DNA of 64,000 nucleotides, from positions 3,472,001 to 3,536,000 of the forward strand of contig JAGIQG010000040.1 in assembly GCA_024679065.1 (NCBI GenBank), given 5' to 3'. The notes beneath the pieces were generated by a model. The model ran no database searches. It saw nothing but the letters and a program-made list of their open reading frames with translations, and was not told where the DNA came from. This stretch comes from Sphyrna mokarran (taxonomy: Eukaryota). A program made the position numbers and the translations under genes. Positions within the stretch are counted from its first letter, which is position 1, and the number at the start of each line of letters is the position of its first letter. This document shows, in pieces, positions 1 to 64,000 of the stretch.

Positions 1-51
1 ATCATCCCTTTTTGCATTATTCATTCCATCTTCATCAACATAAGCTCTAAA

Positions 52-703
52 GCAGTCAAGTCGATAAGGTTGTTAAGAAGGCATATGGAGTCTTAGCTTT
101 TATTGGTAGGGGGATTGAATTTCGGAACCGCAACGTCATGTTGCAACTGTACAAAACTCTAGTGCGGCCGCACTTGGAGTATTGTGTGCAGTTCTGGTCC
201 CCACATTATAAGAAAGATGTGGAGGCATTGGAGAGGGTACAGAGGAGGTTTACCAGGATGTTGCCTGGTATGGAGGGCAGGTCTTATGAAGAGAGGCTGA
301 GGGATTTGAGGTTGTTTTCATTAGAAAGGAGGCGGCTAAGAGGGGACCTTATCGAAACATATAAGATGATTAGAGGTTTAGATAGGGTGGACAGTGATAG
401 CCTTTTTCCTAGGATGGAGAAAGCTAGCACGAGGGGACACAGCTTTAAATTAAGGGGTGATAGTTATAGGACGGATATCAGAGGTAGGTTCTTTACCCAA
501 AGGGTGGTTCGGGAGTGGAATGCCCTGCCTGCAGCAGTTGTAGATGCGCCAAGTTTGGTGGCGTTTAAGAGGTTAGTTGATAAGTATATGGAAGAGAAGG
601 GAATGGTTTAGTTTGGAGGGTTATTGCTTTTTATAATGGTCGGCGCAACATCGAAGGCCGAAGGGCCTGTTCTGCACTGTAATGTTCTATGTTCTATGTT
701 CTA
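52..703 (+). mobile_element. 5'-truncated young CR1-clade LINE (ORF2 C-terminus, 3'UTR, (TTCTATG)n tail)
   Basis: ORF 138-611 LYKTLVRPHLEYCVQFWSPHY...RRRLRGDLIETYK is the typical CR1 ORF2 C-terminus; ends in tgttctatgttctatgttcta; near-identical to 30167-30823. Confidence 0.95.
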
Positions 704-1300
704 AACTTGCGACCAGTCAGTTCAATGTTTCTTTCCTTTTATGCTTGATTAGGGCTAATTTTGTCCAGTTAGCTTTTCCCCTATCAAGAGCTCGTGCTAT
801 GCTCCATTTCATGCCTTGCTGTTCATCCAGTTTTACTTCTATTACCCAATCTCCCGTTTGAAATTCTGGAAGTAACATAGCCCAACCCAGACCTGGTAGT
901 TTTCCATCTACTAGCGCCCATGCGTCACCTAGGATAAACTTTGAATTTCGCTTTGCTCTTCTAAAGTCTCCCAGCAAGGCGAATTTAATGATTTCGGCGC
1001 AAATAGCCTAATTTGTCCAGAAACATCTCTTTGTCTGACGCAGACAACGGAGTTTCTCTGGCAACAAAGATATCTTTACGCCCTGGATGAGTTAGTAATA
1101 CAGTTCAAATCGGTCCCATCTGAGCCGACGGCTCTCTTCCTCTCACAATAGCTCCAATACTTGACCTCTTTTGTCTCCCGCTCCTAAAAATGTGATGTTT
1201 CAATCTTCTGTGATAAATCATTCTACATGGTTATACTCAATTTCCTTCTGTACACTTCTCTGCGGCCATTTAACTAACTTGCAACATTTAATGGAGGCTA
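704..1300 (-). mobile_element. Possible decayed LINE endonuclease-domain remnant
   Basis: Minus-strand translation has an LLGDF motif preceded by ..DKEMFLDKL..; interrupted by stops. Confidence 0.25.
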
Positions 1301-1306
1301 ATTTCG

Positions 1307-1580
1307 TAACATAGAAATCATTGAATCTACAGTGCAGAAAGAGGCCCTTGAGCCCATTGAGTCTGCACCGAACACAATTCCACCCAGGACCTACCCCAGA
1401 TCCCTACATATTATACCCACTAATCCCTCTAACCTACGCATCTCTGGACACTAAGGGGCAATTTCTTAGCATGGCCAATCAACCTGACCCGCACATCCTT
1501 GGACCATGGGAGGAAATCGGAATACCCGGAGGAAACCCACGCAGACACAGGGAGAATGTGCAAATTCCACACAGACAGTG
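1307..1580 (-). mobile_element. HE1/V-SINE-type shark SINE (5'-truncated)
   Basis: Core ggacactaaggggcaattt..agcatggccaatcaacct..ggaggaaacccacgcagacacagggagaatgtgcaaa, recurring about 10 times in the window. Confidence 0.8.
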
Positions 1581-1948
1581 TAAAAAAGTCAAAAGAAAAA
1601 AAGACCTTCTGTGAAATGTGCGCTATTTCCTCTAGCTCATTTACAGTTTCACTTATATCTGTCTTTTTGAGCGCACACTATTATCAGATATTTCAGCTGG
1701 TGATTAACCATATTAGCTTGCTCCTCCATTAAAGTTTGTTGTAGACTGAATGAGATATGAATATATGCCTGGTGAAAAAAATCGAACTTTCCTGTCAGAG
1801 CATCAAAAAGGAGGTATTTCACAGAAAGTATTTGAGGGTGGAGTCAGAGCAATGATAACATGCCTTTAACGTCGATGCTCAAATAATGTTGAGCAACACC
1901 GTGGAATCAAGCAATTTTCCCTTCCACCACGCGAGAAAGCGTAATGAA

Positions 1949-2021
1949 TGTTTCTGCCTGGTTTCGAACCGGGTACTTTTCACGTGTTAGACGAACGTGA
2001 TAACCACTACACTACAGAAAC
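1949..2021 (-). tRNA. tRNA-Val(AAC), degenerate, possibly pseudogene
   Basis: RC = GTTTCTGTAGTGTAGTGGTTATCACGTTCGTCTAACACGTGAAAAGTACCCGGTTCGAAACCAGGCAGAAACA; two G:U pairs in the anticodon stem and a C:A mismatch in the T stem. Confidence 0.85.
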
Positions 2022-3112
2022 AACTTGGAATATACTAGAGCGAATTTGCCTGTCTGCAATGCTGAACTACACTGTGTTGTTCCAGGTTCTCATGGTTGGA
2101 CTGAGATTCCGTGTCACTTAATTCAGGAAGATAATCGTTACTTTCAATCTGATTGTGCGATTTATCCCGAACATCAAAATCTAAAAGCGTTCCTCTCGCA
2201 AATATCTAAGGGAGCAATGATTTCTGCCCATTCATTAATGCATCATTTTCATCTTTCTTCGGATAATCTCAAGCAATTGTGCTCAGTAATAAAAGCAAAT
2301 TACTGTGAACCAGGAAAGAGAAAATGCTGGAAAATCTCACAATGTCTGACAGCACCTGTAAGGAGTGAAAGCGCGGACGTTTCGAGTCCAGATGATACTT
2401 TATCAAAGCTCATTGTACAATTGTACCCAGTATTTGTTTCACTGTTTAGTATCAATGCATCATTTAACAGACAAGACATCATTATGAATTCAATATCTCT
2501 GAAATTGAACATTACTGAATTGCAAACACAACTGACTAGCAGAACGAACCGAATCACCGGGTAATACAGATCACAATTCTGAGATTAACTATCACCAGCT
2601 TTTAAACAAAGTCAAATACATTTAATGGGAGGAGAATCAACAATTTTCTGTTCGTGGCACTTGTTCCTCGTTTATTATGGAAGTGAAACATTCAGGTGCA
2701 TAACCTCCACCATTTACAGGAAAGTGCAGTAGATCCACACTGAGTCTCAATTCCCTGATCTGTCATCTGCTTTTCCTTTTTCTTGTGATGAAGAAAGATT
2801 TAAAAAAAAACTCCTGTGAAATGTGTGCCATTTCCTTCAGTTCACTTACATTATCACAAATTTGTCTTTTTGAGCACGCACTACTATCAAATATTTCAGC
2901 TGGTGATTAAGCATATTCGCCTGCTCCTCTAAACCCATTGAATTCTACGTAGATTGATCGAGATGCCCACTGTCAAAACCGAACTTCCCTGTCAGTGCGT
3001 CAAAGAAAAGTGTTTCTTATTTCGGAGAAAGCATTTGAGGGTGAAGTAAGAGCAATGATAACATGCCTTTAACATAGATGTTCCCTTAACCGACGTGAAA
3101 AAGCTTGATAAA

Positions 3113-3185
3113 TATTTCTGCCTGGTTTCGAACCGGGGAACTTCCGCGTGTTAGGCGAACGTGATAACCACTACACTACAGAAAC
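3113..3185 (-). tRNA. tRNA-Val(AAC)
   Basis: RC = GTTTCTGTAGTGTAGTGGTTATCACGTTCGCCTAACACGCGGAAGTTCCCCGGTTCGAAACCAGGCAGAAATA; A/B boxes intact; same T-stem C:A mismatch as the 1949 copy. Confidence 0.88.
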
Positions 3186-3522
3186 GGGTTGATGTGCATT
3201 AGAGAAAACCTGCCTGTCTGCAATGTTCAACTACGCTGTGTTGCTGCTGGTTCCGATGGTCAGAATGAGAGACCATGTCACTGAATTCAGGAAAATAACC
3301 GCTACATTCAATCTGATTGTACGATCTAACCCGAACATCAATATTTAAAAGTATTCGTGTCGCAAATATCTAAGGGAGCAATGATTTCTACCCATTTACT
3401 ATTCCACGATTTTCATCTTCCTTCGAATAACATAACGGCGACACTGAGTTCGCATGAGGTTCAGCAATGAACTTACATCATGTACACTTCACTCGTGCTT
3501 AATGAGAACGACCCAACAATAA

Positions 3523-3595
3523 TGCTCTGCTCGGTGTCGAACGCCGGATCTTTATGCCTGTGAGATGAACGTGACAACCACTACACTGAAGGAAC
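3523..3595 (-). pseudogene. tRNA-Val(CAC)-derived pseudogene
   Basis: RC = GTTCCTTCAGTGTAGTGGTTGTCACGTTCATCTCACAGGCATAAAGATCCGGCGTTCGACACCGAGCAGAGCA; Val D-arm and B box recognisable, stems broken. Confidence 0.7.
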
Positions 3596-3929
3596 GGCTA
3601 ATACCGTTCACTTGCTGTATCACATGTATGTCTTGTTGAGCACACAATATTATGAGACATGTTTCAGGTGGTGATTAAGTATGTTAGCCTGCACCTATTA
3701 ACCCATTAAATTGTGTTGTAGACTGAACGAAATGCTAACATGCGCACGTTGTCAAAATAGCAACCTTTCCTGCCTGTCAGTGCGTCAAAATATTCAATAT
3801 TTATTTGACAGGAAGCATTTGAGGCCGACGTCAAGCAAAGATAATATCAATCGGGATTCTGATAATGTTCAGCAACAAACTGAAATCGTACAGATTTTTT
3901 CTCAGCCGACATGAAGAACCTCAATGCAT

Positions 3930-3982
3930 CCTTCTGCCTCGTTTCGGAACGGGGTACTTTCCAAGCACCGTACTGCAGAAAC
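3930..3982 (-). pseudogene. tRNA-Val remnant with internal deletion
   Basis: Retains both ends (ttctgcctcgtttcggaacggggtactttc ... tactgcagaaac) in the same flanking context as the other Val copies; middle ~20 nt lost. Confidence 0.6.
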
Positions 3983-4480
3983 AAATGACGACATATCGCC
4001 GCCAGTCGGCCTGACTGTAATACTCAACTCTACTGCGTTGCTGCAGGTTCGCATGGTCAGAATGCCACTTAGTACAGGAACACATTCGTTCCGTTCAAAC
4101 TGATGCATCAACTTATCTTGTAATTCCAAATTTAAACGCGTTCCTCCGGCAAATGTCTCAGGGAACTCAATGAGTTAAAGCTCAATTGTTTTAGTTCAGA
4201 GTTCAGAAGATGTTGAGTAATTTTCTGCCCGATGGTGAAAGGTTCATTCTTGTCCAGCTCACAGCTCCTTTATCCTACATTTCATCCAATCAGCTCCGAG
4301 TGTCTTCATTCCCCAATCCATGAAGTCAGAGAGAAGAGCAAGAACTAATTGAATCTGTTCTCAGAGCAACGAGCTGCACAGAAGAACATCAGGGAATAGG
4401 GAAGAGGAGTTGCAATAGACCATTTACTCCTTAATTAGGGCTGGTTCTGCCATTGAATAAAACAGTTGTTTATCTCTCTC

Positions 4481-4720
4481 ACAGTAAGAAGTCTCACAAC
4501 ATTAGGTTATAGTCCAGGCGGTTTACATTGTAGCACGAGTTTTCGGAGTACTGTTCCATTATCAGGCGAGTTGAATTTTAAAACAGGGCATATTTAAACA
4601 CAGGCTCAATTGCAAGATAATGGCTGGAATGCGAGTCTTAACAGGGGATCAAGTCTTTGCAGGTACAGACAATGCGATGGAGAGGAGATAATGACATATT
4701 AAAGCGGTGTGAATTGTCGC
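4481..4720 (-). mobile_element. Penelope-like element fragment (pseudo-LTR) inserted into a CR1 3' end
   Basis: agtaagaagtctcacaac..aggttatagtcca...ttttcggagtactgttccattatcagg; related copies at 28655-28770 and 44545-44630. Confidence 0.55.
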
Positions 4721-4887
4721 TAACTCCATTTTCCCGCTAGCTCCCTATATCCCTTAATTCCCCGACAGACAATAAGTTTTTCCATTGCAGTCTGAAATGT
4801 ATTCAATGATGGAGCATCCACAATCCTCTTTGTGAGAGAGTTTCAAAGATTCACAACACTTTGCAAGAAGTATATTCCCTTGATCTC

Positions 4888-5145
4888 ATAGAACTACTGA
4901 ACTGCTGAAGCAGGCCATACAGCCAGTCTGACTCCGCAACGACTATCCGACTGACCACCCCATCAAGGTCCCATTTCCGCAGCATCACACGTTCATCCTG
5001 CTAATCCCCCTAATCTACACGTCTTTGGACACTAAGGGGCAATTTACTATAGCTAATCGACCAAACCTGCACGTATTTGTGGGAGAAAACCGGAGCACCC
5101 AGAGGAAACCTACGCATACACGGGGAGAATGTGAAAACTCCACAC
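4888..5145 (-). mobile_element. HE1-type SINE
   Basis: Same SINE core as 1307-1580. Confidence 0.75.
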
Positions 5146-5700
5146 TCTTTTTCCTGATACTGTTTTGATTCCCGCCCAGTGGAAACAATCGCTCAGCGCC
5201 CACCCTCTTGATCATTCTCATAAAAGGTTTATGAGAACGCCTTTTATTCCTCTAAACGCTAGAGAATTTCAGCCGAATCTACTCAACGCTTCACCACAGC
5301 ATAAACCCGTCCTCTTGGGGCAAACTAGTGACTCTTCACCGCACTGTTTTCAATGCAAGAATATCTCTTCTTAAATATGGAGACCAGCATTGAGCAGAAT
5401 TTTCCACACGGAATCTCAACAAACCCTGTTAACTGTAGTAATATCTATTTATTGTTGTAATCCAATCCTTTGACAAAAAAGGCCGAAATGCCATTTCCCT
5501 TTCTAACTGATTGCTAACAAACTAACTTCCTTGTACAAACAAGCGCTACCATCAGCTTTTCGAATGTGCCCCATTTTTGCTATTTTCACGATCGAGAGAA
5601 TAACTAATCACTTTGGGAATCTCGACTCTCATGCGACCTGGTTCATCTATCTTGAACCTCGTCACACCTACTCCACGGCTTAATGGGTATTGTAAGTTAA

Positions 5701-5773
5701 ATACTCCAGCGAGAGTCGAACTCGCGACCCCTAGTTTACGAGACCAGTGCTCTAACCACTGAGCTATGGAGCC
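5701..5773 (-). tRNA. tRNA-Thr(CGT), acceptor stem imperfect
   Basis: RC = GGCTCCATAGCTCAGTGGTTAGAGCACTGGTCTCGTAAACTAGGGGTCGCGAGTTCGACTCTCGCTGGAGTAT; G1:A72 mismatch. Confidence 0.85.
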
Positions 5774-6117
5774 AAGTGCCTCATGCTGTTTGCAGCGGGG
5801 TTGTCATAATCAGAGAAACAAGAAACAGGCTGGATTTCCAGTTGGGTGATTTTGAGTGGATGTATGAGCAATTGAGATGGACAACAGGAAGTTAAAAGAT
5901 GCGATGTGAAAGCAGCAGAATTAAGGCGTGTCAATCGCTTTCAGTGACTGTCATGTGTCTGCTTTGCGAATCTTCTTGGGAGCTTAATGTTGATTTCATA
6001 CTACTGATTTTTCCAGATATGATACAAGTTCATCCAGCTGAATGATTTACTTTATTACTTACTTCAAAGCCTCTCTGTGTTTTACATTTAATAAAGAATT
6101 CAATAAAAAAGTGTTCC

Positions 6118-6182
6118 ATCCTTGGCTAGAAACCAAACCCGGGTCACGGTGCTCGAATCCTCACCACGAGCATCCCAAGAAA
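6118..6182 (-). pseudogene. tRNA-Glu remnant
   Basis: aaacccgggtcacggtg..ctcgaatcctcaccacgag resembles the reverse complement of tRNA-Glu with the anticodon loop deleted. Confidence 0.45.
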
Positions 6183-7391
6183 GCTGATACGAGGGATTTG
6201 CAATTAATTGAACATTTCTCTACTCATTCCGGTTCAGGTCACTTTCACAACAAACACTATACAACACTCAGTCTGTCATCTTGTATCCAATTACAGCATA
6301 AAAAAAGCTCTTCTTTTTTCAAACTCTTTTGCCTCTGCTATAGAACAACTTCTACTTTCAAAATGTTCTGATTTTTTAACCGTTTGCCATGGAACCCGTG
6401 CTCTTGAGGGGAAAGAATTGACTCTGAACCATCAGACCACACGGGCTGTACAATCGCCAGCTCAGTAAGATCAAGGGAAAATAATGTGGATGCCCGAATT
6501 TGAAATACAAAAAGAAAATACTGGAGACACTCAGCAGGGTAGACCGAATCTGTGGAAGAACGTTTCAACCTTGACTCTGTTCCCTTTCCACAGGTACTGT
6601 CTGATCTGCTTCTCCAGCATGCGATGTTTCAGCATCACCAGCTCAATGTTGCCGTGTCCACTATCCCTTATGACAATTAACCATCCTGCCTGGCTCTCTA
6701 GCACAGACCTTCCTTCTTGAAAATTTTTGCCGAGTGATTCCTAAGTTTCGAATCAGAAGATGCAGAAAATTCTTCACAGGTCTCTTAATGTTGGTGGCAA
6801 ATCCTGAAATCTGAATGGCTTCGAAATTCAAAGTATTTGGAGACGGATGCTATATTTACGGATACACAGCAATAGCCAGACCTGAAGCAAGGTCGGATTC
6901 CTGATGGAGAAATTAAATTGGTTCCATAAGCCCATCTTTTGTCCACATCAATTTATATCCAGATTGCCTCTGCTTCTTCCTCCTGTCAAAACTAGGACTG
7001 ATGCATTCTACTGTTTTTCTTTGTTGACTTGAAAAGCAAAATGTATTGCATGATCTTAAAATAAATTAACATATGGCAGTGATGTGATTCCAGCACACTC
7101 TGCTGCAGTTATTGGTATGCTGAATTTATTGATATAAACTTGTCATCACCGCTATCAGAAGAAGCAATTGGCGTCATATCTGGTGCTGTCAGGAAACTGA
7201 ACAAATGGAGTGAGACAAAACCATAAATCCCACTCAGCCTGTTCCACCGTTTAATAATATCATGAAAAAATAAAATCACCTTAGTCCCAGCTGAATATAT
7301 GTTGTTATTGATTCATCTGATAATAAAAGGAAAATACTGCGGATGCTGGAAATCTGAAGTTGAAAACAAATAAGCTGGATCAACTGACGTA

Positions 7392-7770
7392 GTAAGAACA
7401 TAAGAACATTAGAAATAGGAGCAGGAGTAGGCCATACAGCTCCTCGAGCCTGCCCCACCATCCAATAAGATCATGGCTGATCTGTAGTGGTTCAGTACCA
7501 CTTTCTTGCTTTCTCCCCGTAACCCTTAATTCCCCTGTCAATTAAAAACCTATCCACTCTTGACTTGAACATATTCAGTGAGGAAGCCTCCACCACCTCA
7601 TCAGGCAGAGAATTCCAAAGATTCACCACCCTCTGCGTGAAGAAACCCCTCTGCAACTCCGATCTGAACCGCCACCCCCCCTAATCTTGAGGCTGTGCCC
7701 TCTAGCCCTGCTATCTTTGTTAAGCGGGAAGAATCTCTCAACCCCCTTATCCATCCCCTTCATTAGTCTG
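7392..7770 (-). mobile_element. CR1 LINE 3' end
   Basis: aagaacataagaacattagaaataggagcaggagtaggcc tail followed by ORF2 C-terminal sequence (ggcagagaattccaaagattcaccaccctctg). Confidence 0.75.
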
Positions 7771-8482
7771 GAGAAAACAGAGTGAACGTTTCAAATTTAA
7801 ATAATTATCCTCTAGGGATATTCATCTTATTTGTGTCACTTCGGATTCAGATGTTATACAAAAGTAAACAGAACAGTTCAAATACTGAGGACACTTTTTA
7901 TTAGGTAGCTGAAAATACTTGAAGTGCCGAAAGGCCTCCTTCTGACCATATTTCCCATATTCTAATTAGTGCCGTCAAGACGATGGTTATGGTGATGTAA
8001 ATGTGACAGCGTGGCTGGACAAGCGAGGATATAATTTCAGTTTCTAGTGCCTCTAGCGATTCTGCTTCAGTTCCTGCCTCTGTCAAATTTCCAACTGGTT
8101 TGCTCTTTGAGGAGTGCTTGTTTCCCCTGAGGCCTCTGCCACTCTTTGTTTGTGCCAATATGACTCAGCTCACCGATGTGAACAAGATTATTTTTCCAAC
8201 ACAAACTGATATATATTAGTTCAGAAGGTCATGTCAAAATGTTTCTGACAAAATTAATTAAGGTGAAAGATGTAAGGTGCGTTTGTTATGCTTAGAAGGA
8301 GCTGCAAAAAAAGAGATGTGAATGATGTTAGTGATGATTGTCAGGAGTGCATTGTAAGCTTGGCGATTTTGTAGGTCGAGGAAGTTTTGCATTTTGAAAT
8401 GAGAACAATATTAGATGCCAGTTGGAAAAGCACATTTGTTGTCCGCTTATTTTAGGACTTGAAGGTACGCTTTATGCAATGT

Positions 8483-8555
8483 GCCCGGCTAGCTCAGTCG
8501 GTAGAGCATAAGACTCTTAATCTTAGGGTCGTGGGTTCGAGCCCCACGTTGGGCG
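8483..8555 (+). tRNA. tRNA-Lys(CTT), apparently intact
   Basis: GCCCGGCTAGCTCAGTCGGTAGAGCATAAGACTCTTAATCTTAGGGTCGTGGGTTCGAGCCCCACGTTGGGCG; all stems pair; TTTT Pol III terminator at 8562-8565. Confidence 0.97.
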
Positions 8556-9002
8556 CCGATATTTTAAAACGTTGTTGTTTTCCTGGGTGAGCTCCAGCTC
8601 CCCATTACTCCGGTAATGTCACCGCTCAAAATGATCTTTTTCTTTAAGCCGCTTTGTTAATACCTCAGTTATTATTTTCTGAATGAAATGTGCCCCCATC
8701 CTTTGGAAGTCGGAGAGTTTAGTACTTAATTCAATGAGAAGTTTTTTTTCAAATCATTTAGCATCGGATTTGGACCCAGATCTGGGAAATATTTGTGTCA
8801 GTGGAAAAATAAAATCTATCCCATGATTAGCCAGATTTTTATTTTGCATCATCATTTCTATCGTCAAGGCTTTGTAACCTATCATTGTCTTTTCCTGTTC
8901 TTGATTTTCTGAGCATGACATTTCCAACTCAACGCAAAATGGTACATCTCCGTTATTTTCAGACAACAAATTAAATAAGAGTTGTGGCACAATAAATTTT
9001 CG

Positions 9003-9074
9003 TCCCCTGATGGGGAATCGAACCCGAGCCGCGGCGATAACAGCAATAAATCCTAACCACTAGGCCACCAGGGA
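9003..9074 (-). pseudogene. tRNA-Glu-derived pseudogene (anticodon now reads GTT)
   Basis: RC = TCCCTGGTGGCCTAGTGGTTAGGATTTATTGCTGTTATCGCCGCGGCTCGGGTTCGATTCCCCATCAGGGGA; anticodon stem unpaired. Confidence 0.85.
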
Positions 9075-9189
9075 TGCTACTGCACAGATACCGAATAAAA
9101 GAATTTTTACAGTGTCAATTATCCACCGTCACTCTTTCTCCTTCCAGCCTTGAGCATGGAGTTAAGTTTTGACATCCTTGAAGACTTGC

Positions 9190-9570
9190 TTCAGTTGCTC
9201 AGGATGTTGCTTATACCTCATTTGGAATACTGTGTGCATGTGGGTGTCCACTTTGAGGACAGGATAGTCTTCGATTGGTGACGTTACAGTAAAAGTTCAA
9301 TAGATTATCCTCTGGTCCTGAGAGGCCAGAGATTCTGGGCTGAAATTCTCTGTAGATTGACAGAATGAAAGACGATTTTATTGAAACCTATACAACAATG
9401 AATGGATTTAATCTGATGCATTCTGAAGTGTCTTTTCCACTCTCGGGAGAAACTAAAACACTTGGACATAGACTCAGGATAAGGGGCTGATCATTTAGGA
9501 CTGAATGATGAGAAATTAGTTCACTCAAAGTATTGTGAATCTTTGAAATTCTCTATTCCATAGGATGCTT
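9190..9570 (+). mobile_element. Old CR1 ORF2 C-terminal fragment
   Basis: cctcatttggaatactgtgtg (PHLEYCV), attgaaacctata, ttcactcaaagtattgtgaatctttgaaattctct motifs, heavily mutated. Confidence 0.6.
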
Positions 9571-9574
9571 CATC

Positions 9575-11935
9575 ATTTAAAAAAATATTCGTGGGACATG
9601 GGCATCGTTGGCTAGCCTACATTTATTGTCCATCTCTAGTTTCCCTTGAGAAGGTGATGGTGAGCTGCTTTCTTTAATCGCTGCAGACCATGTGCTGTGG
9701 GTTGACCCATAATGCCTTTAGGGAGGGAGTTCCAGGATATTGATCTAGCGACTGCGAAGGAATGCGATATATTTCCGAGTCAGGATGGTGAGTGGTTTGG
9801 AGGGTAAATTGCAAGTGGTGGTATGCCCATGTATCTGCTGCTTTCGTTCTTCTACGTGGAAGTGGTCGTGGGTTTAGAAGGTGCTGTCAAAAGATCGTTG
9901 ATGAATTGCTGCAGTGCATCTTGTAGATTTGCTGCGACTAAGCATCAGAGATGGAAAGGATGGATGATAGTAGAGGCAGTGCCAAACATGCAGGTTGTTT
10001 TGTCCTGAATGGTGACAAACTTTTGGAGCGTTGTTGGAGCTGCACCTATTCAGGCAAGTGGGTAGTATTCCATCACACTGTGCCTTGTCGATAGAGGTAG
10101 GCTTTGGGGAGTCAGGAGTTGAGTTACTCGCCACAGTTTTCCCAAACTCCGACCTGCTCTTGTAACTATTTGCGTTTATGTGGTGAGTCCAGATGCGTAT
10201 CTAGTCAATGCTCACCCCAAGTTGTTGACTGTGGGAGATTCAGTGACACTATTGTTAGAGTGTCTCTTGTCGGTGATGTCGTTCCCAGGCATTTGTGTGG
10301 CGCGGGTGTTACTTTTCACTTGTCAGCCCAAGCCTGGATATTGTCCCGATATTGTTGCATTTGAACGTTGGCTGCTCTCATATCTGAGGAGTCACAAATG
10401 GTGCGGAACAGTGTGCAATCATCGCGAACATCCCCACTTCTGATTTTATGCCGGAAGGAAGGTCACTGAAAAAGCAGTTGAAAATGGTTGGATCGAGGGC
10501 ATTACCCTGGGAGACTAGTGCAGAGATATTTTGGAGCTAAGATGACTGACCTTCCACAACCACAACTATCTTCCTGGTTATCAGATATGGCTCAAACCAG
10601 GGGAGAGTTTGTTCCCTGTTACCCATTGATTCTAAGTTTTCTGGGGCTATTTTGAAGCCGCACACGATCAAACATGACCTTAATATCAAGGGTTGTCACT
10701 CCCACTTCACCTCTGGAATTCAGCTCTTTCATCCACGTTTGAACCAAAGCTGTAACGAGATCGGGAGCTGAGTGACACTCGTGAAGTACAAACTGGGCGT
10801 CAAGGAACAGATTATGATTGAATAGGTGCTGCTTGATAGCACTGCTGAAGACCGCTAACATCACTGTACAGATGATCGAGAGTAGATTGATTGGGTGGTA
10901 ATTGACTGAGTAGAATTTGTCCTGTTGTCTATGTACAAGACATGCATGGGCAATTCTCTGCATTGTTGGTCGATGCGGGTGTTGCAACTGTACCAGAAGA
11001 GCTTGGCTACGGGAGCAGGGAGTTCAGGAACACAAGTCTTCAGCATTATTGCCGGAATGTCATCAGGATTCATGGCCTTTGCAGTATCCAGTGCTTCCAA
11101 CCATTTCTTGAAAGCACGTGGATTGAATCGAATTGGCTTGAGGCTGGTATCTGAGATGCTGCGGGACACTTGAAGGAGCCGACAAGCATCATCCTCTGGG
11201 CACTTCTGGGTGAAAATTGTTGCGAATGCTTCAGCATTATCTTTTACACTCATGTGCTGGGCTCTTCCATCATTGAGGATAGGAATATTTGCGGAGCCTC
11301 CTTCTCTAGTGATTTGTTTAATTCTCCATTCACGGCCGGATGTAGCAGGGCTTGGATCTGATCCGTTGATGGTGGGGTCTGTTATCTCGACCTATAACTT
11401 GCTATTTTTGCAGTTTGGCATAAAGTAGTCTGTTCTGGTAGCTTCACAAAGTCGACACTTCATTTTTTGGTGTGCCTGCTGCTGCTCCTGGCATGTGCTC
11501 TTGCACTCCCCATTGAACCACAGTTCATCCCCTGGCTTGAGTAGTGGTTGAGTGAGGAATACGCAGGTTGTACGTTGTGCTGGAGTCCAGTTCCATGCTG
11601 TTCAATGCCCATAGCGACTCATGGACTTCAACTCTTGAGTTGCTAGATCGTTTTGAAGTCTGTCCCATTTAACATGGTGATAGTGCCACACCACACGATG
11701 GAAGTTGTTCTCAACCTCAAGGCAGGACTACGCCTCCACAACGACTGTGTGGTGTTCACTCTTACCGAACTGTCACAGACAGATGTATCTGCAGCTGGCA
11801 GATAGGTAATGATCAGGCCAAGAGTGTTTTTTCCCTCTTGCTGGTTCCTTCATCACCTGCTGCAGACTCAGTCTAGCGATTATATTCTTTAGGGCACCAC
11901 TCACATGAACAATAACGCTGCTGCAGAACCACTTT
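9575..11935 (-). mobile_element. Decayed CR1/L2-group LINE with reverse-transcriptase domain
   Basis: ORFs 10861-11253 (KAMNPDDIPAIMLK) and 10619-10987 (YHPINLLSII..QF..HSAPDLVTALVQTW..LDIKVMFDRV) match non-LTR RT motifs; many frameshifts. Confidence 0.85.
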
Positions 11936-11939
11936 TGAG

Positions 11940-12110
11940 AATGATAAAAGCAAAATACTAAGGATGCTGAAACAAAAACAGAAAATGTTGCAAAATCTCA
12001 CAGCATCTATGGGGAGAGAATAGAGCCTAAGTTTCAAATCATGACCTCTGAACTCTCCCCACAGATGCTGTCAAACCTATTGAGATTTTCCAGCATTTTC
12101 TGTTTCTGTC
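11940..12110. repeat. Inverted-repeat element, probably Penelope-derived
   Basis: aaacagaaaatgttgcaaaatctca..cagcatctatggggaga on the left versus ctccccacagatgctg..tgagattttccagcattttctgttt on the right; related copies at 2315-2410, 6505-6630, 42850-42920, 43210-43330. Confidence 0.55.
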
Positions 12111-12127
12111 CCTTTGATATGAGTCGG

Positions 12128-12202
12128 GTTACTATAATGAATGGGGTTATGACTCTCCGTTTATGTGTATGCAGGTGCCTGGTTCGAATCCGAGACGGGA
12201 AC
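12128..12202 (+). pseudogene. Highly decayed tRNA(Val-like) remnant
   Basis: B box ggttcgaatcc, ends gtt...gggaac, and ggttatgac D-arm remnant at tRNA spacing. Confidence 0.3.
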
Positions 12203-13284
12203 TTGATTGTTCATTATCAACCATCTTTGATCTGAAGTTCCCCAATTCAAATGTATTGTCGAATGTGAACGGAATATGGTATTGAACAAAATATTTAACC
12301 TTTACTCTTCAAAACTGTTTTGATAATACTGTCACCAAAATCCCCGGGGCTTTCTTCTTGCAGCAGGTATTTGGAGAGTGTGAGCTGAGTATTAGTGTTA
12401 TTTTCTCACTGTGGAGCTGAGGAAGAGAAAACAATAGATGGGCTTTTATGAATTGAATAATTTTATAGATGTCTAATTGGTTAGATGTAGATACTAGCTA
12501 TATGTCATAGTCTAAGCCCACCCATGGCACACATTCACGTCACTGGGAAGCAGCTCTTCTACAACAGATGCTGCCTCACTTTGAGCATTTTGCTATTTTT
12601 ATATGTTGACCAGTATTCTGACTGTCCCGAAGATGCTTGAAGTTTTGAATTTCTGATCTGCAGTAATGAAAATCCTTTTAATATATCTGATCAGTTATTT
12701 TAAATGATAACAACAGAGCCAATGTCCCAGCGTATTAAAAAAGGGGAAAGTGTCTTGACTGTGTCTGCTTAGTCAGAAAGTTCACCTTTCATTTTCCTCT
12801 GATTTCCATTTCCAAAGAGTTTCTCAGGATTCATAAAGCTAGAGACTGAGATTTCTGGTTTGGTTCCTTCTCCATTTTCTCCATCTGCTAACTGGCAATG
12901 TTTTCCAAAAGCTCCATTCAATCTCCTGCCTTGAGTCATGTCCAGAGATGAGGAAATTCAATTTCGTTGGGAGATTATAGTTTTGGAGATCGTTTTCCTT
13001 AAAGCAAAGAAGTTTAAATTAAGATTTCATGGAGTTGTTGAATAATTTTCTGTCTGGAGGCTTGTAGTTTGATGGAGCAGATAACGACAAATTCTTTCCA
13101 CTGACGAGAGGCAACAAGGAGAGAACTGGGGCAAGGTCATCAAAGGAATACGTATTTACATTGATACAGCACCTTTTCCCACCAGCCCAACAAGTTGCCA
13201 AATCCAGTTTAGGCTAATCATGTTCTTCTGCAGTGCAGCATTCTTTAAAATGCAGAGAACACAAAGAAAGCAATGTCCCAACAA

Positions 13285-13356
13285 AACTGGCACTTGGATT
13301 TGAACCAAGGACCTCTTGATCTGCAGTCAAATGCTCTACCACTGAGCTACACCCGC
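13285..13356 (-). tRNA. tRNA-Cys(GCA), weak acceptor stem (possible pseudogene)
   Basis: RC = GCGGGTGTAGCTCAGTGGTAGAGCATTTGACTGCAGATCAAGAGGTCCTTGGTTCAAATCCAAGTGCCAGTT; D, anticodon and T arms intact; acceptor has a G:A mismatch and three G:U pairs. Confidence 0.88.
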
Positions 13357-13904
13357 TTACACAGAAAATGAGACTATTTTGTTTCCCAGCATCATACCCA
13401 CTGTCATATAGTCACTCCGGTATTCCATTCGATCGCAAGATAATTGGCCACCATCTATATTTTCTCTGACTGTGTACATCTGAACAAACAATTACGTTTC
13501 TAAACTCTTCCTGTTAAAAGATCACTGTTCCGAAGAATTCACTCTATTTCTCTCTACATATAAGCTTTTTGAACGGAGTTTTTCAAAGTTTTCCGTTTTG
13601 AGGTGGAATTTGAGAAGAACACATTATCTCTTGTTTTATGATCTGTCCTATCATAAAGCCGCAGTTGGGGCCCAGAAGAGACTTATTACTTTTATCATTT
13701 CTTACCCCAACTCAAACTGCCTCCACATCATGTTTTTCCAATCTTATACCATTCCACTCTAATGTCATCATTAATTCAGAGACACATAATATAGAGAAAG
13801 AAAATATTGTAGAAGTCGGGAGACATTTGGAGTACAATAGACATTGGGGGAAGTCCATTGTTGGTTTTGATTTAATGATCATAGTCACTACGTTGTGCGA
13901 GCTG

Positions 13905-14480
13905 AAATAAAAACCGAAAATGCTGGTCAAACTCAGCAGGTCTGAAAGTTTCTGTAGAGATAGACAGAATTAATCTTTAAAATATAAATGATCTGTTTAC
14001 AGAACTGAAGAAAGGTTAAAAATAACTACATAATAAGAGATGGAGTAGAGTAAAAGAATATGGATAGGTCAGCACCAAAGAAATATGGACAAATCTATCC
14101 TGAACATAAAAGAAAGAGGGTTGTTAATGATTCTATGGAGGGATAAAGAATGTTAATGGCGGCAAAAGGTGAGCTAATGGAATGATGGAACTGACCAAAC
14201 AGTGACAGATGTTCAAATAGGTGGATGGTTTCTCTTGTGTTGGGGCAGGACAGGAGATAGGAAGAAAACAACTAACAGCAATCTACAAATGCTGGTGGTG
14301 GTGGTGGGGTGGTATTAAAATTAATAGGGATGGGAGGAGGTTAATATCCATAGTGTTTGAAATCAACGTTGAATCCAGTAGCCTGCAATGTTCTGAAAGG
14401 GAATATGAAGTTCTGTCGTTCATAGCAACTAGGCATCTGTAAAGCAAAGCAGTGGGTCTATGAAAGGCATGTGGGCATGA
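13905..14480 (-). mobile_element. Decayed Penelope-like fragment
   Basis: Starts with the aaaaccgaaaatgctgg..aactcagcaggtctg motif, then a purine-rich body similar to 57555-58450. Confidence 0.4.
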
Positions 14481-15500
14481 GGTGAATTATCTGACATGTT
14501 CTCCTGTTAATATTACTCAAGGCCCTAGCTCATTTGTTCTTGACAAGCTACATGATGATTAATTCTCTCGATTGCATTTACACTACACTCTGCCCTGTCT
14601 CCGATATCAATGTCCAAGGACAATATTATATATATATATAAAATATGATAGAATACGTAATATATATTCCATCATATTCCATAACACCTCGGTACTGCTC
14701 GCATTTTATGAGAGTTTGTCTCAGTTATTATTGTACCAAAATATGTATATTTCTATTTTGTTCCCACAGTGTCTCAATGTTCACAGCACGTTGTGCTATA
14801 AGTTCTAAACCAAGTCTCGGCAACTATTTGCCCCAACAACATATCAAAATATACACAACAGGGCATGTGTCAATAGTTCCTTCACTAGAAATTCTAAATT
14901 CATTCTTGATCTTTTGAAAGCACTTTCAATATATGTGGTTTATCAGAACAACCGAAGTGTTGTGGTGTTTCCACTGAGCATAGAATTTGCTTGTGATAGG
15001 TTCCACTTCATGTTAGCGAATAGTTATTTCAAATTGTTCCATTGTAAATCTGATCAAATCTTTGTATAACAATTGAGTACTAAATACCAGAAAGATAACA
15101 AAAAAAACCAAGTCAACTCATCAATTATAACCACATTATGGTAGGATAGGAAGAGATGGTTTTTTTTTATTGAGATGTGACCTCAGCTCAGTACACAAAA
15201 TAGGCACTTTGATTGTTGCAGCTGCCAGGACCAAGACTTGGTAGAGACTTGTGGGCCGAGTAGGTACCGCAAATTTGCAGAGAACAATTCACCCATGTTG
15301 GCAATGTATTCAACTCCTTTACTAATGTAACAAATGAAAGGCATGAAATCATCTTTTAACCTGTTTGTTCTCCGAACTGTTAATAAAGTAGATGTTGTAA
15401 TTTAACTGTCTCTCTGGAGATTCTCACCTAGTATAAAGAAGAGAGTCTTTTGCTTTTGCTCTTGTGCAACTTGCAGAATTCAATTAGTTTCTGAAAGGTG

Positions 15501-15570
15501 ATGCATGGGCCAGCGAATGGACCATTTTATGCTATTTATTATCCGATACTCGCTGCTATTGGTGTCCCAG
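15501..15570 (+). CDS. GPR139/GPR142-like orphan GPCR #1, coding exon 1 (MHGPANGPFYAIYYPILAAIGVP)
   Basis: ATG at 15501; start of TM1 (YYPILAAIGVP); phase-1 donor cag|gtaaga joins in frame to exon 2 giving GVPANL. Confidence 0.9.
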
Positions 15571-16489
15571 GTAAGACATGAATCCCAGCTAAATTATTCG
15601 TTTACCTTGTGATGATAAACCTCTCATTATATTTTAGTGTATAAGAGTGCATTATTTCCATTTGCATTATGCAGTATGACAATTAACATTTCAGTATATT
15701 GCATTTCACACCTGTAGAACAAACGCTTATGAGAATGCAGGAATATAAATTGTAATTGTAACAATGCACACACGCTATGTGATTCAACAGTTCTACTGAA
15801 CCAGAGAAATATATACCAAAAAAGAGTGCTTAATGTTTGATGAAAGAAATATGTTATCTCAATAAATCTCAGATCAGGTAAGAGAGAAAAAAAAACCTGA
15901 TGCTTTGAAAATGAGAATTCCAAGGAATAGAGCCCCGGCAGCGAAAGTGATAACTGCAATGATTGTTTGTGAATATCTGGAATTGATAAGAGGGCAAATT
16001 TAGATGTACATTACCAACTCAGGTAGTTGTAGGGCTACAGCATATTACAAGGATAGGGAATGGAGAGGCTGACGAGACTAACGAGGTAATGGATCATTAT
16101 GAAGGGAGTACTGAAATTGAGGTGTAACTAGACAATGGTTCATAATAGCTCAGCAAGCACAGTGCTACCGGTTGAACGGGGTGGGGGCATGAGTAAGAAA
16201 AAAATGTTTTCTTACATTGGAAACAAGTGTTTTGGATCAGTTGCAGTTCACTGAGAATGCAGGGAGTCTATTCCGATGGTCATGGGTCTAGATATCAGAA
16301 AAGATTTCAGTCGCTGTTACCCTAAGGGACAGTTTGATGGCATGCAACATCATTGGCTAGACTAGAAAGTAAACATATGCAGCATCGTTTCTTACTTTGT
16401 TTTAAGTTGAAGTTTAGTTACATGTAGACTTGCGTTTAACACTGAAACGAAATTGCTGTAAGAATCACCTAACCGCCACAGCCTGGCAT

Positions 16490-16670
16490 CTGTCCCGATA
16501 CATAGTGGATGAATTTGACAAGGTCAATACACTGAACCAGCATATATTTCGGAATGTGGGAGGAAACCAGAGCACGTGGAGGAACGCCCAGGCTCGACAT
16601 AGACTGGAATGGATCCCAGGTCCCTGACGCTGTGAGATCGCAGTGTTAACCTTTGTACCACCATGCCGCT
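16490..16670 (-). mobile_element. HE1-type SINE remnant in GPCR intron
   Basis: ggaatgtgggaggaaaccagagcac...cccaggtccctgacgctgtgag..gcagtgttaacc..tgtaccaccatgccgc. Confidence 0.6.
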
Positions 16671-17010
16671 TATAGTCAACATGGGATTGTGGGCATCTGC
16701 ATGTTCAGTCCACTATCAAAACAGAACATCAATATTTTAATGAGTCACAAACCTCGTAATTCGCCACCGGAATCAAATCAGCCGTCAGAGAGCGGGGTTT
16801 GTGATTATGAGTGATTGTTATCTTCTATGAAATGACAGATATTTAATCCAGCAGTGGTTATAGAATAAATCGCAATGACTTTGCAATAACTGAAATCCGG
16901 AGGTGACAAATGAATGGATCAAAAAAGTTTCAGTAACTGATTGGGTCAGTGAGTAGCTGTTTTTTGCAGTCCGCTCTGTAACGTCTCTCTCCTTTTTTTC
17001 TTTCTTCCAG

Positions 17011-17909
17011 CCAACTTGATGGCGATCATCATCCTGTCCCGCGGACGGTGCGGACTCTCGCGGTGCATCACCTACTACCTAATGGCGATAGCAGTGACCG
17101 ATTTCCTTGTCATGGTTACCGCTGTTATCCTCAACCGGATAGGTGGCATTTACTTCAGGTACAGTGTCCTATCTACCACCCCCGGATGTGCTGTCAGCAC
17201 CGTGCTGGTGTATGCAACACGGGATGGTTCAGTCTGGTTAACAGTGGCTTTCACCTTAGACCGGTATGTGGCCATCTGTTGTCAAAGACTAAAGGCCAGA
17301 TATTGCACAGAGAAAACAGCATTGATGGTTATAGGACTTATCTGTACTCTAAGCTACGTCAAGAACACCCCTTTCTACTTCACTTATCAGCCCTTGTACA
17401 TCCTGGATGGGGTACCCTGGTTCTGTGATATTATGTCCAGCTATTACTCTTTGCCTATCTGGCAGGCATATGACTGGCTGGACCATATATTAACGCCCTT
17501 TCTACCATTCCTCCTCATTCTGATTCTCAACGCTCTAACAGTGAAGCACATTTTAGTGGCCAGCAAAGCTCGCAGAAGGCTCCGGAGCACCGAGAATCAT
17601 GGAGATCCAGAGATGGCAAACCGCAAGAGATCCATTATCTTGCTGTTCACCATCTCGCTCAGTTTCCTTCTCCTGTGGGCCACCTACGTCGGGCATTTCC
17701 TCTACGTGCGGATTACGGGTGAGGCCTACTTCACCGGTCTGGATTTCAATGACCCACACTTCATCCTTCAAGAAACTACAAACATGCTCCAGTTACTCAG
17801 TTCTTGCAACAACACCTTTATCTATGCAGTAGCCCAAACCAAGTTCCGAAATGAACTGAAGAAGGTTCTGTTTCTTCCCTTCTCCATTTTCACCAGTTAT
17901 TTAGGTTGA
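17011..17909 (+). CDS. GPR139/GPR142-like orphan GPCR #1, coding exon 2 (full protein ~322 aa)
   Basis: Strong acceptor cctttttttctttcttccag; 7TM pattern: YLMAIAVTD, SVWLTVAFTLDRYVAICC, TPFLPF, RKRSIILLFTIS, LQLLSSCNNTFIY; AATAAA near 18028. Confidence 0.92.
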
Positions 17910-20110
17910 ACATTACTTTATGATCCAGTTAATAACTAGTATTGCTTTGTTTACAGAAATTAAGTTTGAAACCCTACTACTTACTGAGAGCATATTGTCG
18001 CAAAATTACCCGTTCTTACAAAAAGAAAATAAATGTTGCCATGTAAATTCAGAAACACAAAGTTATTAACATCACCAATCTCACAATGAGGAGAAACAAA
18101 ATAAAAGTTATCTGCAAAACAATATTGCACATTAAATGTCAGATGGGAACAAGGCAGATCCCATGGGTTTTCCGTGATTTTAGATGGATGATATCAGAGA
18201 GAACAGTACAGGGAGAGAGGGTCCCTGGGGTGATGCTCAGTGAATTCTGGGCATTCGTATCAGAAGGAATGGGTGTGATCAGGGAGAAATGCGGACCAGA
18301 AACAGAAGGCAGTGGGAGATGCTTAATCAGGCTTTCAGTGTTTTTTCCGGTGAGTGGAGTTTTTCTCTATCTCATGGAAAAGTAAGAGAAAAAATCTATC
18401 TTTGTGAATTTTAACCAAATGTGAAGCTGAAATCTCTTTATCAGTAAGGCCCCAACCTGGAGGATAAGTAGTTACTTGTGTCAAATGGGCCTCAGTTTTT
18501 GAAATTTCTGAGTCTTTTTTTCTCTCTCGTCAATCTCATAGATTTCAATCTCGTCATAATTTGAACATTTGTAATCGATGATGTGCTTATGTGAAATACG
18601 ACTGAAGGGGGAAATTATTAACCAATTTACAACGTTTTTTGACAGAATGGATAAGATACTACAAACAAAGAGTTAAATGATTCTTGAAACAATTGTAATA
18701 GGGCAATAAAATAGTTACTTTATACATATGTGGATGAATAAGAGAATTAAATAAATAATAATCATTATAAAACATATATGTTCTTACTTTAAATGTATTT
18801 TATGCATTGAATGAATTGTTGTTCAATTCAACCAAAAGCAAATCACCGTAAAGTATGATGGTAAAATCGAAGAGTTGAGAGCCTATGGCCTGGGAATTTT
18901 ACTAGTTAGCAGAATTAATGTCTGAAACTTTCTGGCGAGGGAACACATTTTGCAACTTTATGAAAGGGGGCATTCAATGCTTAGACATAGAATAGATTGT
19001 GCCAGAATGCAGGATCACATGTCTACCTAATTTGGGAATGAGCCGTTGGGAATGTTCACTTTGACCTCTAAATGAGCTTCCTTAGTTAGACAGCAACAGG
19101 GAAGTGAGCTCAGCCAAGAAGGGAGTCAGCATCCAAATTAAATGGATGAATGAGATATCATTATGCAGGGATGTAAAATGTGATTCCTGAGAAACTTGTC
19201 ATGAATTATTATTGATGCATGTTTGCTGAATGTAATTGAGTTTAAAATAATATGTCGTGGGAATGATCGGTAAGGAAATTTACAATCTATTTGGTTTTGA
19301 TTATACACGTTTGATTCATTGGGAAGGTTCTGCCACTCTATTCCAAAGCTATTTCACCCTTTTGGTGATCTCTGAGCAGCTGCTTGTTTTGTTTTCATTT
19401 TCAACAAATGTTACGTCCTTCTACAGAGATATCTGCCTCAAGAGTTTTATATTGTCTGTAATTAAAGATAGCATTGTTCGTCTCAAATTATCCTACAACA
19501 CTGAGCAATACTTTGGAATTAGTAATAATTTTGAAATTTGAAATCAATGATTTACTCATATACATACAACACAATCTCCTGGTTTCGTCTCATGGTTTGC
19601 ACCTCTGTTCTGTACGTGTTTTCTACCTAGCTTGTGGTATGACTGCCTAGGAAGTATTTAATCGGAGGATATATAGAGGGATTCACTCTGTTAACTCATG
19701 CTGCAGGGACACTGATAGTAGTTTAAGGGGCAGTGTAAAGGAAACTATCTTCTGCTGCACACTGTCCTGCATCGGCATCTGATGAAGCAGCCTTTTGCTG
19801 TTCAGAATTACCTGAAAGCAGTCAGTGACAGACCAGTTTATGAGTGAAATCACAGAGATTCTCCTCATTCTTCATTCATTTTGTTTCTGGATTTTATCAT
19901 AGAAAGGCAGAGATGAAGGTGTCTTTATACGAATTGTTAATGGATGGCACAGTGGCTCCTTCACTAAAGCGCCTTGAGTTCAACCATATCCCACACGTGA
20001 CTGGGGAAACATGCCTGTTTGGGAAAAGGTGAAACCGTGTAATAGGGAAATGGAGCGGAGTTGATGGGTTTAGGAGAACGGAATTAAGCCAAGCCAGAGA
20101 TGGTTAAATT

Positions 20111-20116
20111 TTTATT
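20111..20116 (-). promoter_or_regulatory. Candidate poly(A) signal of membrane IgM mRNA
   Basis: AATAAA on minus strand ~460 nt after the TM2 stop; other AATAAA candidates lie closer (~20334). Confidence 0.4.
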
Positions 20117-20576
20117 CAAAATTTATTTCAAAATTCAGGGAATATTTTCATTGAAAAATTATATTTTAAAATTAGAAAAGTGAACATAGCGATCGAGCTT
20201 CACATTGAAAACAGAACACGTATGCAGGGAATCCGTCAATATTTGTACATCTGTTACATACACCAGAAAGAGAAAACACGACCTTAAAGAAAGAGGAATT
20301 AACAAATGTGAATAAAGAATGAGGAACGTTTCTTATTTATACATGATATTTAAACGACGGGGAAACTATTGACCACAATTACATTATAACAAAAAGATCT
20401 CGTACTTTTCACATTGAAAACTGAAATAACGTCTATGATTGCTTCAGTTTTACATTCAAAACGATAAGCTGAGAGAACTTTCCTGATAGAGTCACCAAGG
20501 GCAGATATTGTATTTGTGTTGTACAAAGATCTTGATAATCAGCTGAGGAGAATCTGAGCTTCCAAAATTCAACCCA

Positions 20577-20585
20577 TCATTTGAT
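20577..20585 (-). CDS. IGHM: IgM heavy chain TM2 exon (IK*)
   Basis: Acceptor gtctttcttttgcag|ATC AAA TGA gives cytoplasmic tail K-I-K, a variant of canonical KVK. Confidence 0.9.
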   Translation of the reverse strand: MK

Positions 20586-20727
20586 CTGCAAAAGAAAGAC
20601 GCAATGATGAGGCAGATGTTTATGATGCGGGACATTAATGTTGGAGTTTTTAATCAGTGAAACATTGAGAGATTTTTTTCAAATCCATTCTGCCAGTTTG
20701 AAATGTGAGTGAATTGAATCATCTCAC

Positions 20728-20855
20728 CTTCACCAGAGTGACTGCAGTGCTGTAGAAAATGCTCAGGAAGAACAGGACGATGAATGTAGAAGTGGTTCTC
20801 CACATGTTGCTGTTATCATCCTCATTGTCGTCAATCCAGGTGCGGTCGACGGAGT
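20728..20855 (-). CDS. IGHM: IgM heavy chain TM1 exon
   Basis: ccccag|(D)[42 protein letters not shown]|gtgaga; acidic spacer plus antigen-receptor TM motif. Confidence 0.95.
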
Positions 20856-21449
20856 CTGGGGCGTGGAGACCAAGAATTTAAATTAGATTATTTGTCCAGG
20901 TAATCTTATTGTTATTTTCCTTTTCCCTGTTCTCCTTAATAAACTGTTTATTCATTCTCTTGTATAATTTTCAGTATGTATTTATTGTTACGTTCAGGAT
21001 ACTCAGTAACCGATCTCTACAACTATTTTCGCGCCTGATCTTTATTGACATTGCTTGAACAATCCATGTCAGAAAGCACTGAAAAGTTTTTCCTGAGTGT
21101 CAGTTCATTTTCAAACTATTTGCCACTAAACCTTACAGATGAAAGTTATGACTGATATCGAGGAAAGTTCATTGATCAATGATTGTTTTCATAGATGGTT
21201 ACTGATTCTGTAAACTGTGAATGCTGCTGTTTAAGAGTTGGAATGTAATTTCCGATCTTTGCTTATTTACGGTAGACATATTAATAAATCATAAGCTTAA
21301 TTTAGTTCTCAATGTAGTTGTCGGCGCATTATGCATTGGAATAGTTGTCGCTAGATATGTCCATTAAAATTTACATTTAAATTTTACTTTCATCATTTGC
21401 CTGCCGTTTGTATTTAAGATTTTGTGTATGTGCATGAACATCTCATGCA

Positions 21450-22290
21450 TTAATCTTTGGCCCTGAGTTAATATGTGTGTATGAGGGCTAATTTACGTGT
21501 TCATTTGTTTGTTGATTTGTGTCTGCGTCTGTATGTATATTTTATTCTTTTGGCTTTGTGAATATATGATTATTATTGTGTGAAGTCTATGCATGTTTAT
21601 TAATGCCATTCAACGGGTGCACGCGTTCCTGCCTATTTCAATGTGTTAATTTCTGTCACTCGAATAATGTTTCCTTCCTTTTCTGTGTGTGTGTCTATTC
21701 CTCCATGTGTTCGTGTGCGTATCTGTTAACATGCTAGTGCAGGTATATTCGTGTTGATAGTTATTTATAATGATGTATTAATGTATGCTTGTGTTTTCAT
21801 GTGTAATAATGTGTTCTGATCTGTACGAGCATGATAATGTTTGCGTTGACGTGTGGTGAAAATATTTTGCTCTCGCTTCATCTCTATGCTGTGTCTTAAT
21901 GCTATATGTATTTCTCTGTAGAAGTGATAATGCGTATAACATTGTGTGTTTCTATATCTATGTTCATTTCACCGTGAACGTATGATAATATGCATTTGTT
22001 TGAATGTGCGTATGTGTTTGCGTATGTTTTGAATCTGCATGCGTGTTATCTGTCGTAATGTGTGTATGCATGGATGTGTTTGTGTTTGGGTCTGTGTATC
22101 TAGTCACGCATGTTTAGGTGTGAGCGTACTTGTGTGTTTGTATGTGTTTTTGCGTGCGTTTGTATATATTTGATAATTTGTGTACATGTTTTTGGTTTTG
22201 TGCCTGCTTGCACAAATGCATGTCTATGTGTGCGGGTGTAGGTGTCTGCCCGCGTTGCATGTATATGTGCGTGTTTGTGTGTGTGTGTTG

Positions 22291-22325
<35 letters not shown>

Positions 22326-22790
22326 TGTATGCTTGCTGCTTGTGGGACACAGGGAGAGAGAATATTTGTGTACGCGTGCATTATTGCTTATATATATATT
22401 GTCCATTAGTGTATTTGTGGGACCCATGCTAGTTTGTGTTCGTTTGTGCATATATTGTGTGTACTTGTGGTCCGTGAATGTGTATTCGTATGTATGAATG
22501 TATCTATGCTTTTTGTGTGTAGATTTGTGTGTGTTATGTTTCTGTGTCTGTATTTGAATGTACCTGCCCAATTTTGTGTGCGTGGAGGCATGTGAATGCG
22601 TTTGTTTATGTATTTATATGTGTCTTTCTGTATTAGTGTGCGTATTTATGAGTATGTGTATTTGTGTGTTTTTGTGCAATTGTGTCGATGAGTCTGCGCG
22701 CCTGTGTGTATGTGTGTGTATGTGTGTGTGTGTGTGACGCCTAAGTGTGTGTTTATAATCGTGACAGTTTTATTCTGTATTACCAGTGTG
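21450..22790. repeat. Degenerate (TG)n/(CA)n tract in the Cmu4-TM1 intron
   Basis: TG-rich throughout with pure (TG)n at ~22290-22320 and ~22705-22735. Confidence 0.9.
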
Positions 22791-23821
22791 TGTATTTTTT
22801 AACTGTTGCTCCAAGTTTCACATATTCATTAACTGAATATGATTCAATTAATCCAAATAATGGAACATGTTTTCAGAGTTTGCTGTATAAATTTATTTAA
22901 TGTGAGGAGCACTTTGATACCAGCAGAGCGAATGAAAGAATTCATTGATGCATTTCAGAAACATCAGGGACAGAAAAGTGAAAACCGGGGAGGATGCTTT
23001 TATTTGTTTAAATTTATGTTATGGGAAATCAATGCCAGCACATGGATTAACAGGGAACAAGAGTGTTGCAACATTTTAAAATTATGTTGCGTAAGTACAT
23101 ATGTATAACAATGATTAAGATAATGATACTTCAAAACGTGAACCAAGTAAACCAGAAATTGATTTGTTGGCAACTGATCCTTATAGTAGAGAGCCATTCC
23201 CTTCCAAGTAACTTACTTGGGGAGAGGGAGGAGAATAAACTCATAATTTCCCTCTCGCCAACCGGTGAAGCAAAATTCCTGATGGTTCTAACCACTAAGG
23301 AGGTGGATGTACAGTGGATTAAATAATGACATTCCTCCTCTTTTCATTGAGGAAGTGTTAGTACATGAGTTAGATACTGTTCCTCTCCTCTCTTTGTTGA
23401 GTGGATAGAAACCCGGTATGTTAACAATCTCACTCTCTCTCTCCCTGAAGGATGGATTAGTGCTTCATGTTTCTGTGTGACCCTCACTTCAGTTCCCAGT
23501 GTGGCGCACCAGCTTAAAACTGACATCAATGGTAAAGGCATGGACAATGAGAGAAGCAGGAACACCAAGATCTAAATGTTGTGTTTGTCAGAAAAGTTGA
23601 AGTTGTCGGATTTTTCCTGAGCGGGAGGAAAGTCGGTGAAGATATTTTGCAGAATCCTGTAATGAATGTACTCTATTGTATCTGTAACACAGGGTGTGTG
23701 TGAGCTGGGTGCACTAATTCAACAAGACTTGGGTCCGAGACTAGAAAATATCTGACTCAAACCCAAGATATATAATAGAATTAAAACTGAAAAGAAACCA
23801 ATTAAGCAATTAGGTATTTCA

Positions 23822-23827
23822 TTTATT
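23822..23827 (-). promoter_or_regulatory. Poly(A) signal of secreted IgM mRNA
   Basis: AATAAA on minus strand ~60 nt after the secretory stop. Confidence 0.7.
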
Positions 23828-23885
23828 ATTAGAGGAAAAAGATTTTACTCTTTCTATTGAAGTTTCTAATGTAACCGAGTGATTC

Positions 23886-24277
23886 TCATTGACATGAATT
23901 AACAGTGTCCATCAATGCAAGAGAAATGTTCACAAAACTGGGTTTACCGCTGGATTTATCAACTGTTCTGTTGATGATCTTCAAGGGAATGGCTTCATGT
24001 CCCACCACACAGGAGTAAGAAGCGCCACTGGTCCACTCCTCTGCTGCAATGGATAACAGGCTGTACATGAAGAAGGAGCTATTGCCGTTCTCCGCCATCA
24101 CCTCGGTGTTCCTGTAGTTCCTGGGATTCACCGGCTTGTCATTGACAGTCCACTTGACAAAGATCTCTCGGGGGGAGAAACCTCTCACTAAGCAGCTGAG
24201 GGAGACGAATCTCTGAGCGGAGACTTCTTCTGCCGAGGGCAGGAGGACGGAGACGTACGGTTCCCGCGGATTGGGAT
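23886..24277 (-). CDS. IGHM: IgM Cmu4 exon plus secretory tailpiece (internal membrane donor after 23948)
   Basis: tttctgcag|(D)[42 protein letters not shown]...[24 protein letters not shown]|[21 protein letters not shown]; matches shark mu chain with NIS sequon and penultimate Cys. Confidence 0.97.
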
Positions 24278-24763
24278 CTGCAGAAAATGCACAATAAATG
24301 TTAATAAACTGGAGAATACTGGAGACAATAAGACTGTTGATTAGATATCAGAAAAACGTGCTTCACTTTCGATTTTACATGTTTCCATTTTAGACTTCCA
24401 ACTTGGAAGAGAAGTGAACACAATCATTTTCTCAAATAACTCAGGAGGTTGGACTAGAAAGTTTCAGAACATACACAGCACAGAATCAGCCTATTCGACC
24501 CAACTACTCTATTTTCTCCTAGTTTTTATGCTCCGCACCAGGCTCTTCCCTCTTTATTCCATCTAAACCCAATAATATCTCCTTCAGTTCATTCATCAAC
24601 ACATCAAATTTCACCCGTAAAAATATCTACAGGCTCTCAGTGTTTAGTTAGCAGATTTTTCACACAGAAGAGACCATTAAGGCAATGAACACTAAATATT
24701 GATCATTACACTTACACTGGAAATACACAGTCGCACATTGATTGCTTCAAACTCTCAGCTCAC

Positions 24764-25072
24764 CTGTTTTCTTGTGGATGGATTTTCTTAAAGGAGTTGG
24801 CAGTTCCTGATGGCTCACCACGCAGTCAAACACGGCCCCACTTAGCCAGGATTGTGTCGAGATGTTTAAGTTGCTGACCACGCTGTTAGGATTCTCCCCA
24901 GGCAATTCAGCAATCTCTGATTTCAAATATTTTCTGTCTCGGATCCAGGACACGTTGACTCCATAAGGGACATTAGAAATGATGCAGGTTAAGGTCACGG
25001 TCGCCTCCAATAAGACCTGCTGCATTGGTGGTGGCTGTATCCTCACTGTGGAATCATGGCACTGGGAAGGAT
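24764..25072 (-). CDS. IGHM: IgM Cmu3 exon
   Basis: 309 nt, phase 1-1, ttcacag|...|gtgagc; C1-set (TLTC..VSW..FDCVVSH); retains N-terminal Cys in DPSQC. Confidence 0.95.
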
Positions 25073-25389
25073 CTGTGAATGACAAATGAAAATCAACCCT
25101 AGTTCCCCTTCAGAAGCAGGACAGAAGTGTTCAGCCTGAAGGAAACACAGTCACCTTCGAGATATAACCTTTAACTATTTCCTTTCAACTTCTATGGAGG
25201 ATCGGAAACTAGCTTGCTCTGTGAAATTATTCTCTTTATTAAAATATTGCAGTAGCGGTATTATTCTCATTAATCAGCATGGTAGCATTCCTGCCCTCCC
25301 CCCTCCCCCAAAAAATATTCCTGATTTCAGGGACAAAATGCTAGCTGTTGGTTTATAACGAGGGTGAATGTACTTTCAAATATTTCACC

Positions 25390-25575
25390 CCTATGCTGTG
25401 ACCTGTGAAACAGTCTGACAACGACTATCTCTCCAAATCTTGTATCTCCGTAAAAACTTGATGTCTGTGTCGATATACACAATCTTCTTGGAGATCCTCT
25501 CCACCTGGATCCGGCAGTTTCGATGGTAGTTCTTAGTAATCATGATGTGGAGAGCTGATATCAACGCCATCTCGC
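25390..25575 (-). mobile_element. Penelope-like ORF N-terminal fragment
   Basis: NCRIQVERISKKIVYIDTDIKFLRR resembles the N-terminus of fish/shark Penelope ORFs (recalled pattern). Confidence 0.4.
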
Positions 25576-25619
25576 TCACTATATTATTTCAAAATGGAAG
25601 GGAGCGTTATTTCGAGGGG

Positions 25620-25920
25620 AGGAAGTGGCATGGTCGTGTTGACAATGGGCTTATAACCTCCAGTAATACTTTGGGAACACAGATTCGAATCTTACCATTG
25701 CAGATAGTGAAATGTGAATTTAATAAAAATCTATAATTGAAAGTCAAATGATCATTATGAAGTCATTGTTGTAAAAGCCCACCTGGTTCACAAATGCCCT
25801 TCAGAAAAGTAAATCTGCTGTCTTTAACTGACCTGGCATGCATATGACTCCAGATCTACAGCAATGTGATTGACGCTTATTTGCTCTCATTGGTGGGCAA
25901 TAAATGCACATCTCATGAAG
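25620..25920 (+). mobile_element. tRNA-derived SINE with LINE-like tail
   Basis: B-box-like gattcgaatc; 3' gggcaataaatg..cacatctcatgaa resembles the 3' end of the LINE at 9575. Confidence 0.55.
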
Positions 25921-26089
25921 GAGTAACAAAGATTGTTGTTGTGATGAAATCCTGAGGGCACTCTCCTAATGCAGCAAACTGCATAACAGTAAATTAGAAG
26001 TTGTTCTATGCTTTGTACTAACTTTAATAGATCTCTAATTCCGATCAACATTGGAATAATGTATTTTATCCTCAGTTTGAGTCTCTTAC

Positions 26090-26395
26090 CCAGAGATCCG
26101 CTGATGTTCTGACTCTGGGTGAATCCTTGATGAGTGACCTGGCAGGTATAGACCACTTTGCTGATCCATTCTCGAGTGGAGACTGTCAGCCGACTGCTGG
26201 CCGAGAATTTCCCTTTCACTTTCCAGGCAGGGGAGGTGACAATTCCTGAATCCATGGGCTGTCCATTCTTCAGCCACGTCACAGTCACTGACTTTGGCTT
26301 GAAGTCGATGACTGAACAGACGATGGTTGCAAATTTCCTGCTAATGATTCCGTCACTGGAACTCATGGTGAGGATAACGGTTGGAGGAATATCAC
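26090..26395 (-). CDS. IGHM: IgM Cmu2 exon
   Basis: 306 nt, phase 1-1, gttgaag|GT GAT ATT...TCT CTG G|gtaaga; FATIVC..VTWLKNG..SRLTV..EW..YTCQVTH. Confidence 0.95.
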
Positions 26396-26489
26396 CTTCA
26401 ACAAACACATGTTAAATGTTACTTGCAGGATCAATTGAGAACGATTACAACGAGTTCTTACATTTTAGCAGTATAGCTGCCGATTTGAG

Positions 26490-27710
26490 AATGATATCGG
26501 TGGTTTGGTTGAATGGGCAGGGAAGTGGCGAATGGAATTCAACAGTCAAAAGTGTCACGCAATGCATTTGAGGACGGCAAACAAAGCAAGAGAATAGTCA
26601 ATAAAATGGAAGGTTGTGAGATATTAAGGAAATGCGAGACTTGGAATGCATGTCACACATCCTTGAGATGGTAGCACAGCTGGACAAGTTGATCAAGAAA
26701 GCATATGGGATTAGTTCCTTCATTATTTATTGCAAAAGGTTCAGAGGAGTATCACAAGATGATTCCTGTAATGAAGTGCTTGTCGTATGGTAAATAATTG
26801 AAGATTCTGGGTGTGTATTCGTTGGGGTTAAGAAAGATAAGGGAGAATCTTATTGAAACTTACAGGATACTGCGAGCCCTGGACAGAGTGGTTGTGGAGA
26901 GTGTGTTTCCACTAGAGGGCAAACTAGAATCAGAAAGTACTATCTCAAGCAAAAGTGGCGATCTTTTAAAACAGAGGTTAAGAGAAATTTCTTCAGGTAG
27001 AAAGTGGTGAATCTGTGGATCTGTTTGCCATAGAAGTTTGTGGAGACCAAGTCATTGAGTGTATTTAAAACAGAGATAGATACATTCTTGATTAATAAGG
27101 GAATAAGGGGTTATGGGGAAAATGGAGGAGAATTGAGATGAGAAAAATGTAGCCATGATTGACTGGTGAAGCAGACTCGATGGGCCAAGTGACCTAATTC
27201 TGTTCCTGTTTCTTATGGTCTCTTAGTTTTATGTGATGTACTGCATACAAAAACAGGATGTAATGATGGAGTGCATTAGGCTACGGTTGAAGTTTCCTGT
27301 ACAGTACTGGTCACCATGTTGCAGGAAAGTTGCAATGACTCTGAAGAGAGATAAGATTTTCAAGAATGTTGCCTGTGACTGAAAATTGCAGCTTTCAGGC
27401 GCGATTGAATAGTCAGGGTTGTTCTTCTGAGACAAAGAGGCTGAGCAGTGACGGAATGAGGTGCACAAAATTATGATGGACGTAAACAGAAATAATTCAT
27501 TCCCCAAGTGGAAGGCTCAATCACACGGAGTATGTTATTTAAGAAGCATTTGGGTCTGCGTCTCAAGTGCTTTAACCTACAAGACTATTGAACAAGTGCT
27601 GGAAAATGGACTTACACTGTCTGGCTAGTTTATTTGTTCTCCCTTTGTGCCAGCACAGATATGATGGGCTAAATGGCCTTTTTCTGCAGCTTTACATTTC
27701 TATGGTATCT
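26490..27710 (+). mobile_element. Two decayed CR1 3' fragments in the Cmu1-Cmu2 intron
   Basis: ORF 26798-27010 (YSLGLRKIRENLIETYRIL..LDRV); tails tcttatggtctc (~27215) and tttctatgg (~27700). Confidence 0.7.
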
Positions 27711-27842
27711 GGTTCCGAGCAACTTTGCAGTCAGTAAACACTTACCTGGATTTTGCTCGATTCAAATTTTTCAGAGTGCTAAATATCAGTTATACAGTTC
27801 AATCACAGCGCCCCTCTCTTGCCCAGATTCCACAACACTTAC

Positions 27843-28142
27843 ATTGCATTCCAATGCTCTTGACTGAGCCGCTGTGTCGAACCTCGCAGTCGATTTTGCT
27901 GCATGCTCCCTTTGACTTGATGATGGTTAACTGACTGCTCATGGTATAGGTTCCATTCGCGTTTCTCGCTGACGGGTAGATCTTAAACCCAGTGGCAATC
28001 GGCTGCCCATTTTTCTTCCAGGTCACTTCGGAGACATCTGGAGAGTATCCCATCACCAAACATCCGTAGGTGACAGAATCGCCGGAGTTGTGTTGCTGAT
28101 AGGAGGAGACCAGACTGTAGAGAATGGGTGGAGACGGTGTCG
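27843..28142 (-). CDS. IGHM: IgM Cmu1 exon
   Basis: 300 nt, phase 1-1, cttccccag|(A)TPSPPILYSLVSSYQQHNSGDSVTYGCLVMGYSPDVSEVTWKKNG...MSSQLTIIKSKGACSKIDCEVRHSGSVKSIGMQ(C)|gtaagt. Confidence 0.95.
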
Positions 28143-28654
28143 CTGGGGAAGAGTAGTCGATTGAACAAGTTAGACTCTCAACTTGCGTTTATTAATTAAT
28201 CAAACACGTTGAGACAAATATGTTTCATCAGATGTAGTTCTTGGGGTTAAAGTGGTCACCGGATACGGATGGTAGACAGGATCAGAGTATTGATCAGCCG
28301 TGGTGAAAGTAAATGATGAACAGACTCAAAGGCTCAAATGGCCTACTCCTCTTCTGTTTTCTATGTTTCTACATTACGATTTGGCTTGAACTATGAACTT
28401 ATCCTTTTATTTCCCGATTGAAACCTATATCCGCCTTTGAGATTATGTTACTGCTATCATTTGGGAATCGTCATCTCTGTAGAAACTCATATCTCTACCT
28501 CCACCTCTATCAAGTTTGAAAGAAAATAATTCCAATAGCCTCAAAATGGCAATACGGAGAAGGGCAAATATTTTCTCCATTATTGCAGCGACTATTTATT
28601 GCTCAAACACTGCACTTTGTGATGAAGAAATTTTCTCTTTATTCATATCATCCA

Positions 28655-28770
28655 CTCACCTGATGAAGACCAGCACTCCGAAAGCTCGTGACTCTAAATA
28701 AGCCTGTTGGACTTTAACCTGGTCTTGTGAAACTCCTTACTGTGCACACCCCTTCCAATGTTGGCATCTC
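28655..28770 (+). mobile_element. Penelope-like pseudo-LTR fragment
   Basis: cacctgatgaagaccagcactccgaaagctcgtg...cctgttggactttaacctgg..ttgtga.actccttact. Confidence 0.6.
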
Positions 28771-29110
28771 AGCACTGCAGTTTTGGAAATTGCTTGTGTT
28801 CAAGCTGACAAATGCCCCTTTCCCTTTCCAACACTCTGTCTCTCACTCCACAAAGCAATGAATATTAACCTTGCACCAAAAATATCTCCAGAATTAATAC
28901 TTATGGAATGATCAGGGAATTCTAAAATGTGATTACTAGTTCAAATAATTGCAACATTGACTCACTGAAGGATCACACATTGATAACACCAGCTAGGCAT
29001 TCGCGCCCTGACGCTTTTTCCACCATTCAACAAGATTATCGATGAGCTGATTGTGATGTTATCTCTATATTCCACCTTCCGGCTCTGCTCACTCATAACC
29101 CACTCTCTGC

Positions 29111-29475
29111 CCAGCTCTCTGTCCTCTCACCCCATTCTCTGCCCTTGCACTCAGCTCTCTATCATTTCCCCCGATTATCTGCCCTTTCCCCCGCCTCTTT
29201 GCTCTTTTCTTTGTCTCTTTGTCCTCTGTTCCAGCTGTTTGTCCTTTCCCCCAGCTCTCTGCCCTTTCTCCGATTCTCTGTCCTTTCCCCCTGCTGTCTG
29301 TCCGTCCCTCCGGATCTCTGTCCTGTCTCCAGTCTCTCTGCCCTTTCCCACAGCTTTCAAAACTGCCTCCTGACTGTCTGTTCTTCTACCCTGCTCTCTG
29401 CTCTTTTCCCCGGCTCTCTGCTCTTTACCACGCTTCATTTTCTCCCCCTCCCCAGCTCTATGTCATTTTCCCTGG
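29111..29475. repeat. 20-bp minisatellite, ~18 units, consensus CCAGCTCTCTGTCCTTTCCC
   Basis: Units in register at 29111, 29131, 29151, 29171, 29191, 29211, 29231, 29251, then shifted by 1 nt (29290, 29310 ... 29410, 29452). Confidence 0.85.
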
Positions 29476-29608
29476 CCCTGAGCCCACAATGCATTCCTGG
29501 ACAGTTCCCACATTTGAACACTAAGCTGTGGCATGAGTTTTCTCTCTTCTCTCTCGTTGCAGACCTCCGCACGCTGAATTAGTGAGTGTGAGGGAGAGAA
29601 TGTGAATC

Positions 29609-30823
29609 AGTGACCAAAGAGGTGGATGGGGGTAAGGCAGTTGATGTGGTATATATGGACTTTAGTAAGGCGTTTGATAAGGTGACCCATGGAAGACTTC
29701 TGCAGAAAATGCAGATGTATGGGATAGAGGGTGATTTAGCTAATTGGGTTAGGAATTGGCTAGCAGATAGAAGACTGAGGGTGGTGGTTGATGGGAGATA
29801 TTCATCATGGAGTTCGGTGACAAGTGGTGTACCTCAGGGGTCTGTTTTGGGGCCCCTGCTGTTTGTAATTTTTATAAATGATCTGGATGAGGGTATTGAA
29901 GGATGGATTAGTAAATTTGCAGATGACACTAAAGTCGGTGGAGTGGTAGATAGTGAAGAGGGGTGTTAGAGTTTGCAGAGAGACTTGGACAAGTTGCAGA
30001 GCTGGGCCGAGAGGTGGCAAATGGAGTTTAATGTGGAAAAGTGTGAGGTAATGCACTTTGGCAGGAATAATAAATGTGTAGAGTATAGGGCTAATGGTAG
30101 GATTCTTAATAGTGTTGATGAACAGAGGGATTTTGGTGTATTTGCGCATAGATCCCTGAAAATAGGCAGTCAAGTCGATAAGGTTGTTAAGAAGGCATAT
30201 GGAGTCTTAGCTTTTATTGGTAGGGGGATTGAATTTCGGAGCTGCAAAGTCATGTTGCAACTGTACAAAACCCTAGTGCGGCCGCACTTGGAGTATTGTG
30301 TGCAGTTCTGGTCCCCACATTATAAGAAAGATGTGGAGGCATTGGAGAGGGTACAGCGGAGGTTTACCAGGATGTTGCCTGGTATGGAGGGCAGGTCCTA
30401 TGAAGAGAGGTTGAAGGATTTGAGGTTGTTTTCATTAGAAAGGAGCGGCTAAGAGGGGATCTTATTGAAGCATATAAGATGATTAGAGGTTTAGATAGGG
30501 TGGACAGTGATAGCCTTTTTCCTAGGATGGAGAAAGCTAGCACGAGGGACACAGCTTTAAATTAAGGGGTGATAGTTATAGGACGGATATCAGAGGTAGG
30601 TTCTTTACCCAAAGGGTGGTTCGGGAGTGGAATGCCCTGCCTGCGGCAGTTGTAGATGCGCCAAGTTTGGTGGCGTTTAAGAGGTTAGTTGATAAGTATA
30701 GGAAGAGAAGGGAATAGTTTAGTTTGGAGGGTCATTGCTTTTTATATTGGTCGGCGCAACATCGAGGGTCGAAGGGCCTGTTCTGTGCTGTAATTTTCTA
30801 TGTTCTATGTTCTATGTTCTATG
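29609..30823 (+). mobile_element. Young 5'-truncated CR1 LINE in the JH-Cmu1 intron (antisense to IgM)
   Basis: RT motifs [28 protein letters not shown]; one stop and small indels; (TTCTATG)4 tail; AGTGA at both junctions (29609-29613, 30824-30828). Confidence 0.97.
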
Positions 30824-32310
30824 AGTGAGGGTGAGTTAATGAATAAGAGTACATGTGCGATGGCAGTTGATTGACGGAAGATGGGTAAGTGAGCGCGAGT
30901 GAGTGAAGTTCTCTGAGTGAGGATGGGAAATTGAGGGTACGTGAGTAAGTGTGGGTGAAGGTGAGAGACAGTGAATAACTGAGGGTGTGTCAGAAAGAGT
31001 GGGTGAATAATTGTAGCTGAGCATGAGTGAGGACATGGAAATGAAGCTGGATGGTTGAGGGTGTGAGATATAGAGGACGACTGAGGGAGTGTGAGAATGT
31101 GCTGAACGTGTGAGTGAGGACGTGAGAGTCAAGGTGAGTGAGTGAACGTGTCTGTTGTGAGAATGAGTGACTGACAATGAGTGAGAATGGGTGAGTAAGT
31201 GTGGGTGAGCGAGAGTGGGTGAGTGAGGATGTACAAGTGGGGATGAGTGAAGGTGAGTGTGAGGGTTTGTGAGTGAGGAAGGTTCTAAATGAGTGCGTGA
31301 GGGTGCGTGAGTAAGAGTGGATGAGTGAGGGTGATTGAGTGAAGGGGAGGCTGTGCATTGATGAGCATGTGACGGAGAGCGAGTGAGCATGAATGATTGA
31401 AAGCGAGAGAGGCTGAGTCTGTGAGAGGAGTGAATGAACGTGTGTGAATGTGGGTGAGTGGGGGTGAGTGAGGGTGGGTGAATGAGAGTGAGTGAGTAAG
31501 TGAATCTGCGTGAGGGTGAGCGAAGGTGGGTAAGTGATGGTAGATGGCTGAGAGTGAGTGAATGTGGGCATATGAGTGACTATGAGTAAGTGAGTGTGTG
31601 AGGGCAAATGAGTCAGAGACTGTGATTGAAGGTGAATGACTGACGTTGAGTGAGGATGTGTGAGTGAGTGAGGATGGTGAGTGTGAGTGAACGAATGTGA
31701 GTGAGTGAGGGTGTGAGGATGAGTGAGTCACATGAACGAGGATGAGTTAGGATGAGAATGAATTTGTGAGAGTGAATGAGGGTGAATGAGTGATGGTGAG
31801 TGAGTGAGCGTGGGTAAGGATGGGCGAGTGAATGCGGGTGAGTGAGTGTGGATGAAGTATTAGAGAGGGTGTAGGTGAATGAGTGAGAATGATGAGTGAG
31901 GCTGGATGAGTGAGAGTCGGTGAGTGAGTAAAGGCGAGGATAAGGTTGGTGAGTGTGTGAGGGTGGGTTAGTGAAGATGGGCGAATGAGGACGTTGGTGA
32001 ACGAAGGCAAGTATAGGTGATTAGGTAAGAATGAGTGAATGAGCGTGTAAGAGTGGGTGACTGAGTGAATATGAGTGAGTGAGAGTGAGTGACTCAGGGT
32101 GAATGAGGATGGATGAGTTCTGAGAATGAGTGAGTAGGATGAGTGAGTGAAAATGACTGAGTAAGGGTTAGTGAGAAAGGCTGAATGAGTAACGCTGAGT
32201 CAGTAAGGGTGTGTCAGCAAGGGAAGATGGGATAGGTGAGTGAGTGAAGTTCTTTGAATGAAGAAGAGAGATTGAGAATGAGTGAAATAGTGTGATGCTT
32301 GAGGGTGAAA
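30824..32310. repeat. Strand-asymmetric (GTGA)n-like low-complexity tract
   Basis: ~1.5 kb of gtgagt/gagtga/gggtga variants, C-poor on the + strand. Confidence 0.9.
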
Positions 32311-32854
32311 GTGTCAGTGGACTACCTCCTCCTCTTCTGCTCCATCGACCTTGCCCCGATTCTCCACAATGGACAGTTTTCAGTAACAGAGTTGTGTAAA
32401 GTCAGACACCAGTGTAGATCATTGGGCAGCTGATTTAATATTGGTGCCTTTCTTAAGAAACACGTATCGCTGAATAAATAGGCAGACTGAGGAAGCTGGA
32501 AGGGAAGATTACAGCAAAGATAGAATAAGTCACACAGGAATCAAACGCCATGTTTACACCAGTATTGGGGAGCCCTCCTTATTTATTGTCTTTGTGTCCG
32601 GTGTAACACATGGAAATCCCCACTTCTCACCTCATGTTGGACGGAATGTCATTGATGAGGCAGTAGAAGATTGATCGTCCCCAGGCTAACTGCTGCAGTG
32701 ATAACTGAACTTGGATGTTTGACCTCCAACAATAAATACTATCTTGCTTTGTGCTAAGTATGACTACAAAGAGAGAAGAATTTCCCTCCGATTCTTATTC
32801 ATTTGATTTTTACTCGAGCTCCTCGATCACACACTCATTGAAATGAGGAAGAAG

Positions 32855-33170
32855 GTAGCACGATGGCATCGTGATTAGAGCTGCTGCCTCACAGCGCCAG
32901 GGACGTGGGTTACTGTGTGTGAAGTTTGTAAATTCAATCTGTGTCAGCTTGGGTTTTCTTCAAGTGTTCCTGTTTCCTCCCACAGTCCAAAGATGTGCAG
33001 GTTCGGTGGATTGACGGTGCTGAATTATCCCTTAGTGTCAGGAGGACTAGTTCGGCTAAATACATGTAGTTATGGGGTTATGGCTTTAGTGGGATTGCTG
33101 TCGGTGCAGACTTGATGGGCTAAATGGCTTCCTTTTCACTGTAGGATCCTCTGCTTCTATTCTCTGATGT
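32855..33170 (+). mobile_element. HE1-type SINE, near full length
   Basis: gtagcacgatggcatcgtgattagagctgctgcctcacagcgccagggac...cccacagtccaaagatgtgcagg...gcagacttgatgggctaaatggc. Confidence 0.8.
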
Positions 33171-33189
33171 CAAGGACTGTCACTCTGAC

Positions 33190-33794
33190 GTATGTGAAAA
33201 GGAAAGTGTGTGAGAGGATGTTTGAGTGTGTGTGAGAGATACAGAGAGGGAGAGGGTGAATGTGCATGTGAAGGTGCATATGAATGATAGACTGTTTGCA
33301 CGTGTGGGAGACAGTGGGCTGTGTGTGCAAGAGGGGAGAGTATGTGTGAGACAAAGGATGATTGATATAATGTGAGTGTCAGATAGAATGTGTATTTGAA
33401 GAGTTATTGTTTGTGTGTGTGTGTCTCTTCTTGGAAGTGTGAGTGTGTGTGTGTGTGCGTGTGTGTGCGTGTGTGTGTGTGTGTGTGTGAAGGGGCGGGG
33501 AGACTGTGTGGGGATTGTGTGTGAGAGGGTACTTCTGTGAGTGATTGAGTGTGTTTTTATGTGAAAAGGAATGTGTCTATGCGAGATACAGGACGTCTCT
33601 GAAAGACAGTGTGTGTGCTTGAGAGGATGGTATGTGTGCGTGGGAGAGAGTGTTGTGCTCATATGAAAGACAGTATGTGTAAGAAGGAATGCCAATTGGA
33701 ATGCAAAATAATATGTTCATGAGTGTATGAAAATGTTCACAGGATTGCATGTAAGCGAGAAAAATGTGTGCAATGGGTGTGAGAGATAGAAGCA

Positions 33795-33826
<32 letters not shown>

Positions 33827-34770
33827 AAGGGCAGGGAGAGTGTGTGTGAGCGAGAAAAAGTGTGAAAATTAGAGTCAATGCGTGAGTGTGCGTGAGTGAA
33901 ATAACCATTGAGAGAACATGTGTCAGTGACAAGTGAAATGTTTAAGAGAGATACATTGTCTATACATGTCTGTTCGTGTGTGAGACAGGGAGAGGCTATA
34001 TGCGAGTGATGATTATGCGTGTGTGAGATAATGACCGTTTGAAAGAGAGAGGGATATGTGCCCATGTGAGAGAATGCGTGTGCAAGTGTTCATATAAGAG
34101 AGAGACAGAGCATATGAATGAGTGTGAGACGGAGTGAGAGTATGGAAGAGGGAATGTGAGAGGGATAAAGGGATAATGTGTGTGCGTGTGTTTGTGTTTG
34201 TTTGTATCTCTGTATGTGTGTGTGTGTTAGAAAGAGAGAGACAGATAGAGTGTGTTAGAATGTGTGCATGTATCTACGTTTGTGAGAACGTGTTTGTAAG
34301 AAAGCAAAAATGTACAGGTGTCAGATAGTGTGTCCAACAGGGAGAGAAATATGTACATGTATTTGTATGTGTTTGAGAGAGAGAGAGAGAGAGGTGTGTG
34401 TGCAAGAGAAATTGTGAGAGAGGGCGTGTGAATAAATGTGAGATAGTTTGAACGTGTGTGACAGAGTGCAGGAGAGAGAGTGCATGTGCAAGAATGTGAA
34501 ACTGCTTATGTGAGAGATAATGCATGTGACGGTGTGTGCGTGTGAATGCTTTTGTGTATGTGAGTATGAGGGACCGATTGAGAGAGAGTATGTATGTATT
34601 CGTATTTGACAGAGTGCATGCAGAACGTGAGAGAGACAGAATGTGTTTGAGTGTGAAAGGGTGACCGTATGAGAGAGAAAGTGAGTATGTACGTGTGTGT
34701 GCATGTGTAAGAGAATATGAGATTGTATATATGTGTATTTATGTGTGTGAGAGTATGTGATGTATGTAAG
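33190..34770. repeat. Degenerate (TG)n/(GA)n tract
   Basis: Pure (TG)n at ~33443-33488 and ~33796-33824; (GA)n at ~34375-34392. Confidence 0.9.
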
Positions 34771-37700
34771 TCTTTATCTGGCTGATTCAGTCTGGCAACG
34801 CAACCTCACTCCACACACACACTCACAATAAGTGGGAGTGACAATGTGGGCCGCGGGCCAACGGTTGGAAAAACATAAAAATCTTTCACAAGTCAGTCTA
34901 AACTGAATAATTTCCTCTTTCCTCAATGAGCGAAACTTGTAAAAACTCAAGAAATTTGACACAATCCGGGACAAAGTGACCCATAAGATTAACAGCCCCC
35001 TCATTTATCCATTCGTTCTCTTCATCACTGACAAGCAGTGACAACAGTGTGTATTATAGACAACATGATCAGCAACAACTCACCAAGACTCCATAGAAAA
35101 CACTATTCAAACCCGCTGCTTTACATCGTAACAAGAAAAGAAAGCAGCCACTACCACCCGTAAGCTCCCCAACAAGACACACACCATCCCGACTTGAAAC
35201 AATATCTCAGTTCCTTCTGATCAAAAACCTGGGACTTGCGCCTAACAGCACGGCGGACGCCTGCAGCGTATGGACTGCAGTTATTCACGGATGCTTCATG
35301 CAAACAATTTCTCAAGGAACAATTATTGAAGGTTAAAAACTCTGGTCTGGTCTCTAAAATGCCTTTAAAAGATTGAAAATAAGATGCAAATGAATTTAGC
35401 CCTTCGACTTAATACTAAACAGGTTAGGGACTGCTATAGTACGGAGTACGATACAGTAAACCTCACTTTGCATTTGTTCATCGAACATTCCCATCATTGC
35501 TTAAAAATCACCCTATTCTCCCTCTACATTATTGCGTTTTTGCTCTCTCTGACGGTCACAATATGCCGTATGAGTCTCATTTCTGAGACGCCGAGTCAAA
35601 CATCAAGTCCAACTATCACATTTTTCACACATACAATTTTATAGCAGAAATAAATGAAATTTCACTCTCTGAAATAGTGTAGAAAGAACCAGAAGATTCA
35701 CAACCAAGCAGGCAGATTCCCGATCTCAACATAGTTACCACTATTTGATTCCAATTGATCAATGGCCAACATAAAACGACAGAAAATCAATAAATTATTT
35801 TAAATTAAACTGATATTCATTTCAAAACTCCTTTCGACTTTTAATTATTTCTCTCTCACTTCTCGAAAACTATGTAAAAATGGAATTTCGCTAAAAATAA
35901 ACAATCAAAAATAACAGATTCAATGCCCCTAACAGAGATGCAGTGGCGCAGTAAGAATTAAACAAACTAAGGAACATTTACATTGAAAAGCATTAACTGA
36001 TTCAATCTAATTTGTTAATTAAATGTAATCAACACAATTATCACAGCAAAACACTTTTTCGAGCTGAGCACAGCTGAGTAAAGAAATGTTTTGTTTCTGA
36101 ATTCATTTTAGATACAATTAAATATTCTCTAAAACAGGTGATACTTTACACGCCAGTGCAATATTCAAGATCTTTTGTTTTGAATTAATCAGCACAGATA
36201 TTATATTTTAAATTATTGTTAATTGCCAATTAGTTTGCCCGTCAGCTGATTTGTACTCCGTAATAAAATGAGTTTTCAATCATTCAAAATGCGTTTCTAC
36301 CTCCAACATTGTTAAATAATTAGGTTCCAATTAAATTTTAGACAATATTAAATAATAGTTTCAAATTACTGAATGGAAACATTCAGACATCTGTCATTCA
36401 TTTACTTAAATCTAATCACATTGTAATATTTCACTCTTATTACATTGTTTTATTATAACCTAGAAATGTGTTAAAATGTATACTTTTGAATTTGTGTGGG
36501 CCGTAACGGCCTGACACTTTGAAATCACAGATAAAGAATGTAATATTCGGATACAAAAACTGCCAAAACCCAAAGTCTGCAAAACTCGTAATCCAGTGAA
36601 TAAGAACTTAATTGGGGTATACGATTAATGCAAAGAATCTTGTTCAACTGAACGCTACTGTGTAAACAGCATGTTACTATTGAAATAGTTTCCGGAATTG
36701 TCACAAAATATTTCCAGTCTGGAAAATTTTCTGGTCGTGTTAATTGTGTGAATATTAAAGATTACTACCAGGTTATATTAATATACAATTATCCTAGGTG
36801 AAAATGGAGTTATATTACCGATGAATAATTGTTTGATTTATATTCATTTTACTATTGAATTTCTTAATGAGAAGTTTGTGATTGCAGCAACGACTTAGTG
36901 TCCGAATGAGCATTCTAAGTCATGATTTTACTTGAATGTGTAAACCTGAGTTAAAATTTAAAAACGTGTTGTAATATCTTTTAGATTTTGTTTTCCCAAA
37001 ACATGCTTATTTTCTCCCGACAAGGATTTTCAAACTCAAAGATTGCTTGCATTCATCCAGAATACGTCTAACCGCTCAGCGGTACTGAGTTTAAATAATG
37101 CAGAAATAATGCCGCAAAGCCAATCCATTTCACAAATTTTAAATATTCATAGTGATCGAATCACAGAATCTCCTCAACAGATGCACACCAGAACACATCA
37201 ATAAGGAATGAACTCGTTTCACGAGAACCACTCAATTATCCATTCAACAGAATCAAATATAACATTGAAAGAAAATCTCAGTACGGAATCTATGAAATTA
37301 AATCTTAACCAAATATTAAACCGAACAGAATCTGGAATAATATCAATAGCGTTGTGAGGAGGTGTAATATGTCAAACAAATTAATGTTTAAACTTTATCA
37401 CATTTCATTCATATGGAATCATATTTCAAACATATTTAAACATATGGATAGTAAATGCTTCTGCCATCAAATGCCACCGAAATTAAACATTGCAAGTACC
37501 CCAAGTTGTGAGTGCGCTGACAAACTATGTTCTGAACGAGCAGCATAAACCGCGGTTTAGTTTAAAGTGCAATTATCCTTTAAGATTTTAAAAATACAAA
37601 TACAATACAGCTTGTCTGGTTTCTACGTGCAGTCATGCGTCAAGCTATCAATCACAACGCGTATAACAGCTCGGTGTCATCCAGTTTAAACAATGCAGAA

Positions 37701-38358
37701 ACAATGGAGAATCAACAAACCATTTTATAAATTCACTTATTTAAAGTCATAATCTCCTCACGAGAAAAAGAAAGCTGACAGACTGAACCCCGCATCTTGC
37801 AGAAGCAGCTCTATTCTCCACTTGCAACAGAATCAAATGTAACATTGACAGAAATTTTTAATATAAATTCCAGCCAGTCCGCCATCACCAACGTGATTAA
37901 TGTTTAAAATAAGCAGAAATATTGCATGGCAGCACCAGCTTGTGAGTGAGTGGAATATGTCCACTGGATTGATATAGGAATTTTCGAACTTTTTTAGAAT
38001 ATTGGATTAGATTGCACAGTAGATAGTACAATCTGCATCCAATAGATTAAATATTGCAGAAACGCTGAATTATTTAATAGGTGTTCGGCTTTTAAAGTAA
38101 CCCAGTCACACAGTAACCTTAACAGATAAACACAAAATCACAACAACCAAGGATTGAATCGTTCAGCAGCACCTATTGTCAAGAAACAACGGAAGTCCAC
38201 AAGCTCTTTGCAGCAGAATCACAGAAAAAGTTTTTAAAATTCTCATTCAAGAATTCACCAAACCCATATTTAAGTAAACAAATGAATTATTAGTATCGAC
38301 AAAAATGTAAAGCAAATATATATGTAAACCAGTTACTTAATAAATATATGGTTCTTAC

Positions 38359-38406
38359 CTGCAGTCACCGTCACCATGGTTCCTTGGCCCCAGTAGTCGA
38401 AGTAGT
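38359..38406 (-). CDS. IGHJ: JH segment (YFDYWGQGTMVTVTA)
   Basis: WGxG motif; donor GCAG|gtaaga in phase 1 to Cmu1. Confidence 0.97.
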
Positions 38407-38444
38407 CACAGTGTCACATTCCTGGGCTGTGTTATACAATAACC
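38407..38444 (+). promoter_or_regulatory. JH recombination signal, 22-bp spacer
   Basis: CACAGTG-22-ACAATAACC. Confidence 0.95.
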
Positions 38445-38760
38445 GTCCCTGCACAAAATAGACAGAAGACCAACATTATTTTAAATATTCACAAACCGGA
38501 GAAAAAGCAAAGTCAATTAATGTTCATTAAATTATACTTGTATTTCTGGATGTCATTCTACATTCATAAATGACCCTAATGTTTTATATTTCACAAAGCA
38601 TGTTATTGAAAATACCAATTGATTATTGAGAAATTATCACAGACTTTCTATATTCATTCTTGTCATGTTGTCAATGCTGGACACAAACAATACTGTACTG
38701 TGATTAAAGTTGGATTGCAAAAGTGACAGTTATGCAGGCTCAATCCATTGGTGCTGAGAA

Positions 38761-38818
38761 GGTTTTTATATTGATAGTAACTGCTGTGCCACTCAGGTAT
38801 CACAGTGAGACAAATACT
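38761..38818 (-). other. IGHD: D2 segment (ATACCTGAGTGG, 38789-38800) with intact 3' 12-RSS and defective 5' RSS
   Basis: 3' RSS CACAGCA-12-ATAAAAACC; 5' side CACAGTG-ag-ACAAATACT (2-nt spacer). Confidence 0.9.
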
Positions 38819-39122
38819 GCGGCAGACTGTCAACTGTAAAATGCAGAGAGTTAATTTCACTCATATTACCAAAGCCGGTTTCCATCTCATTTAAGACCGA
38901 GTCAGTGATATATTTCAATTTTTACTGGTCATGATATTGATAAAAGGGATTAGAAACTTATTCACAGTGCGCATTCAGTATGTAAATTAATAGCAATAAA
39001 GTTGAAGTATTTTATGTCTTTTAAAATCAATACTGCTTCTAGCTATTATTTTGTTGAACCCTCATTTTATTTGGCATTCGGCAATGGCACTGATCACTTA
39101 TTTAAGCAAAGTCCTTCTCTGA

Positions 39123-39205
39123 AATTTTTGTAATAGGATATCGCTTTTCTCAGCTCTGTGACTCACTTCTATAGTATCACAGTAACAAACATCCGTACAA
39201 ATACT
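39123..39205 (-). other. IGHD: D1 segment (ATACTATAGAAGTGAGT, 39161-39177) with 5' 12-RSS and 3' 22-RSS
   Basis: 5' CACAGTA-12-ACAAATACT; 3' CACAGAG-22-ACAAAAATT; the 12/22 pattern typical of shark D1. Confidence 0.92.
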
Positions 39206-39542
39206 GCATTCACTCTGTTCAGTACTGCCGCTCAATATTCACTTCAAATGGACCATTAGTTCTGCTCTAATTTAAAATGTAGATACCTGTTAATATAACA
39301 CAATCTATCAGAAATATTAAAACTAGTAATATATCTAGTGTGGTACTTGCTGAACGGCAACAAACAGGGAAAATCTCACCCCCTTATCTCGGCGAGTTTC
39401 TTAAATTTTACTGATAAATGCTTTCTTTGTTCTTTTTAAAATCACGATTGTTGTTTAGTTCTGAACACTATTGTTAATATTTCATTTAAAAAAGATATTT
39501 ACCTTCAAGATATGATGGAAAGTGCTGAATTCCCTCTCGATT

Positions 39543-39581
39543 TGTTCTTGTCTGGCTTCAGACCAGGCTTCTCTCGCTGTG
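39543..39581 (-). promoter_or_regulatory. VH recombination signal, 23-bp spacer
   Basis: CACAGCG-23-ACAAGAACA directly after YYCARD. Confidence 0.93.
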
Positions 39582-39886
39582 GTCTCTTGCACAGTAATAG
39601 TTGATGGTGTCTTCGATCTTCAAGCTTGTCATGTCTAAAGCAAAGATGTTGTTTGCAATGTCTTTGGACGCAGTAAATCGATTCTTAATTGATGAGGCGT
39701 AGCTGTTGCTTGATGAACTATAGTAGCTAACCAGCCACTCCAGCCCCTGTCCGGGAACCTGTCGGATCCAGCCCATCCAGCTGTTGCCAAAATCAAAGCC
39801 ACTGGTTTTACAAATCAGTTTCAGGGAGCCTCCGAGACGGCCGGTCTCTGCCTCTGGCTGAATCAACACAATCTGCGACTGGACAC
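39582..39886 (-). CDS. IGHV: VH exon (germline, unrearranged)
   Basis: tttttacag|(G)[52 protein letters not shown]...[11 protein letters not shown]; canonical Cys, Trp and YYC present. Confidence 0.97.
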
Positions 39887-40010
39887 CTGTAAAAACATAT
39901 CAAAAACCCCGAGGATTTATTCTGGTGTAATGATCGCTAACTCTGGAACATTTCAGAGATAAACTGAGACAGTGAGAGTGAGAGACTTCGACAATAATAA
40001 AAACAACCAC

Positions 40011-40056
40011 CTGATAAGAAAATCAGCAAGAAACTGAGAGAAATCGCCGAACTCAT
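40011..40056 (-). CDS. IGHV: VH leader exon (MSSAISLSFLLIFLSG)
   Basis: 46-nt hydrophobic signal exon, phase-1 donor TCAG|gtggtt, 124-nt intron; in-frame upstream ATG at 40068. Confidence 0.88.
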
Positions 40057-40147
40057 CTTTCTGGCCATTTGGGGGAAATGATTGTGTCAGGAGATCAGTG
40101 AACAAAGCAAGTCCCAGACTATTGGATTCTGTTCCCAGTGAGCGGCA

Positions 40148-40154
40148 TTTAAAT
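40148..40154 (-). promoter_or_regulatory. TATA-like element of the VH promoter
   Basis: ATTTAAA ~95 nt upstream of the leader ATG; no octamer seen nearby, as expected for shark VH promoters. Confidence 0.4.
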
Positions 40155-41974
40155 GCCTGGCAGAAGGGGGCAGCGTTTCAAGCGCCTCCTGTTGATTCCC
40201 TGGTGGAGGCGGCAACTGGATCCACGTCCTACCTTCCACACCCCCAACAGAATGGACTCCGAGATTTTCAATAGGTTAATATTAAAATTGATATTTTATC
40301 TGTATCGGGACATTCTTTTGGCTGAATATATTCATCGTATTGTCTTCATTATTTCTCGCGGTGATATTGCAGTTCATCATCTCTTTGTTTTAAAAACTAA
40401 TTTCATTGTAAATATGGTGTTTTTATTGCCACGCCCCTAACAAGAACTTAAATCTAAAAATTATGCAATAGCATTTTCCGAAAATAAAGAGACCATCGGT
40501 CTATGTTGGAACAATTCCGGGTCTCTGTCACATTACAATAATAAAGCATCATTTATCGGAAGAATTGTTATCGATTTCTGTAACTAAATGCGGGCGATGA
40601 ACAAAATAGTTGCATTTTCAGTGCAGATAGCTGTCATTGTACAATATGAGTTTGGCGAAGAGAGGAAAATCTCACACAATACAATATTTCTCCTTATATT
40701 TCGCAAATTGTCCCTTGAAGACAGTTCTGTGAAAATAAGAATCCCGCTTGCCTGATAATCAAATAGTGATTTAACAGAGAAGCATAAAATTGACATCGAT
40801 TTTGACAGGAAAGTTAATTAATCATAGCGGACACGGCGATCAGCAAATTTTTCCTTCAGCATCTAAATCATTGCAGCTCACTCTGTTGGCCACCGGCTGT
40901 CTAACATCATTAATATTGGGAGCACAGGATGTCAGGACTTTCAGCAAATTGCGCAATATCACAAGAATAAATGTTTTAGCTTCCATTGAATCAGGTAATG
41001 AACTGCTCACTTCTACAATCATTGGCAGCTCTGAGAGGAACTCTTCAATAATTGAAATCAGATTATACTGTACAATAGAACACGCTGCAAATTAGATATA
41101 AGAGACGCTGCTGTTTAAATGAACTTCAGCACTTTCAGAATATTCCAGAAATCCCCGCTGTTCCTGTCCAATTTATGGTGTTCTTTTAATAATATTTCGA
41201 TGCATTTTTGCCATTGTTCTGATCTCAATGCACTGGGGAATTGGGATCGTCAACATCTCTCTCTCTTGCATTTCATGAAGTGGTTAATAAACAAACTTTA
41301 ATTATTGGAATGACATTTAATTGGAAATTATTCAAATGAAAAAAAAGTTTGCTTTTTTTTGTTTTGCGATACTATTTACTCACATAATGAACAGGACATT
41401 GAATAAAAATATTTCATTAGAATGATTATGATTTAAAATGTGTCTTTCTGGTGGAAATGAAGCATTTATTATTTAAATGGCTTGATATCATTTTGTCCAT
41501 TCAAGTTCACGCTAATCTGTCCCAGCATTATTTGATAGCAATCCAGGCTGCTGTCAAATGCTCAGTTATTGATAGGAAGCATCTGGAGGTGTTTGTGCTG
41601 TAGATCAAAAATCAGTTTTCTCAGTACTGACCACTTGGCTGCGAGCCAACTTAAAACACTTCATATTGTCAATGAGGCCTATTTATAAACAAATTTACCC
41701 AACAACATCCATCCCGAGTTTGTTGGGAGTTAAGAAGCTGATCCTCACGAAGAGAAATATCCAAATGGATCAGATGGTTCATTTCCTGCGAATGCTGAAC
41801 CTTCATATACAAGATAGAAAGAGGGAACATTATTAGTTTGAGGAGGGAGAATTGTAATATTTGACATACTTGGTTCTTTCACGTAAACAAATCACTCAAC
41901 ATGACCTCACCCAAATTAATGAAGGTAACAGAGCGAAAAGTAAATAAAGTAACGAGAAATATTGTGAGACTTAC

Positions 41975-42492
41975 TGGAGCATGTCTACATTTTGTGCTAT
42001 TGGTTGCACACCCTTTTTGGTTTTCTCAAATACCTTTTACTGATGTTTTGTCTGCACTTCAGTCCCACACTCCTAATCTACGGGCACCTGATGCGGGGAG
42101 TGGCATATCGGGATGCTGACCTCCTCGTGAACCTGCTCCTGAGCCTGGCGAGACGCGCCAAGAATAGATCCAGGCAGCGGGCGATCGACGGAGCCGTGCA
42201 TCCCGACTGCCTGTTCTTCTACCGTGGCTACATTCGCGGCCAGGTGTCCCTGAAGAGAGAGCATGCAGTGCCCACGAGAGCAGTTGACGCCTTCCGCGCG
42301 TGTTGGGCACTGCAGGGATTGGGGTGTGTTATAGACTCTGATAATCACATTTTGATTTAATGCTTTAAGTTTCCTTTGGACTTTGGTTTCTGTTCCGTCC
42401 GTCCGCGCCTCCATTCCTTTTGGGGGGCTGCCCCTTTTAATTTGTACCTAAGTTAATTTGACTTCATTTACTTGTTAGGTGTGCAAAAGAGG
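41975..42492 (+). mobile_element. Tx1/L1-clade LINE 3' fragment
   Basis: GC/CpG-rich ORF ..HFSPTLLIYG..DLLVNLLLSLAR..FRACWA..ILI* resembles a Tx1-like ORF2 C-terminus, followed by a T-rich 3'UTR ending caaaagag. Confidence 0.75.
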
Positions 42493-43789
42493 TACTGGAC
42501 AACTACAGGTGTTATATTACTTCCCAAAACGGTGTAATAATGAATCGGGATTTAAAAGTTCAGTAACTTCACATAAGGTACAAGTACTTTAATTTATATC
42601 ATCACTTTGAAAATCATCACACACTCCAGCTATGTATCAGGAATTTCTGTGTAATGAAGAGATGATTACTTGTCAATGAAGCGCGGATCATGATCCTCGG
42701 TCTGAATTAATTCCATTTCCCACTAAATTCTGGGGCAGATTTTATTCCTTGGGGACGAAAAGGCCAATATAATGTCAATAAATGTTAATTTCAATAAATC
42801 ATATAAAACAAATCATAATTGCATGTTGTCCAAAATGAAGTATTGAAAACAAATAGAAAATGCTGAAAAATTGCAGGATGGAGCCAACGTTTCGAGTCTG
42901 GATGACACTTCGGCAGAGTATTCCCGATGCTTTGGAGAGATCATCATTGTTTCTAACAAGGTGACAGAGAAGCTACGAAACTGTCTTGTGAATTGGTTTA
43001 GTGATTACTGTTTAATGATATACACTATTTCGAGCAAAAAACGTTACATCAATTCACATACGAATCTCAAATATTATAATCAACTTCTCCATCCTAGCTA
43101 ACCTAATCAACGCCTCCATCACTAACTATATCCTTAAAAAAAAATTCCTAATTCCTATGCAGCCATATTATTTCCCAATTTCATCATCCTATTTAATTTC
43201 CTCCAAATAAAAAAGGGTCATCCTGACGTAAAACTTTGGCTCCATTCTTTCTCCACAGGGGCTGTTGAGATTTTCCCGAATTCATTGCTTTTATTTCAGT
43301 TTTCAGAATCCGCAATATTTTGCTTTTATCAAAAATGCTGAATAGAATTGGTGAAACAATTGGTTATTTGTATGAATTGATGATCATTTGTGAATTAGAA
43401 CAACCCCACCTGGAAATTCCCCTCCGAGACACTCATCAAAATGACTTGGACTTATATTACTGTTGCATACTGGGAATACCTGGGTCGGAATCCATGCACA
43501 CTCTTCCAAACAGCAATGTGGAAGTATCTACTCTGCAGTTTTGCAGCGGTTTAGAACGGTGGCTCCCCACCAATTTACCGAATGCAATTTGCAATGGGGA
43601 TTAAATGCTGGCCTAGACAGTGTGGCTCATCTTCCATAAAGTGATGTTAAATATATTGAACTTTATGAATGAATGAGTACTGGTGAATGCATTAATCGAA
43701 TTGTGAATGGATAGTCACTGGTGAAAATAATTACTATTTTTCTGAACATTTATGAAATTCCACTTACCTGCATGAAGATTTAAATTTTG

Positions 43790-44425
43790 AATTTTATTTA
43801 TTAATGTCACAAGTAGGTTGACATTAACACTGCAATTAAGTTACTGTGGAAGTCCCCTAGTCGCACAATATAGCGCCTGTTCTGAAACACTGAAGGAGAA
43901 TTTAGCCTGGCCAGTGCATCTTACCAGAATCCCTTTCCGGACTGTGGGAGGAAATTGGAGCACCGAGAGGAAACCAATGCATACATGAGCACTCCGCAAG
44001 TTCACTGGCCTTCGAAGTTAAGAAACCTTTCCTCATTTTTGTCCTAAATTGGCTACCCTGCGTCTGCATCCCTGGTTTGAGACTTCCTAACCAACGAAAG
44101 CATCCTTACTTCATTTAGCCTGCCCAGTCTATTCGAATTTGCTCAATTAATTATAAGATTATTTACTATTAATGTCACAAGTAGGCATACATTAACACTG
44201 TAATGAAATTATTGTGAAAATGTCCCCTGCTCACACTCCAGTACCTGTTCAGGTGCGCTGAGGGAAAATTTTGCATGGCCAATGCACTTCATCAACACAC
44301 CTGCCTGACTGAGGGAGGCAACTGGAGCACCCAGAGGAAACCCAAGCAGTAAGGGAGGAATATGCAGACTCTGCAAGGACAGTGACTCAAGCTGGACCTC
44401 GAACACCGCTATGCCACGATGCCAC
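43790..44425 (-). mobile_element. Two copies of a SINE (43790-43990, 44155-44425) flanking a CR1 scrap
   Basis: Shared tattaatgtcacaagtagg..acattaacactg.aat.aa.tta.tgtg.aa tail and ggagcacc.agaggaaacc core; third copy on + at 45165-45430. Confidence 0.7.
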
Positions 44426-44649
44426 CTTCATTTTACATGTTTTAAACATAATTTTGTATGTTTCAATCACATTACTACTTATCTTTCTAAACTCAAGTGG
44501 ATAATGAGGTGGAGATGGAAGCGTTGGATTGGGTGGACACATTTAGATGTCTTACAACACCAAGTTAAAGCCCAACAAGTTTATTTGGAATCACTAGCTT
44601 TCAAGGCACTGCAACTTCATCAGGTGAGTCAAATGAATATAGGTCCAAT

Positions 44650-45970
44650 CGAAAGAATCTCGCCACAAAAGAGAGTCCCGCCAATCCCAGTATCGGCTGC
44701 GCTTCCCATGCACTCTTTATTAGGAAAGGAGAAGAGAACTACAGCTCTACACGAGGAATGGTCATACGAAGGCCCGGAATAACTGCAGTGAGACTTCCTT
44801 AATTCCGAACTCAAATTTTCTTGCAACAAATGCCTTCCTAGTTGCTTGCTATTCATATCTCTAAATTTCATTGACTGCCGTACAAGGACACCCAGATTCA
44901 TTTGAACATCACACTTCCTAGTGTATGTTGTTTTCTGCTTTGCACACCAGTATATAACTGCACATTTAGCTACGTTATACTGCATCTGCCACGTGTTCAC
45001 CCATTCACTCAGATTGTCCAGATCACATTGAAGCCCCACACCACACCACACTCTCCTGCACCCCACCACCCCCTTCCCCACCCCGCCTTATACCTCACAA
45101 TTCTGTCAAGCTTTGTATTGCCCGCCGTTTCGGATATGCTACAATGATTTCGTCATCCAGATTCCACAGGCCACAGTGTCAGAGAGGTTGGTTCAAATCC
45201 CGGTTTGAGTCACTGCCTGTACTGTGTCCGCTCGTTCTCCCTGTATCAATGTGAATTTCTTCCAGATGCTCCGGTTTCTTCCCACAGTCCGAAAGTCATT
45301 CTACATAAATGCATTGACCATGCTAAATTCTCCCTCAGGTTTGTGTAGCCGAACTGGAGTGTGGTATCTCGGCGATTTTCACAGTAACATAATTGCAGTG
45401 TTAATGTAGCGTATTTGTGACCTATAAACAATTTGAAAAGTTGGACCCTGACTGCCATTCGGGAAAAAGTCCCCACTTGTTTCCACTCTCTGTTTCTTAC
45501 CTGTCAACAAATTCTATACCTATGCCAATACGTTACTCCCTATACAACGTGCTTTTATTTGGCCTACTAATAATTTATGAGGAACCTTCAAATATCTTCT
45601 GAAAGTAAAAATACACTAAGTACATTGGTCCCCCTCTCCTTGCCTATTGTATTATTTACACCCGCTAAAAACACATGTAGGTTTGTTCTGAATGACATTT
45701 CTTTCTTCAGGCAATGCTGTCTTCAACCAGCTCCGTTAATGCTTTCCAAATATTTTGCTATCATACCTTTCATAACAGTCTCTAACACCTTCGCTGATAC
45801 AAACATCAGGCTATAATTCATCAGTTACTTTCCCTTCCTTTGCATACATTGCGGTTACATTCTATAGGAGCTGTTCCAGAGTGTATCGATTTTTCGAAGA
45901 TGACAACCCATATTTCCAGGGCCATTTCCTTTCATACTCTGGGATATAGGTTATCAGACGCTAGTGAGTT
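44650..45970 (-). mobile_element. Decayed CR1 RT fragments interrupted by a SINE
   Basis: ORF 44629-45081 LQCDLDNLSEWVNTWQMQYNVAKCAVI. Confidence 0.7.
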
Positions 45971-48449
45971 TTCAGCAGAAGTAAAATTTCCTATGCTGAA
46001 AACCACGAAAGAAGATGAGCTTTGATGAACTATGATTGTTATTAATCGCAGAAGAATTTTGTTTCAGCTGAAACGAATTAATTGAATTGAAATTCCCCAG
46101 CTGCCGAGTTGGAATTTGAACTCCTGTCTCCAGAGCATTAATTCAATCTTCTGTAATACCAGATTAATAATAGCGTTGCTGCATAAACCCTTAGACTGAA
46201 ATATCATCACATTTATCTTTGGGACAATTGTTCAATACTGGGTAGCGGGTTGGATCATGAGTTCAAGTATCTGTTGTGGGAATTGAACATATTGCCATCT
46301 GATTTAAAAATGATGTTGACTCCACTGAGATAAGATTGCTAACTGATCACAGTTTGTGTTTTAACATTATGCCGTTTAGCTCAGCGTGTCTGAATTCTGA
46401 GATCAGTATCCAATATTTCAGGGATGCATTTAATTGCCAGATGCATGCTTTCTCTTAGTCTTGAATCTTAGTCTGACTCGATGACAATGATTAATGGGGA
46501 TTCGTGCAAAAATTCCATCAATTCCTAAAATGACATCTGAAAACACGCGAGGCACAAGGTCTGAGAGTTTGACGTTAATGATGTATGAGCTGCACTATCA
46601 TATCAGCTGAACGCTGAGTTTATTTCTCTTAGAGCTGAGCAGTTTTTGGGAGGTTTAGTGCAGAAGTTCAAAGTTATGAATGGGAATGTTTTACTCATTA
46701 GGAAAAAAAAACTGTTACCCACTGGCAAAACGGCATGTATACGAAGACACTGCTTTATTGGTTAAGAGTTAACTGAACCATCCCTCTAATTACATCACAT
46801 CAATCCATATTTCTACTTACGTTTTACAAGATCCAAAATTTAATTTTACGTCGGTAGACCCTGTCTCTCGTTATACTACATTCTCTCGTATTTCTCGTTA
46901 TGCCACACTAGATCATTCCTCTATTTATGCAACATTAGGCCTTCTTAATTAGTACTAAAGTAGACCACAATTTCTTTTTATATTACACAGGATTTGTCTC
47001 TTTACAATACATCAGAGCCTGTGTCTGTTAAACCTATATAGGATCATGAATATGTTCCTATCAAGATATTATCAACTACGACATATATGGACGTGCCTGT
47101 CTGATTCCAATCATTCTTGTTTTGAAGGAAAGGTTTTTTTTTTGCTAATATCTGTAAATAGCTCTGAGAAACGCCTAATTCTTCTGCTATTGTATTTAGC
47201 GTGAAAGTTATAACAATTTTGAGGGACTGGCCAATATCTGAACAATGGTGCAGCACTCGTTGGAATACCTTCAGGTAATCCCTGTTGAGATATCTTTTAT
47301 TAGTTGAATATTGTGTTGCGCTGTGTCAAGACGCCACAGAATTCAGTGATAAAAAATTGTTCGCCTATCTCATTTTATTTTACCATTCAACTGATACAGC
47401 ATAAGACAGAATTACGTATTCGTAATATCTCCAGATGGGCTCCCACATGCTTAATGTCTATTCAATCACTAATTGCTCATCTGTTTCAGACAGAGATAAA
47501 ACAGAAATGGCCACAGAATAAGTGATGACGGTTACGCTATGTTTGAATAGAATTTAAAATAAATACTTTCTGCAATTTATATTATTATCTTCTAAATTAT
47601 TTTTTCAATTTGGGATGTGGTCATTTGCCCAAGCTCTAAGCACTGTTATTCCCTCCCAATCTCCTTATCTCAGTTTCCTCGCCTAAATCAATCCATAAAA
47701 CTATCCCTTTTATTGGCCGTCGGTAATCTGATCAAATATTTTGTTGTTCATTGGAAAATATTGCGATGCATGGGTCTGACAAAAAATGCCAGAAACAGTC
47801 AGCAGATCATTCATAATAAATAGAGTGCGCATCTCTCTCTCTCCATCCCCTCTCCCCCACCCGCTTCTCTCTCTCTGTCTGTCTCTCACTCTCTCTCACA
47901 CACATTTGACGCAAACATGTACAATAATTCACTAGGCCATGTCTATTTATATACTGCATGTAATCATTTGCCATAGATTTTGTATCTGTTTACATAATGT
48001 GCCGCTTCGTTTATTATTACATGAAAACAATGTTACAAATCATTATTTCTGAGTTTTCATTCATTCAAGAGGCCACCTCTGTTACAGTAGACTCCATCCG
48101 AGATATTATTGTGCTGGGCTCTATGTCGTGCACTACTGAACACATCGGTGTCTCACTTTGTATTACACTGTTTCCTAATAATAAAGTAGACAATGTCCCA
48201 ACAATTACTTTTCTATAGAATGCATCTGACAAATGGAAAGAAAGAAAGAGCAAGTGAGATGAAAGTATGGATGTTAGCTTAAAAATGGGTTCAAAGAATG
48301 CGTTTCGTCTTGTTCATAACTATGTGGTGTTATATCTAATATCTAATTGCTCTTGTATTGTCTGCATTATTTTGTTGAACGCTTGTGATGAAACTTCTTG
48401 TTCAAAAGAGATTGAGGATGTTAATAAATGTATGCCACATGCACTGCAA

Positions 48450-61571: not shown

Positions 61572-62979
61572 CTGTAAGGAAGGAAAATAAACACTAATGT
61601 ATACATCAAACTGTAGTCAAATTGCCAGTTTAATAGAATCAATAGTGAGATATGCTACTGCATCCTGTTTTGTACTGAAATAAGAAAAGATCAGAAAGGA
61701 GAAACAGGAAAGTCTGTGAAGATCTGGGAGAAGCAGATGTAAAAAAAAACATGAGAAGAGAGAGGAGGTAAGAATGATGTGGCACGCAAAGGTGATGGAG
61801 AGACCCAGAAGTAAAAGATTAGCTGATGGATAACTAGAGGAGCAAGAGGTAGCGTTTCTGTTATGGGTAGATAAGCGATAATTTCAAAGGAGTTTGAAGG
61901 GAAGAGCATGGAAGACATTATAAACTAAAGAGATAAGTTTTAAATCAGATGCAGGGCGGATACACAGATGATGGGCTAGGTTTGTCTATCACTCGAATCG
62001 GATTAATTCTCCAGTTTTGAAACCTACAATCTCATACTCACATAAGTCCGGCCATATGTTCATCTGGGAAAAACAGGGACGAGATAAGGGTGAATGCCCA
62101 ACTTTGTGTTGGTATGGGCTCGAGTTTAAACTCTGAAGAACTCAGGGGTGATTTAATCTGCCTCTTCACATAGAACGGCATTGGAGGCGCTATTTTACAT
62201 TGTTGAATACGACCCTACGTGACCACTAGATAAGAATTCTGATCTGTCAATTGTAAATACTTACAGGCATGCTGCTGATCGATGAGGCACTGTTGTGCTG
62301 TGGGAACTGGTTTATTAAGGACATTTCCCCTGCTGTGAAGAGTAGCTATTATTTCGTCCACACTTCAGCTCCATTACCACTCTAACATCTGTGTACCACG
62401 CTGTAATAATCATTAAATGTGCCCTGTTCAGATTCCAGTTCCTGTTTTAGTTTTGACTTGAATCTTGATTTAACTTATCTTTTCTCTCACAATTTCAAAG
62501 GCGAAATATTGTTCAGTCTCTGGGGCTTGTTTTCCTGCCCATCATTCAATTTTCCTCTTCTTTGCTTCTGACAGAGCTGCGAGAATAATCTGTGAATGGG
62601 AATGGACATGTCATATGCACTGTTTGGAAAATTTCCACATCCAGAGAAGTTGACGGAAACTTTGAACTTAATTGCCATGGATAACAATGCCTTTACCCTG
62701 ACATGAGGCTCCAAGTCTTGTTCAAGTAGGCAGAACAGATCAATGGCCATAGATTTGTTGAATCAGCATCGCTTGATGTCCTGGTCTTTGGTAACGTGAA
62801 AGTTGGCAAAAGCTGAGATTGATTTCCTCTCCATCTGCGCTTTGCAGAGCTTCTCCCCTGCAGCGCTTGTTCTGTTTGTTGGTCATGTTGAATCCCGAGA
62901 TCTACTGAATTTGCATTTCAGATATGTTACCGAGAACTGAGTCAAAATATCCTCTAACAGGAACGCATGAATGCAACAG

Positions 62980-64000
62980 CTCACAGCACAACATCCAGAA
63001 AGCCATACGCAGCAGCTTCATTAACTTTCTCGCAACATAACGGGATCGATAAGCAAAAGGTTAAGTAACCGTTTGCTGGAATATGGGGAATGGAGACGGC
63101 AATCAGAATTATTTGGTCGGATGGAGCCATGGAGGAATTTAACTGCAAGCATGAGAATAATAAAAAGGAATTTCTGCCTAAAGGAAACAATTGTAGGCCA
63201 GAGAGCAGAGGAATAATGGTGAGCACAAATTGTGGGTTAAGGTGCAGACAGTTTTTGTTGACCTGCCATTCATGAACATGTGGAACTGGAGTAATATGGG
63301 TAGGATAACATTAAAATGGGTCAAATCAGATCAGTCAAGATAGTCATTTGGAGGATGTCACAGAATGTTTCTGCGATAGTTTGTTTCAACAGTATGCAAT
63401 GGAACCTACGAGGGAGCAAGCTATCCTAAATCTGGTCCTATGCAATGAGCCAGGAATAGTTAAGGATTTTACAGTTAGTGTTTTTCTCGGCAGAAGCGAT
63501 CACAGTATTGTTGAATTTAAAATACAGATACAAAGTAAAATCCAGTAACTTGTACTTAAACAAAGGAGTCTACGTTGGGATGAGGGAAGAGTTGGTGAAG
63601 GTAGCCTAAGAGCAAAAACTTTAATGTAGGATAGTTGAGAAACAGTGGAGAATCTTAAAAGCGATTTTTCATAGTGCAAACATTTATACTAGTGATAAGG
63701 AGGGACAAGAGGAAATAGATAACCAGCCATGAATTTCTAAGGGAATAAAGGAGGGTGTCAGATTGAAAGAAAATGCATACAAATTGGCAAAGATTAGTGG
63801 AAAACTAGAGAATTAGGATTTCTTTAAAGATCAACAGAAAGCCAGGAAAAAATACTACAAAGCAAAGTAAGATGGATAATGAGAGTAAACTAGCCCCGAA
63901 TGTCAAAAGAGACAGCAGACATTTCTACAAATATCTAAACGAAAAAAAAGTGGCCAGAGTAAACATCGGTCCTTCAGGGTATGAGAAGGGAGATGTAATA
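62980..64000 (+). mobile_element. Decayed CR1 LINE endonuclease/tether region, in the GPCR #2 intron
   Basis: QQYAMEPTREQAILNLVLCNEPG..LGRSDHSIVEF is the APE endonuclease C-terminal motif. Confidence 0.85.

Follow-up and report, generated by a model that had tools for sequence, protein, structure and literature searches.

A 10-nt deletion in the D2 5′ recombination signal of a hammerhead shark IgM heavy-chain cluster, a likely young pseudogene

Elasmobranch IgM heavy chains are encoded in VH-D1-D2-JH-Cmu miniloci, as described in the nurse shark (PMC2435157, PMC5192425). The segments are spaced by ~400 nt, the spacers of the recombination signal sequences (RSSs) follow the pattern 23/12-22/12-12/23, and the constant part comprises four C exons, a secretory tail, TM1, and TM2. 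In the nurse shark, rearrangement is confined almost entirely to the segments of one cluster and follows no set order (PMC2435157). Non-productive members are recorded there as IgM pseudogene clusters (PMC2435157, PMC5192425), including G2C, G6, G7, and G8, in a family whose members arise by duplication and are lost again (PMC2435157). IgM1gj has three C domains, CH2 being missing (PMC5192425).

The nonamer has been reported as the main determinant of RSS activity (PMC212687), and a 12-RSS with a 13-nt spacer gave 11% recombination, with 14 nt being undetectable (PMC7753069, citing Akamatsu 1994). Mouse Jbeta2.6 has an open coding sequence and is silenced only at its recombination signal (PMC212687). 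Non-canonical heptamer-nonamer pairing, which could give rare non-standard joins, is described beside the canonical signals of mouse TRBJ1-2 and TRBJ1-7 (PMC6857471) and for the cryptic nonamers of V(DD)J fusions (PMC7605257). A full-text literature search returned neither a shark cluster with a collapsed RSS spacer nor a nonamer re-registered onto a heptamer inside a D segment; key primary papers on shark Ig lie outside the coverage of that search and may describe RSS-defective pseudogenes.

The window analyzed here is a 64,000-nt stretch of the Sphyrna mokarran genome (contig JAGIQG010000040.1, positions 3,472,001-3,536,000; G000:C994 in locus coordinates). One complete IgM heavy-chain cluster of the cartilaginous-fish type lies on its minus strand: leader, VH, D1, D2, JH, CH1-CH4, TM1, and TM2. 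The V-D1-D2-J part spans ~2 kb with all segments in the same orientation, and Cmu1-4, the secretory tail, and TM1/TM2 were all found. The layout, segment spacing, and constant exons are those of the nurse-shark miniloci; the cluster differs from them in having a D2 5′ spacer of 2 nt, a J spacer of 22 nt, and no Cys15 in CH1. In a protein search, the nearest named proteins were both IgM chains from triakid sharks, with 77% in CH1 for Triakis scyllium and 81% for Mustelus asterias; no close orthologue was found (2 matches among 80 candidates, which is weak evidence). When the V-D-J DNA was searched against the genome, 42 matches were returned, the best 30 of which were taken as loci (L001 being the window cluster), and five more places were added later. 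The closest sister was only 80% identical, and the window cluster was therefore considered a singleton lineage.

The frame is open in the leader, V, J, CH1-CH4 and their secretory tail, and both TM exons, with no stop or frameshift in ~1.8 kb of exons. The first-pass annotation had called the gene intact; this is true of the exons and overstated for the cluster, in which cis-signals and conserved residues carry additional private changes. A TATA-like promoter box (40145-40156, minus strand), TATTTAAATA in most sisters, is privately CATTTAAATG here, and its first position is T in 27 of 30 loci and C in the window cluster only. Read over 40156-40145, most sisters have a palindromic box (GTATTTAAATAC), and the palindrome survives both changes made in the window cluster (GCATTTAAATGC), by chance or by strand-templated repair. 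The leader exon (40011-40056, minus strand) ends in the donor CAG|GTGGTT (intron side 40010-40005). The donor is GTGAGT in 26 of 30 loci, and the window cluster alone lacks G at +5 and alone has CAG on the exon side. The VH exon (39582-39886, minus strand) has 7 private changes at conserved columns, including A91I and I92N next to YYC.

Downstream of VH, the V 3′ RSS (39543-39581, minus strand) is CACAGCG-23-ACAAGAACA, with a core identical to the family majority. D1 has a coding part of 17 nt (39161-39177, minus strand), a 5′ RSS, CACAGTA-12-ACAAATACT (39178-39205, plus strand), and a 3′ RSS, CACAGAG-22-ACAAAAATT (39123-39160, minus strand), in which both the heptamer and the nonamer are privately degraded. 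The 12-nt coding part of D2 (38789-38800, minus strand) is followed by the D2 3′ RSS, CACAGCA-12-ATAAAAACC (38761-38788, minus strand), with a C2T change in the nonamer. The J 5′ RSS, CACAGTG-22-ACAATAACC (38407-38444, plus strand), has a spacer 1 nt below that of 28/28 sisters (23); none of the listed short-read contig pieces matches exactly over this difference, which may be a 1-nt miscount within a run of G. The spacers of the V (23), D1 (12/22), D2 3′ (12), and J (22) signals are all as annotated in the first pass. The JH exon (DYFDYWGQGTMVTVTA) lies at 38359-38406 on the minus strand.

The constant exons, all on the minus strand and open, are CH1 (27843-28142), CH2 (26090-26395), CH3 (24764-25072), CH4 with a secretory tail and terminal Cys (23886-24277), TM1 (20728-20855), which resembles the sisters, and TM2 (20577-20585; IK-stop, read from the sequence). 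In CH1, Cys15 is replaced by Tyr; it is kept in 25/26 sisters and in both named relatives. This Cys presumably has a role in heavy-light linkage, and a PDB search gave no alignment fixing its role. A Cys-to-Trp change in CH2 is weak as a lesion, with Tyr at that place in 5 of 25 in-frame sisters. A loss of a C domain as in IgM1gj was suspected from three C exons and ruled out by the finding of CH1 at 28142-27843. With four C exons and four separate segments, the cluster is neither IgM1gj nor a germline-joined IgM.

Several features of the surroundings were recorded. In the J-C intron, 30800-34800 is an extended tract of degenerate (CTCA/CA) repeats, strongly GC-skewed and partly common to sisters, which could be relevant to switch junctions. 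A ~1 kb block of this intron, present in 4/5 aligned sisters and partly in the fifth, is absent at ~36530; it was ruled out as a lost enhancer, as its conservation was 0.74-0.79 versus 0.74-0.83 in the flanks, it is incomplete in L099, and it yielded no shared motif. Fragments resembling LINE reverse-transcriptase ends lie at 51-608, 29970-30449 (within the J-C intron), and 44632-45087. The cluster is flanked by two single-exon ORFs, 16953-17906 (plus strand) and 61593-60673 (minus strand), of 318 and 307 aa, GPCR-like by eye.

The D2 5′ RSS (38801-38818, plus strand) reads CACAGTG-AG-ACAAATACT: the heptamer (38801-38807) is perfect consensus, and the nonamer (38810-38818) follows after a spacer of 2 nt. 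This spacer is 12 nt in 30/30 sister D2s (28 among L002-L030, plus L091 and L094; L030 has no D2 or J and hence is outside the count). In the alignment of paralogous D2 flanks, the difference is one 10-nt gap, private to the window cluster, with TGTC on either side and the microhomology at 38809-38812. This 10-nt deletion between two TGTC repeats, which probably arose by slippage or microhomology-mediated repair, cut the spacer from 12 to 2 nt. The 10-nt loss proposed in the first pass was thus confirmed. It had been read from a comparison with D1, with which D2 does share the nonamer, but the paralogous D2 is the right comparator: ACAAATACT in D1 is a private change from ACAAAAACT, whereas most D2s of the sisters have ACAAATACT as their nonamer. 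From DNA run X1, a Logan contig of 375 nt (depth 16.1) was identical to 38565-38939, with 0 differences and 0 gaps, and so reproduces the 2-nt spacer from short reads and excludes assembly error at the D2 spacer. Since X1 may be the assembled animal and contigs drop variants, this match speaks to assembly error and not to other individuals or zygosity. At 11-13 or 22-24 nt from the D2 heptamer, the best replacement nonamer has 6/9 mismatches, in line with the earlier observation that none stands at the 12-nt position. Rescue of the native heptamer by a cryptic nonamer was found neither at these distances nor, by reading, at 33-35 nt.

The effect on V(D)J joining was followed by enumerating all 12/23-legal deletions and inversions, up to five steps. 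Without the D2 5′ RSS, 0/39 reachable configurations gave V..J, in agreement with the claim that VDJ joining cannot be finished by the normal route, and six V..J products became reachable when the D2 signal was taken as normal. Inversion offered no rescue. Read-through of the 360-nt D1-D2 interval was rejected as well, the three frames having 7, 13, and 8 stops. Six RSSs with spacers of 12 ± 1 or 23 ± 1 nt that allow a V-to-J route, as expected of a functional cluster, are thus not present, and the cluster has a disabling recombination-signal lesion of the kind expected of a pseudogene cluster. RAG could still join V to D1 and D2 to J, and would then stall at VD1-D2J, which is the expected end state in view of the almost wholly intra-cluster, unordered joining of the nurse shark. 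For the same reason, and since the cluster has one D2, a single RSS lesion would disable the whole shark gene, whereas in Jbeta2.6 it disables one segment.

The same deletion brings the nonamer into a 13-nt distance from another CAC, that of CACTCAG at 38790-38796 within D2 coding DNA, which was missed in the first pass. The resulting candidate, CACTCAG-13-ACAAATACT (38790-38818, plus strand), has CAC at heptamer positions 1-3, a spacer within 12 ± 1, and a near-consensus nonamer. Apart from the five intact RSSs, it contains the sole V-to-J CAC with a nonamer of ≤2 mismatches at 12 ± 1 or 23 ± 1 nt, and the register arises from deletions of 10-12 nt only. A CAC would stand in this register by chance with a probability of 5% from the local background, or 17% from the D2s themselves, 5/29 of which (sister L005 among them) have GTG at the place of the cryptic heptamer. 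The predicted cut, 38789|38790, would leave 1 nt of D2, and the joins formed would be V-D1-N-J, retaining next to nothing of D2. As the cut is 1 nt from the D2 3′ heptamer, trimming of at least 2 nt would kill one of the two signals in either joining order. In TRBJ1-2, TRBJ1-7, and the V(DD)J fusions, by comparison, a non-canonical pairing occurs without what is seen here, namely a germline deletion re-registering the native nonamer onto a candidate heptamer inside D and leaving a 1-nt D.

The strength of the candidate was estimated from SARP-seq values (PMC9723617 table), which were obtained with core RAG in 293T cells and a 12-nt spacer and serve as a proxy, the assay not being a shark one. 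The cryptic heptamer plus 2 nt, CACTCAGGT, recombined at 0.0125% (replicates 0.021, 0.016, and 0.00014) versus 0.0955% for the native CACAGTGAG, or 13-16% of native (PMC9723617). After the 13-nt penalty, and before trimming losses, an activity of 1.4-1.8% of normal is predicted. CACTCAG has neither T6 nor the favoured YpR step (PMC10536018). The heptamer plus 2 nt of V in nearly all clusters has a value of 0.0135% (PMC9723617), the V signal being a 23-RSS; because the cryptic one scores as well, the leak in sharks may exceed the prediction. With some 25 clusters in working order, leak products would probably be too scarce to make a difference.

Lesions were also surveyed in the 28 sisters with the full V-D1-D2-J layout, and clear ones were found in five: L003 (CH2 frameshift), L004, L009 (CH3 stop), L025 (CH1 stop), and L029. 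This count is a floor, since CH4 was seen at 17/30 loci and TM1 in 2/3 sisters fetched. Knock-outs at the RSS level occur in 2/28 sisters, L004 and L029, which share a disabled D RSS with the window cluster; the latter differs from the lesioned sisters in having no stop or frameshift. L004 is an older pseudogene hit at the same D2 5′ signal (heptamer TACAGTG), with a J heptamer CACAGTC and a CH1 frameshift. L029, on the window contig (G000:C994, ~8.7237 Mb), has a 26-column deletion that took most of D1 and its 3′ heptamer. What is left, CACAGTG-10-ACAAAAACC, comes from inside the old spacer and is a second register made by deletion; if usable as a 12-signal, it would allow V-D1-J. At L095 (G000:C994:7404000-7407500), V and J stand without intervening RSSs as an in-frame germline-joined VDJ; L092 and L093 also have V and J without intervening RSSs and look joined, yet are out of frame or broken. 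Joined V-J contigs were present in runs X1 and X3 as well. L023 and L027 have the same 6-nt in-frame deletion in JH.

The age of the lesion was approached through substitution patterns. The branch of the window cluster is long (dS 0.128). Its dN/dS was 0.53 [0.32-0.94] in CH1-3, versus 0.53 on the other branches (25 loci), 0.50 [0.19-1.62] in the V framework, versus 0.70 (30 loci), and 0.12 [0.01-0.33] in CH4 (17 loci). These values come from pairwise distances fitted to a FastTree topology, which gene conversion could distort; the frameshifted L003 CH2 and L004 CH1 and loci lacking exons were left out, giving 25/30 loci for CH1-3 and 17/30 for CH4. Relaxed selection was not detected on this branch, dN/dS being equal to or below that of the others, which fits recent loss or continued use. 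With 3.9% of substitutions creating stops, and frameshifting indels taken as 3-7.5% of the number of substitutions, the exons would have stayed open through neutral drift over the whole branch with P of 1e-7 to 3e-12, and the neutral part is at most ~11-19%. The cluster was therefore functional for most of its history, followed by recent death or by partial use that continues. The loss, if such it is, would be recent, the exons having had no time to collect stops.

Other changes are compatible with early decay and not decisive: those in the D1 3′ RSS, the J spacer of 22 nt, D2 3′ nonamer C2T, the leader donor, the TATA-like box, CH1 Cys15Tyr, and V A91I/I92N. The heptamer plus 2 nt of the D1 3′ RSS has a SARP-seq value of 0.016%, versus 0.33% for CACAATGCT of the nearest sisters, and is thus ~20-fold weaker (PMC9723617). 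The window cluster ranks first in private changes in V (7) and CH1 (11), but L023 has 10 in CH1, and long-branch sisters without a clear lesion have similar numbers. With 6 substitutions in its RSS cores, it is not an outlier: 2/27 sisters have more and 6/27 as many. The leader donor, too, shows a gain, the CAG on its exon side. Relatives gave no date. In run X2 (organism B), three pieces matched D1 and the end of V at 96-98%, and none reached D2 at ≥89%; runs X3 and X4 (organism C) gave only pieces ~85-96% alike, of which those reaching D2 continue with a normal spacer.

Taken together, the window cluster is likely a young pseudogene, since the 2-nt spacer left by the 10-nt deletion likely blocks the D1-D2 join. 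The first-pass annotation had offered three readings, and recent silencing is the best supported of them, with the open frames bounding the neutral time and purifying selection on the branch. It is extremely improbable that the 2-nt spacer is an assembly or consensus error, given the identical X1 contig and a gap that has a microhomology signature and no homopolymer context. A cluster with dead VDJ assembly could also have its parts kept in trans, Cmu as an acceptor of VDJs from other clusters or VH as a donor to the TCR-delta D. We consider this unlikely, although inter-cluster switching and VH-TCRdelta trans-rearrangement are reported in the nurse shark (PMC4279169, PMC5192425, PMC12227049), another IgM cluster (L026) lies ~60 kb off, the TM exons are intact, the V RSS is unchanged, CH4 has a low dN/dS, and the J-C intron retains most sister-shared blocks. 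Recency explains the intact exons equally well, the CH1 Cys is lost, and the promoter and leader-donor changes would hurt a V donor.

Use of the re-registered signal is an alternative that keeps the cluster within the 12/23 rule. D2 would then be a 1-nt adaptor from a 22-signal to a 12-signal, and D2-less, short-CDR3 antibodies would be made often enough for selection. The CAC, the 13-nt spacer, and the native nonamer are all there, in a register that few deletions give; CACTCAGGT retains measurable SARP-seq activity, an RSS overlapping the normal one is used in vivo at mouse TRBJ1-2 (PMC6857471), and the exons are under purifying selection. Against these points, a CAC may stand there by chance at the frequencies given above, the heptamer lacks T6 and the YpR step and is near nil in one of three replicates, the predicted activity is low even before the ≤1-nt trimming limit, and the partner D1 3′ RSS has decayed and not improved. 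We hold this use to be quite unlikely, and it is more doubtful still that the cluster is a working V-D1-J locus supplying short-CDR3 IgM, with D2 as a 1-nt adaptor linking a 13-signal to a 12-signal. The V-to-J connection might also be made in violation of the rule, through cleavage at the D2 heptamer alone, a 22/22 D1-J join, or hybrid joints moving the D2 3′ 12-signal onto V or D1. When hybrid joints were allowed in the route search, V-J, V-D1-J, and V-D1inv-J became reachable, and the D2 heptamer is perfect. Hybrid joints and 23/23 joins are, however, rare in normal cells. In vitro cleavage does not absolutely need a nonamer (PMC10536018), but RSS activity is set mainly by it (PMC212687), and such a route appears very improbable. 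The suggestion that the locus is a natural test of heptamer-only recombination was wrongly framed: with a cryptic 13-spacer RSS and hybrid joints as rule-abiding leaks, a rare product alone would not show rule-breaking.

If the cryptic 13-signal were used at a useful rate, it would mark a route from a two-D to an effectively one-D cluster. If the adaptor reading were true, a D segment would be turning into a pure signal converter, and shark clusters could change the number of D segments with 12/23 compatibility kept. As a young pseudogene, the cluster belongs to the ordinary birth and death of shark Ig clusters, and its main value is that of a natural reagent. Rearrangement that starts and does not finish would allow the stalled VD1-D2J and the spacer strictness of shark RAG to be measured, and with a Cmu that has no VDJ of its own, whether this Cmu is expressed would be a clean test of inter-cluster switching.
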